Origin: Escherichia coli
GTDB lineage: Bacteria; Pseudomonadota; Gammaproteobacteria; Enterobacterales; Enterobacteriaceae
Strand: one strand, 5' to 3'
Assembly: GCF_003019035.1 (NCBI RefSeq)
Contig: NZ_CP027447.1
Length of the DNA stretch: 64,000 nucleotides
The notes below the pieces were generated by a model. That model had not been told where the DNA came from. It made no database searches and worked only from the letters and a program-made list of their open reading frames with translations. The position numbers and the translations under genes are program-made. Below, one piece after another: positions 1 through 64,000 of this stretch; the stretch's first letter is position 1; every line of letters begins with the position of its first letter.

Positions 1-48
1 CGTAAACGCCTTATCCGCCCTACGGGGTAGTGCTGTTCGTATGAGGCG
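1..48. repeat. Partial REP-like (repetitive extragenic palindromic) element at window edge, 3' of fbaB
   Basis: GC-rich imperfect palindrome resembling E. coli REP units (..ACGCCTTATCCG..CCTACGG..) immediately downstream of the fbaB stop; truncated by window start. Confidence 0.45.
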
Positions 49-50
49 TA

Positions 51-1103
51 TCAGGCAATAGTAATTTTGCTATCGAGATAAACGTCCTGCACGGCGTTAA
101 TCAGTTTCACGCCGTCAGCCATCGATTTCTTGAACGCCTTACGTCCAAGAATCAGCCCCATTCCGCCAGCGCGTTTGTTGATAACCGCAGTACGCACTGC
201 ATCGCTGAGGTCAGTTTCACCGCCCGCAGCACCGCCGGAGTTTATCAACCCAGCCCGGCCCATATAGCAGTTAGCTAACTGATAACGCACCAGATCAATC
301 GGGTTTTCGCTGGTCAATTTGCTGTAGACGCGATCGTCGGTATAACCGTAATTAATCGCTTTATAGCCGCCGTTATTTTCCGCCATTTTTTGTTTAACGA
401 TATCTGCACCTATGGTCGCCGCCAGATGGTTTGCCTGACCGGTCAGGTCGGCGGAAACATGGTAATCAACGCCATCTTTCTTAAAGGCGGAGTTACGCAA
501 ATAGGCCCACAGCACTGTCACCATGCCCAGCTCGTGCGCACGTTCAAAAGCCGCAGAAATTTCTTCAATCTGGCGACGTGACTCTTCCGAGCCAAAATAG
601 ATAGTCGCCCCAACCGCCACCGCGCCCATATTGAACGCCTGCTCCACGCTGGCATACAGCGTTTGATCGTAGGTATTCGGGTAACTTAGCGTCTCGTTGT
701 GATTAAGTTTGACGAGGAATGGAATGCGATGCGCGTAACGCCGCGATACCGATGCCAGCACGCCGTAAGTTGACGCCACGCAGTTACAGCCCGCTTCGAT
801 CGCCAGTTCAACAATGTTTTTCGGGTCAAAGTAGAGCGGGTTAGCGGCAAATGAAGCTCCGGCAGAGTGCTCAACGCCCTGGTCAACCGGCAGAATAGAA
901 AGATATCCTGTGCCAGCCAGACGCCCGGTGTTGTACAACGTCTGCATATTACGTAACACCGCTGGCGGGCGATTATTGTCAATCATCACGCGGTCTACGT
1001 AGTCATGTCCGGGGAGATAAAGCTGGTCAGAAGGAATAGTCATACAACGGTGCTGTAAAAGGTTGTCGGCGTCTTTGCCAAGCAACTGCGCAATATCTGT
1101 CAT
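51..1103 (-). CDS. fbaB: Fructose-bisphosphate aldolase, class I (350 aa)
   Basis: ORF 51..1175(-); mature protein begins [20 protein letters not shown] as recalled for E. coli FbaB; internal ATG (1101-1103) chosen over the upstream in-frame ATG at 1175. Confidence 0.93.
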
Positions 1104-1359
1104 TACTATGCTCCCGTAAATTCCGATTGGATATCGGCTATGGATTGTCCTGGCCCGCCTTTTGCGGGCAATCATAATCCTGGTCGTTACGGGCGAGTTT
1201 TTCCATCTTTTGGATGTTTTTTCAGCGTTTTCTGTTGGCTCGATTCATCAGAAAAAATGTTACAGCGGTCAAGCTTTCACCGCAAAGGTATTTAAAAGGT
1301 ATTATTAAGTGGTATTGTCATCGCGTACCTTACATTACCTGTCATGAAGGAATTAAAAG

Positions 1360-2637
1360 ATGAAAACAACAGCAAAGCTGTCGTTCATGATGTTTGTTGA
1401 ATGGTTTATCTGGGGCGCGTGGTTTGTGCCATTGTGGTTGTGGTTAAGTAAAAGCGGTTTTAGTGCCGGAGAAATTGGCTGGTCGTATGCCTGTACCGCC
1501 ATTGCGGCGATCCTGTCGCCGATTCTGGTTGGCTCCATCACTGACCGCTTTTTCTCGGCACAGAAAGTGCTGGCGGTATTGATGTTCGCTGGTGCGGTGC
1601 TGATGTATTTCGCTGCGCAACAGACCACTTTTGCCGGCTTCTTCCCGTTACTGCTGGCCTACTCGCTAACCTATATGCCGACCATTGCGCTGACTAACAG
1701 TATCGCTTTTGCCAACGTGCCGGATGTGGAGCGTGATTTCCCGCGCATTCGTGTGATGGGCACTATCGGCTGGATTGCCTCTGGTCTGGCATGTGGATTC
1801 TTGCCGCAAATGCTGGGTTATGCCGATATCTCACCGACGAACATCCCGCTGCTGATTACCGCCGGAAGTTCTGCTCTGCTTGGTGTGTTTGCGTTTTTCC
1901 TGCCCGACACGCCACCAAAAAGCACCGGCAAAATGGATATTAAAGTCATGCTCGGCCTGGATGCGCTGATCCTGCTGCGCGATAAGAACTTCCTCGTCTT
2001 TTTCTTCTGTTCATTCCTGTTTGCGATGCCACTGGCGTTCTATTACATCTTTGCCAACGGTTATCTGACCGAAGTTGGCATGAAAAACGCCACTGGCTGG
2101 ATGACGCTCGGCCAGTTCTCTGAAATCTTCTTTATGCTGGCATTACCGTTTTTTACCAAACGCTTTGGTATCAAAAAGGTATTATTACTTGGTCTGGTCA
2201 CCGCTGCGATCCGCTATGGCTTCTTTATTTACGGTAGTGCGGATGAATATTTCACCTACGCGTTACTGTTCCTCGGCATTTTGCTGCACGGCGTAAGTTA
2301 CGATTTTTACTACGTTACCGCTTACATCTATGTCGATAAAAAAGCCCCCGTGCATATGCGTACCGCTGCGCAGGGGCTGATCACGCTCTGCTGCCAGGGC
2401 TTCGGCAGTTTGCTCGGCTATCGTCTTGGCGGTGTGATGATGGAAAAGATGTTCGCTTATCAGGAACCGGTAAACGGACTGACTTTCAACTGGGCCGGGA
2501 TGTGGACTTTCGGCGCGGTGATGATTGCCATTATCGCCGTGCTGTTCATGATTTTTTTCCGCGAATCCGACAACGAAATTACGGCTATCAAGGTCGATGA
2601 TCGCGATATTGCGTTGACACAAGGGGAAGTTAAATGA
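1360..2637 (+). CDS. yegT: Nucleoside:H+ symporter-family (NupG/XapB-like MFS) transporter, 425 aa
   Basis: Long hydrophobic polytopic ORF; GAAGGA RBS ~9 nt upstream of ATG; recalled as E. coli YegT. Confidence 0.9.
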   Translation: MKTTAKLSFMMFVEWFIWGAWFVPLWLWLSKSGFSAGEIGWSYACTAIAAILSPILVGSITDRFFSAQKVLAVLMFAGAVLMYFAAQQTTFAGFFPLLLAYSLTYMPTIALTNSIAFANVPDVERDFPRIRVMGTIGWIASGLACGFLPQMLGYADISPTNIPLLITAGSSALLGVFAFFLPDTPPKSTGKMDIKVMLGLDALILLRDKNFLVFFFCSFLFAMPLAFYYIFANGYLTEVGMKNATGWMTLGQFSEIFFMLALPFFTKRFGIKKVLLLGLVTAAIRYGFFIYGSADEYFTYALLFLGILLHGVSYDFYYVTAYIYVDKKAPVHMRTAAQGLITLCCQGFGSLLGYRLGGVMMEKMFAYQEPVNGLTFNWAGMWTFGAVMIAIIAVLFMIFFRESDNEITAIKVDDRDIALTQGEVK

Positions 2638-3638
2638 AAACAGAACGTATTCTCGGTGCTCTTTATGGGCAGGCGTTAGGGGATGCGATGGGGATGCCCT
2701 CCGAGCTTTGGCCGCGCAGTCGCGTCAAAGCACACTTTGGCTGGATTGACCGTTTTCTGCCTGGGCCAAAGGAGAATAACGCAGCCTGTTATTTTAACCG
2801 CGCCGAATTCACCGACGATACCTCGATGGCGCTGTGTCTGGCGGATGCGTTACTGGAACGTGAAGGCAAGATCGATCCGGATCTGATTGGGCGTAATATT
2901 CTCGACTGGGCGCTGCGTTTCGACGCCTTTAACAAAAACGTACTAGGTCCGACCTCGAAGATTGCGCTTAACGCCATTCGCGACGGTAAACCCGTTGCTG
3001 AACTGGAAAATAACGGCGTGACCAACGGCGCAGCGATGCGCGTCTCGCCATTAGGTTGTTTGCTTCCGGCGCGCGATATTGACTCTTTTATTGATGATGT
3101 GGCGCTGGCCTCCAGCCCGACACATAAATCCGATCTGGCGGTTGCGGGGGCGGTAGTCATCGCATGGGCGATTTCTCGTGCCATTGACGGAGAAAGCTGG
3201 TCAGCGATTGTTGATTCACTGCCTTCAATTGCGCGACATGCTCAACAAAAACGCATCACTACCTTCAGCGCCTCACTGGCAGCACGTCTGGAGATTGCGC
3301 TGAAAATTGTGCGCAATGCCGATGGCACCGAATCCGCCAGCGAACAGCTTTACCAGGTCGTTGGCGCAGGTACCAGCACTATTGAGTCCGTTCCGTGCGC
3401 CATTGCGCTGGTTGAACTGGCACAAACCGACCCGAACCGTTGCGCCGTCCTGTGCGCTAACCTTGGCGGCGACACAGACACCATCGGTGCTATGGCGACG
3501 GCAATTTGTGGCGCGTTGCATGGCGTTAACGCTATCGATCCTGCGTTAAAGGCGGAACTGGATGCAGTAAATCAGCTTGATTTCAACCGCTATGCCACGG
3601 CGCTGGCGAAATATCGTCAACAACGGGAGGCGGTATGA
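2634..3638 (+). CDS. yegU: ADP-ribosylglycohydrolase-family protein, 334 aa
   Basis: ATG overlaps yegT stop (ATGA, translational coupling); recalled as E. coli YegU (ADP-ribosylglycohydrolase family). Confidence 0.9.
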   Translation: MKTERILGALYGQALGDAMGMPSELWPRSRVKAHFGWIDRFLPGPKENNAACYFNRAEFTDDTSMALCLADALLEREGKIDPDLIGRNILDWALRFDAFNKNVLGPTSKIALNAIRDGKPVAELENNGVTNGAAMRVSPLGCLLPARDIDSFIDDVALASSPTHKSDLAVAGAVVIAWAISRAIDGESWSAIVDSLPSIARHAQQKRITTFSASLAARLEIALKIVRNADGTESASEQLYQVVGAGTSTIESVPCAIALVELAQTDPNRCAVLCANLGGDTDTIGAMATAICGALHGVNAIDPALKAELDAVNQLDFNRYATALAKYRQQREAV

Positions 3639-4600
3639 GCGGCGCGCGATTACACACGCTGCTGCCTGAATTAACCACGCGTCAGTCGGTGATGGTCGTC
3701 GGCGCGGCGGTCATTGACGTGATCGCCGACGCTTATGCCCTCCCCTGGCGTGGGTGCGATATCGAACTGAAACAGCAGAGCGTTAACGTTGGCGGCTGCG
3801 CACTGAATATTGCCGTGGCGTTAAAGCGCCTCGGCATCGAAGCGGGTAATGCCTTGCCGCTCGGTCAGGGCGTGTGGGCGGAGATTATTCGCAACCGGAT
3901 GGCAAAAGAGGGCTTAATCAGCCTGATCGATAACGCCGAAGGCGATAACGGCTGGTGTCTGGCGCTGGTTGAGCCGGATGGTGAACGCACGTTTATGTCG
4001 TTCAGCGGTGTGGAAAATCAATGGAATCGCCAATGGTTGGCGCGATTAACCGTTGCACCTGGCAGCCTGCTCTATTTTTCCGGTTATCAACTGGCCTCGC
4101 CCTGCGGCGAATTGTTAGTGGAATGGCTGGAAAAGCTGCAAGACGTGACGCCGTTTATCGATTTTGGCCCACGTATTGGCGATATCCCGGATGCATTACT
4201 GGCGCGGATCATGGCCTGTCGACCTTTAGTATCACTCAATCGTCAGGAGGCTGAGATTGCCGCCGAACGTTTTGCTTTATCCGCAGAGATAACAACACTT
4301 GGCAAGCAATGGCAGGAGAAATTTGCCGCGCCGTTGATCATTCGTCTCGATAAAGAGGGCGCATGGTATTTCAGCAACGACGCTTCTGGCTGCATTCCGG
4401 CATTTCCAACGCAAGTTGTAGACACCATTGGGGCGGGCGACAGTCATGCCGGCGGCGTACTTGCCGGGCTGGCCTCTGGTCTGCCACTGGCGGATGCCGT
4501 ATTACTGGGCAATGCAGTGGCGTCGTGGGTTGTCGGGCATCGGGGCGGTGATTGTGCGCCAACGCGCGAGGAACTACTCCTCGCACACAAAAACGTATAG
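3635..4600 (+). CDS. yegV: PfkB/ribokinase-family carbohydrate or nucleoside kinase, 321 aa
   Basis: ATGA overlap with yegU stop; C-terminal DTIGAGDSHAGG motif typical of PfkB kinases. Confidence 0.9.
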   Translation: MSGARLHTLLPELTTRQSVMVVGAAVIDVIADAYALPWRGCDIELKQQSVNVGGCALNIAVALKRLGIEAGNALPLGQGVWAEIIRNRMAKEGLISLIDNAEGDNGWCLALVEPDGERTFMSFSGVENQWNRQWLARLTVAPGSLLYFSGYQLASPCGELLVEWLEKLQDVTPFIDFGPRIGDIPDALLARIMACRPLVSLNRQEAEIAAERFALSAEITTLGKQWQEKFAAPLIIRLDKEGAWYFSNDASGCIPAFPTQVVDTIGAGDSHAGGVLAGLASGLPLADAVLLGNAVASWVVGHRGGDCAPTREELLLAHKNV

Positions 4601-5320
4601 ATCGCTGCGACAGTGGCTGATGCTGTACTCAATAGGCCGTTGCTGTTGGTCAAGCGCCACTTGCTTGATCACCAGCACCGGTATTTTGCTATCTAACTGA
4701 ATATGTGACTGAAACTCGGCATCCGGCATCCGGGCGCTAACGCGGGAACGCGTACGTTGTGGGTAAATGTGCTGGCTGCGGAAGTAGTCATAAAGAGAAA
4801 TCCCGATGGCATCAACATCATGAATTAAATGTGCCGGAACCCACGATTCCTCAATCGATACCGCTTCTTCATCGACATAGCGAATACGCTTAAGCAAAAA
4901 GACATCACTTCCCGCTTCGACCGCCAGCTGCTGCGCAACTTCTTCGGGACATTTCACGACACGCTTGTTAACCCATAGCGTATCGGGCTTTTTCCCGCGC
5001 AATACCACCTGCTGAGAAAAACCTCGCGCTTCTTTCAACGAGTATTCGAAGATGTTGTTGATCTGCGTACCGTAACCACGCGAACGCGTCACCACGCCCT
5101 CTTCTTCCAGCGCCTGCATCGCCTTGCGCACCGTAATGCGCGAAACGCCGGTTAACTGACTTAAATCACGCTCACCGGGCAAAATATTGCCATGCTCCAG
5201 CACCCCGCTGCGCACGGCATTTTTTACCGTTTCGGCAAACTTAATATAAAGCGGCGTGTTATCCGCCGCTAAAATACGTTCGTTCAGTTGGGCAATCAGC
5301 TGGGTATGCGCTTGTTCCAT
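4574..5320 (-). CDS. yegW: GntR-family (HutC-subfamily-like) transcriptional regulator, 248 aa
   Basis: N-terminal winged HTH (..LPGERDLSQLTGVSRITVRKAMQALEEEGVV..) plus C-terminal effector domain; 3' end overlaps the yegV 3' end by 27 nt (convergent). Confidence 0.9.
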   Translation of the reverse strand: MEQAHTQLIAQLNERILAADNTPLYIKFAETVKNAVRSGVLEHGNILPGERDLSQLTGVSRITVRKAMQALEEEGVVTRSRGYGTQINNIFEYSLKEARGFSQQVVLRGKKPDTLWVNKRVVKCPEEVAQQLAVEAGSDVFLLKRIRYVDEEAVSIEESWVPAHLIHDVDAIGISLYDYFRSQHIYPQRTRSRVSARMPDAEFQSHIQLDSKIPVLVIKQVALDQQQRPIEYSISHCRSDLYVFVCEE

Positions 5321-5371
5321 TTGTCTTTTTCCTGCCGGGGAGTCTGGTGGGAGTATATCACTGCTTCTTAT

Positions 5372-6190
5372 TTAAGGCGTTTCTTTAATCCCATCAACGA
5401 ATCCCTGCAACTCCTCCTCTGTGCCATTAAACACATTAAAATCCACCGGACCATTAATGCCATCTACCTGCCCACGGTCGGAATGCTGCCAGAAGCGCCA
5501 GGCCATGCCGTCATTGTCCGGACGACGTTGATAGTAGTGAGCCACCCACCACGGATATTCATTGAAATAGCCCGCCAGATTCGTGTGATAAAAAACGGCT
5601 CCTGAGTAAATAATCGGCTTTTTCCCCGTACTTTTTTCGACCATTTTTAGCCACTGACTTACCCGCTTGCGTAATTCTTTTGCCGATAATTTTCCCCGTT
5701 CTTCTACGTCCAGCACGGCAGGGAAATCGCCTTGTGAGAAATCCACCGTTTGCAGAAATAATCTCGCCTGAACTGAAGCGGATACCGACGGGGAAAAATA
5801 ATGATACGCCCCGCGCAGCAGGCCATTTTCGCGGCTTAGTTGCCAGTTACGCGAAAAATAGGGGTCCACCAGCTTTTCGCCTTCCGTCGCCTTAATAAAA
5901 GCAAACTGTAAGCGGATACCGTTGTCGCGCATTTTTGCCACCCGCTGCCAGTCGATCCGCTCCTGCCAGCGCGAAACATCTATTCCGTGAATGGTGTAAC
6001 TGGCAGGAATGCGAATAGCAAAAGATTTGACTGGACGATAACCGTAGAAGTGGATGTAGTCTTTAATCTGAATTGCTGTCGAGTAGAAAAAATTCACCGT
6101 CTGACGCGGATAAATTGCAACGATGGAAATTAGCCCAAGAGCGCATAATAAAGCGGTGAATTTTTTTCGACTGGTGATTCTCAGCTGCAT
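5372..6190 (-). CDS. yegX: Glycoside hydrolase family 25 (lysozyme-like) protein with N-terminal membrane anchor/signal
   Basis: ORF 5372..6199(-); GH25-like protein recalled as YegX (272 aa); start set at ATG 6188-6190, alternative in-frame ATG at 6197-6199 gives 275 aa. Confidence 0.85.
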   Translation of the reverse strand: MQLRITSRKKFTALLCALGLISIVAIYPRQTVNFFYSTAIQIKDYIHFYGYRPVKSFAIRIPASYTIHGIDVSRWQERIDWQRVAKMRDNGIRLQFAFIKATEGEKLVDPYFSRNWQLSRENGLLRGAYHYFSPSVSASVQARLFLQTVDFSQGDFPAVLDVEERGKLSAKELRKRVSQWLKMVEKSTGKKPIIYSGAVFYHTNLAGYFNEYPWWVAHYYQRRPDNDGMAWRFWQHSDRGQVDGINGPVDFNVFNGTEEELQGFVDGIKETP

Positions 6191-6254
6191 TGGTTTCATC
6201 CCTGAATGTCAGCGCCAAAGACTGACAATAACCAAAGCAGCTATAGTAAGGTGC

Positions 6255-7055
6255 TCACCACCACGCGTGGAAGTGGTGAACCGGACCAATACCGTGACCA
6301 ACTTCCAGCGTGTCGGCCTGGGCTAACGCCGATGAAAGCCAGCTTTTTGCCTCCTGTACGGTGTCAGCCCAGTTTGTATGGCGCGGGCGTAGTGCAGCCA
6401 ACGCCGCAGAGAGCGTACAACCAGTGCCGTGGGTGTTTTTGGTCATAATGCGCGGTGCAGTAAATCGTTGTTCCCCCTCACGAGTAAACAGCCAGTCCGG
6501 GCTTTGCTCATCATCCAGATGACCACCTTTCATTAGCACTGCGCCACAGCCCATCGCCAACAGCGATCGCCCTTGTTCCAGCATTTCCTGTTCGGTGCGC
6601 GCGTGTGGCGCGTCGAGCAAGGCGGCTGCTTCGGGCAAGTTTGGCGTTATTAATGAAACATGTGGCAATAATCGACTGCGTAGCGTGGCAACTGCCGAAG
6701 GTGAAAGCAGCGGGTCGCCGCTTTTTGCCAGCATAACGGTGTCGAGTACCACGTTTTGGATCTGATAACGTTGCAACCGTTCTGCCACCGCTTCAACAAT
6801 ATCGGTTTCCGCCAGCATACCGATTTTAGTGGTATCGATTCGCACATCGCTGAACACCGAATCGAGCTGGGCGGCGACAAAATCAGGCTCAATGCGATAC
6901 ACCAACTGTACGCCACGGGTATTTTGCGCCACCAGTGCAGTAATCACTGAGCAACCATAAGCGCCAAGTGCCGAGAAGGTTTTAAGATCGGCCTGAATCC
7001 CCGCACCACCACTCGGATCAGTACCGGCAATCGTCAGAGCGTTAATTCGTTTCAT
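6255..7055 (-). CDS. thiD: Hydroxymethylpyrimidine / phosphomethylpyrimidine kinase, 266 aa
   Basis: Ribokinase-fold protein ([25 protein letters not shown]..); start ATG overlaps thiM stop (ATGA); recalled as ThiD. Confidence 0.95.
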
Positions 7056-7840
7056 GCCTGCACCTCCTGCGTCAATTGCCAGAGCGCATCAAGGAAATGT
7101 GGAACAAAACTGCCTGGCCCCTCGCTTCTGGCGACTGCGCGTTCTCCAGCTTGTTTCATCCAGTGACAGGCAAATGCGATATTTTCCAGCGTATCGCCTG
7201 GTAGCGCACAACAGGCAGCGACAACCGCCGATAGTGCACAGCCAGTTCCTACCACTTTGGTCATTAACGGATCGCCACCGTGAATGCCAATGATACGATG
7301 TCCATCGGTAACATAATCCACCTCGCCAGTGACCACGACAATTGCGCCAGTTTCCCGTGCCAGTGTTTGTGCAGCAGGTATCGCGTTAGCTGCGGCATCA
7401 GTGGTATCCACTCCCCGTCCACCATTAGCAACGCCAGCTAATGCCATGATTTCCGAAGCATTACCACGTATGGCGGTTGGCTTATGGGACAGAAGTTCCA
7501 CACAAAAACGGCGGCGATAATCGAGCGCACCAACCGCAACCGGATCAAGCGTCCAGGGCATTTGTGATCGTGTTGCTTGCTCAACGGCAGCACTCATCGC
7601 TTGCGCTCGTGGCTGCGTCAGCGTGCCAACGTTAATCAACAAGGCACTGGCGATAGCCGCAAACTGACTGGCCTCTTCGGTTTCGATAACCATTGCTGGC
7701 GATGCACCGAGCGCCAGCAAGGTATTGGCAGTAAAGGTTTGCACCACATCGTTGGTCATACAGTGCACAAGAGGGGAATGTTGGTGAAAAAGGTGTAACG
7801 CGTGCGCAGATTGCGCTGAACTCAGCAGGTCGACTTGCAT
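7052..7840 (-). CDS. thiM: Hydroxyethylthiazole kinase, 262 aa
   Basis: 262-aa ORF with AGGAG RBS; preceded by a canonical TPP riboswitch; recalled as ThiM. Confidence 0.95.
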
Positions 7841-7975
7841 AGTTTGCTCCTGCCATAACGTGAAGAAGCAATGACCTGGTGGTCCGTGACTTCCCTACGC
7901 TGGCATTATCCAGATCAGGTGATACGGGTATTTCTCAGCCTTTACGCAGAAGGGCACCCCGAGTCGTTTGGTTGC
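7841..7975 (-). promoter_or_regulatory. thiM 5' leader containing TPP (THI-box) riboswitch
   Basis: Minus-strand leader reads ..GGGGUGCCCUUCUGCGU.AAGGCUGAGAAAUACCCGUAUCACCUGAUCUGGAUAAUGCCAGCGUAGGGAAGUCACGGACCACCAGGUCAUUGCUUCUUCACGUUAUGGCAGGAGCAAACUAUG, the well-known thiM TPP aptamer with CUGAGA box and SD-sequestering expression platform. Confidence 0.9.
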
Positions 7976-8062
7976 GATAATAAATCGCAGAGGAGGATGG
8001 TAATGTCCAGCGCACGCGTTGTAAACGGGGAAAAACGGCGGTATTACAATAACGTTGTGAAA

Positions 8063-8335
8063 TTATTTGATATAAGAATCCAGCACCTTCAGAACGACAT
8101 CCAGATCTTCTTCACGTTTTAGCTCATCCCCCTGGTGAACGATGTGTTCCGTCAGATGGCCTTTAATCACTTCCCGCATCAGACCGTTTACCGCGCCACG
8201 GATAGCAGCAATCTGTTGTAAAACTGCAGCGCATTCATGCGGTTCGTCGAGCATTTTCTTGAGCGCCACGACCTGGCCCTGAATCTTACTGGCACGCGCT
8301 TTCAGTTTCTGTTTATCACGGATGGTATGAGACAT
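8063..8335 (-). CDS. rcnR: Ni(II)/Co(II)-responsive transcriptional repressor (CsoR/RcnR family), 90 aa
   Basis: 90-aa all-helical ORF divergent from rcnA; recalled as RcnR. Confidence 0.93.
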
Positions 8336-8383
8336 GGCAACACCTGGTTAACAAGAATATGAAAAATCATAGCACTATTAATC

Positions 8384-8418
8384 TACTGGGGGGTAGTATC
8401 AGGTACTGGGGGGGAGTA
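8384..8418. promoter_or_regulatory. Two tandem RcnR operator sites (TACT-G6/7-N-AGTA) in the rcnR-rcnA divergent promoter region
   Basis: TACTGGGGGGTAGTA (8384-8398) and TACTGGGGGGGAGTA (8404-8418): G-tract flanked by TACT/AGTA inverted repeat, matching the described RcnR recognition motif. Confidence 0.8.
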
Positions 8419-8455
8419 GAATCAGATTGCCGAATTAATACTAAGAATTATTATC

Positions 8456-9280
8456 ATGACCGAATTTACAACACTTCTTCAGCAAGGAAACGCCTGGTTC
8501 TTCATCCCCAGCGCCATCTTACTTGGTGCGCTTCATGGCCTGGAACCGGGGCACTCAAAAACGATGATGGCGGCGTTTATCATCGCCATCAAAGGCACCA
8601 TTAAACAGGCGGTGATGCTCGGACTGGCAGCAACCATTTCGCATACCGCAGTGGTCTGGTTAATTGCCTTTGGCGGGATGGTGATCAGCAAACGCTTTAC
8701 TGCTCAATCAGCAGAACCGTGGCTCCAGTTGATTTCCGCAGTGATCATTATTAGCACCGCGTTCTGGATGTTCTGGCGTACCTGGCGCGGCGAACGCAAC
8801 TGGCTGGAGAATATGCACGAGCATGATCATGAGCATCATCACCACGATCACGAAGATCACCACGACCATGGACATCATCACCATCACGAACATGGCGAGT
8901 ATCAGGATGCCCATGCACGAGCCCATGCCAATGACATTAAACGACGCTTTGATGGTAGAGAGGTCACCAACTGGCAAATTTTGCTATTTGGCTTAACCGG
9001 TGGCCTTATCCCCTGCCCGGCAGCAATTACCGTGCTGTTGATTTGCATTCAGTTGAAAGCCCTGACACTGGGCGCAACACTGGTCGTCAGTTTCAGCCTC
9101 GGCCTGGCGTTAACGCTTGTCACCGTAGGCGTTGGCGCAGCAATCAGCGTTCAGCAGGTCGCAAAACGCTGGAGCGGATTTAACACTCTCGCTAAACGCG
9201 CTCCCTATTTTTCCAGTCTGTTGATTGGCTTAGTTGGTGTGTATATGGGCGTACATGGCTTCATGGGCATAATGCGATAA
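8456..9280 (+). CDS. rcnA: Nickel/cobalt efflux membrane protein with His-rich cytoplasmic loop, 274 aa
   Basis: Polytopic membrane ORF with central His-rich segment (HEHDHEHHHHDHEDHHDHGHHHHHEHG) encoded by CAT/CAC-rich DNA ~8820-8900. Confidence 0.95.
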   Translation: MTEFTTLLQQGNAWFFIPSAILLGALHGLEPGHSKTMMAAFIIAIKGTIKQAVMLGLAATISHTAVVWLIAFGGMVISKRFTAQSAEPWLQLISAVIIISTAFWMFWRTWRGERNWLENMHEHDHEHHHHDHEDHHDHGHHHHHEHGEYQDAHARAHANDIKRRFDGREVTNWQILLFGLTGGLIPCPAAITVLLICIQLKALTLGATLVVSFSLGLALTLVTVGVGAAISVQQVAKRWSGFNTLAKRAPYFSSLLIGLVGVYMGVHGFMGIMR

Positions 9281-9490
9281 CTCAATCCTTTAGGCTTGCA
9301 TGTTATCTTCAGGATTCTTAAATCAGCTATTTCCGCTGACTCTCTGCTCGCTAAGGATGCTTTTAGGGCATCCTTTCATTTACACTTTTTACGAAATCAT
9401 GGGATCACTAACAAAATATCGCTTGTCAGTTATATTGTATGGCAGGAAAGATATGCGACTGATATTACAGATCCCCAAAGTGGAGAGTTT

Positions 9491-9829
9491 ATGACCATTA
9501 AAAATAAGATGTTGCTGGGTGCGCTTTTGCTGGTTACCAGTGCCGCCTGGGCCGCACCAGCCACCGCGGGTTCGACCAATACCTCGGGAATTTCTAAGTA
9601 TGAGTTAAGCAGTTTCATTGCTGACTTTAAGCATTTCAAACCAGGTGACACCGTACCAGAAATGTACCGTACCGATGAGTACAACATTAAGCAGTGGCAG
9701 TTACGTAACCTGCCCGCGCCTGATGCCGGGACGCACTGGACCTATATGGGTGGCGCGTACGTGTTGATCAGCGACACCGACGGTAAAATCATTAAAGCCT
9801 ACGACGGTGAGATTTTTTATCATCGCTAA
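9491..9829 (+). CDS. rcnB: Periplasmic Ni/Co homeostasis protein (112 aa, signal peptide)
   Basis: ORF-track entry 9296..9829 is an N-terminal extension; real start ATG 9491 preceded by GTGGAGAG RBS; product MTIKNKMLLGALLLVTSAAWA.. has a signal peptide; recalled as RcnB/YohN. Confidence 0.9.
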   Translation: MTIKNKMLLGALLLVTSAAWAAPATAGSTNTSGISKYELSSFIADFKHFKPGDTVPEMYRTDEYNIKQWQLRNLPAPDAGTHWTYMGGAYVLISDTDGKIIKAYDGEIFYHR

Positions 9830-9855
9830 AAAAAGCCCCCTCGGAGAGAGGGGGA
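9830..9855. terminator. GC-rich hairpin (CCCCCTC-GGAGA-GAGGGGG) between convergent rcnB and yehA; likely rho-independent terminator, strongest for the minus-strand (yeh) transcript
   Basis: 7-bp G/C stem 9836-9842 / 9848-9854 with 5-nt loop; A-tract on plus strand 5' side gives U-tract after the hairpin on the minus strand. Confidence 0.6.
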
Positions 9856-9910
9856 AATGCAAACACCTTGTTATTTTTTATTATTAGCCACTTGCTCGTC
9901 TTGCTTATTA

Positions 9911-10945
9911 TTAGTCGTATTTCACATTGATTAATGCGGTTGCCTCCAGTGCGCCAGATTTAACTTTGTTTGTATCGTAAACGTAGTAACTGGCCGTTAT
10001 CGGAATTGAAACCGTTGTATCTGTAAGTTTTGACTTTGCCGCAATTTCTTTTAAATTTGTATATCCTTTACTGCTGTTAGTGATATTTAAAAGTGTGACT
10101 GGCGTACCATTACTTTCAAGAATAAATCCTACGCCATTATCTTCCGCACCTTTCAGGATCGTGTTGCTGTTGGTTAACAAGTCAGAACTTGATAAATACA
10201 CCTGCATTTTCCGTGATGTTTGATTTTGTTGACCTAATAAGTTTTTACAACGCAGAACAATATCCCCTTTGTTACTATTTATTGTTGCTTTGTTACCTGT
10301 AGCTGGTAATTGTGAAACGGGAATACTCTCTAAAGTAATTAATAAATCGTCCGGTTTGCAGGTTGTGGTTATCGGGTTGTATGACAATGTCAGATTAAAG
10401 GAATAGACACCTGCATTTTGTGCCAATGCATTTCTGTAGCTATTTACACATGCATCCCATGACTTACCACCTAATAAACACAGTAGAAATTGTACTGCGG
10501 CACTCCCGCGTGTCGATGATGAAGCACTGGATAATGTCGCAACTCCATTAATCATCACTGAACCACCGCCTCCCGCAGAAACATTCACTTTTGCATTACT
10601 GGCCGCAGGTGTCACCGTTACCGAATAACCACTGGTGAAACTGGTCTGATTATTTGACAACGTAATGTTGTTTTTATTGGTCCATTCAAAATGTAAATTT
10701 AATTTAATGGTATCGTTATAAAGTCCAACAATAATATCCGACGGGCTCATAGGGGTGATAGTATTTGTACTCACGCATGACGAATCATTAAAATTATGCT
10801 CATATGTCGCCATTTGTGTTTGAGTAAGTGAAAAATCCCCCTGAACAACCAAATTGTGCTGAACAGATAACTCACTATAACATGCCGCATAGCTCACAGG
10901 CATAACCATCATCATTACTATAAATAGCATTATGCGAATTTCCAT
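9911..10945 (-). CDS. yehA: Fimbrial adhesin-like / tip subunit of Yeh chaperone-usher fimbriae, 344 aa
   Basis: Signal peptide, Ser/Thr/Asn-rich, AT-rich codon usage; last gene of yehDCBA cluster; recalled as YehA. Confidence 0.88.
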   Translation of the reverse strand: MEIRIMLFIVMMMVMPVSYAACYSELSVQHNLVVQGDFSLTQTQMATYEHNFNDSSCVSTNTITPMSPSDIIVGLYNDTIKLNLHFEWTNKNNITLSNNQTSFTSGYSVTVTPAASNAKVNVSAGGGGSVMINGVATLSSASSSTRGSAAVQFLLCLLGGKSWDACVNSYRNALAQNAGVYSFNLTLSYNPITTTCKPDDLLITLESIPVSQLPATGNKATINSNKGDIVLRCKNLLGQQNQTSRKMQVYLSSSDLLTNSNTILKGAEDNGVGFILESNGTPVTLLNITNSSKGYTNLKEIAAKSKLTDTTVSIPITASYYVYDTNKVKSGALEATALINVKYD

Positions 10946-10960
10946 AGAACCACCTGACTA

Positions 10961-13441
10961 TTACTGGCAAATATAATTTCTACTTTCATCAATCTCTTTA
11001 CCGAAGGTGATTGTGCATGAAAGCCCTTGTTGCTTATCAATTGCCACATTAACCGATGGCGGTACTTCATTGGTGCGAATAAATAACTGGCTTCCCTGGC
11101 CGACAACACCAATATTATGACCATGGATATCATTGACTTCATAACCAAACGTTAATGGTTGCCCATCCGCTCTTAACGCTTTTATAAACCATGGCTTGCG
11201 CTGATCGGTATCAAAATTAACCAGTACAACCGCGCCGCGATAAGGGGCGGCAATTTTCCGGTTGCCACGTAATTCTGCTTCGCTATCGCTTTGTGACACA
11301 TCCAACATCAGGTAATTTTCCCGATAAGGTGTCATTCCGTCATATACCACCACTCCATTACGGTTTGTTGTGTGATATTTTTGCCCATTGACATAAGCAT
11401 CTTTAATTCCTGGCGCATTCATCACAGCAAACGTTTCAGAAAGACGGTTTGCCAGATTAACGCCACCCGACCAGGCGACAATGCCCCCTGAAACACTGGC
11501 TCCAGCCTGTCGATAAGCACTCGACTGACTATAACTGCCATTCACTGTCGCAACCGGCGCGTTCCAGGTTAAATTCGCCCCAGCTGTCGTTTCATTTCCC
11601 TGATACTGATAACTCAGGTTGACCCCATAGTTAAACTGATCCCGGCTTCCAACGGTTCCTGATAATCCCGTATTATTTGAGGCAACCCCCTGATCATCAA
11701 ACGTCGTTGAGTTAGACATATATATTTGCCGACGAGGCGTCGTAACGTCATCACCCCAATCAAAGGGAATCGATATAAAAATATTAAAACGTTTCTCTTC
11801 ATGATGATTCTCGTCATAAGCCTGGCTTGCCGCGAGGGTATAGCTTATCCGTCGTAGGTTGTTGGAATAACTCAACTGATAATCCTTACTACTGCCGCTA
11901 CGCCCCCAGTAATCTCGCCATAACGTACTTAATGACACAGAACCCCAGCCTTCTGGCAATGACTGGCTCATATTAGCAGAAAAGCTATTTTTACGGCCAA
12001 AATCGTTCTGGTAATAATCGGCAATGTCATAGATATCGTTTTCATCACGGCGATAATTATCTTTATTGTTTGCCCAAACGTGATCGTTAAATGTCCGGTA
12101 ATCACGCGACGAATAACGCCAGGCCGCCAGACCAAAACGCGTCGACGTTTGGCTCACAAATTTGTTGTAGGCAATTTGATAACTTTGCCCGTCAAACACA
12201 TCGCCGTTGTCTTGTTTACTATGCGACTTCGTGGCATCGACGGAAATGGCACCAATGCGTGTATTCCAGCCAGTCCCCAAAGTGAACGCGTAATAATTAT
12301 TCGCGACCATCGATCCGCCATACAGCGTCAATAAGTTATTAAAACCATACTGATAACCCGCCTGAACAAAATCACTTTGTTTGCTCGCCCCTTCAATATG
12401 GCTACGACCTGCCGCAAAATCATATTTCGACACGCCGGGTTGCAGCATATTCGGCACTGCTGCATAAGGCACCAGATAGGTGGTTACCGAACCGTCCGCC
12501 TCTTTCACGCTGACATCAAGATCTGCTCCACCACCGGCCAACTGCAAATCTGTAATCGCAAACGGGCCAGGAGGAACCTCTTTCTGATAAACCACAAAAC
12601 CGTTCTGTTCAATAGTTACCAGCGCGTTACTCTGAGCAATCCCCTGCACCCGTGGCGTAAAATTCTGTTTCGAGTTAGGCAACATCTGCATATCACGAAA
12701 CAACCGCACACCGCTGAAGCGAACAGAATCAAAAATATCGCTTGATGTGTACATATCACCCACGCGAAGCGTGCCGAGAAGTTGGGCAAATCCACGTTCC
12801 AGATACAGGGTATTGCTTTTCCACACCCCTGGATTGCTATTTGTTTTACTGAAACTGGCATCAGAATGCAGTTGCCACCCCAGTAAGTTTAACCCGCTGT
12901 TAAAACGTACATATGTACTCTTGCTATTACCCGACGCTTTATAGTCGCTGTAATACTGACTCACATAATAAGAGGTATAAAACGCATTAATACCCCGCTC
13001 CCAGTTTTCCGGTGGAACATAGCCACTTTCCAGTTCTTCCACCCACGCCTGCGGGACACTGAAATCGAGACGAAAAACTCCGATATCCCAGGTATAGCTC
13101 CCACCCTGAACAAGTTGCTCAAATGTTAAACATTGCTTACCGCTGGCAAAGTTATCGGTATTAATGCCTAACCGCTTGATAATTTCCCTTGATAAACATG
13201 TTTCTTGCGGGTTGTCTTTAACAATAATCTCATATTTCCCGCGCCATTGCTTATTGACATAAATATCGATGTCATACTGCCCCGGCAAGGGTTGATTATC
13301 ATCAAGACGAATATTTGCAACCTGCTGGTCTTTCATTCCACCTATCATAAAATGGGTATCAAAGGTTTCTTCAGCTGCATAAGCTTCAATGCCGAGCAAT
13401 AACGCTACGATTGCTGATGCAAGTGGGGTCATTCTCAACAT
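10961..13441 (-). CDS. yehB: Outer-membrane fimbrial usher protein, 826 aa
   Basis: ORF-track start (TTG at 13456) rejected; ATG at 13439-13441 gives MLRMTPLASAIVALLLGIEAYA.. signal peptide; large beta-barrel usher-type protein. Confidence 0.9.
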   Translation of the reverse strand: MLRMTPLASAIVALLLGIEAYAAEETFDTHFMIGGMKDQQVANIRLDDNQPLPGQYDIDIYVNKQWRGKYEIIVKDNPQETCLSREIIKRLGINTDNFASGKQCLTFEQLVQGGSYTWDIGVFRLDFSVPQAWVEELESGYVPPENWERGINAFYTSYYVSQYYSDYKASGNSKSTYVRFNSGLNLLGWQLHSDASFSKTNSNPGVWKSNTLYLERGFAQLLGTLRVGDMYTSSDIFDSVRFSGVRLFRDMQMLPNSKQNFTPRVQGIAQSNALVTIEQNGFVVYQKEVPPGPFAITDLQLAGGGADLDVSVKEADGSVTTYLVPYAAVPNMLQPGVSKYDFAAGRSHIEGASKQSDFVQAGYQYGFNNLLTLYGGSMVANNYYAFTLGTGWNTRIGAISVDATKSHSKQDNGDVFDGQSYQIAYNKFVSQTSTRFGLAAWRYSSRDYRTFNDHVWANNKDNYRRDENDIYDIADYYQNDFGRKNSFSANMSQSLPEGWGSVSLSTLWRDYWGRSGSSKDYQLSYSNNLRRISYTLAASQAYDENHHEEKRFNIFISIPFDWGDDVTTPRRQIYMSNSTTFDDQGVASNNTGLSGTVGSRDQFNYGVNLSYQYQGNETTAGANLTWNAPVATVNGSYSQSSAYRQAGASVSGGIVAWSGGVNLANRLSETFAVMNAPGIKDAYVNGQKYHTTNRNGVVVYDGMTPYRENYLMLDVSQSDSEAELRGNRKIAAPYRGAVVLVNFDTDQRKPWFIKALRADGQPLTFGYEVNDIHGHNIGVVGQGSQLFIRTNEVPPSVNVAIDKQQGLSCTITFGKEIDESRNYICQ

Positions 13442-13456
13442 AGGCAGCTCCTGCAA

Positions 13457-14131
13457 TTAAATTTTGTCACTAATATAGTTGCCATGGTCATCGATAATGG
13501 TCAGATGCCAGTTATTCGCATTATTACTTTTGACATTAATACTCTGACTTTCTAAGGGGGCAATCATAATAGTTTCATAATTGACTTTGACATTATTAGC
13601 TTTGACATCCGAAATCGTCACCCAATTTGCTGAGTCATTTTTTATCACCAATCCATTGCCACTGCGATTTACCCGTAACTTTTTAAATGTCGCTTTATTT
13701 ACCGGTGCAATACCCGCAGGCCGGTAAAACAATTTGATTCTGTTTTGCATTGCAAATTTCAGTGCATTCTTGCCCTCTTGCTCTGGACTATTTGGTGGAA
13801 TATCCAGAACATTCAGATAAAAAATGCTCTCTTTATTAGTGGGCAGTTTATTCGGCATAATTTTGATTTTTACTTGCTGCCCGGAATTTGCCCCTATTTT
13901 TGCCACTGGTGGCGTTAACATGAAAGGAACCTGAATTTTTTCTGGTGGTAACGACGTATCACCATCATCAATCCACGCCTGCAGCAGCGAAGAACGGTTT
14001 CCCTGATTCATCAACTGCACCATCACTTCTTTATTTTCTGCCGGGTAAATAATACGCGTCCCGTAGATAACAATACCGGCATGTGCAGGAAGGACCATAG
14101 AAGAAATGAGTAAAGCAAATAATCCTTTCAT
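13457..14131 (-). CDS. yehC: Periplasmic fimbrial chaperone (PapD-like), 224 aa
   Basis: Signal peptide MKGLFALLISSMVLPAHA followed by chaperone-like sequence; sits between major subunit and usher genes. Confidence 0.88.
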   Translation of the reverse strand: MKGLFALLISSMVLPAHAGIVIYGTRIIYPAENKEVMVQLMNQGNRSSLLQAWIDDGDTSLPPEKIQVPFMLTPPVAKIGANSGQQVKIKIMPNKLPTNKESIFYLNVLDIPPNSPEQEGKNALKFAMQNRIKLFYRPAGIAPVNKATFKKLRVNRSGNGLVIKNDSANWVTISDVKANNVKVNYETIMIAPLESQSINVKSNNANNWHLTIIDDHGNYISDKI

Positions 14132-14150
14132 CTTAATGCCTCTTAAATTA

Positions 14151-14180
14151 AAAGGCCGCCATGGGGATAGCGGCCATGTT
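14151..14180 (-). terminator. Putative intra-operon hairpin/attenuator between yehD and yehC
   Basis: GGCCGC..(9 nt)..GCGGCC hairpin (14155-14175); on the minus strand it is followed by a U-rich tract (plus-strand AAAA/TTAAATTAA); such partial terminators after the major pilin gene are common in fimbrial operons. Confidence 0.4.
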
Positions 14181-14211
14181 TATTACCTGGAGAAACTTGA
14201 AATTTTATTTA

Positions 14212-14754
14212 TTAATCCTGCGCCACACGCATAACCAGAGAAGATAACACATCACCTGATTGCACTGAATTATCTGTCAGCTTCAGGTATTTTGCTTTAA
14301 ACGGAATAGCATATTGACCTTCCGCTGTTTTATAACTCTCAATGTTAAAAGGTGCAGAAACATCCAGGACATCGCTGTTATCACCTAAATAGAGATAGTA
14401 CCCCACGGTATCGTTGCTACTGGCTATCGCCTTATCGTTTCCGGTTATTTTATCGTTGGTAATCAACGAGAGTTTTACACCAGCAACTTCTTTCGGACAG
14501 CTAATTTTTAACATGCTGCTGGTTACACCGACTGCATCATCATAGGTCGAGTATTTAGCTTTACCTTCAAAGACAGTGGTTGGTACAGTTGGCATATTAA
14601 TACTTACTGAATCGCCACCCGCTTCGAATTTACACGGAGATTCTGCAATATTCCCTTTAATGGTTAATGTTCCGGTATCAACGTCTGCGGCAAATACCCC
14701 AGCGCTCATAAAAAAAGAAGAAAAGACAGCGGCAGCAATAATTGAACGTTTCAT
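14212..14754 (-). CDS. yehD: Fimbrial major subunit-like protein, 180 aa
   Basis: Signal peptide MKRSIIAAAVFSSFFMSAGVFA, pilin-like size and conserved Cys pair; first gene of the cluster with long AT-rich upstream region. Confidence 0.9.
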   Translation of the reverse strand: MKRSIIAAAVFSSFFMSAGVFAADVDTGTLTIKGNIAESPCKFEAGGDSVSINMPTVPTTVFEGKAKYSTYDDAVGVTSSMLKISCPKEVAGVKLSLITNDKITGNDKAIASSNDTVGYYLYLGDNSDVLDVSAPFNIESYKTAEGQYAIPFKAKYLKLTDNSVQSGDVLSSLVMRVAQD

Positions 14755-15049
14755 AATATGTTCCTTAATAAAATTTATTTTTTGGTTGTTAAGAGTCTGT
14801 ATCTCTTGGAAACAAATTTCTCACATCAAAAAAGTTGCTGCAATGTAAACATATTGTTTTATTGATTTAAAACAAATTAACTATTGCAATATAAATACAA
14901 CAAATACTTAAGCATATTAAATATTTATCACATCTATTAATTAATGCGGATTTTTGTAAATGGTATTATTGATATCAATAAAAAAGCTGAAATCATTCAC
15001 ACGAATGATTTCAGCTTTCTAAATCCGATTAAAAAACCAGGGTGGCAAA

Positions 15050-15331
15050 TTAATCGTAGCGATTTAACACGATTCGACGTTTGCTATCGCTACCTGCAAC
15101 AACCACTTCTGTCGTTACACCTTTGACTGGCGAAGAAACCTGATGACGGGTATCAACATCATACGTTAACTGACCACAATGCTGTTGAGGTTGACCATTA
15201 ACCATAGCCATACTGCATGTTGGGGGACTGATCCTGCCATTAATCGTTAATGTGGCAGTCTGTGAAGAGAACGCGGGAGAAGCCATTCCATAGGCAAGAA
15301 AAATAATTCCTGACAGCCAGTACTTATTCAT
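15050..15331 (-). CDS. yehE: Small secreted protein of unknown function (93 aa) upstream of the yeh fimbrial genes
   Basis: Signal peptide MNKYWLSGIIFLAYGMASPAFS; recalled as YehE. Confidence 0.8.
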   Translation of the reverse strand: MNKYWLSGIIFLAYGMASPAFSSQTATLTINGRISPPTCSMAMVNGQPQQHCGQLTYDVDTRHQVSSPVKGVTTEVVVAGSDSKRRIVLNRYD

Positions 15332-15593
15332 TGAACGTTATCCCTGTAGTAAAGGTTATGCCTGGATAGAATGAGTGCATAACAAACTATAGCTGTACAT
15401 CCACTACACAGCCACGAAGGATGATAATGAAGCATTGCCTGTACGATCAATCGACTTTATAGAGTTTCGGACGAAGGTCCGCAGAATATTTGCAGCATTA
15501 AATAAGTGTTCATTAATGCGGCAAAAACAAATACACCGCATCAATGTAACATCTCTGCGGTGTATGAAAAACAACCAAAAAGGTTAATACGCG

Positions 15594-16703
15594 TTAGACC
15601 GCGCGGAAGGAAATCTCGCCAGGAATGACTTCTCCCTGCCAATAAAGCTGGGCTGCAACGCGGTCAGCCAGCTGGCGGTAGATAGCGGTAAATTCGCTCT
15701 CCGGACGGCTGATAACCGTTGGCGTGCCTTTATCGAGATCTTCACGTAAGGAGATGTGTAACGGCATCTGCCCCAGCAACTGCGTGTGGTATTTCTCGGC
15801 CAGTTTCTCTGCACCACCGGTACCGAAAATCGGTTCATGGTGACCACAGTTACTGCAAATATGCACACTCATGTTCTCGACAATACCGAGCACCGGAACC
15901 TCGACTTTCTCGAACATCACAATGCCTTTTTTCGCATCGATCAACGCAATGTCCTGCGGGGTGGTGACCACTACCGCGCCAGTTACTGGAATGTTTTGTG
16001 CCAGTGTCAATTGAATGTCACCGGTGCCTGGCGGCATATCAAGCACCAGATAGTCGAGATCCGGCCACAAGGTTTCCTGCAACATTTGCATTAACGCCTT
16101 GCTCGCCATCGGACCACGCCACACCATCGCATTGTCGTCAGTGACCAGATAACCAATTGAATTGGTTGCAAGGCCATGAGACATAATCGGTGCCATGTGG
16201 GTACCGTCCGGCGAAGTTGGACGCTGATTTTCTGCGCCCAGCATGGTGGGGATTGATGGGCCGTAGATATCGGCGTCCAGAATGCCGACTTTCGCCCCTT
16301 CCGCCGCCAGTGCCAACGCCAGGTTTACCGCCGTGGAAGATTTACCCACGCCGCCTTTACCGGAACTGACCGCAATGATGTTCTTCACGCCATTAATACC
16401 CGGCTGATTCTTCACGCGTTTTAAGGTGGCGATATTGTGCGACAGTTTCCAGTCGATAGCTTTCGCCCCGGTGATACGCAGCAGTTCGGCGCTACATTGC
16501 TCTTTTAACTCTTCGAACGCGCTATGCCAGACGAATGGCATAACCAGTTCCACATGCAACGTGTCGTCCATCCAGGCGACATGGTGCAACGCTTTCAGCG
16601 TGGTGAGGTTATGCTTCAGGGTTGGGTGCTGAAAATTGGCCAGTGTCCCGGCGACCATTGCGCGCAAGGCTTCTGGTGATTTGGCCTGGGATTGTTCGTT
16701 CAT
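15594..16703 (-). CDS. mrp: Fe-S cluster carrier P-loop ATPase (Mrp/ApbC/NBP35 family), 369 aa
   Basis: Deviant Walker A SSGKGGVGKSSTAVNLA and CxxC motif (CSNCGHH); divergent from metG. Confidence 0.95.
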   Translation of the reverse strand: MNEQSQAKSPEALRAMVAGTLANFQHPTLKHNLTTLKALHHVAWMDDTLHVELVMPFVWHSAFEELKEQCSAELLRITGAKAIDWKLSHNIATLKRVKNQPGINGVKNIIAVSSGKGGVGKSSTAVNLALALAAEGAKVGILDADIYGPSIPTMLGAENQRPTSPDGTHMAPIMSHGLATNSIGYLVTDDNAMVWRGPMASKALMQMLQETLWPDLDYLVLDMPPGTGDIQLTLAQNIPVTGAVVVTTPQDIALIDAKKGIVMFEKVEVPVLGIVENMSVHICSNCGHHEPIFGTGGAEKLAEKYHTQLLGQMPLHISLREDLDKGTPTVISRPESEFTAIYRQLADRVAAQLYWQGEVIPGEISFRAV

Positions 16704-16870
16704 CCCGACTCCTTATTTATAAAGATAACTTATCGCTATTAGTTTACCTGAAGTTAACAGCTAAGTACTTACCTAATAATGCATCATAAGATGCTTGCAC
16801 AGGACTTACGTAACCATGCCCCATTTGGTACTATCTAAGCCCTTTTCACTACAAAGAAGTAATGCCTACT

Positions 16871-18904
16871 ATGACTCAAGTCGCGAAGAAAATTCTGGTG
16901 ACGTGCGCACTGCCGTACGCTAACGGCTCAATCCACCTCGGCCATATGCTGGAGCACATCCAGGCTGATGTCTGGGTCCGTTACCAGCGAATGCGCGGCC
17001 ACGAGGTCAACTTCATCTGCGCCGACGATGCCCACGGTACACCGATCATGCTGAAAGCTCAGCAGCTCGGTATCACCCCGGAGCAGATGATTGGCGAAAT
17101 GAGTCAGGAGCATCAGACTGATTTCGCAGGCTTTAACATCAGCTATGACAACTATCACTCGACGCACAGCGAAGAGAACCGCCAGTTGTCAGAACTTATC
17201 TACTCTCGCCTGAAAGAAAACGGTTTTATTAAAAACCGCACTATTTCTCAGCTGTACGATCCGGAAAAAGGCATGTTCCTGCCGGACCGTTTTGTGAAAG
17301 GCACCTGCCCGAAATGTAAATCCCCGGATCAATACGGCGATAACTGCGAAGTCTGCGGCGCGACCTACAGCCCGACTGAATTGATCGAGCCGAAATCGGT
17401 GGTTTCTGGCGCTACGCCGGTAATGCGTGATTCTGAACACTTCTTCTTTGATCTGCCCTCTTTCAGCGAAATGTTGCAGGCATGGACCCGCAGCGGTGCG
17501 TTGCAGGAGCAGGTGGCAAATAAAATGCAGGAGTGGTTTGAATCCGGCCTGCAACAGTGGGATATCTCCCGCGACGCGCCGTACTTCGGTTTTGAAATTC
17601 CGAACGCGCCGGGTAAATATTTCTACGTCTGGCTGGATGCGCCGATTGGCTATATGGGTTCTTTCAAGAATCTGTGCGACAAGCGCGGCGACAGCGTAAG
17701 CTTCGATGAATACTGGAAGAAAGACTCCACCGCCGAGCTGTACCACTTCATCGGTAAAGATATTGTTTACTTCCACAGCCTGTTCTGGCCAGCAATGCTG
17801 GAAGGCAGCAACTTCCGCAAGCCGACCAACCTGTTTGTTCATGGCTATGTGACGGTGAACGGCGCGAAGATGTCTAAGTCTCGCGGTACCTTTATTAAGG
17901 CCAGCACCTGGCTGAATCATTTTGACGCCGACAGCCTGCGTTACTACTACACTGCGAAACTCTCTTCGCGCATTGATGATATCGATCTCAACCTGGAAGA
18001 TTTCGTTCAGCGCGTGAATGCCGATATCGTTAACAAAGTGGTTAACCTGGCCTCTCGTAATGCGGGCTTTATCAACAAGCGTTTTGACGGCGTGCTGGCA
18101 AGCGAACTGGCTGACCCGCAGTTGTACAAAACCTTCACGGATGCCGCTGAAGTGATTGGTGAAGCGTGGGAAAGCCGCGAATTTGGTAAAGCAGTGCGCG
18201 AAATCATGGCGCTGGCTGATCTGGCTAACCGCTATGTCGATGAACAGGCTCCGTGGGTGGTGGCAAAACAGGAAGGCCGCGATGCCGACCTGCAGGCAAT
18301 TTGCTCAATGGGCATAAACCTGTTCCGCGTGCTGATGACTTACCTGAAGCCGGTACTGCCGAAACTGACCGAGCGCGCAGAAGCATTCCTCAATACAGAA
18401 CTGACCTGGGATGGTATCCAGCAACCGCTGCTGGGCCACAAAGTGAATCCGTTCAAAGCGCTGTATAACCGCATCGATATGAAGCAGGTTGAAGCACTGG
18501 TGGAAGCGTCTAAAGAAGAAGTGAAAGCAGCTGCCGCGCCAGTTACTGGCCCACTGGCAGATGATCCGATTCAGGAAACCATCACCTTTGACGACTTCGC
18601 CAAAGTTGACCTGCGCGTGGCGCTGATCGAAAACGCAGAGTTTGTTGAAGGTTCTGACAAACTGCTGCGCCTGACGCTGGATCTCGGCGGTGAAAAACGC
18701 AATGTCTTCTCCGGCATTCGTTCTGCTTACCCGGATCCGCAGGCACTTATTGGTCGTCATACCATTATGGTGGCTAACCTGGCACCACGTAAAATGCGCT
18801 TCGGTATCTCCGAAGGCATGGTGATGGCTGCCGGTCCTGGCGGGAAAGATATCTTCCTGCTAAGCCCGGATGCTGGTGCTAAACCGGGTCATCAGGTGAA
18901 ATAA
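16871..18904 (+). CDS. metG: Methionine--tRNA ligase, 677 aa
   Basis: HIGH-type motif ([10 protein letters not shown]) and KMSKS motif ([10 protein letters not shown]); start set at ATG 16871 ([11 protein letters not shown]..) instead of upstream ATG 16862. Confidence 0.97.
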
Positions 18905-18913
18905 TCCCCCTTC

Positions 18914-18945
18914 AAGGCGCTGCATCGACAGCGCCTTTTCTTTAT
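18914..18945 (+). terminator. Rho-independent terminator of metG
   Basis: AAGGCGCTG-catcga-CAGCGCCTT hairpin (18914-18937) followed by TTCTTTAT. Confidence 0.8.
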
Positions 18946-19044
18946 AAATTCCTAAAGTTGTTTTCTTGCGATTTTGTCTCTCTCTAACCCGCATAAATAC
19001 TGGTAGCATCAGCATTCAACTGGATAAAATTACAGGGATGCAGA

Positions 19045-22000
19045 ATGAGACACTTTATCTATCAGGACGAAAAATCACATAAATTCTGGGCGGTGGAGCA
19101 GCAGGGAAACGAGTTGCATATCTGTTGGGGAAAAGTTGGCACCAAAGGGCAAAACCAAGTAAAAAGTTTTGCGGATGCTGCGGCAGCGGCAAAAGCGGAG
19201 CTTAAGCTGATCGCGGAGAAGGTGAAGAAGGGATATGTGGAGCAAGCGAAGGATAATTCTTTGCAACCTTCCCAAACGGTAACGGACTCTCTCAAGGTAG
19301 CGGACTTATCCACCATTATTCAGGAACAACCCTCTTTCGTAGCAGAAACCCGTGCGGCTGACAAAAATACAGATGCTGTTTTACCGTGGCTGGCAAAAGA
19401 TATTGCTGTCGTTTTTCCGCTTGAAGTCGTACCCACCACCTTAAGCCATCGCCGCTTTCCCGGAGATCCTGTTACACCTGTAGATAAATTAACCCAGTTA
19501 CGTCGCTTAGCCTGTGGCGTGTCGCAACGGGATAACAAAACAGCTACATTTGACTTCAGCGCCTGTACTTTAGAGTGGCAAAACTTCATCGCTCAGGCGA
19601 TCGATCTGATTAACAGCCCGAAAACGACAAAATTACCATCACCGGTAATGGCTGTACTCGCGGCACTTGAACTGCACTGCACGAGATATAAAGAGCGTGA
19701 GGATGTTATGGATCAGATTATTCAGGAAGGCGGTCTGGAATATGCTACTGATGTAATAATACATCTTCAACAAATATCTATTGAATGGGATTATGTCAAC
19801 AATAATATTGTTTTCCTGTCGTCTGGCATTTCACCTGATTACTTGCAGCAATATTCCAGCTTTGAATTACGCCTACGTAAACATTTATCACTGGCGGAAG
19901 AGTCTCTCTGGCAAAAATGTGCACAAAAACTTATTGCCGCAGTTCCACATATTCCAGAATGGCGGCAACCATTAATTGCTTTGTTATTACCCGAAAAACC
20001 AGAAATTGCACATGAAATTGCCCAGCGTCTACTGGGGCAAAAGAAATTACCCTCGCTTGAGTGGCTAAAAATAGTGGCGACTGATGAGCACATTCTTGCC
20101 TCATTAGAAAAATATCACGAGCCATATGCCATTTTTGATGATTACTATTGTGGTGCGATATGGTCAGCCACCGTATTACAGGAGCAAGGTGTTGCAGCCC
20201 TGCCCCGATTTGCACCCTATGTCGCAAGTGACTACTGCGCCGATGTGTTGAGTCATATCAATCATCCGTTCGCATTAACACTGCTTATACGTGTAGCCGG
20301 GCATACTAAACGCTGTCACGATCGAATGACGAAAGCCTGCGCTGCGTTCCCACACGCAGCACTGGCAGCACTGGCGGAACTTCTAGTGCAAAAAGAAGAG
20401 AATAGTTGGCGCATTATGCTAATGACGATGCTTATCTCGCAACCTACACTAGCAGAACAGGTCATTCCCTGGCTTTCGACACCCGCAGTTGCAGTGCTGA
20501 AATCATGCCAGCAACAACTGAAACAGCCCTCAAACCATGCCAGTGCCGATCTACTGCCGGCCATAGTAGTCTCCCCACCATGGCTTTCGAAAAAGAAAAA
20601 ATCGCCGATTCCGGTGCTTGATTTAGCACCGCTCAACCTCGAATCCATATGCACAATAACCGACACAGAAGCTAAAGAGTTTCAAACTCATTGGGACTGG
20701 GAACCGCATAAGCCAGGTGAAGGTGCTAAAGATTTCCTTTACTCGCTGGGGTATCGCCGCTGGGATTTTGACACATATAAATATATCGGCGCTTCTGACT
20801 CGGCAATTGACGCATGGGAACGTGAGGACTTCGCTACACTCATCCAAATGTTTAAAGCCCACCATGCACCGTATCAGGGGGAGTGGCATCTCAACTCACT
20901 TCCCTTTTTACCTATGCAAAAAGCGATTAAACTATGGGAATTTCTCAGCAAAGAGCCGCATACCGCGGTAAAACCTGTCATGCTTTATTTGCGACTGGCA
21001 GGTATGAGTGGTTTTCTACACTCGTTTTCACGCTACCCTCAAGAAGGTTTTGCGGTTGCTAATTATTTTGCCGCAACGGAACTGGCTCCTGCCGTCGCCC
21101 GCGCCTTTAACAAACTCAAAACTCTACGACAAGACGCCCGCACCTGGCTGCTGAAATATCCGGAACATGCCATTACCGGCCTGTTGCCTGCGGCACTCGG
21201 CAAAGCCGGTGAATCCCAGGATAACGCCCGTGCCGCTTTACGTATGTTGATTGAAAATGGTTATCCGTCATTACTGCAAGAAATCGCCCAGCGTTATAAC
21301 CAGCCGGAAGTAACCGATGCGGTGAACGCTCTACTTGCGCTCGATCCCTTAGATAATCACCCGACTAAAATCCCGACACTTCCGGCCTTTTATCAGCCAT
21401 CGCTCTGGACGCGCCCGGTATTAAAAGCAAACGCCCAATCACTGCCAGATAGCGCCCTCTTCCACCTCGGTGAAATGCTCCGCTTCCCTCAGGAAGATAC
21501 GCTGTATCCGGGGTTATTACAGGTGAAAGACGCCTGTACTGCCGACTCACTGGCTGAGTTTGCCTGGGATCTGTTTACCGCCTGGCAGACCGCTGGCGTG
21601 CCGTCGAAAGAGAGCTGGGCGTTCACTGCATTAGGTGTTCTTGGCAACGATGACACCGCCCGCAAACTGACGCCATTAATCCGCGCCTGGCCTGGCGAAT
21701 CTCAGCATAAACGTGCCACCGTTGGGTTGGATATTCTCGCTGCTATCGGCAGCGATATCGCCCTGATGCAGCTTAACGGCATCGCCCAGAAACTGAAATT
21801 CAAAGCCTTACAGGAGCGGGCGAAAGAAAAAATTGCCGACATTGCCGAAAGTCGCGAACTCACAGTGGCAGAACTTGAAGATCGGTTAGCACCGGATCTC
21901 GGTCTGGATGATAACGGTTCGCTGCTGCTGGATTTCGGGCCACGGCAGTTCACCGTCAGCTTTGATGAAACCTTAAAACCGTTTGTGCGTGATGCTTCCG

Positions 22001-22833
22001 GCAGCCGCCTGAAAGACTTGCCTAAACCGAACAAAAGCGATGATGAAACCCAAGCGAACGATGCAGTTAACCGCTACAAACTGTTGAAAAAAGATGCGCG
22101 TACCGTTGCCGCCCAGCAGGTAGCAAGGCTGGAATCCGCCATGTGCCTGCGCCGCCGCTGGTCGCCGGAAAACTTTCAGCTCTTCCTGGTTGAGCATCCG
22201 CTGGTTCGCCACTTAACCCGCCGTCTGATTTGGGGCGTTTATAGCACCGAAAACGAGCTACTGGCTTGCTTTCGCGTGGCGGAAGATAACAGCTACAGCA
22301 CCGCAGACGATGATCTTTTCACCCTGCCGGAAGGCGATATCTCTGTTGGCATTCCTCACGTTCTGGAAATATCACCCACGGATGCTGCCGCCTTTGGTCA
22401 ACTTTTTGCCGACTACGAACTGCTACCGCCGTTCCGCCAGCTCGACCGTAACAGTTACGCCCTGACAGAAGCCGAGCGCAACGCCAGCGAACTGACCCGC
22501 TGGGCAGGCAGAAAATGCCCGAGCGGTCGGGTAATGGGGCTGGCGAATAAAGGCTGGATAAAGGGCACCCCGCAGGATGGAGGCTGGATCGGCTGGATGA
22601 TCAAACCTCTCGGTCGCTGGTCGTTAATCATGGAAATCAATGAAGGATTTGCAGTTGGTATGTCGCCAGCCGAACTCAGTGCCGAGCAACTCTTAAGTAA
22701 GCTGTGGCTATGGGAAGGCAAAGCGGAAAGCTATGGCTGGGGGAGCAATTCAACACAGGAAGCGCAGTTCTCCGTACTCGATGCCATCACCGCCAGCGAG
22801 CTAATTAACGATATTGAAGCCCTTTTTGAATAA
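19045..22833 (+). CDS. molR: Giant WGR-like-domain protein (1262 aa); intact molR-type ORF (pseudogene fragments in K-12)
   Basis: N-terminus FWAVEQQGNELHICWGKVGTKGQ.. fits a WGR-like domain; paralogous to the adjacent yehI over most of its length; continuous 3789-nt ORF without frameshift. Confidence 0.85.
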   Translation: MRHFIYQDEKSHKFWAVEQQGNELHICWGKVGTKGQNQVKSFADAAAAAKAELKLIAEKVKKGYVEQAKDNSLQPSQTVTDSLKVADLSTIIQEQPSFVAETRAADKNTDAVLPWLAKDIAVVFPLEVVPTTLSHRRFPGDPVTPVDKLTQLRRLACGVSQRDNKTATFDFSACTLEWQNFIAQAIDLINSPKTTKLPSPVMAVLAALELHCTRYKEREDVMDQIIQEGGLEYATDVIIHLQQISIEWDYVNNNIVFLSSGISPDYLQQYSSFELRLRKHLSLAEESLWQKCAQKLIAAVPHIPEWRQPLIALLLPEKPEIAHEIAQRLLGQKKLPSLEWLKIVATDEHILASLEKYHEPYAIFDDYYCGAIWSATVLQEQGVAALPRFAPYVASDYCADVLSHINHPFALTLLIRVAGHTKRCHDRMTKACAAFPHAALAALAELLVQKEENSWRIMLMTMLISQPTLAEQVIPWLSTPAVAVLKSCQQQLKQPSNHASADLLPAIVVSPPWLSKKKKSPIPVLDLAPLNLESICTITDTEAKEFQTHWDWEPHKPGEGAKDFLYSLGYRRWDFDTYKYIGASDSAIDAWEREDFATLIQMFKAHHAPYQGEWHLNSLPFLPMQKAIKLWEFLSKEPHTAVKPVMLYLRLAGMSGFLHSFSRYPQEGFAVANYFAATELAPAVARAFNKLKTLRQDARTWLLKYPEHAITGLLPAALGKAGESQDNARAALRMLIENGYPSLLQEIAQRYNQPEVTDAVNALLALDPLDNHPTKIPTLPAFYQPSLWTRPVLKANAQSLPDSALFHLGEMLRFPQEDTLYPGLLQVKDACTADSLAEFAWDLFTAWQTAGVPSKESWAFTALGVLGNDDTARKLTPLIRAWPGESQHKRATVGLDILAAIGSDIALMQLNGIAQKLKFKALQERAKEKIADIAESRELTVAELEDRLAPDLGLDDNGSLLLDFGPRQFTVSFDETLKPFVRDASGSRLKDLPKPNKSDDETQANDAVNRYKLLKKDARTVAAQQVARLESAMCLRRRWSPENFQLFLVEHPLVRHLTRRLIWGVYSTENELLACFRVAEDNSYSTADDDLFTLPEGDISVGIPHVLEISPTDAAAFGQLFADYELLPPFRQLDRNSYALTEAERNASELTRWAGRKCPSGRVMGLANKGWIKGTPQDGGWIGWMIKPLGRWSLIMEINEGFAVGMSPAELSAEQLLSKLWLWEGKAESYGWGSNSTQEAQFSVLDAITASELINDIEALFE

Positions 22834-22842
22834 GGAAAGAGC

Positions 22843-25800
22843 ATGGACAAGGAATTACCGTGGCTGGCGGATAACGCGCAACTGGAACTGAAATATAAAA
22901 AGGGTAAAACACCACTCAGCCATCGCAATTGGCCGGGTGAACCGGTGCCTGTTATCACTGAAAGCATCATCCAGACACTGGGTGATGAATTGCTACACAT
23001 TGCTGAGAAGAAAAAAAACATTGTCTGGCGTTATGATAATTTTTCACTGGAGTGGCAGTCCGCCATCACGCAGGCCATCAACTTGATCGGCGAACACAAA
23101 CCCTCAATCCCGGCCCGGACAATGGCGGCGCTAGCCTGTATCGCGCAAAATGATAGCCAACAGTTACTCGACGAAATCGTCCAACAAGAGGGACTGGAAT
23201 ATGCGACTGAAGTGGTGATTGCACGCCAGTTTATTGTACGGTGTTATGAGAGTGATCCTCTGGTAGTAACATTGCAGTATCAGAAGGAGGACTATGGCTA
23301 TGGCTATGGCTATGGCTATGGCTATGGCTATGGTTATCGCTCAGAAACCTATAACGAATTCGATCTCCGACTGCGTAAGCATCTCTCTCTGGCAGAGGAA
23401 AGCTGCTGGCAGCGTTGCGCCGACAAACTCATTGCCGCACTGCCAGGACTACCCCAAGTTCGCCGTCCTTTTATTGCACTCATCCTCCCGGAAAAACCAG
23501 AAATCGCCAATGAGTTGGTAGGCCTTGAATGCCCGTGGACTCATTTTCATTCTAAGGAGTGGTTAAAAGTTGTTGCTACTGACCACAGGGCAGTGGGAAA
23601 ACTCGAACGCTACTGGAGCCAGGATATATTTAGCGATCGCGAAGCCAGCTACATGTCGCATGAAAACCACTTCGGCTACGCGGCCTGCGCCGCCCTTTTG
23701 CGCGAACAAGGAATTGCAGCCGTTCCACGCCTCGCGATGTATGCCCATAAAGAAGATTGCGGTAGCCTGCTGGTACAAATTAACCATCCGCAGGTCATCC
23801 GCACCCTGCTGTTAGTTGCTGATAAAAACAAACCCAGCCTGCAACGTGTGGCTAAATACAGTAAAAACTTCCCCCATGCGACGCTTGCCGCACTGGCAGA
23901 GCTTCTGGCGTTAAAAGAACCGCCTGCACGCCCTGGTTATCCAATCATCGAAGACAAAAAGCTGCCTGCACAGCAAAAAGCTCGAGATGAATACTGGCGT
24001 ACGCTGTTACAAACGCTGATGGCATCGCAGCCACAACTGGCAGAAGAGGTGATGCCGTGGTTAAGTACTCAAGCCCAGGCAGTGCTGAATAGTTATTTAT
24101 CGGCACCGCCCAAAACGGTTATTGATAGCACCGATAACATCCAAATGCCTGAAATCCTCGTTTCACCACCGTGGCGTAGTAAGAAAAAAATGACAGTTCC
24201 ACGTCTTGATTTGGCACCGTTCGAATTAACGCCGCAAGTTTACTGGCAACCAGGCGAACGAGAGAGGCTTGCCGCCACTGAGTCTGCCCGTTATTTCAGC
24301 ACGGAATCTCTTGCGGAACGCATGGAACAAAAAAGTGGACGAGTTGTATTACAGGAGCTGGGTTTTGGAGATGATGTATGGCTGTTTTTGAATTATATAC
24401 TCCCCGGAAAACTGGATGCTGCACGCAATTCACTCATTGTTCAGTGGCATTACTACCCAGGGCGGGTTGAAGAGATCATGAATGGCTGGAGCTCCCCGGA
24501 AGCTCAATTAGCAGAACAGGCGCTTCGCAACGGTCACGTAGAAGTGTTAATTAACATATGGGAAAATGACAGCTACTCACGCTATCGTCGGGAAAAGAGT
24601 ATCTGGAACCTGTATTTATTGGCGCAGTTGCCGCGTGAGATGGCTTTGACTTTCTGGCTACGTATCAATGAGAAAAAGCATCTGTCTGCGGGTGAGGACT
24701 ATTATCTCAGTATCTTCGGATTGGATGCTCTACCAGGTCTGCTGTTGGCTTTTTCACATCGTCCAAAAGAAACATTTCCATTAATTTTAAATTTCGGCGC
24801 AACAGAACTGGCCCTGCCCGTTGCCCGCGTCTGGCGACGTTTCGCGGCGCAGCGTGATCTGGCTCGCCAGTGGATTTTACATTGGCCGGAACATACAGCT
24901 ACTGCACTTATCCCTCTTGTCTTCACCAAATCCAGCGATAATAGCGAAGCTGCATTACTTGCCCTGCGTTTACTTTACGAACAGGGACATGGCGAGTTAC
25001 TGCAAACCGTGGCAAACCGCTGGCAGCGTACAGATGTGTGGCCTGCCCTGGAGCAATTACTTAAACAGAGTCCAATAGAGATTTACCCGACACGCATTCC
25101 AAAAGCCCCTGATTTCTGGCAGCCGGCAATGTGGTCCAGGCCGCGCCTTATCACGAATAATCAACCTGTTACCGATGACGCTCTGGAAATTATCGGCGAA
25201 ATGCTGTGCTTTACCCAGGGCGGACGTTTTTATAGCGGACTGGAACAACTGAAAACTTTCTGCCAGCCGCAAACGCTGGCAGCTTTTGCCTGGGATCTCT
25301 TCACCGCGTGGCAACAAGCTGGTGCTACCGCAAAAGACAACTGGGCATTTCTGGCGTTAAGTCTCTTTGGCGACGAAAGCACGGCACGGGATCTGACGAC
25401 ACAGATCCTTGCCTGGCCACAAGAGGGCAAATCTGCCCGTGCTGTCAGTGGTCTGAATATACTTACTCAGATGAATAATGATATGGCACTGATACAGCTG
25501 CATCATATATCGCAACGGGCGAAATCCCGCCCCTTACGTGATAACGCGGCGGAATTTCTTCAGGTGGTCGCAGAAAATCGTGGGCTAAGCCAGGAACAGT
25601 TAGCGGACAGATTAGTCCCAACACTGGGTCTTGATGATCCGCAGGCGTTGAGTTTTGATTTTGGTCCCCGGCAGTTTACCGTTCGCTTTGATGAAAACCT
25701 TAACCCGGTTATCTTTGATCAGCAAAACGTTCGCCAGAAAAGCGTTCCCCGGTTGCGCGCCGATGACGATCAACTGAAAGCGCCCGAGGCACTGGCCCGA

Positions 25801-26505
25801 CTAAAAGGGCTAAAAAAAGATGCCACTCAGGTGAGCAAAAACCTGCTCCCACGTCTTGAAACTGCCCTGCGCACCACCCGACGCTGGTCGCTGGCAGATT
25901 TTCATTCTCTGTTTGTTAATCATCCCTTTACCCGCCTGGTTACTCAGCGATTGATATGGGCGGTTTATCCGGCAAATGAACCGCGTCGTTTACTCAACGC
26001 CTTTCGTGTGGCCGCTGAGGGGGAGTTCTGCAATGAGCAAGATGAGCCAATTGACCTGCCTGCCGATGCTCTGATTGGCATTGCCCACCCGTTAGAAATG
26101 ACAGCAGAAATGCGCAGTGAATTTGCACAGCTTTTTGCCGATTACGAAATTATGCCGCCTTTTCGCCAGTTGACGCGGCGCACAGTGCTGCTCACGCCTG
26201 ACGAGTCAGCCAGTAATAGTTTGAATCGCTGGGAAGGTAAATCTGCTACCGTTGGGCAGCTTATGGGAATGCGATACAAAGGCTGGGAGTCAGGCTATGA
26301 GAACGCATTTGTCTATGACCTGGGCGAGTACCGGCTGGTCCTTAAGTTTTCATCCGGTTTTAACCACTACAATGTTGATAGCAAAGCGCTAATGAGCTTC
26401 CGTTCTCTTCATGTATACCGTGACAATAAATCTGTCACTTTTGCCGAACTTGATGTGTTTGATTTGAGTGAAGCGTTAAGCGCACCCGACGTCATTTTCC
26501 ATTAA
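22843..26505 (+). CDS. yehI: Giant uncharacterised protein (1220 aa), tandem paralog of molR; C-terminal region of the type annotated DUF4132
   Basis: AAGGAAAGA RBS; shares blocks with molR (..QEGLEYATEVVI.., ..DLRLRKHLSLAEES.., ..GPRQFTVRFDE.., ..LFADYEIMPPFRQL..); contains in-frame Tyr-Gly repeat. Confidence 0.88.
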   Translation: MDKELPWLADNAQLELKYKKGKTPLSHRNWPGEPVPVITESIIQTLGDELLHIAEKKKNIVWRYDNFSLEWQSAITQAINLIGEHKPSIPARTMAALACIAQNDSQQLLDEIVQQEGLEYATEVVIARQFIVRCYESDPLVVTLQYQKEDYGYGYGYGYGYGYGYRSETYNEFDLRLRKHLSLAEESCWQRCADKLIAALPGLPQVRRPFIALILPEKPEIANELVGLECPWTHFHSKEWLKVVATDHRAVGKLERYWSQDIFSDREASYMSHENHFGYAACAALLREQGIAAVPRLAMYAHKEDCGSLLVQINHPQVIRTLLLVADKNKPSLQRVAKYSKNFPHATLAALAELLALKEPPARPGYPIIEDKKLPAQQKARDEYWRTLLQTLMASQPQLAEEVMPWLSTQAQAVLNSYLSAPPKTVIDSTDNIQMPEILVSPPWRSKKKMTVPRLDLAPFELTPQVYWQPGERERLAATESARYFSTESLAERMEQKSGRVVLQELGFGDDVWLFLNYILPGKLDAARNSLIVQWHYYPGRVEEIMNGWSSPEAQLAEQALRNGHVEVLINIWENDSYSRYRREKSIWNLYLLAQLPREMALTFWLRINEKKHLSAGEDYYLSIFGLDALPGLLLAFSHRPKETFPLILNFGATELALPVARVWRRFAAQRDLARQWILHWPEHTATALIPLVFTKSSDNSEAALLALRLLYEQGHGELLQTVANRWQRTDVWPALEQLLKQSPIEIYPTRIPKAPDFWQPAMWSRPRLITNNQPVTDDALEIIGEMLCFTQGGRFYSGLEQLKTFCQPQTLAAFAWDLFTAWQQAGATAKDNWAFLALSLFGDESTARDLTTQILAWPQEGKSARAVSGLNILTQMNNDMALIQLHHISQRAKSRPLRDNAAEFLQVVAENRGLSQEQLADRLVPTLGLDDPQALSFDFGPRQFTVRFDENLNPVIFDQQNVRQKSVPRLRADDDQLKAPEALARLKGLKKDATQVSKNLLPRLETALRTTRRWSLADFHSLFVNHPFTRLVTQRLIWAVYPANEPRRLLNAFRVAAEGEFCNEQDEPIDLPADALIGIAHPLEMTAEMRSEFAQLFADYEIMPPFRQLTRRTVLLTPDESASNSLNRWEGKSATVGQLMGMRYKGWESGYENAFVYDLGEYRLVLKFSSGFNHYNVDSKALMSFRSLHVYRDNKSVTFAELDVFDLSEALSAPDVIFH
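23293..23334 (+). repeat. In-frame hexanucleotide microsatellite (TATGGC)6 + TATGGT encoding a (Tyr-Gly)n tract inside yehI
   Basis: Six perfect TATGGC units 23293-23328 plus one TATGGT, in the yehI reading frame; absent from the paralogous position in molR. Confidence 0.9.
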
Positions 26506-26510
26506 AACAC

Positions 26511-26542
26511 AGCGGGCAGTGATGCGACTGCCCGTTATTAAC
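26511..26542 (+). terminator. Hairpin downstream of yehI (possible terminator/attenuator)
   Basis: CGGGCAGT-gatgcg-ACTGCCCG stem-loop (26513-26534) followed by TTATTAAC. Confidence 0.5.
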
Positions 26543-26565
26543 ACGACCTGCCACCGGGGGAAGCG

Positions 26566-26886
26566 ATGATCGTGCAAAAAGAGCTGGTCACTATTTACGA
26601 TTATGAGGCCCCTGTACCTGAAGAGCCGTTTTCCTTCAGACTTGAGATCCATAAATGCTCTGAATTATTTACAGGTTCCATCTACCGGCTGGAGCGATTC
26701 CGGCTACATCCAACATTTCATCAACGTGATCGAGAGGATATCGACCCGCTAATAAATGATGCGTTGATTTATATAAGAGATGAGTTTATTGATGAGCGAA
26801 AATTACGGGGCGAATCACCAGAAACGGTAATAGCCATTTTTAATCGTGAACTACAGAATATATTCAACCAAGAAATAGAAAAATAG
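26566..26886 (+). CDS. yehK: Small acidic protein of unknown function, 106 aa
   Basis: ORF with GGGGGAAGCG upstream; no recognisable motif; recalled as YehK. Confidence 0.8.
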   Translation: MIVQKELVTIYDYEAPVPEEPFSFRLEIHKCSELFTGSIYRLERFRLHPTFHQRDREDIDPLINDALIYIRDEFIDERKLRGESPETVIAIFNRELQNIFNQEIEK

Positions 26887-26894
26887 CTTTATTA

Positions 26895-26920
26895 AAGGGG
26901 GGAAACGGTATTCCCCCTTA
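26895..26920. terminator. Bidirectional GC hairpin between convergent yehK and the small toxin-like gene
   Basis: GGGGGG-aaacggtatt-CCCCC stem-loop flanked by A/T; placed between the 3' ends of yehK (+) and the 29-codon ORF (-). Confidence 0.5.
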
Positions 26921-26940
26921 GATGCGTTTCAATTTGCCCG

Positions 26941-27030
26941 TTACTTCAACAAATCAATCAGCCGTAACAGAGCCACTAATAACTCCAGTACGGCAATGAG
27001 CACGGTTAACTTTTGTGTCAGCGTGTCCAT
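26941..27030 (-). CDS. zorO: 29-aa hydrophobic peptide, type I toxin-like (ZorO-like)
   Basis: Minus-strand ATG (27028-27030) with AAGGAGAG SD; translates to MDTLTQKLTVLIAVLELLVALLRLIDLLK, a single predicted TM helix; matches my recollection of ZorO from O157:H7; long structured 5' leader with an antisense target site. Confidence 0.65.
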   Translation of the reverse strand: MDTLTQKLTVLIAVLELLVALLRLIDLLK

Positions 27031-27211
27031 CCGCTCTCCTTATTAAGGAGCGCAACACCAGCATCTTACCCTTACACTGCCTGTCGATACTGGTTTACGT
27101 ATGTTGGACCACGATGTTGCACTCCGGATCAGGGCACTACCTGCGGCACCACCCGTCCGGTAGCCAGGACTTGAAATGGGTTCGATCCGGCGCAACGTCC
27201 CAACAGTCAGG

Positions 27212-27262
27212 ATTATAAATCTCATTATCTTAATTGCAACGGGGTCCACCGATGGTTATAAT
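27212..27262. promoter_or_regulatory. Back-to-back sigma70-like promoters sharing one palindromic -35 hexamer (TTGCAA): minus-strand promoter for the toxin mRNA and plus-strand promoter for the antisense sRNA
   Basis: Plus: TTGCAA (27234-27239) -17 nt- TATAAT (27257-27262); minus: TTGCAA -16 nt- TATAAT (complement of 27212-27217); the minus promoter predicts a ~170-nt 5' UTR for the toxin. Confidence 0.55.
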
Positions 27263-27268
27263 TCGTTC

Positions 27269-27352
27269 GTTGGAACACGATGTTGCACAGGCCGTGGTGT
27301 TAGGCCTGAAAGTAGTAAATAAAAGAACCTGCCTCACCAGCAGGTTTTTTTA
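27269..27352 (+). ncRNA. orzO: Candidate antitoxin sRNA (OrzO-like), ~80 nt, divergent from the toxin gene
   Basis: Starts ~7 nt after TATAAT; 5' seed GTTGGAACACGATGTTGCAC (27269-27288) is 19/20 identical to 27103-27122, so it is complementary to the toxin mRNA leader; internal hairpin CAGGCC..GGCCTG; ends in intrinsic terminator. Confidence 0.55.
27326..27352 (+). terminator. Rho-independent terminator of the candidate sRNA
   Basis: AACCTGC-ctcacca-GCAGGTT stem-loop followed by TTTTTTT. Confidence 0.8.
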
Positions 27353-27462
27353 TTTACTATGATCTGCTTTCCAGATATTTTCCGCTCAAACAACTAATGC
27401 GCCAAACATTTATTGCGCGTAAAATATCGTTTATTTCATTAATACATTTCAGGGATGAATAT

Positions 27463-28551
27463 ATGTCACCGCAGAATAATCATCTGCAGCGTCCGCCTGC
27501 CGCTGTGTTATACGCCGATGAACTGGCAAAATTAAAACAAAATGATCACGCACCTTGCCCGCCCGGTTGGCAGTTAAGTTTGCCTGCGGCCCGTGTTTTT
27601 ATCCTTGGCGACGAAGCACAAAATATTAGCCGTAAAGTCGTGATTAGCCCCTCCGCTGTCGAACGCATGTTAGTCACTCTCGCTACCGGGCGCGGTTTGA
27701 TGTTGGTGGGGGAACCTGGCACCGCAAAATCGCTCCTGTCTGAATTACTGGCAACCGCTATTAGCGGCGATGCCGGGTTAACCATCCAGGGCGGCGCATC
27801 TACTACTGAAGATCAAATCAAGTACGGCTGGAACTACGCCCTGCTTATCAACCATGGTCCGTCAACGGAAGCACTGGTCCCTGCCCCGCTTTACCAGGGA
27901 ATGCGCGACGGCAAAATCGTCCGTTTTGAAGAGATAACGCGTACACCGCTGGAAGTACAAGACTGTCTGTTAGGTATGCTTTCTGACAGGGTGATGACGG
28001 TGCCGGAGCTCACCGCTGAAGCCAGTCAGCTCTATGCGCGGGAAGGCTTTAATATTATTGCCACTGCCAATACCCGCGATCGCGGCGTCAATGAAATGAG
28101 TGCTGCGCTAAAGCGTCGTTTCGATTTTGAAACTGTCTTTCCGATTATGGATTTCGCTCAGGAGCTGGAGCTTGTCGCCAGTGCTTCGGCGCGTTTGCTG
28201 GCCCATAGCGGTATTCCGCATAAAGTGCCTGACGCGGTACTGGAGTTACTGGTCCGCACCTTCCGCGATCTGCGTGCCAACGGCGAAAAGAAAACGTCAA
28301 TGGATACACTAACAGCGATTATGTCCACCGCTGAAGCCGTGAACGTGGCCCACGCTGTGGGCGTCCGCGCCTGGTTTTTAGCGAATCGCGCAGGTGAGCC
28401 AGCCGATCTGGTGGACTGTATTGCCGGAACCATCGTCAAAGATAACGAAGAAGATCGCGCGCGTCTGCGCCGTTACTTCGAACAGCGAGTCGCCACACAT
28501 AATGAAGCTCACTGGCAGGCTTATTATCAAGCTCGCCACCGCCTGCCGTGA
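27463..28551 (+). CDS. yehL: MoxR-like AAA+ ATPase (CbbQ/NirQ/NorQ-type), 362 aa
   Basis: Walker A LMLVGEPGTAKS, Walker B-like KIVRFEEITR; start ATG 27463 (MSPQNNHLQRPP..) chosen over ORF-track 27397. Confidence 0.9.
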   Translation: MSPQNNHLQRPPAAVLYADELAKLKQNDHAPCPPGWQLSLPAARVFILGDEAQNISRKVVISPSAVERMLVTLATGRGLMLVGEPGTAKSLLSELLATAISGDAGLTIQGGASTTEDQIKYGWNYALLINHGPSTEALVPAPLYQGMRDGKIVRFEEITRTPLEVQDCLLGMLSDRVMTVPELTAEASQLYAREGFNIIATANTRDRGVNEMSAALKRRFDFETVFPIMDFAQELELVASASARLLAHSGIPHKVPDAVLELLVRTFRDLRANGEKKTSMDTLTAIMSTAEAVNVAHAVGVRAWFLANRAGEPADLVDCIAGTIVKDNEEDRARLRRYFEQRVATHNEAHWQAYYQARHRLP

Positions 28552-28561
28552 GGAAAGATGC

Positions 28562-30841
28562 ATGAGCGAGCCGTTAATTGTCGGCATCCGGCATCATAGT
28601 CCGGCCTGCGCCCGGCTGGTGAAATCGTTAATCGAAAGCCAGCGGCCACGATACGTGTTGATTGAAGGCCCGGCTGATTTTAATGACCGGGTAGACGAAC
28701 TGTTGTTAGCCCACCAGCTTCCGGTAGCTATTTACAGTTATTGCCAGTATCAGGATGGTGCGGCCCCCGGGCGTGGTGCCTGGACGCCATTTGCTGAATT
28801 TTCGCCGGAGTGGCAGGCGCTACAAGCCGCACGTCGTATTCAGGCACAAACTTACTTCATCGATTTGCCTTGCTGGGCACAAAGTGAAGAAGAGGACGAT
28901 TCGCCTGATACGCAAGAGGAAAGCCAGACCTTGCTGCTGCGTGCCACCCGCATGGATAACAGCGACACCCTGTGGGATCACTTGTTCGAAGATGAAAGCC
29001 AGCAAACTGCATTACCCTCTGCACTGGCGCACTATTTTGCCCAACTGCGGGGCGACGCCTCCGGCGATGCACTCAATCGTCAGCGCGAAGCCTTTATGGC
29101 CCGCTGGATTGCATGGGCGATGCAGCAAAATAATGGCGACGTATTAGTCGTCTGCGGAGGCTGGCACGCTCCGGCACTGGCAAAAATGTGGCGCGAATGC
29201 CCGCAAGAAATTAACACGCCAGAATTGCTCTTACTGGATGATGCCGTTACAGGTTGCTATCTCACGCCATACAGTGAAAAGCGCCTTGATGTGCTGGCAG
29301 GATACCTTTCAGGAATGCCTGCCCCGGTCTGGCAAAACTGGTGCTGGCGGTGGGGCTTGCAGCAGGCAGGTGAACAACTGCTGAAAACGGTTCTTACCCG
29401 TTTGCGCCAGCACCACTTGCCTGCTTCAACAGCGGATATGGCTGCCGCTCATCTGCATGCGATGGCACTGGCACAGTTGCGCGGTCATACACTACCGTTA
29501 CGCACTGACTGGCTGGATGCCATAGCAGGATCGCTGATTAAAGAAGCCCTGAATGCGCCGTTGCCGTGGAGCTATCGCGGCGTTATTCATCCCGATACCG
29601 ATCCGATTCTGCTAACGTTGATAGACACATTAGCGGGTGACGGATTCGGTAAACTTGCCCCTTCTACGCCACAACCGCCTCTGCCAAAAGATGTCACCTG
29701 CGAACTGGAACGTACCGCAATCTCTCTTCCGGCGGAGCTTACCTTAAATCGCTTTACCTCCGATGGACTGGCGCAAAGTCAGGTGTTACATCGGCTGGTA
29801 ATACTGGAGATCCCAGGGGTTGTGCGCCAGCAGGGAAGTACACTGACACTTGCAGGCAACGGTGAAGAACGCTGGAAATTAACCCGCCCGCTTAGCCAAC
29901 ATGCGGCATTAATTGAGGCCGCCTGCTTTGGTGCCACACTCCAGGAAGCCGCACGCCATAAATTAGAAGCCGATATGCTGGACGCGGGTGGAATCGGCAG
30001 TATCACCACATGTCTTAGCCAGGCGGCGTTAGCGGGTCTGGCGTCCTTCAGTCAACAATTACTGGAGCAACTTACATTATTAATCGCCCAGGAAAATCAG
30101 TTTGCCGAAATGGGCCAGGCGCTGGAAGTGCTATACGCCTTATGGCGGCTGGATGAAATTAGCGGTATGCAAGGCGCGCAGATATTACAGACGACGTTAT
30201 GCGCAGCTATCGATCGCACACTCTGGCTGTGTGAATCCAACGGCAGACCGGATGAAAAGGAGTTTCACGCTCACCTGCATAGCTGGCAAGCGCTTTGCCA
30301 TATCCTGCGCGATCTACATAGCGGCGTTAATTTACCCGGCGTTTCGCTTTCTGCGGCGGTAGCCTTACTGGAGCGCCGCAGTCAGGCGATTCATGCCCCG
30401 GCGCTGGATCGCGGCGCGGCTCTTGGCGCACTAATGCGTCTGGAACATCCCAACGCCAGTGCCGAAGCGGCGCTGACGATGCTGGCGCAGTTATCCCCGG
30501 CACAATCCGGCGAGGCGCTGCACGGTTTGCTGGCATTAGCCCGTCATCAACTGGCCTGTCAGCCGGCATTTATCGCCGGTTTCAGTAGTCATTTAAATCA
30601 ACTGAGTGACGACGATTTTATTAACGCCCTGCCCGATTTACGCGCGGCGATGGCCTGGCTACCACCACGAGAACGCGGGACGCTGGCGCATCAGGTGCTT
30701 GAGCATTACCAGCTCGCACAGCTTCCCATTTCAGCGCTGCAAATGCCGTTGCATTGTCCACCGCAAGCCATTGCACATCATCAACAACTCGAACAGCAGG
30801 CACTGGCATCGCTGCAACACTGGGGAGTTTTCCATGTCTGA
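28562..30841 (+). CDS. yehM: Large uncharacterised protein (759 aa), second gene of the yehLMPQ cassette
   Basis: ATG 10 nt after yehL stop with GAGGAAAGA RBS; Ala/Leu-rich, no motif I can recognise by eye; stop overlaps yehP start. Confidence 0.85.
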   Translation: MSEPLIVGIRHHSPACARLVKSLIESQRPRYVLIEGPADFNDRVDELLLAHQLPVAIYSYCQYQDGAAPGRGAWTPFAEFSPEWQALQAARRIQAQTYFIDLPCWAQSEEEDDSPDTQEESQTLLLRATRMDNSDTLWDHLFEDESQQTALPSALAHYFAQLRGDASGDALNRQREAFMARWIAWAMQQNNGDVLVVCGGWHAPALAKMWRECPQEINTPELLLLDDAVTGCYLTPYSEKRLDVLAGYLSGMPAPVWQNWCWRWGLQQAGEQLLKTVLTRLRQHHLPASTADMAAAHLHAMALAQLRGHTLPLRTDWLDAIAGSLIKEALNAPLPWSYRGVIHPDTDPILLTLIDTLAGDGFGKLAPSTPQPPLPKDVTCELERTAISLPAELTLNRFTSDGLAQSQVLHRLVILEIPGVVRQQGSTLTLAGNGEERWKLTRPLSQHAALIEAACFGATLQEAARHKLEADMLDAGGIGSITTCLSQAALAGLASFSQQLLEQLTLLIAQENQFAEMGQALEVLYALWRLDEISGMQGAQILQTTLCAAIDRTLWLCESNGRPDEKEFHAHLHSWQALCHILRDLHSGVNLPGVSLSAAVALLERRSQAIHAPALDRGAALGALMRLEHPNASAEAALTMLAQLSPAQSGEALHGLLALARHQLACQPAFIAGFSSHLNQLSDDDFINALPDLRAAMAWLPPRERGTLAHQVLEHYQLAQLPISALQMPLHCPPQAIAHHQQLEQQALASLQHWGVFHV

Positions 30842-31970
30842 ACTGAACGATCTTCTGACCACCCGTGAGCTACAACGCTGGCGATTAATTCTTGGCGAAG
30901 CGGCAGAAACGACGCTTTGTGGGCTGGATGACAACGCCCGGCAGATAGACCACGCGCTGGAGTGGCTGTACGGGCGCGATCCTGAACGGCTCCAGCGTGG
31001 TGAACGCTCTGGTGGATTAGGTGGCTCAAATCTCACCACCCCTGAGTGGATCAACAGTATTCACACGCTGTTTCCGCAACAGGTGATTGAGCGACTGGAA
31101 AGCGATGCCGTACTGCGCTACGGCATTGAAGATGTGGTGACGAATCTCGACGTGCTGGAACGTATGCAGCCTTCTGAAAGCCTGCTACGCGCCGTTTTGC
31201 ACACCAAACATCTGATGAATCCCGAAGTACTGGCTGCCGCCCGCCAGATAGTGCGCCAGGTTGTTGAAGAAATTATGGCTCGACTGGCAAAGGAAGTTCG
31301 TCAGGCTTTTTCTGGTGTCCGCGATCGCCGTCGCCGCTCATTTATTCCACTGGCGCGAAACTTTGATTTCAAAAGTACTCTGCGCGCCAACCTGCAACAC
31401 TGGCACCCGCAACACGGCAAGTTGTATATCGAATCCCCCCGCTTTAACAGCCGCATTAAACGCCAAAGCGAACAATGGCAACTGGTCTTACTGGTTGATC
31501 AAAGCGGATCAATGGTGGACTCGGTGATCCACTCAGCGGTGATGGCGGCCTGTTTATGGCAGTTACCCGGTATTCGTACCCATCTGGTGGCGTTTGACAC
31601 CAGCGTGGTTGATCTCACGGCAGACGTTGCCGATCCGGTAGAGTTATTAATGAAAGTGCAATTAGGCGGCGGAACCAATATCGCCAGTGCCATGGAATAT
31701 GGTCGGCAACTTATTGAACAACCAGCGAAAAGCGTCATTATCCTCGTGAGTGATTTTTATGAAGGGGGTTCATCATCATTGCTGACGCATCAGGTGAAAA
31801 AGTGTGTCCAGAGCGGCATCAAAGTGCTGGGGCTGGCAGCGCTCGACAGCACCGCAACGCCTTGCTATGACCGCGATATGGCCCAGGCGCTGGTTAATGT
31901 TGGCGCACAAATAGCCGCAATGACACCGGGTGAACTGGCTACCTGGCTTGCGGAGAATTTGCAGTCATGA
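30834..31970 (+). CDS. yehP: von Willebrand factor A (VWA) domain protein with MIDAS motif, 378 aa
   Basis: ATGTCTGA overlap with yehM stop; MIDAS-like LVLLVDQSGSM (DxSxS); ORF-track 5' extension rejected. Confidence 0.9.
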   Translation: MSELNDLLTTRELQRWRLILGEAAETTLCGLDDNARQIDHALEWLYGRDPERLQRGERSGGLGGSNLTTPEWINSIHTLFPQQVIERLESDAVLRYGIEDVVTNLDVLERMQPSESLLRAVLHTKHLMNPEVLAAARQIVRQVVEEIMARLAKEVRQAFSGVRDRRRRSFIPLARNFDFKSTLRANLQHWHPQHGKLYIESPRFNSRIKRQSEQWQLVLLVDQSGSMVDSVIHSAVMAACLWQLPGIRTHLVAFDTSVVDLTADVADPVELLMKVQLGGGTNIASAMEYGRQLIEQPAKSVIILVSDFYEGGSSSLLTHQVKKCVQSGIKVLGLAALDSTATPCYDRDMAQALVNVGAQIAAMTPGELATWLAENLQS

Positions 31971-33967
31971 ATTCACTACGTCCGGAATTATTAGAACTGA
32001 CGCCGCAGGCCCTGACGGCGTTAAGCAATGCCGGTTTTGTTAAGCGCAGTCTTAAGGAACTGGAAAATGGCAACGTCCCGGAAATCAGCCATGAGAACGG
32101 CGCTTTAATCGCCACCTTCAGTGACGGTGTCCGTACCCAACTGGCGAGCGGTCAGGCACTGAAAGAGGCCCGGTGCAGTTGCGGGGCCAGCGGCATGTGC
32201 CGCCATCGCGTGATGCTGGTGTTAAGTTATCAGCGACTTTGCGCCACCACTCAGCCCACGGAAAAAGAAGAAGAGTGGCAGCCTGCAATCTGGCTGGAAG
32301 AACTGGCTACCCTGCCCGATGCCACCCGCAAACGTGCACAGGCGCTGGTCGCTAAAGGCATCACCATTGAGTTATTCTGTGCGCCGGGCGAAATTCCCTC
32401 AGCCCGCTTACCGATGAGTGACGTGCGTTTTTATTCCCGCAGCAGCATTCGCTTCGCCCGCTGTGATTGCATTGAAGGAACGCTGTGTGAACATGTCGTA
32501 CTGGCGGTACAGGCCTTTGTCCAGGCCAAAACTCAGCAGGCGGAATTTACTCATTTAATCTGGCAGATGCGCAGCGAACACGTCACATCATCTGACGATC
32601 CGTTTGCCAGCGAAGAAGGCAACGCGTGTCGTCAATATGTTCAGCAATTAAGCCAGGCATTATGGCTTGGCGGCATCAGCCAGCCGCTTATTCACTACGA
32701 GGCCGCTTTCAGCCGCGCGCAGCAAGCGGCAGAGGCCTGCAACTGGCGCTGGGTGAGTGAGTCACTACGACAGCTACGGGCAAGCGTTGATGCCTTCCAC
32801 GCCCGCGCCAGTCACTATCATGCCGGAGAATGCTTACGTCAGCTTGCGGTATTAAACAGTCGATTAAATTGCGCACAAGAGATGGCGCGCCGCGACAGTA
32901 TCAGTGAAGTTCCTCCCATGCCGTGGCGAACGGTGGTTGGCGCAGGCATTGCTGGCGAAGCAAAGCTTGATCATTTGCGGCTGGTGTCGCTAGGTATGCG
33001 TTGCTGGCAGGATATTGAGCAGTATGGTTTACGCATCTGGTTTACCGATCCCGACACCGGCAGTATTTTGCACCTTTCGCGCAGTTGGCCGCGAAGTGAA
33101 CAGGAAAACTCACCGGCAGCGACGCGTCGGCTGTTGAGTTTTCAGGCAGGCGCGCTGGCGGGTGGACAAATTGTTTCACAGGCAGCGCGTCGCAGTGCCG
33201 AAGGCGAACTGCTATTCGCGACCCGCAACCGCTTAAGTAGCGTTGTGCCGCTGTCGCCAGACGCCTGGAAAATGCTGAGTGCGCCGCTGCGCCAGCCAGG
33301 CATTGTGGCTTTACGTGAATATTTACGCCAGCGTCCCCCCGCCTGCATACGACCACTCAACCAGGTCGATAACTTATTTATTCTGCCAGTCGCTGAGTGT
33401 ATTTCACTCGGTTGGGATAGCAGCCGCCAGACACTGGATGCGCAGGTAATCAGCGGCGAAGGTGAAGATAACGTGCTGACATTATCCCTACCAGCCTCTG
33501 CCTGTTCGCCCTTTGCTGTTGAACGCATGGCGGCGCTTTTGCAACAAACAGACGACCCCGTGAGTCTGGTTTCTGGCTTTGTCAGCTTTGTAGAGGGGCA
33601 ATTGACACTGGAACCACGGGTGATGATGACAAAAACCCGCGCCTGGGCGCTGGACGCAGAAACTGCGCCTGTAGCACCGCTACCTTCTGCCAGCGTTTTG
33701 CCTGTGCCGTCTACCGCTCATCAGTTGCTGATGCGCTGCCAGGCGTTACTTATTCAACTGCTCCATAACGGCTGGCGCTATCAGGAACAGAGTGCTATTG
33801 GTCAGGCAGAGTTGCTGGCGAATGACCTCACCGCGGTGGGTTTTTATCGGCTGGCACATGTGTTGGGACAATTTCGTAATACAGAAAGCGAGGCACGGGT
33901 AGAAGCAATGAATAACGGTGTTTTGCTTTGCGAACAATTATTCCCCATGCTTCAGCAACAAGGATGA
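31967..33967 (+). CDS. yehQ: SWIM zinc-finger protein, 666 aa
   Basis: ATGA overlap with yehP stop; two CxCxnCxH SWIM-type motifs (ARCSCGASGMCRHRV and ARCDCIEGTLCEHVV) in the N-terminal third. Confidence 0.88.
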   Translation: MNSLRPELLELTPQALTALSNAGFVKRSLKELENGNVPEISHENGALIATFSDGVRTQLASGQALKEARCSCGASGMCRHRVMLVLSYQRLCATTQPTEKEEEWQPAIWLEELATLPDATRKRAQALVAKGITIELFCAPGEIPSARLPMSDVRFYSRSSIRFARCDCIEGTLCEHVVLAVQAFVQAKTQQAEFTHLIWQMRSEHVTSSDDPFASEEGNACRQYVQQLSQALWLGGISQPLIHYEAAFSRAQQAAEACNWRWVSESLRQLRASVDAFHARASHYHAGECLRQLAVLNSRLNCAQEMARRDSISEVPPMPWRTVVGAGIAGEAKLDHLRLVSLGMRCWQDIEQYGLRIWFTDPDTGSILHLSRSWPRSEQENSPAATRRLLSFQAGALAGGQIVSQAARRSAEGELLFATRNRLSSVVPLSPDAWKMLSAPLRQPGIVALREYLRQRPPACIRPLNQVDNLFILPVAECISLGWDSSRQTLDAQVISGEGEDNVLTLSLPASACSPFAVERMAALLQQTDDPVSLVSGFVSFVEGQLTLEPRVMMTKTRAWALDAETAPVAPLPSASVLPVPSTAHQLLMRCQALLIQLLHNGWRYQEQSAIGQAELLANDLTAVGFYRLAHVLGQFRNTESEARVEAMNNGVLLCEQLFPMLQQQG

Positions 33968-34091
33968 AATAGTGCTTTTTATTAAGAGTTCTACTCCTGT
34001 TCCGGACTGCTCACGCCACAGTATTAGGCATATCCTATATAGCCCCTGGTGAGAGTCACCAGTTCCTTGATTAAATAAAATGGAGTTTTAC

Positions 34092-34553
34092 ATGAAGGCT
34101 TTCAATAAGCTGTTTTCCCTTGTTGTTGCATCTGTTCTGGTTTTCTCTCTTGCTGGCTGCGGTGACAAAGAAGAATCAAAGAAATTCAGCGCCAATCTGA
34201 ACGGCACTGAAATTGCCATTACCTATGTCTACAAAGGTGACAAGGTGCTTAAGCAATCTTCTGAAACCAAAATTCAATTTGCCTCCATTGGTGCAACCAC
34301 CAAAGAAGATGCCGCCAGGACACTTGAGCCGTTAAGCGCCAAATACAAAAACATCGCGGGTGTTGAAGAAAAATTAACCTATACCGATACCTACGCGCAG
34401 GAAAACGTGACTATTGATATGGAAAAAGTGGATTTTAAAGCCCTGCAGGGTATTTCAGGAATCAACGTTTCTGCTGAAGATGCCAAAAAAGGTATCACTA
34501 TGGCGCAAATGGAACTGGTGATGAAAGCCGCTGGTTTTAAAGAAGTGAAATAA
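34092..34553 (+). CDS. yehR: Lipoprotein of unknown function (DUF1307-type), 153 aa
   Basis: GGAG RBS 6 nt before ATG 34092; lipobox LAGC after signal peptide (MKAFNKLFSLVVASVLVFSLAGCGDKE). Confidence 0.88.
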   Translation: MKAFNKLFSLVVASVLVFSLAGCGDKEESKKFSANLNGTEIAITYVYKGDKVLKQSSETKIQFASIGATTKEDAARTLEPLSAKYKNIAGVEEKLTYTDTYAQENVTIDMEKVDFKALQGISGINVSAEDAKKGITMAQMELVMKAAGFKEVK

Positions 34554-34559
34554 TCTGTC

Positions 34560-34584
34560 GGCGGCCATGTTTCGCATGGCCGCC
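34560..34584. terminator. Bidirectional hairpin between convergent yehR and yehS
   Basis: Perfect 10-bp stem GGCGGCCATG / CATGGCCGCC with 5-nt loop TTTCG. Confidence 0.6.
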
Positions 34585-34593
34585 ATACCCGTC

Positions 34594-35064
34594 TTAGCTT
34601 TTCTTCACATGCTGGCGCGCTGCCAGTCCACGCAGAAAATAACGTAAAAATTGATCGCCGCATTCGCGGAAGTTTTTATGATCCGGTGCACGCATCATCG
34701 CCGTAATTTCCGGCATCGAAACGCGGAACTGCTGTTCGGTGAGGATCGCCAGAATGTCATCGGTTTTAAGCGAAAACGCGATGCGTAATTTTTTCAGCAC
34801 GATGTTGTTATTAATGCGACGTTCCGGCTCCAGTGCCGGAGCAGACTCATCCTTGCCGCGTTTTTCATAAATCAGGCCATTGAGGAATGAAGACAAAACA
34901 ATGTCCGGACAACGCTGAAAACCCTCTTCGTCTTCTTTACGTAGCCAGACGGCGATCTGTTCCGCGGTGGCTTCGACATTACCCAGCGCCAGAATACGCA
35001 CCAGGTCATTATTATTGGCTTTCAAAATGTAGCGCACGCTGCGCAGAATATCGTTACTTAGCAT
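34594..35064 (-). CDS. yehS: Cytoplasmic protein of unknown function (DUF1456-type), 156 aa
   Basis: Start at ATG 35062-35064 (MLSNDILRSVRYILK..) rather than ORF-track extension; recalled as YehS. Confidence 0.85.
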   Translation of the reverse strand: MLSNDILRSVRYILKANNNDLVRILALGNVEATAEQIAVWLRKEDEEGFQRCPDIVLSSFLNGLIYEKRGKDESAPALEPERRINNNIVLKKLRIAFSLKTDDILAILTEQQFRVSMPEITAMMRAPDHKNFRECGDQFLRYFLRGLAARQHVKKS

Positions 35065-35110
35065 GAGGCCTTCAGGTGTTGATGAGGCAAAAAGCCATTT
35101 TAGCAGTCTT

Positions 35111-35830
35111 TTACAGGCCAATCGCCTCTTTTAAGCTTTTCAGATAACGGCGGCTGACCGGCACGGTTAAGCCATTACGCAAAATCAACTCGGCCTGACC
35201 GTTATCTTCCAGACGAATCTCCTGTAAATGCGCGAGGTTAACCAGATACTGACGATGGCAGCGCAGTAGTGGTGTACGACTCTCCAGGGTACGTAATGTC
35301 AGTTCGGTAAAGCCCTCTTTCCCTTCGTGACTGGTAACGTAGACACCGCTCATCCGACTGCTGACAAATGCCACATCTTTCATTTGCAGCAAATAAATCC
35401 GACTATGCCCCGTACAAGGGATAAATTTCAGCGCCTGTTGATTTTCCGGTAACAACGAAACATCCTGCTTGCTGCGCTCCAGACGCAATCGCGCCAGCGT
35501 TTTCTCCAGTCGCGCTTCATCAATTGGCTTCAGCAGATAATCAAAGGCATGTTCTTCAAAGGCTTTAATGGCGTATTCATCAAACGCGGTGAGAAAAACA
35601 ATATACGGACGATGTTCCGGGTCGAGCATCCCCACCATTTCCAGACCACTGATGCGCGGCATCTGGATATCGAGGAACAGCACATCCGGGCGCAGTTTAT
35701 GCACCGCGCCGATCCCTTCCACGGCGTTTGAACACTCACCAACGATTTCAATATCGCTCTGCTCCTGCAAAAATACGCGCAGGTTCTCCCGTGCTAACGG
35801 TTCATCATCGACAATTAAGACTTTAATCAT
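35111..35830 (-). CDS. btsR: LytTR-family response regulator (pyruvate-responsive two-component system), 239 aa
   Basis: Receiver domain [17 protein letters not shown].. plus C-terminal LytTR DNA-binding domain; 4-nt overlap with btsS stop. Confidence 0.92.
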
Positions 35831-37512
35831 GCCTCGTCCCTCCATGGTAGTCGTAACGTTATTCGGGTGTAACTATCAGGCTCACAGGCGACGCTTATCC
35901 CATAGTCATCGCCAAACCGTTCACGTAAACGCTTATCCACCAGATTCATCCCCAGCCCACTGGCATTGGTTACCGGTTGATACAAACCGGCATTGTCTTC
36001 GATCTCCAGCATCAAATGTTGCCCCTCACGTCGGGCGCTGATTGCCACTCGCCCTGTATCCAGCAGTTGTGATGTCCCATGTTTAATGGCGTTTTCCACT
36101 ATCGGTTGCAGGGTAAACGCGGGCAATTGCTGCTGGGATAATTCTTGCGGAATAGCAATGTTGACCTGCAACCGCGACTGGAAGCGCGCCTTTTCAATTT
36201 GCAGATAAGCGTTCACATGTTCAATTTCGTCGGCGAGAGTAACAAACTCCGAAGGCCGCTTTAAGTTTTTGCGGAAAAAAGTGGAAAGATACTGCACCAG
36301 CTGGCTGGCCTGTTCGCTGTCGCGGCGGATCACCGCTTTAATGGTGTTAAGCGCATTAAACAAAAAATGGGGATTCACCTGGGCGTGAAGCAGTTTGATC
36401 TCTGACTGGGTGAGCATCGCTTTTTGCCGCTCATATTGCCCGGCGAGGATCTGCGCCGAAAGCAGTTGCGCAATCCCCTCACCCAGCGTGCGATTGATTG
36501 AACTGAATAAACGGTTTTTGGCTTCATACAATTTGATGGTACCCATCACTCGCTGATTTTCACCACGCAACGGAATGACCAGCGTCGACCCCAGTTTGCA
36601 TTGCGGATGCAAAGAGCAACGGTAAGGCACTTCGTTGCCATCAGCGTAGACCACTTCACCGGTTTCAATCGCTTTTAAGGTGTAAGTCGAAGAAATCGGT
36701 TTGCCGGGTAAATGGTGGTCGTCACCAATTCCGGTAAAGGCCAGCAATTTCTCTCGATCGGTAATCGCGACTGCACCAATATCCAGCTCCTGATACAGCA
36801 CCTGTGCCACTTTCATGCTGTTCACTTCGTTAAACCCCTGACGCAAAATGCCTTCCGTCGAGGCCGCCACTTTCAGCGCAGTGGCAGAAAAAGCTGAAGT
36901 GTATTTTTCAAACATCGCGCGTTTATCGAGCAATATACGCATAAACAGTGCCGCGCCGACGGTATTGGTGACCATCATTGGCGCAGCAATATTACTCACC
37001 AGACGCACCGCATCTTCATAAGGTCGGGCGATCGCCAGGATGATCAACATTTGCACCATTTCAGCGACGAACGTAACGGCACCGGCGGTAATGGGGTTAA
37101 AGACTTTATCAGTGCGCCCGCGACGGATCAGGATGCTGTGTACCAGGCCGCCGAGCAATCCTTCAACGATGGTCGAGATCATGCAACTTAGCGCGGTCAT
37201 GCCCCCCATCGAATATCGATGTAACCCGCCGGTCAGACCAACCAGCCCACCGACGACCGGACCGCCGAGTAAGCCGCCCATTACCGCGCCTATCGCACGG
37301 GTATTGGCAATAGAATCGTCAATGTGCAACCCAAACCAGGTGCCCATGATGCAGAAGATGGAAAAGACGATGTAGCAGAGAAATTTATGCGGCAGACGAA
37401 CCGTGACCTGCATTAACGGTATGAATAATGGCGTTTTACTCATTAACCACGCAATGACTAAAAAAACGCACATCTGCTGAAGCAGCAGCAACACCAGATT
37501 AAAATCGTACAT
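35827..37512 (-). CDS. btsS: LytS-type sensor histidine kinase (5TM Lyt-GAF-HisKA/HATPase), 561 aa
   Basis: N-terminal polytopic membrane domain, C-terminal kinase motifs (..[16 protein letters not shown].., ..[18 protein letters not shown]..); start ATG 37510-37512. Confidence 0.92.
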
Positions 37513-37733
37513 ACCCGCAAACCACACTTCCCTTTAAAACGCGTAACATACATTGCCTGCGTTTAACTTTCTTTGAACTCTTGCAGAAAAATGAGAATTC
37601 GTGAGTATGATCACTCAAAATCGCCTGGCAAAAATAAAATCACCCTATAGATGCACAAAAAACGGGCAAAACTACCTGGTTCGCAAAACTGCGTCTAAAG
37701 TTAAACCGGGACCTCGCGAGCAAGGGTGAGACG

Positions 37734-38465
37734 ATGGCGCTTTACACAATTGGTGAAGTGGCGTTGCTTTGTGATATTAACCCTGTCACGTTACGCGCGT
37801 GGCAGAGGCGTTACGGATTGCTGAAACCGCAACGGACAGACGGCGGTCATCGGCTGTTCAACGATGCCGATATTGACCGGATCCGCGAGATCAAACGCTG
37901 GATCGACAACGGCGTGCAGGTCAGCAAAGTTAAAATGCTGCTCAGTAATGAAAATGTTGATGTGCAGAACGGCTGGCGCGATCAGCAAGAAACATTACTG
38001 ACTTACCTGCAAAGCGGCAATCTGCATAGCCTGCGAACGTGGATCAAAGAGCGCGGTCAGGATTACCCCGCCCAGACACTCACCACGCACCTGTTTATTC
38101 CACTGCGCCGACGGCTTCAGTGCCAACAACCGACTCTCCAGGCGCTGCTGGCGATCCTCGACGGCGTACTGATCAACTACATCGCCATCTGTCTGGCTTC
38201 GGCGCGCAAAAAACAGGGTAAAGATGCACTGGTGGTTGGCTGGAATATTCAGGATACCACTCGTCTGTGGCTGGAGGGCTGGATTGCCAGTCAACAAGGA
38301 TGGCGCATTGATGTCCTCGCCCACTCGCTCAATCAACTACGCCCTGAACTGTTCGAAGGTCGTACATTGCTGGTGTGGTGCGGTGATAATCGAACCTCCG
38401 CCCAACAGCAGCAACTCACCAGTTGGCAGGAACAAGGCCATGATATTTTCCCACTCGGCATTTAA
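37734..38465 (+). CDS. mlrA: MerR-family transcriptional regulator (curli/csgD activator), 243 aa
   Basis: N-terminal MerR HTH YTIGEVALLCDINPVTLRAWQRRYGLL; recalled as MlrA/YehV. Confidence 0.92.
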   Translation: MALYTIGEVALLCDINPVTLRAWQRRYGLLKPQRTDGGHRLFNDADIDRIREIKRWIDNGVQVSKVKMLLSNENVDVQNGWRDQQETLLTYLQSGNLHSLRTWIKERGQDYPAQTLTTHLFIPLRRRLQCQQPTLQALLAILDGVLINYIAICLASARKKQGKDALVVGWNIQDTTRLWLEGWIASQQGWRIDVLAHSLNQLRPELFEGRTLLVWCGDNRTSAQQQQLTSWQEQGHDIFPLGI

Positions 38466-38524
38466 TGATTCGTTAACAAATGCGCTTTACTGTACAATCC
38501 TTTCGTTAACATAAGGAGTGCATT

Positions 38525-38632
38525 ATGCGCATAGCTAAAATTGGGGTCATCGCCCTGTTCCTGTTTATGGCGTTAGGCGGAATTGGTGGCGTCATGCTCG
38601 CAGGTTATACCTTTATTTTGCGTGCTGGCTGA
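38525..38632 (+). CDS. yohO: Small membrane protein, 35 aa
   Basis: AAGGAG RBS; translates [35 protein letters not shown] (single TM helix); 3' end overlaps the 3' end of yehW by 20 nt. Confidence 0.75.
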
Positions 38633-39344
38633 ACGCCTGCACCAGCCTTTCAAACAGGCGGTCTGCGATGATCGCCGCCAGTGCCACCAGTAATGCCCCC
38701 TGGATCACATACGCGGTATTAAATCCGCTAAGCCCGATGATGATCGGCGTACCCAGCGTGCTGGCCCCTACCGTTGAGGCGATCGTCGCCGTACCAATGT
38801 TGATAATCACCGAAGTTCGCACGCCCGCCAGAATCACCGGAGCCGCCAGCGGTAGCTCGACCTTACGCAGTCGCTGACCACGACTCATTCCCATACCTTT
38901 CGCAACTTCTGTCACGCTGGCATCAATCGCTCCCAGCCCGGCAAGTGTCGCCTGCAGGACGGGTAGCACACCGTAAAGGATCAAGGCGATAATCGCCGGT
39001 TGCAGGCCAAAGCCGATCACCGGAACGGCAATCGCCAGCACTGCAACGGGCGGAAAAGTCTGCCCAACGGCAGCAATAGTTTCCACCAGTGGGCGAAATT
39101 CCGCGCCCCACGGGCGAGTAACAATAATTCCTGCACCAGTGCCAATGATCACCGCAAACAAACTCGAAATTCCCACCAGCCAGAAATGAGCCAGTGCCAG
39201 AGCTGCAAAACTTTCTTGCTGATAAACGGGGCGTGGCAGTTGTGGGAACAAGGCAGCAAACAGCGGCTGGCTGTAAGGCAGCCAGAAAATCAGTGCCACA
39301 AACAAAGCAATGAGCCAGAACAGCGGATCGCGCAACATCTTCAT
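38613..39344 (-). CDS. yehW: Osmoprotectant ABC transporter permease, 243 aa
   Basis: Polytopic permease; operon yehZYXW on minus strand. Confidence 0.93.
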
Positions 39345-39348
39345 ACGC

Positions 39349-40275
39349 TTACGCCTCCACCAGCAGATCCTGAAAATGCAGCGTGCCGCAAGGCTGGCCC
39401 TGCGTGTTCATCACCGGCAGCACCTCGCATCCCCGCGCGACAAACAGGGAGAGCGCATCGCGTAGCGTCATCTCTTCTGCCAGTGCCTCACCTTCTGCAC
39501 GTTCTTCGCGACGCACGTAATCCGCCACACTACGTAACGAAAGCAGGCGCACACCCAGTTCACTACGTCCAAAAAACTGGCGAACAAAATCATTCGCCGG
39601 ACGAGTCAGCATCGTCAGCGGATTGCCCTGCTGCACCACTTCACCGTGATCCATCAATACCAGATGTTCTGCCAGCCGTAGCGCCTCATCAATATCATGA
39701 GTGACCAGCACAATAGTGCGCCCCAGCAAACGGTGAATGCGCGTCATCTCTTGTTGCAACGCGCCGCGCGTTACCGGGTCCAGTGCGCCAAAAGGTTCAT
39801 CCATCAGTAAGACTTGCGGATCGGCAGCCAGTGCGCGCGCCACTCCCACACGTTGCTGCTGACCACCGGAAAGCTGATGCGGATAACGCTCACGTAAATT
39901 TGACTCCAGCCCCAGTAGCGCCATTAATTCGTCGATACGATCGTCAATCCTCGCCCGCGACCATTTTTGTAATTGCGGCACGGTAGCGATGTTTTGCGCC
40001 ACGCTCCAGTGGGGAAACAGGCCAATAGATTGAATGGCATAGCCCATCCGGCGGCGCAACTCCAGCACTGGCAGCGAGCGAATTTCTTCTCCGGCAAAGC
40101 GGATCACGCCACTGTCATGCTCCACCAGGCGGTTAATCATTTTCAGAGTGGTGGATTTACCGGAGCCTGATGTACCAATCAGCACTGAAAAACTCCCCTC
40201 CTGAAAATTGAGATTGAGATCGTTAACGGCTTTTTGTGCGCCGAACAGTTTGCTGACATGGCTAAATTCAATCAT
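39349..40275 (-). CDS. yehX: Osmoprotectant ABC transporter ATP-binding protein with C-terminal CBS-like region, 308 aa
   Basis: Walker [13 protein letters not shown] signature LSGGQQQRV, Walker B LLMDEPF. Confidence 0.95.
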
Positions 40276-41425
40276 TACGTTTCACCTTCAGCAGTGCGAT
40301 AAGCAAATCGAACAGCGCGTCGGTAAGCACCGCCAGAACAATTACCGGGATCACCCCCAGCAACACTAAATCAATGGCACTGCTTAGCAGCCCCTGGAAA
40401 ACCAGCGCACCAAAACCGCCTGCGCCGATTAACGCTGCAATCACCGCCATACCTACAGTTTGCACCATCACCACCCGCAGGCTGCGCAGAAATACCGGTA
40501 ACGCCAGCGGTAACTGAACATGCAGGAATCGCTGCGCCCCGCTCATCCCCATCGCTCTGGCGCTCTCCAGCACATCGCGCGGGATCTGGTTCAAGCCGAC
40601 TACCACGCCGCGCACCAGCGGCAGCAAGGCATAGAGCACCAGCGCAATCAGTGCGGGTGTCATTCCGGTTCCTGCTATGCCCAGCTTACCCAGCCACGGA
40701 AAGGCCGTCACCAGCGCGGCAAGCGGCGCAATCAACAGGCCAAAGAGCGCCACCGAAGGCACGGTCTGAATGACATTGAGTAGCGAAAAAATCGCCCCCT
40801 GCCGCGCGGTGGAAAAGTAGCACCAGACGCCCAACGGCACACCAATCACTAACGCAGGCAGCACCGCACCAAACAGCAACGTCAGATGTTGCGCCAGCGC
40901 GTCATCAAACACATCCTGACGGTTGGCGTATTCTTTCATTAGCGAGAGATCGTTAAGCACGCCGGAATACAGCAACCACAGCGGAATGATGGCAATCTGC
41001 ATATGCAACAACCAGCGCCACAGCGGATGCGTGGAGATTCGTCGGATGGCATCGCTACAGGCAAGCAATGCCAGCGCCGCAGCCAGCCAGAAACCACTGC
41101 CGAGGCTGGTACGCGCCAGCGCACTGCCATTTTGCGCCAGTTGTGTCGCCGCCTTTCCAGCTCCCCACACCAGCAATACGAAGACGAATTGCGCCAGAAT
41201 GAGTGCAAAAATGCTGCCTTTTTTAGCGGGAATAACACAGGCTGTCAGCCAGGCGCAACCAACGCCCACCAGCATCCAGATCGTTTGCGGCCACAGCTGC
41301 CAGAGATGGCGCCCCTCACCCGAAACTAAACGATTAGGCGCGTAACTGATAAACGGCAGCGCCGCTGCGATTGCCGTCAGCAACAGCAGCAGCGCCAGAA
41401 CAGGATTAATACGTAGATAAGTCAC
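40268..41425 (-). CDS. yehY: Osmoprotectant ABC transporter permease, 385 aa
   Basis: Polytopic permease; 8-nt overlap with yehX start. Confidence 0.93.
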
Positions 41426-41431
41426 GGGAAA

Positions 41432-42349
41432 TTACTTCGTCCACCCTTTTTGTTTCAGGTAGTCGGCAGCCACTTTTTTGGCATCCAGTCCTTCAACTGC
41501 AATGCTGGCATTCAGTTGCTGCAATGTTTTTGCATCGAGGCTGGCGAAGACTGGCTGTAGCCACTGTGCCATTTGCGGATACTCCTTCAGCACCGACTCA
41601 CGCACCACTGGTGCAGGCGCGTAGATAGGCTGCACGCCTTGCGGATCGCTTAAGGTTTGCAACCCCAGTGCCGCGACCGGACCGTCAGTGCCGTAAGCCA
41701 TTGCGGCATTAACGCCAGAAGTTTGCTGGGCAGCGGCCTTGATCGTTACCGCCGTGTCGCCACCAGCCAGTGACAGCAACTGATCCTGACCGAGCTTAAA
41801 GCCATAGGCTTTTTCAAAGGCGGGTAACGCATCGGCGCGTTCGATAAACTCTGCTGAGGCAGCCAGTTTGAAGGTGCCACCCTCTTTCAGATAACGACTC
41901 AGGTCAGCAAGCGAAGTGAGTTTGTTTTTCTCTGCCACATCCTGACGCACGGCGATGGTCCAGGTGTTATTTGCAGGCGCGGGCGTCAGCCAGATTAACT
42001 TGTTTTGCTCTGCATCGAGTTTTTTGACTTTCTCATAGCCTTGCTGCGCGTTTTTCCATGCCGTATCGTTTTCATCTTTAAAGAAAAACGCGCCATTGCC
42101 AGTATATTCCGGATAGATATCCAGCTCACCAGAAGTGATCGCCCCGCGCACTACGGGAGTCGTTCCCAATTGCACTTTATTTACCGTAGGAACGCCGTGA
42201 CTTTCCAGCACCTGCAAAATGATATTGCCGAGCAGCGCGCCTTCGGTATCGATTTTTGAACCGACTTTAACGGGGGAAGCCGCGTGCAGCGGCAGGCTCA
42301 CGGCTGCCAACAAAACCAGTGAACCTGCCCAGACCTTTGAGAGTGGCAT
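41432..42349 (-). CDS. osmF: Periplasmic glycine betaine-binding protein of ABC transporter, 305 aa
   Basis: Signal peptide MPLSKVWAGSLVLLAAVSLPLHA; first gene of yehZYXW operon. Confidence 0.93.
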   Translation of the reverse strand: MPLSKVWAGSLVLLAAVSLPLHAASPVKVGSKIDTEGALLGNIILQVLESHGVPTVNKVQLGTTPVVRGAITSGELDIYPEYTGNGAFFFKDENDTAWKNAQQGYEKVKKLDAEQNKLIWLTPAPANNTWTIAVRQDVAEKNKLTSLADLSRYLKEGGTFKLAASAEFIERADALPAFEKAYGFKLGQDQLLSLAGGDTAVTIKAAAQQTSGVNAAMAYGTDGPVAALGLQTLSDPQGVQPIYAPAPVVRESVLKEYPQMAQWLQPVFASLDAKTLQQLNASIAVEGLDAKKVAADYLKQKGWTK

Positions 42350-42497
42350 GATGCTTTCCTCAATCTTTTACTGTTGTTTTCAGCGAATTAAGAGAAAAGC
42401 ATAGTTGATAATGGCGGGGTTAGCCTGAGCGGAAGGAATCAGTTGCAGAATCAGATAAATACTTAAAGGGCGCAAACGTCGCGCCCTTGCTAAAGCA

Positions 42498-44795
42498 TTA
42501 CAGCAACTCAAACTCGCCTTTCTTAACGCGTGCGGAATCAGTGCCGATAAAGACATTGAACTTGCCAGACTCGGCGTCATATTTCATCTGTTGATTCCAG
42601 AACTTCAGCGCCTCGATATCAATCGGGAAGCTGACGGTCTGGGTTTCGCCCGGTTTCAGGGTGATTTTCTCAAAGCCTTTCAGCTGTTTTACCGGGCGAC
42701 TCATGGAAGCCGTCACATCCTGCAGGTACATCTGAACTACCGTCGCCCCTTCGCGCTTACCGGTGTTCGTCACCTGCACGCTGGCGGTCACTTTGCCGTC
42801 ACGCTTCATGGTCGGCGCAGAAAGTTTCACATCAGAGACGGTGAAAGTGGTATAGCTCAGACCATAGCCGAACGGATAAAGCGCCCCGTTAGCTTCATCA
42901 AAATAACGCGAAGTGTATTTGTTCGGCTTGTCGGCATTATACGGGCGACCGGTATTCAGATGACTGTAGTACACCGGGATCTGCCCGACAGAACGCGGGA
43001 AGGACATCGGCAGCTTGCCGGACGGGTTGTAATCGCCAAACAATACATCGGCAATTGCATTACCGCCTTCAGTCCCCGCAAACCAGGTTTCCAGAATCGC
43101 ATCCGCCTGCTGATCTTCTTTCACCAGCGCCAGCGGACGCCCGTTCATCAGCACCAGCGCCAGCGGTTTACCGGTGGCTTTCAGCGCCGCAATCAAGTCA
43201 CGTTGGCTTTGCGGAATAGTGATATCGGTACGGCTGGAGGCCTCGTGCGCCATCCCCTGAGCTTCACCGACCACAGCCACCACCACATCAGATTGCTTCG
43301 CGGTTTGCACCGCTTCATCAATCATCTCTTGCGGCGAGCGCGGATCAACTTTGACCGCCTCTTCATACTGATTCAGGAAATCGATAATGCCTTTGTCACT
43401 GGTAACGTTCGCCCCTTTGGCATACAGCACTTTACCGTTTTCGCCGACGGCGTTTTTAATCCCGGTCAGTACGGTCACAGATTGATCGGCAACACCGGCT
43501 GCTGACCAGCTGCCCATCACGTCACGTTTGCTGTCCGCCAGTGGCCCTACCACCGCAATGGTTGCCGTTTTTTTCAGCGGCAGCGTTTCAAGACGGTTTT
43601 TCAGCAACACCAGGCTTTCGCGCGCCACTTCACGCGCTTCTTTGCGGTGCAGGCGGCTTTCGGCATTGGTATCCACCGGGTCAGACTCTTTCGGACCGAG
43701 ATGGCTGTACGGGTCGTTAAACAACCCCATATCATATTTAACGTTCAGTACATGACGGGCAGCGTCATCCAGCTCTTCCATCGTCACTTTGCCGGATTTG
43801 ATCAACCCAGGCAGATACTTCGAGTAATACTCGTCGCTCATACTCATGTTGATGCCGGATTTCAGCGCCACGCGCACCGCATCTTCCGGGTCTGCCGCCG
43901 TGCCATGTTTAATCAGCTCTTTGATTGCGCCGTGATCGGAAACGGTGATGCCTTTAAAGCCCCACTGGTCGCGCAGAACATCTTTCAGCAGCCAGGAGTC
44001 GGAGGTGGCTGGCGTGCCGTTCAGCGAGTTCAGCGCCACCATCACCGCGCCGCTGCCTGCGTCCAGCCCCGCTTTGTACGGCGGCATATAATCATTAAAC
44101 AGGCGCTGCGGACTCATATCGACGGTGTTGTACTCTTTACCGCCTTCTACCGCGCCGTATGCGGCAAAGTGTTTGACGCTGGTCATCACCGAGTAGCGAT
44201 CTGCCGGGCTTTTACCCTGCATCGCTTCCACCATGGTTTTGCCCATTATTGAGGTGAGATACGTATCTTCGCCAAAACCTTCGGAAGCACGTCCCCAGCG
44301 CGGATCGCGCGAGACATCGACCATCGGTGCCCAGGTCATGTTCAGGCCATCATCTGCCGCTTCATAAGCAGAGACACGCCCGACTGTTTTCACTGCATCG
44401 AGGTTAAAAGACGAGGCCAGACCGAGGCTAATCGGGAACACCGTGCGCTGACCGTGCAGCACGTCGTAAGCAAAGAAAAGAGGAATTTTCAGGCGGCTTA
44501 ATTCCATCACCTGATCCTGCATGGCGCGGATATCCTGACGGGTTACGGTGTTGAAAATCGCCCCAACCTGACCGTCTTTGATCATCTCGCGGATCGCCTC
44601 TTTCGGGTTATCCGGGCCGACGCTGATTAAGCGCAGCTGACCAATTTTCTCATCAACTGTCATTTTCTTAAGCAGTTCGGTGACGAACGCATCCCGCGCT
44701 TCGGGCGTTAATGGATGGTTGCCGAATAAATCATCCGCCAGTGCTGGCTGCAGGGCCAGACTCACCGCGATTCCTACTGAACATAGCCATTTCAT
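42498..44795 (-). CDS. bglX: Periplasmic beta-glucosidase (GH3), 765 aa
   Basis: Start at ATG 44793-44795 (MKWLCSVGIAVSLALQPALA signal peptide), ORF-track extension rejected; GH3 two-domain architecture. Confidence 0.95.
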   Translation of the reverse strand: MKWLCSVGIAVSLALQPALADDLFGNHPLTPEARDAFVTELLKKMTVDEKIGQLRLISVGPDNPKEAIREMIKDGQVGAIFNTVTRQDIRAMQDQVMELSRLKIPLFFAYDVLHGQRTVFPISLGLASSFNLDAVKTVGRVSAYEAADDGLNMTWAPMVDVSRDPRWGRASEGFGEDTYLTSIMGKTMVEAMQGKSPADRYSVMTSVKHFAAYGAVEGGKEYNTVDMSPQRLFNDYMPPYKAGLDAGSGAVMVALNSLNGTPATSDSWLLKDVLRDQWGFKGITVSDHGAIKELIKHGTAADPEDAVRVALKSGINMSMSDEYYSKYLPGLIKSGKVTMEELDDAARHVLNVKYDMGLFNDPYSHLGPKESDPVDTNAESRLHRKEAREVARESLVLLKNRLETLPLKKTATIAVVGPLADSKRDVMGSWSAAGVADQSVTVLTGIKNAVGENGKVLYAKGANVTSDKGIIDFLNQYEEAVKVDPRSPQEMIDEAVQTAKQSDVVVAVVGEAQGMAHEASSRTDITIPQSQRDLIAALKATGKPLALVLMNGRPLALVKEDQQADAILETWFAGTEGGNAIADVLFGDYNPSGKLPMSFPRSVGQIPVYYSHLNTGRPYNADKPNKYTSRYFDEANGALYPFGYGLSYTTFTVSDVKLSAPTMKRDGKVTASVQVTNTGKREGATVVQMYLQDVTASMSRPVKQLKGFEKITLKPGETQTVSFPIDIEALKFWNQQMKYDAESGKFNVFIGTDSARVKKGEFELL

Positions 44796-44990
44796 ATGGA
44801 TTTTTCTTCCTCTGTTGCCCGACGTGGCAGCGAAAATGGTGCAAAAACCGTAGTTTGCCATAAGCATGATGGAGAGAGAAAAAGAATGCTCAGTTTATTG
44901 TCTGAATTTTCAAAATATTCACTCGCTGAATTGTCATACAAGGCGCTATTCTAGTTTGTGATATTTTTTCGCCACCACAAGGAGTGGAAA

Positions 44991-46706
44991 ATGTCTTCCA
45001 TGACAACAACTGATAATAAAGCCTTTTTGAATGAACTTGCCCGTCTGGTCGGTCATTCACACCTGCTCACCGATCCCGCAAAAACGGCCCGCTATCGCAA
45101 GGGCTTCCGTTCTGGTCAGGGCGACGCGCTGGCTGTCGTTTTCCCTGGCTCACTACTGGAATTGTGGCGGGTGCTGAAAGCCTGCGTCACCGCCGACAAA
45201 ATTATTCTGATGCAGGCCGCTAATACAGGTCTGACCGAAGGATCGACGCCAAACGGTAACGACTATGATCGCGATATCGTGATCATCAGCACCCTGCGTC
45301 TCGACAAGCTGCACGTACTCGGTAAGGGCGAACAGGTGCTGGCCTATCCGGGCACCACGCTCTATTCACTGGAAAAAGCCCTCAAACCGCTGGGACGCGA
45401 ACCGCACTCGGTGATTGGATCATCGTGTATAGGCGCATCGGTCATCGGCGGTATTTGTAACAACTCCGGCGGCTCGCTGGTGCAGCGTGGCCCGGCGTAT
45501 ACCGAAATGTCGTTATTCGCGCGTATAAATGAAGATGGCAAACTGACGCTGGTGAACCATCTCGGGATTGATCTGGGCGAAACGCCGGAGCAGATCCTTA
45601 GCAAGCTGGATGACGATCGCATCAAAGATGACGATGTGCGTCACGATGGTCGTCACGCCCACGATTATGACTATGTCCACCGCGTTCGTGATATTGAAGC
45701 CGACACGCCCGCACGTTATAACGCCGATCCGGATCGGTTATTTGAATCTTCTGGTTGCGCCGGGAAGCTGGCCGTCTTTGCGGTACGTCTTGATACCTTC
45801 GAAGCGGAAAAAAATCAGCAGGTGTTTTATATCGGCACCAACCAGCCGGAAGTGCTGACCGAAATCCGCCGTCATATTCTGGCTAATTTCGAAAATTTGC
45901 CGGTTGCCGGGGAATATATGCACCGGGATATCTACGATATTGCGGAAAAATACGGCAAAGACACCTTCCTGATGATTGATAAGTTAGGCACCGACAAGAT
46001 GCCGTTCTTCTTTAATCTCAAGGGACGCACCGATGCGATGCTGGAGAAAGTGAAATTCTTCCGTCCGCATTTTACCGACCGTGCAATGCAAAAATTCGGT
46101 CACCTGTTCCCCAGCCATTTACCGCCACGCATGAAAAACTGGCGCGATAAATACGAGCATCATCTGCTGTTAAAAATGGCGGGCGATGGCGTCGGTGAAG
46201 CCAAATCGTGGCTGGTGGATTATTTCAAACAGGCCGAGGGCGATTTCTTTGTCTGTACGCCGGAGGAAGGCAGCAAAGCGTTTTTACACCGTTTCGCCGC
46301 TGCGGGCGCAGCAATTCGTTATCAGGCGGTGCATTCCGATGAAGTCGAAGACATTCTGGCGCTGGATATCGCTCTGCGGCGTAACGACACCGAATGGTAT
46401 GAGCATTTACCGCCGGAGATCGACAGCCAGCTGGTGCACAAGCTCTATTACGGCCATTTTATGTGCTATGTCTTCCATCAGGATTACATCGTGAAAAAAG
46501 GCGTGGATGTGCACGCGCTGAAAGAACAGATGCTGGAACTGCTGCAGCAGCGTGGCGCGCAATACCCTGCCGAACATAACGTCGGTCATTTGTATAAAGC
46601 ACCGGAGACGTTGCAGAAGTTTTATCGCGAGAACGATCCGACCAACAGTATGAATCCGGGGATCGGTAAAACCAGTAAGCGGAAAAACTGGCAGGAAGTG
46701 GAGTAA
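44991..46706 (+). CDS. dld: FAD-dependent D-lactate dehydrogenase (quinone), 571 aa
   Basis: AGGAG RBS before ATG 44991 (MSSMTTTDNKAFLNELARLVG..). Confidence 0.95.
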   Translation: MSSMTTTDNKAFLNELARLVGHSHLLTDPAKTARYRKGFRSGQGDALAVVFPGSLLELWRVLKACVTADKIILMQAANTGLTEGSTPNGNDYDRDIVIISTLRLDKLHVLGKGEQVLAYPGTTLYSLEKALKPLGREPHSVIGSSCIGASVIGGICNNSGGSLVQRGPAYTEMSLFARINEDGKLTLVNHLGIDLGETPEQILSKLDDDRIKDDDVRHDGRHAHDYDYVHRVRDIEADTPARYNADPDRLFESSGCAGKLAVFAVRLDTFEAEKNQQVFYIGTNQPEVLTEIRRHILANFENLPVAGEYMHRDIYDIAEKYGKDTFLMIDKLGTDKMPFFFNLKGRTDAMLEKVKFFRPHFTDRAMQKFGHLFPSHLPPRMKNWRDKYEHHLLLKMAGDGVGEAKSWLVDYFKQAEGDFFVCTPEEGSKAFLHRFAAAGAAIRYQAVHSDEVEDILALDIALRRNDTEWYEHLPPEIDSQLVHKLYYGHFMCYVFHQDYIVKKGVDVHALKEQMLELLQQRGAQYPAEHNVGHLYKAPETLQKFYRENDPTNSMNPGIGKTSKRKNWQEVE

Positions 46707-46711
46707 TAATT

Positions 46712-46737
46712 ACGGATGGCAGAGTATCGCCATCCGT
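46712..46737. terminator. Bidirectional terminator hairpin between convergent dld and pbpG
   Basis: ACGGATGGC-agagtatc-GCCATCCGT perfect 9-bp stem. Confidence 0.65.
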
Positions 46738-46744
46738 CATTCAT

Positions 46745-47677
46745 TTAATCGTTCTGTGCCGTCTGCCCCGCCGCCGCCATTTGGGCGGCTTTTTGTTTTT
46801 TATAGCTCAACGCTGCTGCCGGAACAGGCATCACTTTACCGGTTTCAATCCAGGTACGCAGGCGGCTGGCATCGGCAAAATGGGTATATTTGCCAAACGC
46901 GTCCATTACTACCAGCGCCACCGGTTTATTATTGATAACCGTACGCATCACCAGACAATGGCCCGCCGCATTGGTAAAGCCGGTTTTGGTTAACTGAATA
47001 TTCCAGTTATCGCGATACACCAGATGGTTAGTATTGCGGAACGGCAGCGTATACGTCGGGTTAGAGAAGGTTGCCATATCTTCCCGGGTGGTACTTAACT
47101 GCCCGATCAACGGATATTGTTTGCTGGCAATGAGCAGTTTGGTTAAGTCACGGGCAGTTGAAACGTTATGCACCGACAATCCGGTAGGTTCAACAAAGCG
47201 CGTGTTGTTCATTCCGAGCGATTTCGCTTTCGCATTCATTGCCTTAATAAAGGCTTTGTAACCACCGGGATAATGGTGCGCAAGGCTTGCCGCCGCGCGG
47301 TTTTCTGAAGACATCAGCGCCAGCAACAGCATATCTTTACGGCTGATTTCGCTGTTCAGTCGTACGCGCGAATAGACCCCTTTCATCTCCGGCGTCTGGC
47401 TGATATCCACTTTTAGTTTTTCATCCAGCGGCAGTCGTGCATCCAGCACAACCATCGCGGTCATTAATTTGCTGATAGACGCAATCGGACGCACCAGATC
47501 CGGGTGGTTCGAATAGATCACTTTGTTAGTATTCAGATCAACAATCATCGCGCTACCGGAAGCAATTTCCGGTTGTGACGCGGTGGTAGCGGCTGCCGTT
47601 TTCGCAACGGCCTGCGGTGCAAAAGGCACAGCCAGCATCAGGGCCAGGCTAAATAAAGAAACTCGAAATTTCGGCAT
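46745..47677 (-). CDS. pbpG: D-alanyl-D-alanine endopeptidase (PBP7), 310 aa
   Basis: Signal peptide [25 protein letters not shown]; SxxK active-site motif (ASISKLMT). Confidence 0.95.
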
Positions 47678-47850
47678 GATGAGCATTCAGATAGTGGTTC
47701 ACGCGCACGGGTTGCGCACCGCCGGAGTAAGGATTTACTGAGGCTAGCGACGCCATCATAACGAGCAAAAAGTGCGATCGTCAAAGAAGAATCGTGAGGA
47801 AATGCTGCATTGCTGACATTTACGCCAGCAATGCAGCGCAAAAGAACTTT

Positions 47851-48438
47851 CTAGAACAAACGATAACCGTAGCCCCATAGTATAACGGTAAGGGCGAGCA
47901 GCACTTCCAGCACCAGCACGCCTATCGCCAGTGTCGAACTGGAGAAGCTAAGTCCTTCCTCTTTGTTGATATTCAGGAAGCTCGGAATACCGAGATACAG
48001 CAGGTAGCCGGTGTAAAACAGCGCCACCGTGCCGACCAGCGCACACAACCAGACCAGCGGGTAAAGCGCCACCAGACCGCTTAAAAACAGCGGAGTTGCA
48101 ACGTAGCCCGCGAAGACCATGCAGTGCGCAAGTGACGGACGCTGCGGATAATTGCGCGCCATCCACCAGATGACCCGCCCCATCACCGCGACCCCAGCCA
48201 GCATAACGCCATAAAACAAGACAGCCAGCGCCAGTCCGGTAAACCAGGATAACTTCAGGATAGTGCCATCGCCAAAATTCCAGCCAATCTGTGTAGTGCC
48301 AATGAAGGCGCAAATCACCGGAATCGCCGCCATCAGCAAAACGTGGTGGGTGTAGTGATGAGAAATCGTTTCGTTTTCGCGATTAATCACCTGCATTTCA
48401 CGATCGGGATGGGAAAACAGTCCCCAGACATGGCTCAT
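47851..48438 (-). CDS. yohC: Inner-membrane protein (Yip1-like), 195 aa
   Basis: Polytopic membrane ORF; start at ATG 48436-48438 (MSHVWGLFSHPDREMQ..). Confidence 0.85.
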   Translation of the reverse strand: MSHVWGLFSHPDREMQVINRENETISHHYTHHVLLMAAIPVICAFIGTTQIGWNFGDGTILKLSWFTGLALAVLFYGVMLAGVAVMGRVIWWMARNYPQRPSLAHCMVFAGYVATPLFLSGLVALYPLVWLCALVGTVALFYTGYLLYLGIPSFLNINKEEGLSFSSSTLAIGVLVLEVLLALTVILWGYGYRLF

Positions 48439-48607
48439 ACCGCCCCCTTGTTGTGAGTTCATGAACCTGACAGTTCAAGTATAAGTCAGCTTGTGATTAT
48501 TTTTTGTTCGCTCATGTAATTTGCACCGTCTGATGTACGTCCTTTTTCAGCGTGAATGATTCACAGGGTGTATGCTTACAGGCAAGCAAAGGGAGACAGA
48601 CTGTCCT

Positions 48608-49186
48608 ATGGATCTCAATACACTCATCTCACAATATGGTTATGCCGCGCTGGTTATCGGTAGCCTGGCGGAAGGTGAAACCGTGACTTTGCTGGGAGGC
48701 GTTGCGGCACATCAGGGGCTATTAAAGTTCCCGCTGGTGGTACTTTCTGTGGCGCTTGGCGGCATGATTGGCGACCAGGTGCTTTATCTGTGCGGGCGGC
48801 GGTTTGGCGGCAAGCTGTTACGCCGTTTCTCGAAACATCAGGATAAAATTGAGCGGGCGCAGAAACTTATCCAACGCCATCCGTATCTGTTTGTCATTGG
48901 TACGCGTTTTATGTATGGCTTTCGGGTCATTGGCCCGACGCTGATTGGTGCCAGCCAGCTGCCGCCGAAAATCTTTCTGCCGCTGAATATTCTCGGCGCA
49001 TTTGCCTGGTCGCTGATTTTTACCACTATCGGTTACGCTGGTGGGCAGGTGATTGCGCCGTGGTTGCACAATCTCGACCAGCATTTGAAGCACTGGGTCT
49101 GGTTGATTCTGGTCGTGGTTCTGGTGGTAGGCGTGCGCTGGTGGCTGAAACGGCGCGGGAAGAAAAAGCCGGATCATCAGGCGTAA
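48608..49186 (+). CDS. yohD: DedA-family inner-membrane protein, 192 aa
   Basis: Start at ATG 48608 (MDLNTLISQYGYAALVIGSLAEGE..); DedA-type sequence. Confidence 0.88.
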   Translation: MDLNTLISQYGYAALVIGSLAEGETVTLLGGVAAHQGLLKFPLVVLSVALGGMIGDQVLYLCGRRFGGKLLRRFSKHQDKIERAQKLIQRHPYLFVIGTRFMYGFRVIGPTLIGASQLPPKIFLPLNILGAFAWSLIFTTIGYAGGQVIAPWLHNLDQHLKHWVWLILVVVLVVGVRWWLKRRGKKKPDHQA

Positions 49187-49194
49187 AACCATTG

Positions 49195-49285
49195 CCCTGG
49201 ATAAGGTGTTCGCGCCGCATCCGACATCCGGTGCACCATGCCTGATGCGACGCTGGCGTGTCTTATCTGGCCTAACCCATTGAAA
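49195..49285. repeat. BIME: two REP units in inverted orientation, between convergent yohD and yohF
   Basis: ..GGATAAGGTGTTCGCGCCGCATCCGACATCCGG.. and ..GCCTGATGCGACGCTGGCGTGTCTTATCTGGCCTAAC.. match the E. coli REP consensus. Confidence 0.8.
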
Positions 49286-49305
49286 TAACCACGCACCTCA
49301 CTGCG

Positions 49306-50067
49306 CTATTCTGGGTTGAACTGCGGATTCGCCAACATAAAGCCGCCATCCACTATCAACGACTGCCCGGTGGTGTAATTTGCGCCCTCCGAACAAAGCC
49401 ATACCACCAGGCTGGCAATCTCATGCGTTGTGCCAAAACGTCGCAAGGGAATCGAAGGCTCCGCGTCAGGCTTCACGTCGCCGCCATCCATGCCGTTCAT
49501 TGGCGTGGCGATCGCCCCAGGTGCGACTGCGTTCACCAAAATTTTATGCCTGACCAGCTCCAGCGCCATTGCTTTGGTTAACCCGCCGAGCGCATGTTTA
49601 GCGGCTGTGTAGGCGCTGGCATCCGGCAGCGGCGTATGTTCATGTACCGATGTAATGTTGATGATGCGACCGCCCTGCCCTTGTTTCACCATCTGACGAG
49701 CCGCAATTTGCGAGCATAAAAATGCGCCATCGACATCAACGGTAAAAATCTTGCGCCACTCATCGAAAGCCATATCAAGAAACGGCGCTTTGGTCATTGC
49801 GCCCGCATTATTCACCAGCACATCAATACGCCCCAGCCGTTGAATAAGTTTCTCCAGCGCCAGTGCCCCTTCTGGTAGATTGCCGAGATCCAGTTGCACG
49901 ATCTCCGCACGTACGCCGTAGCTAACTACCTCACGCGCGGTATCTTTTGCCCCTTCTTCATCTGAGTGCCAGGTAATGCCAATATCAAACCCCTGCTGCG
50001 CCAGTAATAACGCGCACTCTTTGCCGATCCCCGAATCGGAGGCGGTAATTATCGCGACCTGTGCCAT
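49306..50067 (-). CDS. yohF: Short-chain dehydrogenase/reductase (SDR), 253 aa
   Basis: Rossmann motif TASDSGIGKE; start ATG 50065-50067 (MAQVAIITASD..). Confidence 0.9.
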   Translation of the reverse strand: MAQVAIITASDSGIGKECALLLAQQGFDIGITWHSDEEGAKDTAREVVSYGVRAEIVQLDLGNLPEGALALEKLIQRLGRIDVLVNNAGAMTKAPFLDMAFDEWRKIFTVDVDGAFLCSQIAARQMVKQGQGGRIINITSVHEHTPLPDASAYTAAKHALGGLTKAMALELVRHKILVNAVAPGAIATPMNGMDGGDVKPDAEPSIPLRRFGTTHEIASLVVWLCSEGANYTTGQSLIVDGGFMLANPQFNPE

Positions 50068-50119
50068 CGAATTCTCCACTTAACGCTCAACAAACGTTAA
50101 GTATAGAAGGCGCATATCA

Positions 50120-51556
50120 TCAGCGTTTGTAACCCCCGCCCAGCGCACCGGTGAGTTGAATGGAAGCATCCAGCCACTGTCCCTGCAAGAGCAGACCATT
50201 GGCCCGCTCACGCAGCGCGGGGATTCTGGCTTCGCTGACGCGGGAACCAGCAATGATGCCCGCGTTAAAGCGCGCCTGCGCAAGACCTACCACACGCAAG
50301 GCATCGTGCTCAATTTGCGCCTGATGCTGGTTTTTCTCCGCCAGTGTCTGAACCTGGCTGGCCGCCCGCGCCACGTCATTTACCGCTTCAACCACCGCTT
50401 TGTTGTAGCTGGCGATAGACAAGTTGCTTTCGGCTTTTGCAATATCGAGGTTGGCGTTAAGACGACCACTATCGAAAATGGGTAGCGTCAGGCCTGCCGT
50501 AACGCCCATTTGCTGCGCGGAATGACGGAACAGATCGCTTAAGTGCAACGCATCCTGTTGCAGGAAGGCCATCAGGTTGATGTCAGGATAAAATGCCGCT
50601 TTTGCCGCATCAATAGTGCTTAACGATGACTCAACGTACCAGTGCGCCGCCTGCAAATCTGCCCGCCGGGCCAGTAAGGAGTACCCCAGTTCATCAGGAA
50701 GCTGGCTTGCCACTTTCGGCAACGCGACCGGATTAAGCTTCAATGCCTTTGTCTGGTGATTTGTAAGTGCGCTTAACCGTGCCTCAATAATTTTCATTTT
50801 CCCCGCGACATCGTTGAGCTGCTGCCGGGTTTTGCTGGCATTAATATCGGTTTCCACACCTTCAACTGCAGAAGTAATCCCGTTCTGATATAGCTGGCGA
50901 TCGGTGGCGATAATGGTGTTCTGCTCTTTTTCGATTTGCTGTAAGACCGTGTTTAACGCCGCCTGGGTTTGCCACTCCCAGTACAGGCGGGCTACGCTGC
51001 CAGCCAGCAATTGGCGGGTTTGCTCGCGTTCCGCCGCCCGTGCTTTAACCGTACCGAGGCGAGCAGTAACCTCCGCCCGATTCTTTCCCCAGATATCGAG
51101 ATGCCAGCCCGCCGTTAAGCCAAAAGTACCGTTGGTGTACCACGGACCGGTCGTACCTGCGGCAGGATCGTTCAGAGCAAACGGCCCCATTAACCCTTCT
51201 GCAGACATTTTTTGCCGCTCCATATCCGCAGAAAAGTCGATCTGCGGACCATCCTGAGTGGCAACTGCCTTCGCCTGGGCTTCAGCCAGCTGAATGCGCT
51301 GTTCAGCCACCTGCATATCCGGTGCGTTCTGTAGTGCGTTATTAATTAATGAGGTGAGTTGATTATCGTGATACTCCAGCCACCATTGGCTGTCTGGCCA
51401 ACCATTTTTCAGCGCCGTGGGTAATGCGGTGTCAACTTGTGTCGCGGGTGTTTGCTGGCTTAACGCCTGGCGGGTTTCATGCATAGGCGCACACCCGGCC
51501 AGCATCAGTAACAGCGGAAAACAGGCGATGGCTGGATAAAAAGAATCACGATTCAT
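50120..51556 (-). CDS. mdtQ: Outer-membrane efflux lipoprotein (OMF/NodT family), intact ~478 aa
   Basis: Continuous ORF; start at ATG 51554-51556 gives signal peptide with lipobox (..FPLLLMLAGC); recalled as a pseudogene in K-12 but uninterrupted here. Confidence 0.85.
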   Translation of the reverse strand: MNRDSFYPAIACFPLLLMLAGCAPMHETRQALSQQTPATQVDTALPTALKNGWPDSQWWLEYHDNQLTSLINNALQNAPDMQVAEQRIQLAEAQAKAVATQDGPQIDFSADMERQKMSAEGLMGPFALNDPAAGTTGPWYTNGTFGLTAGWHLDIWGKNRAEVTARLGTVKARAAEREQTRQLLAGSVARLYWEWQTQAALNTVLQQIEKEQNTIIATDRQLYQNGITSAVEGVETDINASKTRQQLNDVAGKMKIIEARLSALTNHQTKALKLNPVALPKVASQLPDELGYSLLARRADLQAAHWYVESSLSTIDAAKAAFYPDINLMAFLQQDALHLSDLFRHSAQQMGVTAGLTLPIFDSGRLNANLDIAKAESNLSIASYNKAVVEAVNDVARAASQVQTLAEKNQHQAQIEHDALRVVGLAQARFNAGIIAGSRVSEARIPALRERANGLLLQGQWLDASIQLTGALGGGYKR

Positions 51557-51779
51557 GGGGGAATAATCAGGTAAGAAAAGGTGCGCGGAGATTACCGTGT
51601 GTTGCGATATATTTTTTAGTTTCGCGTGGCAATACATCAGTGGCAATAAAACGACATATCCAGAAAAATATACACTAAGCGAATGATATCTTCCGATTTA
51701 TCTTAATCGTTTATGAATAGCGGCAAAGGGCTTCGTTTTTTCCTATACTTATTCAGCACTCACAAATAAAGGAACGCCA

Positions 51780-51863
51780 ATGAAAATTATACTCTGGGCT
51801 GTATTGATTATTTTCCTGATTGGGCTACTGGTGGTGACTGGCGTATTTAAGATGATATTTTAA
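51780..51863 (+). CDS. yohP: Small membrane protein, 27 aa
   Basis: AAGGAA RBS; translates MKIILWAVLIIFLIGLLVVTGVFKMIF (single TM helix). Confidence 0.8.
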   Translation: MKIILWAVLIIFLIGLLVVTGVFKMIF

Positions 51864-52230
51864 AAATCAGATATGGCATATAAGTTGTCAGGTCAGTAAC
51901 TCGATATTTTGTGTACTTGATTTACAAACAGCTCCGGTGTTGGTGGCGTCAAAATCGCTGAAGCGTTCCCCGAAGGCCGGGGCAGCCCACATGGATGTGG
52001 GCTGAGGGCGCGTCTTACAAGGACGTTACCTCGCGCCCGACCCGGTAGCCGAAGGGGATAAGCTGAAGGTACCGCGCAGCGGCGATTTTGTTCGCCAGAG
52101 CCCGGGGGTGCAGGGGGAGGAGGCGATTGTCCTCCCCCTGCGCGCTCCTTGCGCCAGTGGCAATATGTGGCTTAGCTCATGAAAGGAGCGCAACAAGATG
52201 ATGAAGCTAAATAAGCGATTCATTGTCTCA

Positions 52231-52265
52231 GATAAGCTGCGATTCCACTATTATCGCAGCTTATC
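52231..52265. repeat. Perfect 12-bp inverted repeat spanning the dusC stop codon
   Basis: GATAAGCTGCGA-ttccactatta-TCGCAGCTTATC; 3' arm lies inside the last codons of dusC; no flanking T-tract on either strand. Confidence 0.6.
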
Positions 52266-53201
52266 GATATCAATTGCCTGAATAGCCCTTGCAATATCAG
52301 GGGAATTATTCAACACCCGAACATGCTGAAATAATTCTGTTGCTTCATCGTATTCTTTACGCAAATAACTCAACCACTGTTTAATCCGCGCTACGTGATA
52401 TAACCCGGTATCGCCCTGCTTTTCCAGACGGGTATATTTTTGCAGCAAAGCAACCACCTCCGGCCACGGCATTCGCGGTTCGTTATATTTCACCACACGG
52501 CTCAGGTTGGGAATATTGAGCGCCCCGCGACCAATCATCACCGCGTCACAGCCGCTGATCGCCATACACTGTTGCGCGCTCTGCCAGTCCCAGATTTCAC
52601 CGTTGGCAATCACCGGAATATTCAGCCGTTGGCGAATCTCACCAATCGCCTGCCAATCAATATGCTCCGCGCGGTAACCCTGCTCTTTTGTCCGCCCATG
52701 CACCACCAGCTCCGTAGCGCCAGCCTGTTGAACCGCATCGGCGATTTCAAATTTCTTCTCACCGCTGTCCCAGCCCAGACGCACTTTCACACTGACGGGC
52801 AAATGCGCCGGTACAGCTTCGCGCATCGCTTTTGCACCCTGATAGATGAGTTCAGGATCTTTGAGTAACGTCGCCCCACCGCCGCTACCGTTAACCGTTT
52901 TCGACGGGCAGCCGCAATTGAGATCCACGCCCCAGGAACCTAACTCGACTGCACGGGCGGCGTTCTCTGCCAGCCATTGTGGGAACTGGCCTAACAACTG
53001 CACGCGCACCAGCGTACCGGATGGTGTCCGGCTGGCGTTTTGTAGCTCAGGGCAAATGCGATGAAAGACTTTTACCGGCAGCAGTTGATCCACCACGCGG
53101 ACAAACTCGGTGATGCACAGATCGTAGTCGTTAACTTCGGTCAGTAATTCCCGCACCAGAGAGTCAAGCACACCCTCCATCGGAGCCAGTAACACACGCA
53201 T
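52251..53201 (-). CDS. dusC: tRNA-dihydrouridine synthase C, 316 aa
   Basis: Start at ATG 53199-53201 ([33 protein letters not shown]..), ORF-track extension rejected; Dus-family TIM-barrel sequence. Confidence 0.93.
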
Positions 53202-53403
53202 ATCATCACCCGCCAAAAAATGAGGCGCTATGTTAGCGCCTATGGTCAGCGGATTAAAGGTCTGCAAAGAGGGATTGCTGCAAACTGCAATCCCTCTCTA
53301 TGCTTGATGTATGCCTGAGTTCGCTGCGCATTGTGTAATACCGGGGAGCGAAAAAATAAGCGCTGATTTCTTAATGTGATCGGTAGCACGTTTTACGAAT
53401 TAA

Positions 53404-54530
<1,127 letters not shown>

Positions 54531-54534
54531 AATT

Positions 54535-54600
54535 TGCGATGCGTCGCGCATTTTTGATGTAAGTTTCACGCGTTGCATAATTAATGAGATTCAGATCACA
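54535..54600 (+). promoter_or_regulatory. cdd promoter region with CRP-binding sites
   Basis: TGCGATGCGTCGCGCA (54535-54550) and TGAGATTCAGATCACA (54585-54600) fit the CRP half-site pattern TGTGA-N6-TCACA; the second is followed by TATAAA -10-like hexamer. Confidence 0.7.
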
Positions 54601-54659
54601 TATAAAGCCATAACGGGTTCGTAAACTGTTATCCCATTACATGATTATGAGGCAACGCC

Positions 54660-56655
<1,996 letters not shown>

Positions 56656-56848
56656 TATTTTCCCTTTTCTGTTAATTATTGAGAATAATTATTACTTCAC
56701 TTAATAAGCTGCGGATATAACATTCTGAACCGCAGCTATTTGTGAATCCTTTCACAGTTTAAATTTCCCCACGCGCATAGCCTTAATATCAGCACGCAAT
56801 ATTTATTTAGCGTTCGCCTTAATTACTCATAGCATTAAGGAAGATCAC

Positions 56849-58087
56849 ATGCCGCAACAAAATTATCTGGATGAACTCACTCCGGCTTTTACGCCTTTAC
56901 TGGCGATTAAAGAAGCCTCTCGCTGTTTATTATGTCATGACGCTCCCTGTAGTCAGGCTTGCCCGGCGCAAACTGACCCAGGGAAATTTATCCGCTCAAT
57001 TTATTTTCGTAATTTTAAAGGTGCTGCCGAGACAATTCGCGAAAATAATGCCCTCGGTGCCGTTTGTGCCAGAGTGTGCCCGACGGAGAAATTATGCCAA
57101 AGCGGTTGTACACGTGCCGGTGTTGATACTCCCATTGATATCGGTCGCTTACAGCGTTTTGTTACTGATTTTGAACAACAAACCGGGATGGAAATTTATC
57201 AGCCCGGTACTAAAACGCTCGGCAAAGTCGCGATTATTGGCGCGGGTCCTGCCGGATTGCAGGCCAGTGTGACACTGACAAACCAGGGTTATGACGTCAC
57301 GATCTATGAGAAAGAAGCACAACCCGGTGGCTGGTTGCGTAACGGCATTCCGCAATTCCGGTTACCGCAATCGGTGCTGGATGCAGAAATCGCCCGTATA
57401 GAAAAAATGGGCGTGACCATTAAATGCAATAACGAAATCGGTAACACACTCACCCTGGAGCAGCTGAAAGCGGAAAACCGCGCGGTACTGGTCACCGTGG
57501 GGTTATCGAGCGGTTCGGGGCTACCACTGTTTGAGCATAGCGACGTTGAGATTGCCGTCGACTTCCTGCAACGTGCACGACAGGCGCAAGGCGATATCAG
57601 CATTCCACAAAGCGCATTAATTATCGGCGGCGGTGATGTCGCGATGGACGTAGCCAGCACGCTGAAAGTTCTCGGCTGTCAGGCGGTAACCTGCGTAGCG
57701 CGTGAAGAGTTAGATGAGTTTCCGGCAAGCGAAAAAGAGTTTGCCAGCGCCCGGGAGTTGGGCGTTTCGATCATCGATGGATTTACACCTGTAGCCGTGG
57801 AAGGCAATAAAGTCACCTTTAAGCATGTTCGTTTACCAGGTGAACTAACGATAGCGGCGGACAAAATTATTCTCGCCGTCGGTCAGCATGCCAGACTGGA
57901 TGCCTTTGCGGAGTTAGAGCCGCAGCGTAACACCATCAATACACAAAATTACCAGACCCGCGATCCGCAAGTCTTTGCTGCTGGCGATATTGTTGAGGGT
58001 GACAAAACCGTGGTCTATGCCGTGAAAACCGGGAAAGAAGCCGCCGAGGCGATTCATCACTATTTAGAGGGAGCTTGCTCATGTTAA
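56849..58087 (+). CDS. preT: NAD-dependent dihydropyrimidine dehydrogenase subunit PreT, 412 aa
   Basis: AAGGAAGA RBS; N-terminal Cys cluster and GAGPAG dinucleotide-binding motif. Confidence 0.93.
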
Positions 58088-59316
58088 CGAAAGATCTTTC
58101 GATTACTTTTTGCGGCGTGAAGTTTCCCAACCCGTTCTGCCTCTCTTCTTCGCCTGTAGGCAACTGCTATGAGATGTGTGCCAAAGCCTACGACACAGGC
58201 TGGGGCGGCGTGGTGTTTAAAACGATCGGCTTTTTTATCGCCAACGAAGTCTCGCCGCGTTTTGATCATCTGGTGAAAGAAGATACCGGTTTTATCGGCT
58301 TCAAAAATATGGAGCAGATTGCTGAACATCCGTTGGAAGAGAATCTGGCCGCCCTGCGTCGGCTGAAAGAAGATTACCCGGACAAAGTATTGATCGCTTC
58401 AATCATGGGCGAAAATGAGCAGCAATGGGAAGAGCTGGCGCGTCTGGTGCAAGAAGCTGGCGCGGATATGATCGAGTGTAACTTCTCCTGTCCGCAAATG
58501 ACTTCTCATGCGATGGGTAGCGATGTCGGGCAAAGCCCGGAGCTGGTAGAAAAATATTGTCGGGCAGTAAAACGTGGTTCCACGCTGCCAATGCTGGCGA
58601 AGATGACGCCGAATATCGGTGATATGTGCGAAGTGGCGCTGGCGGCGAAGCGCGGCGGCGCAGATGGCATTGCGGCGATTAACACCGTTAAATCCATCAC
58701 CAATATCGATCTTAATCAGAAAATCGGTATGCCGATCGTTAACGGTAAATCGAGTATTTCCGGATATTCCGGTAAAGCGGTAAAACCGATCGCCCTGCGC
58801 TTCATTCAGCAAATGCGTACCCATCCAGAACTGCGCGATTTCCCGATCAGCGGTATCGGCGGCATTGAAACCTGGGAAGATGCGGCGGAGTTTTTATTGC
58901 TCGGTGCAGCGACGTTGCAGGTGACCACCGGCATTATGCAGTACGGGTATCGGATAGTGGAAGATATGGCAAGCGGGTTGTCGCATTATCTCGCCGATCA
59001 AGGGTTTGATTCGTTGCAGGAGATGGTAGGTCTGGCGAATCACAATATTGTCCCGGCGGAAGATTTAGACCGCAGTTATATTGTCTATCCCCATATCAAT
59101 CTTGATAAATGTGTTGGCTGTGGACGCTGTTATATTTCCTGTTACGACGGCGGTCACCAGGCGATGGAATGGAGCGAGAAAACCCGCACACCGCATTGTA
59201 ATACCGAGAAATGCGTGGGTTGTCTGCTTTGTGGTCACGTCTGCCCGGTGGGTTGTATTGATCTCGGAGAAGTGAAGTTTAAGAAAGGCGAGAAAGAACA
59301 CCCGGTAACGTTGTAG
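58081..59316 (+). CDS. preA: NAD-dependent dihydropyrimidine dehydrogenase subunit PreA, 411 aa
   Basis: Start ATG 58081 overlaps preT 3' end by 7 nt; DHOD-like barrel plus C-terminal 2x[4Fe-4S] motifs ([23 protein letters not shown]). Confidence 0.93.
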
Positions 59317-59319
59317 AAC

Positions 59320-59375
59320 CCGCGTCACATCCGGCATTTGGCACCGAATGCCGGATGCAGCGCATCCGGCAATAC
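59320..59375. repeat. REP-like paired hairpins between convergent preA and mglC
   Basis: CCGGCATT-tggcaccg-AATGCCGG and GCCGGATGC-agc-GCATCCGGC palindromes. Confidence 0.6.
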
Positions 59376-59386
59376 CCATATTCACA

Positions 59387-60397
59387 TCATTTCTTACGCG
59401 CGTATTTCAGTGAATCCAGCGCTACGGCGAAGATAATAATCGCCCCTTTGATGATGTACTGCCAGTATGGGTTTACGCCGATATACGTCAGGCCATAGTT
59501 GATGACGGTAAAAATAATTACCCCGGTCACCACGCCAATCACCGTCCCCACACCGCCGCTGAACGATACGCCGCCCACCACGCACGCTGCGATAGCATCC
59601 AGTTCATACATAAAGCCGAGGTTGTTGGTGGCAGAGCCGATACGTCCGGCTTCTAACATCCCGCCGAAGGCATAGAACACACCAGACAACGCGTAGATCA
59701 TCAGCAGGTTCAGGCCGACGTTGACACCAGATACTTTCGCCGCTTCCGGGTTACCGCCAATGGCAAAAATGTTCTTACCGAAGCGGGTTTTGTTCCACAA
59801 CACCCAGACGAACGCCACCGCAATCAACGCGTAGAAGGTGATGTAAGAGAGACGGAAACTCCCCAGTGCGACAAAGCCCTGAGCAAAGGTAGAGAAGCCA
59901 CTGTCAAAACCAGAAATTGGCGACGCCCCGACAAAGTCGTAATAGAGCGAGTTGATGCCATAGACGATGATCATCGTGCCGAGCGTGGTAATGAACGGCG
60001 TCACGTTGAGATAGGCGATAATCAGACCGTTGATCAAACCGATCACCGCACCAATGGCACAGACAATCAGAATAACCAGCACAATCGGCATCGTCGCCAT
60101 TTCCGGGAATACTTTGTTAGCGTTATCCATGGACTGCAATAACGTCGCTGCCACCACGGCTGCCAGCCCTACCTGACGTCCCGCAGAAAGGTCGGTCCCC
60201 TGGGTGACAATTAACCCTGCCACACCAAGCGCGATAATAATACGCACCGATGACTGGGTGAGAATATTACTTAAGTTCAACAGACTTAAAAATGTTGGGT
60301 CCTGGAAAATAATAATTGCCAGCAAAACTAAAAGAACGACGTAAATACCGCCTTCTTTCAGGTAAGTAAGAAAACTTTTCTTATTTAACGCACTCAT
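59387..60397 (-). CDS. mglC: Galactose/methyl-galactoside ABC transporter permease, 336 aa
   Basis: Polytopic permease at end of mglBAC operon. Confidence 0.96.
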   Translation of the reverse strand: MSALNKKSFLTYLKEGGIYVVLLVLLAIIIFQDPTFLSLLNLSNILTQSSVRIIIALGVAGLIVTQGTDLSAGRQVGLAAVVAATLLQSMDNANKVFPEMATMPIVLVILIVCAIGAVIGLINGLIIAYLNVTPFITTLGTMIIVYGINSLYYDFVGASPISGFDSGFSTFAQGFVALGSFRLSYITFYALIAVAFVWVLWNKTRFGKNIFAIGGNPEAAKVSGVNVGLNLLMIYALSGVFYAFGGMLEAGRIGSATNNLGFMYELDAIAACVVGGVSFSGGVGTVIGVVTGVIIFTVINYGLTYIGVNPYWQYIIKGAIIIFAVALDSLKYARKK

Positions 60398-60412
60398 GGG
60401 AAGCCCCTAATC

Positions 60413-61933
60413 TTAAAGGTGCAAAGACGCAAGACGCAGAATTTCGCTTTGCGTTGTTGTTTTTGTATCGACAATTCCGGAAACGAGACCATTGCTCATG
60501 ACCAGAATACGGTCTGTTATCCCTAACAACTCTGGCATTTCGGAGGAGATAATAATAATCCCCTTGCCTTTCTTCGCCAGTTCGGCAATTAACTGATAAA
60601 TCTCAAACTTAGCCCCAACGTCAATACCGCGCGTCGGTTCATCGAGCATTAATATTTCTGGTTGCGTTAACAGCCAGCGACCAATAATCACTTTTTGCTG
60701 ATTACCACCGGAGAGCGAACCTATTTGCGTCCGATGACCTGGCGTTTTTACCCGCATCGAATCAATGACCCACTGGGTATCGCTTTTCATCCGCGAATTA
60801 TCCAGCAAGCCAACTTTATTTTTGTAGTTGCGAATATTGGAAATTAACGAGTTAAAACCGATATCCAAATAGGCATAAATTCCCGTTGAGCGGCGCTCCT
60901 CAGTTACCAGAGCAAATCCGTGGTTTATGGCTTCATTGGCATTATGGTTATTGATCTTTTTGCCGTGCAACGTAATGGTGCCAGCCGATTTCTCGCGAAT
61001 ACCAAATAACGTCTCAACAATATCGGTACGTTTCGCCCCCACCAGCCCGGCAATACCGAGGATCTCCCCTTTATGCAGATCAAACGAGACATCACGGATC
61101 GACGGCTGGCGCAGTGACGTCAGGTTACGCACCTCGAGGATGACTTCGCCCGGCTTGTTTTCTTTGTCAGGGAAACGCTGGTTAAGAGAACGCCCAACCA
61201 TCATGGCGATGATCTTGTCCATCGTCAGCCCTGCCAGCGGTTCGGTGGCGATCCACTGACCGTCGCGCAATACGGTAACTTCATCACATAACTGGAAGAT
61301 TTCTTCCATTTTATGCGAGATATAAACAATACCGCAGCCGCGCTCTTTTAATTTACGAATAATAGTGAACAGATGATTGACCTCTTTTTCGGTCAACGAA
61401 GAAGTCGGTTCATCCATAATCACAATTTTCGCGTTATAGGAAAACGCTTTGGCGATTTCGATCATCTGCATTTGCGAAACGGATAATGTGCCGACGCGCG
61501 CACGCGGATCGATATCAATATCCAGTTCATCAAAAATCGCTTTGGTTTCGCGGTACATTTTGTCCTGATCGACAAACATGCCTTTGGTGGGATATCGCCC
61601 CAGCCACATGTTATCCATCACCGAACGTTGTAATACCAGATTTAACTCCTGGTGTACCATCGAAATACCATTTTCCAGCGCTTCTTTGGCAGAATGGAAA
61701 TCGATCTCTTTACCCTGGAATAAAATGGTGCCGGAGTCTTTTTGATAAATACCAAACAGGCATTTTAATAATGTTGATTTTCCTGCGCCGTTTTCCCCCA
61801 TTAATGCATGGATAGAATGTGGCCGGACTTTTAAATTAACGTTATCAAGTGCCTTAACACCGGGAAAAGACTTGTTGATACCGCTCATTTCCAACAAGTA
61901 TTCCCCGGAAGACGGAGTCGTTGAGCTGACCAT
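60413..61933 (-). CDS. mglA: Galactose/methyl-galactoside ABC transporter ATP-binding protein (duplicated ABC domains), 506 aa
   Basis: Walker [11 protein letters not shown], second nucleotide-binding domain with LSGGNQQKV signature. Confidence 0.96.
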
Positions 61934-61993
61934 ATAATTTTACCTTGTTGGCCATACAATAAGGGCGCAGTAAACGACTGCGCCCAATCAGTC

Positions 61994-62992
61994 TTATTTC
62001 TTGCTGAATTCAGCCAGGTTGTCTTTATCTACGCCAACATAAGGTACGCGGACCACTTTGTTGTCGATTTTCCAGTTGGTGCCATCAGCCGCACCTTTGC
62101 CATCGGCCAGGTTTTTCGCCAAATCAAAGGTCGCTTTCGCCTGGTTGTTAGCATCGTTCAGTACGGTGCCCGCCAGTGCACCGGATTTCACCAGCGCCAG
62201 CGCTTCTGGCAGCGCATCGACGCCAAACACCGGAATGCTGGACTTGTTGTGTGCTTTCAGTGCTTCTACCGCGCCCATTGCCATCGCATCGTTGTTGGCG
62301 ATAACCACTTCGATTTTGTTGGCGTTCGGGCCAGACAGCCAGGCGTCCATCTTATCTTTCGCCTGAGCGGTGTCCCACATAGCGGTATCTAACTGTAACT
62401 GTTCAGTTTTGATGCCTTTGTCGTTCAATTCTTTAATCACGTAAGTGGTACGTGCTTCTGCATCCGGATGGCCCGGCTCACCTTTCAGCAGTACGAACTG
62501 AATCTGACCGTCTTTGTTCAGATCCCAACCCTGATTCGCCGCCCAGTGTTTAGCAATCAAATCGCCCTGAATAATGCCGGACTCTTTGGAGTCAGTGCCA
62601 ACGTAGTAGGCTTTGTCGTAGCTATCCAGCGCCTTACGAGACGGTTCTTTGTTGAAGAAAACCACCGGCACGTTTTGCCCACGCGCTTTCTCAATCACCG
62701 TACCCGCAGCTGCCGGGTCAACCAGGTTGATTGCCAGTGCCTTCACCCCTTTCGCCAGCAATACGTCGATCTGATCGTTCTGCTTGGACTGGTCATTCTG
62801 AGAATCATTCATCAGCAGCTGAACATCTGGCGCGGCTTTCGCATCTTGCTCAATAGCCTTGCGCACCACAGACATAAAGTTATCGTCGTACTTGTAGATT
62901 GTTACACCAATGCGAGTATCAGCAGCGTGTGCAGCGGCACCGAATAACATGCTGGCCATCACAGCAGACAGGGTTAACACCTTCTTATTCAT
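61994..62992 (-). CDS. mglB: Periplasmic D-galactose/D-glucose-binding protein, 332 aa
   Basis: Signal peptide [23 protein letters not shown]; recalled as MglB. Confidence 0.96.
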
Positions 62993-63240
62993 GGTATCTC
63001 CGGTTTTTCTTATGCAGGGTAGTGCTTGAGATAAATGCTCGGCGGGGCAGTAGAGTTAATGAAGTGTTACTGAACGCCGAAGCTCACTTTTTAAAATTCG
63101 TTCTTCCATGCCCGGTAACGCTCCAGAAAACGGCTTTAATTGTTGTTATGACGCTATTACCTCGGTGAAAGTGATTATTCACTGTTACATACGGGTTACA
63201 ACGTTAAAACGGTGCAATCATAGCTATCACATTGTTAAGA

Positions 63241-63262
63241 TACTGTGAAATCACTCACAGAT
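63241..63262. promoter_or_regulatory. Near-perfect CRP-binding site between galS 3' end and mglB
   Basis: TGTGA-aatcac-TCACA (63244-63259), a perfect match to both CRP half-sites; mglBAC is known to be cAMP-CRP dependent. Confidence 0.7.
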
Positions 63263-63271
63263 TGAAAGCGG

Positions 63272-64000
63272 TTACATCGCCTGATTTGTTGAGTTAGTGA
63301 TCGCCGCCGCATTCTGGCGTGTTGCGACAGAATGGCGACGCACTAACGTCGGCATAAAACAGTGGCTGGCACGAGGATCAATATTGCCTGCTGCCCCCAG
63401 CAAGGCCAGTTCGGTGGCTAATTTCGCCATTGAAGCAATGGGATAACGCACGGTCGTTAATTGCGGGTCGGTGTAACGGGCGATGGGAATATCATCGAAA
63501 CCGATGATGGAGAGATGTAACGGAATCGCAATGCCATTATCTTTTAATGCTGTCAGTGCGCCAGCGGCCATATTGTCGTTATAAGCAAATACAGCGGTAA
63601 GTTGTAGATTGCGCCCCAGCAGTTCAACCATCGCCGCCTCACCGCCCGGCATGTCAGGCGTGCCAGTGCCAATCCAACTTTCCGGCGGAATAATATCCTG
63701 CTCTTTCAACGCACTCATCCAGCCTGCTTTACGCATGGCGTCATCTTCAATGCCGTGGCTGGAAGAAAGATAACCAATACGTTGATGGCCGTTATTCAGC
63801 AACATGCGCGTCGCCATTCGGGCACCACTGAGATTATCCAGGCAAACGCAACGATGGGCGTACCCCGGCACAACGCGGTTGATTAACACCATACCGGGAA
63901 TGTTATCCATAAATTGTGCCAGTTCATCATCACTCAATGCTTTTGAGTGAACAATCAACGCATTACAACGCTGGCGAATTAACACCTCAATGGCATGACG
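63272..64000 (-). CDS. galS: LacI/GalR-family galactose isorepressor, C-terminal part (5' end beyond window)
   Basis: ORF 63272..63985(-) continues past the window edge; periplasmic-binding-protein-like effector domain of the GalR/GalS type. Confidence 0.85.

Follow-up and report, generated by a model that had tools for sequence, protein, structure and literature searches.

The window, the whole 64,000-nucleotide stretch of Escherichia coli DNA analyzed in this study (contig NZ_CP027447.1), contains the yohP gene on the plus strand and the dusC gene on the minus strand, and these two genes converge on a 387-bp spacer. The features of this locus are listed in Table 1. The spacer and its flanking sequence are 100% identical to those of E. 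coli strain SCU-301. Positions 51924-52196 have a GC content of 62.6% and positions 51940-52161 one of 66.2%, as compared to 32% and 39% for the two flanks and 50.7% for the whole window. An earlier reading of this DNA, made from its letters without database searches (the sequence-only reading), described the spacer as a single hairpin-dense, GC-rich element. The spacer is indeed GC-rich and contains many hairpins, but it is not one element, because it is composed of a 273-bp dispersed repeat and two AT-rich, allele-specific flanks. The first ~45 nt of the left flank (51864-51923) are homologous to the K-12 spacer in unchanged orientation, and the final ~13 nt are part of a segment whose orientation is opposite to that in K-12. 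The C-terminus encoded by dusC is ...IDIDKLR in the window, as compared to ...IDIEKL in K-12, and this window-type dusC allele is found in 1998-2002 of the 5426 complete E. coli genomes (~37%), including those of S88, ST131 and O157:H7. The small open reading frame at 52198-52281, which is located behind a Shine-Dalgarno-like AAGGAG, is rejected as a gene, because it spans the edge of the repeat into the unique flank. Its counterpart has 3, 9 or 12 codons in other copies, and the Klebsiella copies have no ATG at that place.

Table 1. Features of the yohP-dusC locus in the window
Feature	Position	Strand	Description and basis
yohP CDS	51780..51863	+	Upstream neighbour, small membrane protein of 27 aa; list of open reading frames; named yohP in SCU-301 and K-12
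AT-rich left flank	51864..51923	.	32% GC; alignments with K-12 and composition
TRIP1c repeat core	51924..52196	+	273 bp, 62.6% GC; the G-rich 'sense' strand is the plus strand of the window
222-bp near-perfect repeat (RRS-dusC as defined by Pham et al.)	51940..52161	+	PMC11194060; common to the lysO and dusC copies
Hairpin 1, CAGCCCACAT/ATGTGGGCTG, cap loop CAUGGAUG	51983..52004	+	Inverted repeat; consensus helix 7
Hairpin 2, GGGCGCG/CGCGCCC, inner tip ACA(A/G)GGA(C/U)GU	52008..52037	+	Arms 52008-52014 and 52031-52037; consensus helices 8 and 9
G-run tract GGGGGTGCAGGGGGAGGAGG	52104..52123	+	Regular-expression scan; K-12 motif from PMC11194060
Hairpin 3, perfect 12-bp stem GCAGGGGGAGGA/TCCTCCCCCTGC	52110..52141	+	Inverted repeat; consensus helix 11; 5' arm inside the G-run tract
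Hairpin 4, GCGCTCCTT...AAGGAGCGC	52142..52191	+	Inverted repeat, closing stem with variable interior; consensus helix 12
Right flank, window-type allele only	52197..52230	.	Contains the start of a non-conserved 27-codon open reading frame, 52198-52281
13-bp inverted repeat GATAAGCTGCGAT/ATCGCAGCTTATC	52231..52265	-	Arms 52231-52243 and 52253-52265, 9-nt loop; outside the TRIP1 repeat
dusC CDS, tRNA-dihydrouridine(16) synthase	52251..53201	-	List of open reading frames; annotation

The repeat core aligns end to end with both K-12 copies of a published repeat, TRIP1a and, in reverse complement, TRIP1c. It is 91.4% identical over 302 nt to the K-12-lineage copy located between aqpZ and lysO. It shares the yohP/mdtQ-dusC locus, ~91-93% identity over ~270 bp, the GC-rich multi-hairpin layout and the G-run tract with K-12 TRIP1c/RRS-dusC. 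K-12 has copies at three places, which are lysO/aqpZ, yohP/dusC (the reverse complement of the window copy) and putP/efeU (an internally deleted copy of ~145 bp). This set of loci identifies the lysO/aqpZ, putP/efeU and yohP/dusC copies as TRIP1a, TRIP1b and TRIP1c respectively (PMC10888264). According to the locus description in the same paper, TRIP1c is flanked by mdtQ (yohG)/yohP and dusC (yohI), and the same neighbours flank the repeat in the window. Thus, the window copy has the homology to TRIP1a and TRIP1c over ~265-273 bp, the locus, a GC content in the range of 62-65%, the structure potential and the G4 tract by which this family is recognized. The TRIP1 set was first listed by Rudd in 1999 and was surveyed by Li et al. 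in 2024 (PMC10888264). RRS, the 'replication risk sequence', is the 222-bp near-perfect repeat of Pham et al. (PMC10287960, PMC11194060), and this 222-bp unit was mapped onto the window from the block of near-identity between K-12 TRIP1a and TRIP1c. The object is therefore not an unrecognized one, as the sequence-only reading had taken it to be, but has been published both as TRIP1c (Rudd 1999; Li 2024) and as RRS-dusC (Pham 2023, 2024). As judged from homology and position, the GC-rich stretch between yohP and dusC is this already described element, in an orientation inverted relative to K-12, and its annotation as such is warranted. The family consists of a few ~270-bp GC-rich intergenic repeats of Escherichia, Klebsiella and related genera. 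The locus as a whole is very probably explained by the TRIP1c/RRS-dusC repeat, inverted here, together with a separate inverted repeat in the flank that would form a 3' hairpin of the dusC mRNA.

Several differences separate the window copy from K-12 TRIP1c/RRS-dusC. It is reversed with respect to its neighbouring genes, and therefore also to the replication fork. Hairpin 3 contains two A-T pairs that are compensated, the G-run tract has C replaced by A at two positions, and the flanks, including the dusC C-terminus and the 13-bp inverted repeat, are different. The segment that carries the repeat and is inverted relative to K-12 is ~310 bp long, and its flanking genes are identical. The GC skew of the plus strand is negative in 14 of the 15 intervals into which the window was divided, as is expected for the left replichore of K-12. 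The inversion and the negative GC skew together suggest that the G-run strand is the leading-strand template here, with the replication strand being assigned from GC skew and synteny with K-12. The aqpZ-lysO copy of SCU-301 is likewise inverted relative to K-12, and the same allele is present in strain 779.

At both full copies in K-12, the G-run strand serves as the template of the lagging strand. The activity of RRS is reported to be exerted at the DNA level, such that the unwound template folds and lagging-strand synthesis is blocked (PMC10287960, PMC11194060, bioRxiv 10.64898/2026.06.16.732529), and the exposed RRS strand folds and stops Pol I, II and IV in vitro. According to these K-12 experiments, the fork unwinds the duplex, the lagging-strand template, once exposed, folds into a G-run/hairpin structure, and the folded template blocks the lagging-strand polymerase and thereby leaves a gap to which SSB and RecA bind. 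The RRS gaps in K-12 are roughly 0.3-2 kb in length and are bound by SSB and RecA. The two main K-12 copies are located ~650 kb on either side of dif, flank the Ter domain and influence chromosome supercoiling. At least one RRS copy is conditionally essential (PMC11194060), and deletion or inversion of both copies alters genome-wide supercoiling. In single-molecule work, a gap is formed at essentially every encounter when the G-run strand is the lagging-strand template, whereas with the C-rich strand in that role the gaps are smaller and arise at ~66% of encounters. In the engineered 'double-inverted' strain of K-12, neither RecA nor SSB peaks were seen. The orientation found in the window would be the one with weaker or absent gaps in these K-12 experiments, and the isolate is, to judge from its two inverted copies, a natural counterpart of the 'double-inverted' strain.

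The 'native' orientation of RRS, in which the G4 strand is the lagging-strand template, is found neither for the yohP-dusC copy nor for the aqpZ-lysO copy here. The orientation polymorphism itself is already published, with 2952 forward and 2789 reverse copies for TRIP1c and 3448 forward and 1255 reverse copies for TRIP1a (Li et al., PMC10888264). Its bearing on the RRS model is what we infer from it, namely that the native orientation characterizes the K-12 allele and not the TRIP1/RRS family. That both Ter-flanking copies have here the orientation treated as non-native in the RRS papers may be of interest to those who work on RRS.

The four strong stem-loops reported in the sequence-only reading, which are hairpins 1 to 3 and the inverted repeat over the dusC stop codon, are all found in the sequence where it had placed them. 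It is also correct that these stem-loops are neither intrinsic terminators nor REP sequences. No terminator-like site is detected on either strand of 51600-52500, and the REP consensus GCC(G/T)GATGCG(G/A)CG is not matched with up to two mismatches within 51000-53000. Exact REPs or REPs with one mismatch occur at other places in the window. One promoter-like site is detected around the element, which is the level expected by chance. The 351-nt stretch is predicted to fold as RNA with an energy of -176.7 kcal/mol for the plus strand (z -8.6; none of the 100 shuffled sequences folds as well) and -154.8 kcal/mol for the minus strand (z -8.2). The 222-bp unit is predicted to fold as single-stranded DNA with energies of -67.2 and -63.7 kcal/mol for the plus and minus strands (z -5.4 and -5.9) respectively. 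The G-run tract GGGGGTGCAGGGGGAGGAGG differs from the G-quadruplex motif of K-12, GGGGGTGCAGGGGGCGGCGG, by two C-to-A changes. These changes keep the four G-runs, and only a G-quadruplex of the two-tetrad type is possible. This two-tetrad potential is kept in the copies inspected by eye, including the most divergent ones. The family is described as having a single tract of this kind, confined to the sense strand; in the window copy, the other strand has one weaker pattern of the G2 type. The 3' arm of hairpin 4 resembles a Shine-Dalgarno sequence, yet it is paired.

The comparative alignment that had been proposed as a check of the stems was made with 34 copies of the family from Escherichia, Klebsiella, Pseudocitrobacter and some metagenome-assembled contigs. 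The stems are kept in these 34 copies and compensatory changes are present. The consensus fold contains 75 pairs in 12 helices, and 99.1% of the cells are paired. Seventeen of the 75 pairs are changed on both sides (144 cells), and the observed values are attained by none of 500 shuffles, a result that is not a probability, because the sequences are related and the structure is derived from the same sequences; the contrast with slid controls is still large. When the 3' partners are slid by 1-3 columns in these controls, pairing falls to ~40% and the number of compensated pairs to 0-2. Hairpin 1 (helix 7) has three pairs with compensatory changes, and its loop CAUGGAUG is unchanged in all 34 copies. 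The inner pair of hairpin 2 covaries, being A-U in 19 copies and G-C in 15. Hairpin 3 (helix 11) has four covarying pairs, which include both A-T pairs of the window that are C-G in K-12, and G-C to A-U changes are found in hairpin 3 of Klebsiella aerogenes. A G-quadruplex would be indifferent to changes in the C-rich arm, and it is therefore hairpin 3 itself that is under selection. The internal sequence GGGAUAAG is invariant or nearly so, with one Klebsiella copy having GGGAAAAG. An invariant loop on a covarying stem is usually the mark of sequence-specific recognition. The combination of covarying stems with an invariant loop indicates that the repeat is under selection as a folded single strand, whose acting form may be either RNA or single-stranded DNA. 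The compensated hairpin of the G-run tract and the constancy of the loops from Escherichia to Klebsiella together point to selection for one particular fold that has a specific partner. The covariation of hairpin 3 within the G-run tract and the invariant loops are additions to the accounts of RRS and TRIP1 consulted here.

The energy of the consensus fold is -115.9 kcal/mol for the G-rich strand, as compared to -101.3 kcal/mol for the other strand. Wobble intermediates in the shared helices are found mostly on the G-rich strand, at ~7 positions as compared to 3 after allowing for prediction bias. This asymmetry is suggestive of the G-rich strand as the acting strand, and is compatible with RNA and single-stranded DNA alike.

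A rival reading is that the conserved product is an RNA with a defined structure, made from the G-rich strand in the same orientation as yohP as a 3'-UTR-derived or read-through RNA, whose two hairpins with GGA loops would bind a protein such as CsrA and which would be an enterobacterial relative of the TwoAYGGAY motif. The covarying stems and the (near-)invariant loops CAUGGAUG and GGGAUAAG of the 34 copies, together with the better consensus fold and the larger number of wobble intermediates on the G-rich strand, are in favor of such an RNA, although G.T wobble on one strand fits folded single-stranded DNA equally well. The tip of hairpin 2 in K-12, UACAGGGAUGU, which we take to be equal to the SELEX consensus of CsrA, is counted in its favor as well. 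A stable fold as RNA has likewise been predicted (Li et al., PMC10888264). However, the flanks contain no promoter-like or terminator-like site above chance, the orientation relative to the neighbours varies by strain and locus, so that there is no constant transcription context, and the K-12 aqpZ-lysO copy is antisense to both of its neighbours. The structured RNA proposed in the sequence-only reading agrees with the selected fold, but a fixed 3'-UTR role is argued against by the orientation to yohP and dusC, which differs between strains, and by the lack of a promoter and a terminator. A search of the literature found no report of a transcript or of CsrA binding at the yohP-dusC locus.

When Rfam is searched at a permissive E-value, as the same reading had suggested, no family scores above its threshold. 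The best match is TwoAYGGAY (RF01731), which aligns over the full model on the G-rich strand with 28.4 bits for the window copy and with 30.6 and 33.1 bits for two other copies, as compared to a gathering score of 43 bits. The Klebsiella copies do not match this model. TwoAYGGAY is the sole Rfam family that aligns reproducibly, on the correct strand and over the full model; the other Rfam matches are noise from eukaryotic miRNA and snoRNA families. TwoAYGGAY was described from human-gut sequences, gamma-proteobacteria and Clostridiales, with its function unassigned, and AYGGAY loops have been proposed as CsrA sites (PMC4333381). TRIP1 resembles it in that two neighbouring hairpins, of which the first has an AUGGAU loop, are enclosed by a long closing stem, and genuine members of TwoAYGGAY also form inverted pairs in intergenic DNA. 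The loop of hairpin 1 is AUGGAU in all copies, and that of hairpin 2 is AAGGAC here and AGGGAU or AGGGAC elsewhere, with a purine at position 2. TRIP1 differs from TwoAYGGAY in that its second loop is AAGGAC or AGGGAY, instead of AYGGAY, and also in that it has an extra 3' domain (hairpins 3 and 4) and scores of 28-33 bits, which are below 43. The true members, which come from metagenomes, score 100-149 bits and are often present as divergent inverted pairs. A GC-rich subfamily of ~220 nt among them has an overall layout like that of TRIP1, including a 3' GGGGG hairpin, but a model built from this subfamily and run against the window gives TRIP1 10.9 bits (E 2.3, rank 5), which is noise. Homology to TwoAYGGAY therefore lacks statistical support, and the resemblance is a lead, rather than evidence of membership. 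This resemblance to an orphan motif, though below threshold, is a by-product of possible interest. A sequestering small RNA of the CsrB/CsrC type is rejected, because the CsrB, CsrC and Rsm families of Rfam give no match at E up to 10 and the G-rich strand of the core contains only six GGA motifs, two of them in hairpin tips. Taken together, a CsrA-binding RNA related to TwoAYGGAY and transcribed with yohP is quite improbable.

A wider form of this proposal is that selection keeps a specific fold of the G-rich strand, as RNA or single-stranded DNA, with the loops CAUGGAUG and GGGAUAAG being read by a partner, for instance CsrA or a DNA enzyme that binds hairpins, and that TRIP1 is an enterobacterial branch of TwoAYGGAY. 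This combination is considered to be unlikely. If it were correct, genomes with both copies reversed would mean that the lagging-strand gaps are an allele-dependent by-product, and the G-quadruplex or a generic obstacle to polymerases would not be what selection preserves.

The TRIP1c/RRS-dusC repeat is widely distributed. A query with the spacer finds matches in 5425 of the 5426 complete E. coli genomes. The number of places per genome ranges from 1 to 8, and its median is 3. One chromosome-sized record of Klebsiella pneumoniae has 13 places, and the family is also seen in Citrobacter among the matches in a plasmid collection. A scan of species-representative genomes with a strict 24-base pattern, in which other genera are under-sampled, is positive for E. 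coli, E. albertii, E. whittamii, cryptic Escherichia, Klebsiella pneumoniae and two Pseudocitrobacter species. No match to the element is found among 50,697 records of a phage collection, and a phage origin is rejected for this reason. A plasmid-borne mobile element is also rejected, because all matches in the plasmid collection are typed 'non-mobilizable' and several of them lie in Mb-sized records. In one plasmid segment that was inspected, the element is surrounded by the chromosomal genes efeUOB, putP and putA.

These numbers of places also bear on whether TRIP1 is, or recently was, a non-autonomous mobile repeat, either MITE-like or transposed as a folded single strand, the structure of which is read by a recombinase or transposase. 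In that case, where the copies lie and which way they point would reflect past insertions, rather than host function. The 1-8 places per E. coli genome and the 13 places in the Klebsiella pneumoniae record fit this proposal, as do the tandem copies in L007 and the internally deleted derivative between putP and efeU. The Klebsiella copies, which have conserved extensions, are nested between REP-like units and are sometimes tandem, form an arrangement that is compatible with past mobility. An invariant loop with a covarying stem is moreover the pattern that is selected by hairpin-recognizing DNA enzymes. Both orientations are found at the same two loci, and the reversed copies of both loci share a haplotype of the 5' domain and a motif in the 3' flank. 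The forward copies share another haplotype, and strain E69 is a mosaic. This distribution of haplotypes suggests that there may be two old allele classes, which have been homogenized by gene conversion. When TRIP1a recombines with TRIP1c, the Ter region is inverted as a whole (PMC10888264). A flip in place through this inversion is ruled out by reasoning, because it cannot flip a copy relative to both of its flanks. Against mobility, the inversion junctions of both loci have no convincing terminal inverted repeats or target-site duplications, and neither a coding element related to the family nor a copy on a phage or on a genuinely mobile plasmid was found. In addition, 99% of the TRIP1 copies of E. 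coli are located at five fixed loci (PMC10888264), and K-12 has at least one copy that is conditionally essential (PMC11194060). Present or recent mobility of TRIP1 is therefore considered to be rather doubtful.

TRIP1 resembles several other repeats of intergenic DNA. Like REP/BIME (PU) sequences, it is dispersed, intergenic, GC-rich and hairpin-forming, and the Klebsiella copies lie between REP-like units, but it lacks the REP consensus, is approximately seven times longer and is present in a handful of copies, instead of hundreds. The pilE-associated G-quadruplex of Neisseria gonorrhoeae is a short, single G-quadruplex that drives pilin recombination, rather than a 270-bp multi-hairpin repeat, and to our knowledge it has no sequence similarity to TRIP1. 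The two are alike in being programmed, strand-specific, foldable DNA, and the authors of the RRS studies cite the pilE G-quadruplex as a gap trigger that is needed for the antigenic variation of pilin. The BoxC/PIT repeats, which form intrastrand triplexes, also have a G-rich/C-rich mirror-like tract in a dispersed intergenic repeat, which corresponds to GGGGGAGGAGG...CCTCCCCC in TRIP1. A triplex of this type is rejected for TRIP1, because it has two blocks, instead of three, and because the K-12 allele GGGGGCGGCGG is not homopurine. The arms of TRIP1 are Watson-Crick partners that are kept by compensation.

The inverted repeat at 52231-52265 lies outside the TRIP1c/RRS-dusC repeat. It had been described in the sequence-only reading as a perfect repeat with 12-bp arms over the dusC stop codon; its location and perfect pairing are confirmed, and its arms are one base pair longer, 13 bp. 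The right arm covers the last four codons of dusC (DKLR) and the first base of the stop codon. The predicted folding energy is -20.2 kcal/mol (z -5.8). The inverted repeat is present at one place per genome, only in the 2002 of the 5426 genomes with the window-type allele. The search for further copies of the palindrome that had been suggested gives two matches in the window with up to two mismatches, both of which are its own arms, as compared to ~1.9 expected. In other strains, the arms have G-to-A and T-to-C transitions, which produce A.C mismatches on the plus strand and U.G pairs on the dusC-sense strand. The variant hairpin has energies of -17.9 kcal/mol on the dusC-sense strand and -14.4 kcal/mol on the other strand, and that of O157:H7 has -17.3 kcal/mol. 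Strain E69 has one further transversion, which is disruptive.

The perfect 13-bp arms with a 9-bp spacer are what would be expected if the inverted repeat were a double-stranded DNA site of a dimeric protein or a dispersed palindromic signal. However, one of the arms is coding sequence, the copies in the window are not in excess, and each of the 2002 genomes has the repeat at a single place. In addition, the substitutions in the arms destroy the dyad symmetry, whereas on the dusC-sense strand the arms stay paired through U.G. The earlier proposal of a protein-binding palindrome does not agree with a single-copy sequence of one allele, the substitutions of which keep pairing on the dusC-sense strand only, and a protein site or dispersed signal is hardly credible here. 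Instead, the inverted repeat most likely forms a hairpin, protective or terminating, at the 3' end of the dusC mRNA, an assignment that rests on a small sample of substitutions, three transitions and one disruptive transversion. Because this hairpin is not followed by a U-tract, it is more likely to be a stabilizer than a canonical terminator. The corresponding position in K-12 is occupied by a weak hairpin that is rich in A and U and has a similar loop, CACTAT.

The genome of strain SCU-301, to which the dusC spacer of the window and its flanks are identical, carries a second full copy of TRIP1 (replication risk sequence, RRS) in the aqpZ-lysO spacer, and a copy of this type is also present in strain 779. 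The aqpZ-lysO copy of SCU-301 is oriented opposite to that of K-12, as is the dusC copy, and its G-run tract is shortened, reading CCAGGGGCAGGGGCGGCGG. Because both Ter-flanking copies are inverted relative to K-12, the G-run strand is the leading-strand template at both. The repeat is reversed in place with conservation of the gene-proximal flanks, both at the dusC locus (window ~51911-52221 versus ~3110-3400 of comparison sequence L001) and at the aqpZ-lysO locus (L002 2969-3355 versus the strain 779 sequence, L005). Neither a terminal inverted repeat nor a target duplication is found at the flipped repeat of either locus in these two comparisons. The core haplotypes are split by orientation, such that one is common to the reversed copies and another to the forward copies; E. 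coli E69 is mosaic.

Coordinates of the features
Feature	Sequence	Position	Strand
Second full TRIP1/RRS copy, aqpZ-lysO spacer	L012 (SCU-301)	11452-11721	
aqpZ-lysO-type TRIP1/RRS copy	L005 (strain 779)	2003-2274	
Tandem TRIP1 copies, Klebsiella	L007	1482-1782 and 1919-2219	
TwoAYGGAY pair	L049	302-470 and 699-866	(-) and (+)
TwoAYGGAY pair	L063	3555-3719 and 3882-4046	(-) and (+)
TwoAYGGAY pair	L068	1-152 and 436-605	(-) and (+)
GC-rich metagenomic family member	L056	669-891	
GC-rich metagenomic family member	L058	1440-1662	
GC-rich metagenomic family member	L059	856-1078	
GC-rich metagenomic family member	L087	193-415	
GC-rich metagenomic family member	L133	1025-1247	reverse complement
GC-rich metagenomic family member	L156	1-212	reverse complement
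27-codon ORF with SD-like AAGGAG then ATGATG, TRIP1 3' edge	window	52184-52281	(+)
mdtQ	window	50120-51556	(-)

The Klebsiella copies (L007; L025-L034) are bracketed by REP-like units (GCCGGGTGGCGGC...CCCGGCC). On both the 5' and the 3' side they continue for about 45-70 nt in conserved sequence that the E. coli copies lack. In the genome-contig search, exact matches to the TRIP1 pattern also come from four assemblies that bear the names Desulfacinum, 'Proteobacteria bacterium', Sporobacter termitidis and Bacillus sp. (L014, L017, L021, L024). These assemblies are likely contaminated, judging from the resemblance of the sequences and their flanks to E. coli or Klebsiella and from the shortness of three of the four contigs.

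Genuine RNAs of the Rfam motif TwoAYGGAY (RF01731) score 93-149 bits in gut-metagenome contigs, where they form divergent inverted pairs with a spacing of 160-280 nt in intergenic regions adjoining ordinary metabolic genes. A GC-rich metagenomic family of ~220 nt, with a long closing stem, hairpin loops CAGGAUG and CAUGGAUG, and a 3' hairpin AAGGGGG...CCCCCTT, is matched in part by RF01731 (47-48 bits in L056 and L058, the two members scanned). In overall layout it is like TRIP1, but no sequence homology between them is detectable.

The 27-codon ORF extends into dusC, which lies on the opposite strand. It is probably spurious, because it differs in all other TRIP1 copies and because its SD-like sequence is predicted to be base-paired within helix 12, the closing stem of hairpin 4. 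The neighbouring mdtQ, a pseudogene in the K-12 MG1655 annotation, is intact in the window and in SCU-301. Elsewhere, window 8000-16000 has a GC content of 0.44, as compared with 0.51 window-wide, and a strongly negative GC skew; this region is possibly horizontally acquired DNA.

Follow-up and report, generated by a model that had tools for sequence, protein, structure and literature searches.

Organization of the galS-mglB locus

The window, that is, the whole stretch of 64,000 nucleotides analysed here, is E. coli chromosome: of 5426 complete E. coli genomes, 5425 carry positions 62900-63400 at 95% identity or more, with the flanks annotated galS and mglB in every one of these matches. The K-12 order is mglA-mglB-galS with one strand throughout, which corresponds to the minus strand of the window; features below lie on this strand unless stated otherwise. 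From the open reading frames and the annotation, mglB, the first gene of the operon, encoding the periplasmic galactose/glucose-binding protein, occupies 61994-62992, and the upstream galS gene ends with a TAA stop codon at 63272-63274, within an operator for the galactose repressors. For comparison we used 80 mglB loci, drawn from about 25 genera of enterobacteria, whose MglB proteins were 92-100% identical; galS was the upstream neighbour of mglB in all 80. No hairpin resembling an intrinsic terminator was found on the minus strand of the galS-mglB spacer (62993-63271), and galS transcripts may therefore enter the mgl leader.

A perfect CRP core between galS and mglB

The starting point was a prediction made from the letters of the sequence, which placed a perfect TGTGA-N6-TCACA motif at 63241-63262, about 250 bp from the mglB start and abutting the galS stop. 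The motif was confirmed: its core, TGTGAAATCACTCACA on the plus strand (TGTGAGTGATTTCACA in the mglB-sense reading), lies at 63244-63259 and both pentamers are perfect. The window holds two such perfect cores for 0.08 expected, and none of 100 dinucleotide shuffles reached two, which places the motif above chance. Outside the pentamers, the 22-mer fits the CRP consensus poorly, with matches at 3 of the 12 non-core positions. The site is centred at 63251.5, and the A of the mglB ATG is located 259.5 nt downstream, close to the distance first proposed. The position relative to galS held roughly, the edge of the 22-mer being separated from the stop codon by 9 nt; the stop is overlapped by the GalR/GalS operator at 63262-63277 and not by the CRP site.

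The sole other perfect TGTGA-N6-TCACA core of the window, TGTGAATCCTTTCACA, is found at 56741-56756 in the yeiS-preT spacer, centred some 100 nt before the start codon of preT (dihydropyrimidine dehydrogenase). From its motif and position, it may be a candidate CRP site for preTA.

Promoter geometry and transcription start site

The layout of a class II promoter could be predicted from sequence alone, with the hexamer TATGAT (63222-63217) as -10, transcription beginning near G63210 and CRP centred on -41.5. We then compared this layout with the transcription start site (TSS) map of Kim et al. 2012, obtained in MG1655 by terminator-exonuclease (TEX)-enriched 5'RACE-seq (PMC3415461). Table S1 of this work gives the mglB TSS as 2238588 (U00096.2, minus strand), with a 5' UTR of 218 nt supported by 6 reads in one dataset. 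The 51-mer ending at this TSS, CTGTGAGTGATTTCACAGTATCTTAACAATGTGATAGCTATGATTGCACCG, is identical to window 63260-63210. Because of this exact match, the TSS falls on G63210 and the CRP centre on -41.5. The -10 hexamer TATGAT thus extends from -12 to -7 (63217-63222). The hexamer at the -35 position is CAGTAT, and a generic -35/-10 scan did not call mglBp. The promoter in its mglB-sense reading is gcgATGTAACCGCTTTCAAtcTGTGAgtgattTCACAgtatcttaacaatgtgatagcTATGATtgcaccG. It combines sequence features by which class II promoters are recognized: a CRP consensus core, a centre 41.5 bp upstream of the mapped TSS and a correctly spaced -10 element, with a weak or absent -35 that the CRP site overlaps.

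These positions agree with other data. The RegulonDB values for mglBp, as quoted in the supplement of a 2026 reporter-assay preprint, are -41.5 for CRP and -59.5 for GalR/GalS. CRP was recovered as an activator footprint at mglBp in the 2026 MPRA preprint, and mglBp bears CRP and RNAP footprints in a companion MPRA preprint; CRP was not captured by mass spectrometry with an mglBp bait in an MPRA study. In cyaA- cells mglB induction requires cAMP (PMC1635313), and promoters of the gal regulon, galR and galE excepted, are silent in vitro without regulators (PMC4073488).

A point of terminology concerns the name given to this position. In the usual Busby-Ebright nomenclature -41.5 is class II, a standard from which the class-I label of the 2026 MPRA supplement departs; there, -41.5 (mglBp) and -40.5 (mhpRp1) are both called 'canonical class-I'.

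The distance between the site and the gene had suggested a long 5' leader for mglBAC, and the published TSS bears this out with its 218-nt 5' UTR (62993-63210). This untranslated leader, which intervenes between promoter and gene, is the sole reason why the CRP site stands some 260 bp from the ATG. Similarly, a 5' UTR of about 250 bp has been given for mglBAC in E. coli and Yersinia pestis alike (PMC3119520). In comparison with the K-12 mglBp entry of RegulonDB/EcoCyc, the locus is the same, the 51-mer upstream of the TSS is identical and our derived positions equal the annotated ones. The promoter is unchanged and the leader carries a few substitutions (window CACTTTCACCGAGGTAATAGCG versus K-12 CACTTTTGCCGAGGTAACAGCG).

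Hence, sequence, chance test, conservation and RegulonDB converge on the same element: 63241-63262 is the annotated cAMP-CRP activator site of mglBp. It is real but ordinary and already known, since it is a textbook site annotated in databases.

The GalR/GalS operator mglO

The original prediction had proposed a search of the spacer for GalS/GalR operators, and this search returned the known mglO beside the CRP site. The operator occupies 63262-63277 (sense strand ATGTAACCGCTTTCAA) and includes the galS stop codon; its centre, 63269.5, corresponds to -59.5 and precedes that of the CRP site by 18 bp. Its assignment comes from the literature and from conservation. Among GalR operators, PMC5110547 includes the sequence TTGAAAGCGGTTACAT at MG1655 2240618-2240633 (equivalent to window 63262-63277), and a GalR ChIP-chip peak lies over it at 2240625. 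A G to T change in mglO, 3 bp from the galS end, arose repeatedly under selection in glucose-limited chemostats and relieves repression of mglBAC (PMC2763269); mutational hot spots comprise galS itself and the 280-bp upstream region (PMC12366229). The GalR/GalS footprint at mglBp was not recovered by the 2026 MPRA study.

Against the published consensus GTGNAANC.GNTTNCAC, mglO shows two mismatches, at the outermost positions 1 and 16, while the critical positions of this 16-bp hyphenated dyad (G3, A5, G9 and A15) are kept. Both the dyad with its critical positions intact and a fixed position relative to the promoter are therefore found. The motif by itself is not above chance, with 2 two-mismatch matches in the window for 2.9 expected; the reality of mglO consequently rests on experiments and conservation.

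Overlap of galS with the operator is confined to Escherichia. In other genera galS stops at ...ITN*, 9-12 nt short of the operator. When loci L002-L081 were compared, the Escherichia genes had a C-terminal extension of 6 codons (...ITNSTNQAM*, region 63272-63292), explained by loss of the ancestral stop (...ITN*), and as a result the operator overlaps coding sequence in Escherichia only.

Two other operator-like 16-mers were noted. One, GTGCACCGGATTTCAC at 62176-62191, lies inside the mglB coding region; its match quality is at chance level in the window and it is listed as 'O (mglB)', from 3C experiments, in PMC5110547. The other, GAATAATCACTTTCAC at about +38, lacks critical positions 3 and 9 and was rejected as a GalR site.

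Conservation of the promoter across enterobacteria

The perfect CRP core was present in all 80 loci, in each of them with the operator centre exactly 18 bp upstream. In 79 of the 80 loci, the core was located 229.5-260.5 nt upstream of the ATG and leader length ranged from 188 to 218 nt. When the window was added to the 80 loci, TATGAT was found at -12 to -7 in 76 of 81 sequences and G at +1 in 78 of 81, and the median leader length was 216 nt. Per-position conservation was about 100% in the operator, both CRP pentamers, the -10 element, the +1 position and the heptamer TTAACAA at -27 to -21. This last block (63231-63237, minus strand), situated in the interval between the CRP site and the -10, fits no standard promoter element.

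The eightieth locus, that of Citrobacter amalonaticus S646 (L024:1040-1500), has its CRP core and operator 461 nt upstream of the ATG, since its leader carries a repeat-like insertion of about 200 nt and measures 412 nt instead of the usual ~216. The insertion ends with ...GGTGAGCGAGCGCAGTCAACGCACCTGTAAGTTGAAGTATGACGAG, an end which presumably resembles the ERIC/IRU intergenic repeat.

Conservation and structure of the mglB leader

The leader was compared over 32 genera, where its majority identity was 0.76 against 0.64 at 115 four-fold degenerate sites in a codon alignment of mglB from these genomes (P<1e-4). Segment +47 to +78 is a neutral-looking exception (0.60). The most conserved part is the final 43 nt (0.87), which holds CTACCCTGCA and the Shine-Dalgarno sequence GGAG of mglB (62998-63001), the latter invariant in the 32 genera.

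A regulatory RNA in the galS-mglB spacer, the remaining suggestion of the original prediction, found no support as a free-standing element: an Rfam search of 62800-63500 on both strands gave no match at E<=1. RNAalifold on the 32 leaders gave a consensus of -0.03 kcal/mol, i.e. no global fold. The leader thus does not belong to the described cis-regulatory RNAs, which are defined by an Rfam model or a conserved covarying structure. Per-sequence pair probabilities did reveal two recurrent local helices, 63183-63179/63174-63170 and 63080-63075/63044-63039, with 83% of cells paired, 15 compensatory, and modest covariation. The covariation score was 0.206 versus 0.165 for shuffles, of which 0 of 500 reached the observed value, and slid controls did not exceed 0.125; since the sequences scored had also served to define the helices, this covariation is suggestive only and we claim no structure.

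Several blocks of the leader attract attention by their sequence. The heptamer ATGTAAC at +21 to +27 (63184-63190, minus strand) is near-invariant in 32 genera and identical to the operator's left half, which lies 88 bp upstream; the right half beside the heptamer is a poor fit to the GalR consensus. The palindrome GTGAtTAATCAC follows at +29 to +40 (63171-63182, minus strand); this segment reads GTGAATAATCAC in the window, is the perfect palindrome GTGATTAATCAC in most genera and could form a small hairpin. It encloses a cryptic near-consensus -10 revealed by the promoter scan, AATAAT at 63174-63179, one substitution away from TATAAT. In MPRA studies, a mutation at about +30 creates a new TSS in the mglB leader, which is accounted for by this cryptic AATAAT (63179-63174). 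Further downstream are a conserved block at +79 to +121 and in the 3' third of the leader, a C-rich, G-poor stretch at +141 to +200 (21 C, 7 G), which resembles a Rho-loading site. mglBAC is placed among operons with Rho-dependent terminators in PMC12366229.

Two leader-peptide candidates were discarded. The ATG at 63109, which opens the only noteworthy ORF with an ATG start (17 codons), gives way to ACG or AAG in most genera, and the ATG-TAA at +21 is without a Shine-Dalgarno sequence.

A Spot 42 target site at the end of the leader

We examined pairing of the leader with the sRNA Spot 42. The seed of the K-12 sRNA (nt 1-25) was predicted to pair with 63041-63013, i.e. -49 to -21 from the ATG, at -24.8 kcal/mol, a value reached by 7 of 1000 shuffles. 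This predicted pairing site (63013-63041) includes CTACCCTGCA, near-invariant in 32 genera. Seed complementarity is thus both better than chance and conserved, as expected of a Spot 42 target, whereas the duplex of full-length Spot 42 with the leader was no better than shuffles.

Published data from two species bear on this site. In Salmonella, Holmqvist et al. 2016 found an Hfq CLIP peak in the mglB 5' UTR, together with repression of mglB by Spot 42 which was confirmed by compensatory mutations (PMC5207318). This mutational proof comes from Salmonella, and the evidence in E. coli is transcriptomic: spf overexpression lowered mglB 2.7-fold (PMC8534726).

As for other members of the Spot 42/CRP multi-output feed-forward loop (galK, srlA, fucI), mgl is activated by CRP and paired by an sRNA that CRP represses. 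Like other targets, it pairs with the 5' single-stranded region of the sRNA and Hfq is bound upstream (PMC5207318); unlike them, its pairing site, at -49 to -21, occupies the 3' end of a leader of unusual length.

Comparison with the gal operon promoter

The closest known arrangement is P1 of galETKM, for which positions were measured on the K-12 sequence. There, the TCACA half-site at -38 to -34 sets the CRP centre at -41.5, also class II, and O_E is centred at -60.5; mgl shares this layout, without a usable -35. In both promoters an operator of the gal family lies 1.5-2 turns upstream of the activator site (19 bp from CRP in gal, 18 bp in mgl), and the repressors and the inducer are common to both systems.

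The two promoters differ in other respects. The CRP site of gal has one good half-site whereas both are perfect in mgl. gal possesses a second operator, O_I, at +53.5 and is repressed by looping, while one operator is documented for mgl. gal also carries an overlapping, CRP-inhibited P2. Finally, the leader measures 26 nt in gal versus 218 nt in mgl, a difference of 192 nt.

A second 5' end and alternative roles for the CRP site

The same TSS map (Kim et al. 2012, PMC3415461) reports a second mglB 5' end at 2238510, with 9 reads; the -218 start has 6. It corresponds to C63132 and to a 5' UTR of 140 nt. An additional promoter in the spacer had been envisaged from the outset, and this end lends it weak support: it could be either a weak strain-specific promoter or a product of processing. 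One may then ask whether the CRP site acts at a distance, in class I or III fashion, on such a nearer promoter, so that the leader would be short or of medium length with a start such as C63132. We consider this very unlikely. The higher read count of the -140 end and a weak AACAAT -10-like hexamer at 63144-63139 speak in its favour, but with this start the CRP site would be centred at -119.5, away from the canonical class I positions of CRP (-61.5, -72.5, -82.5 and -92.5). In addition, the 5' end is a C and the putative -35/-10 region (+47 to +78) coincides with the leader's only neutral-looking part, whereas the elements kept at class II spacing are TATGAT (76/81) and G+1 (78/81) of mglBp, which the RNAP and CRP footprints of the MPRA studies also fit.

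Given the symmetry of CRP sites, the palindrome might instead serve galS, either as a CRP roadblock or terminator or as the class II site of an antisense promoter on the plus strand. In favour of this, 12 nt separate the core from the end of galS, and the interval up to mglB is devoid of an intrinsic terminator. On the plus strand, however, the hexamer that a class II arrangement would use as -10 (CTGATT, 63281-63286) matches TATAAT at 2 of 6 positions, the promoter scan was empty and the conserved -10 and +1 stand on the mglB side. A roadblock at galS would moreover add to activation of mglB rather than replace it, and as a substitute for that activation this role appears more improbable still than the nearer promoter. 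As for a chance match without function, 16-mers with 10 specified bases do arise randomly in large genomes. This explanation is refuted by conservation, the core being perfect in 80 of 80 loci at fixed spacing from the operator and the -10; the 0.08 matches expected per window and the published functional data (cAMP dependence, PMC1635313; MPRA CRP footprint) point the same way.

We therefore retain, with near certainty, the reading in which the site is the cAMP-CRP class II activator site (-41.5) of mglBp, the sigma-70 promoter from which mglBAC, the operon of the galactose/glucose ABC transporter, is transcribed.

A model for mglBAC control and its implications

According to the class II reading, CRP bound at -41.5 overlaps the absent -35, recruits RNA polymerase and activates it directly, the TATGAT -10 being the only good core element of mglBp; the published cAMP dependence and in vitro transcription data support this step. 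When galactose is absent, the repressor at -59.5 would occupy the place of the RNA polymerase alpha-CTD and of the upstream CRP subunit, and activation would decrease. By analogy with gal P1, we infer that repression at mglBp is steric and operates through the alpha-CTD contact. Transcription then crosses the 218-nt untranslated leader before reaching mglB, and the 3' end of the leader would pair, with the help of Hfq, with the CRP-repressed Spot 42, so that CRP and Spot 42 form a feed-forward loop.

An undescribed cis-acting element, distinct from the Spot 42 site, may reside in the initial ~170 nt of the leader, a possibility that we put forward tentatively and regard as doubtful. Candidates for it are ATGTAAC at +21 to +27, GTGAtTAATCAC at +29 to +40, the +79 to +121 block and the C-rich +141 to +200 stretch. 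If such an element exists, it might provide a downstream contact for GalR/GalS, attenuate transcription through Rho and thereby also halt read-through from the terminator-less galS, or signal the processing that yields the -140 5' end.

A reader with access to the sequence only had thus correctly picked a genuine regulatory site and deduced an unusually long leader. The promoter that this site controls drives a high-affinity scavenging transporter for glucose and galactose, and galS and the mgl operator are among the commonest targets of adaptive mutations under glucose limitation (PMC12366229, PMC2763269).
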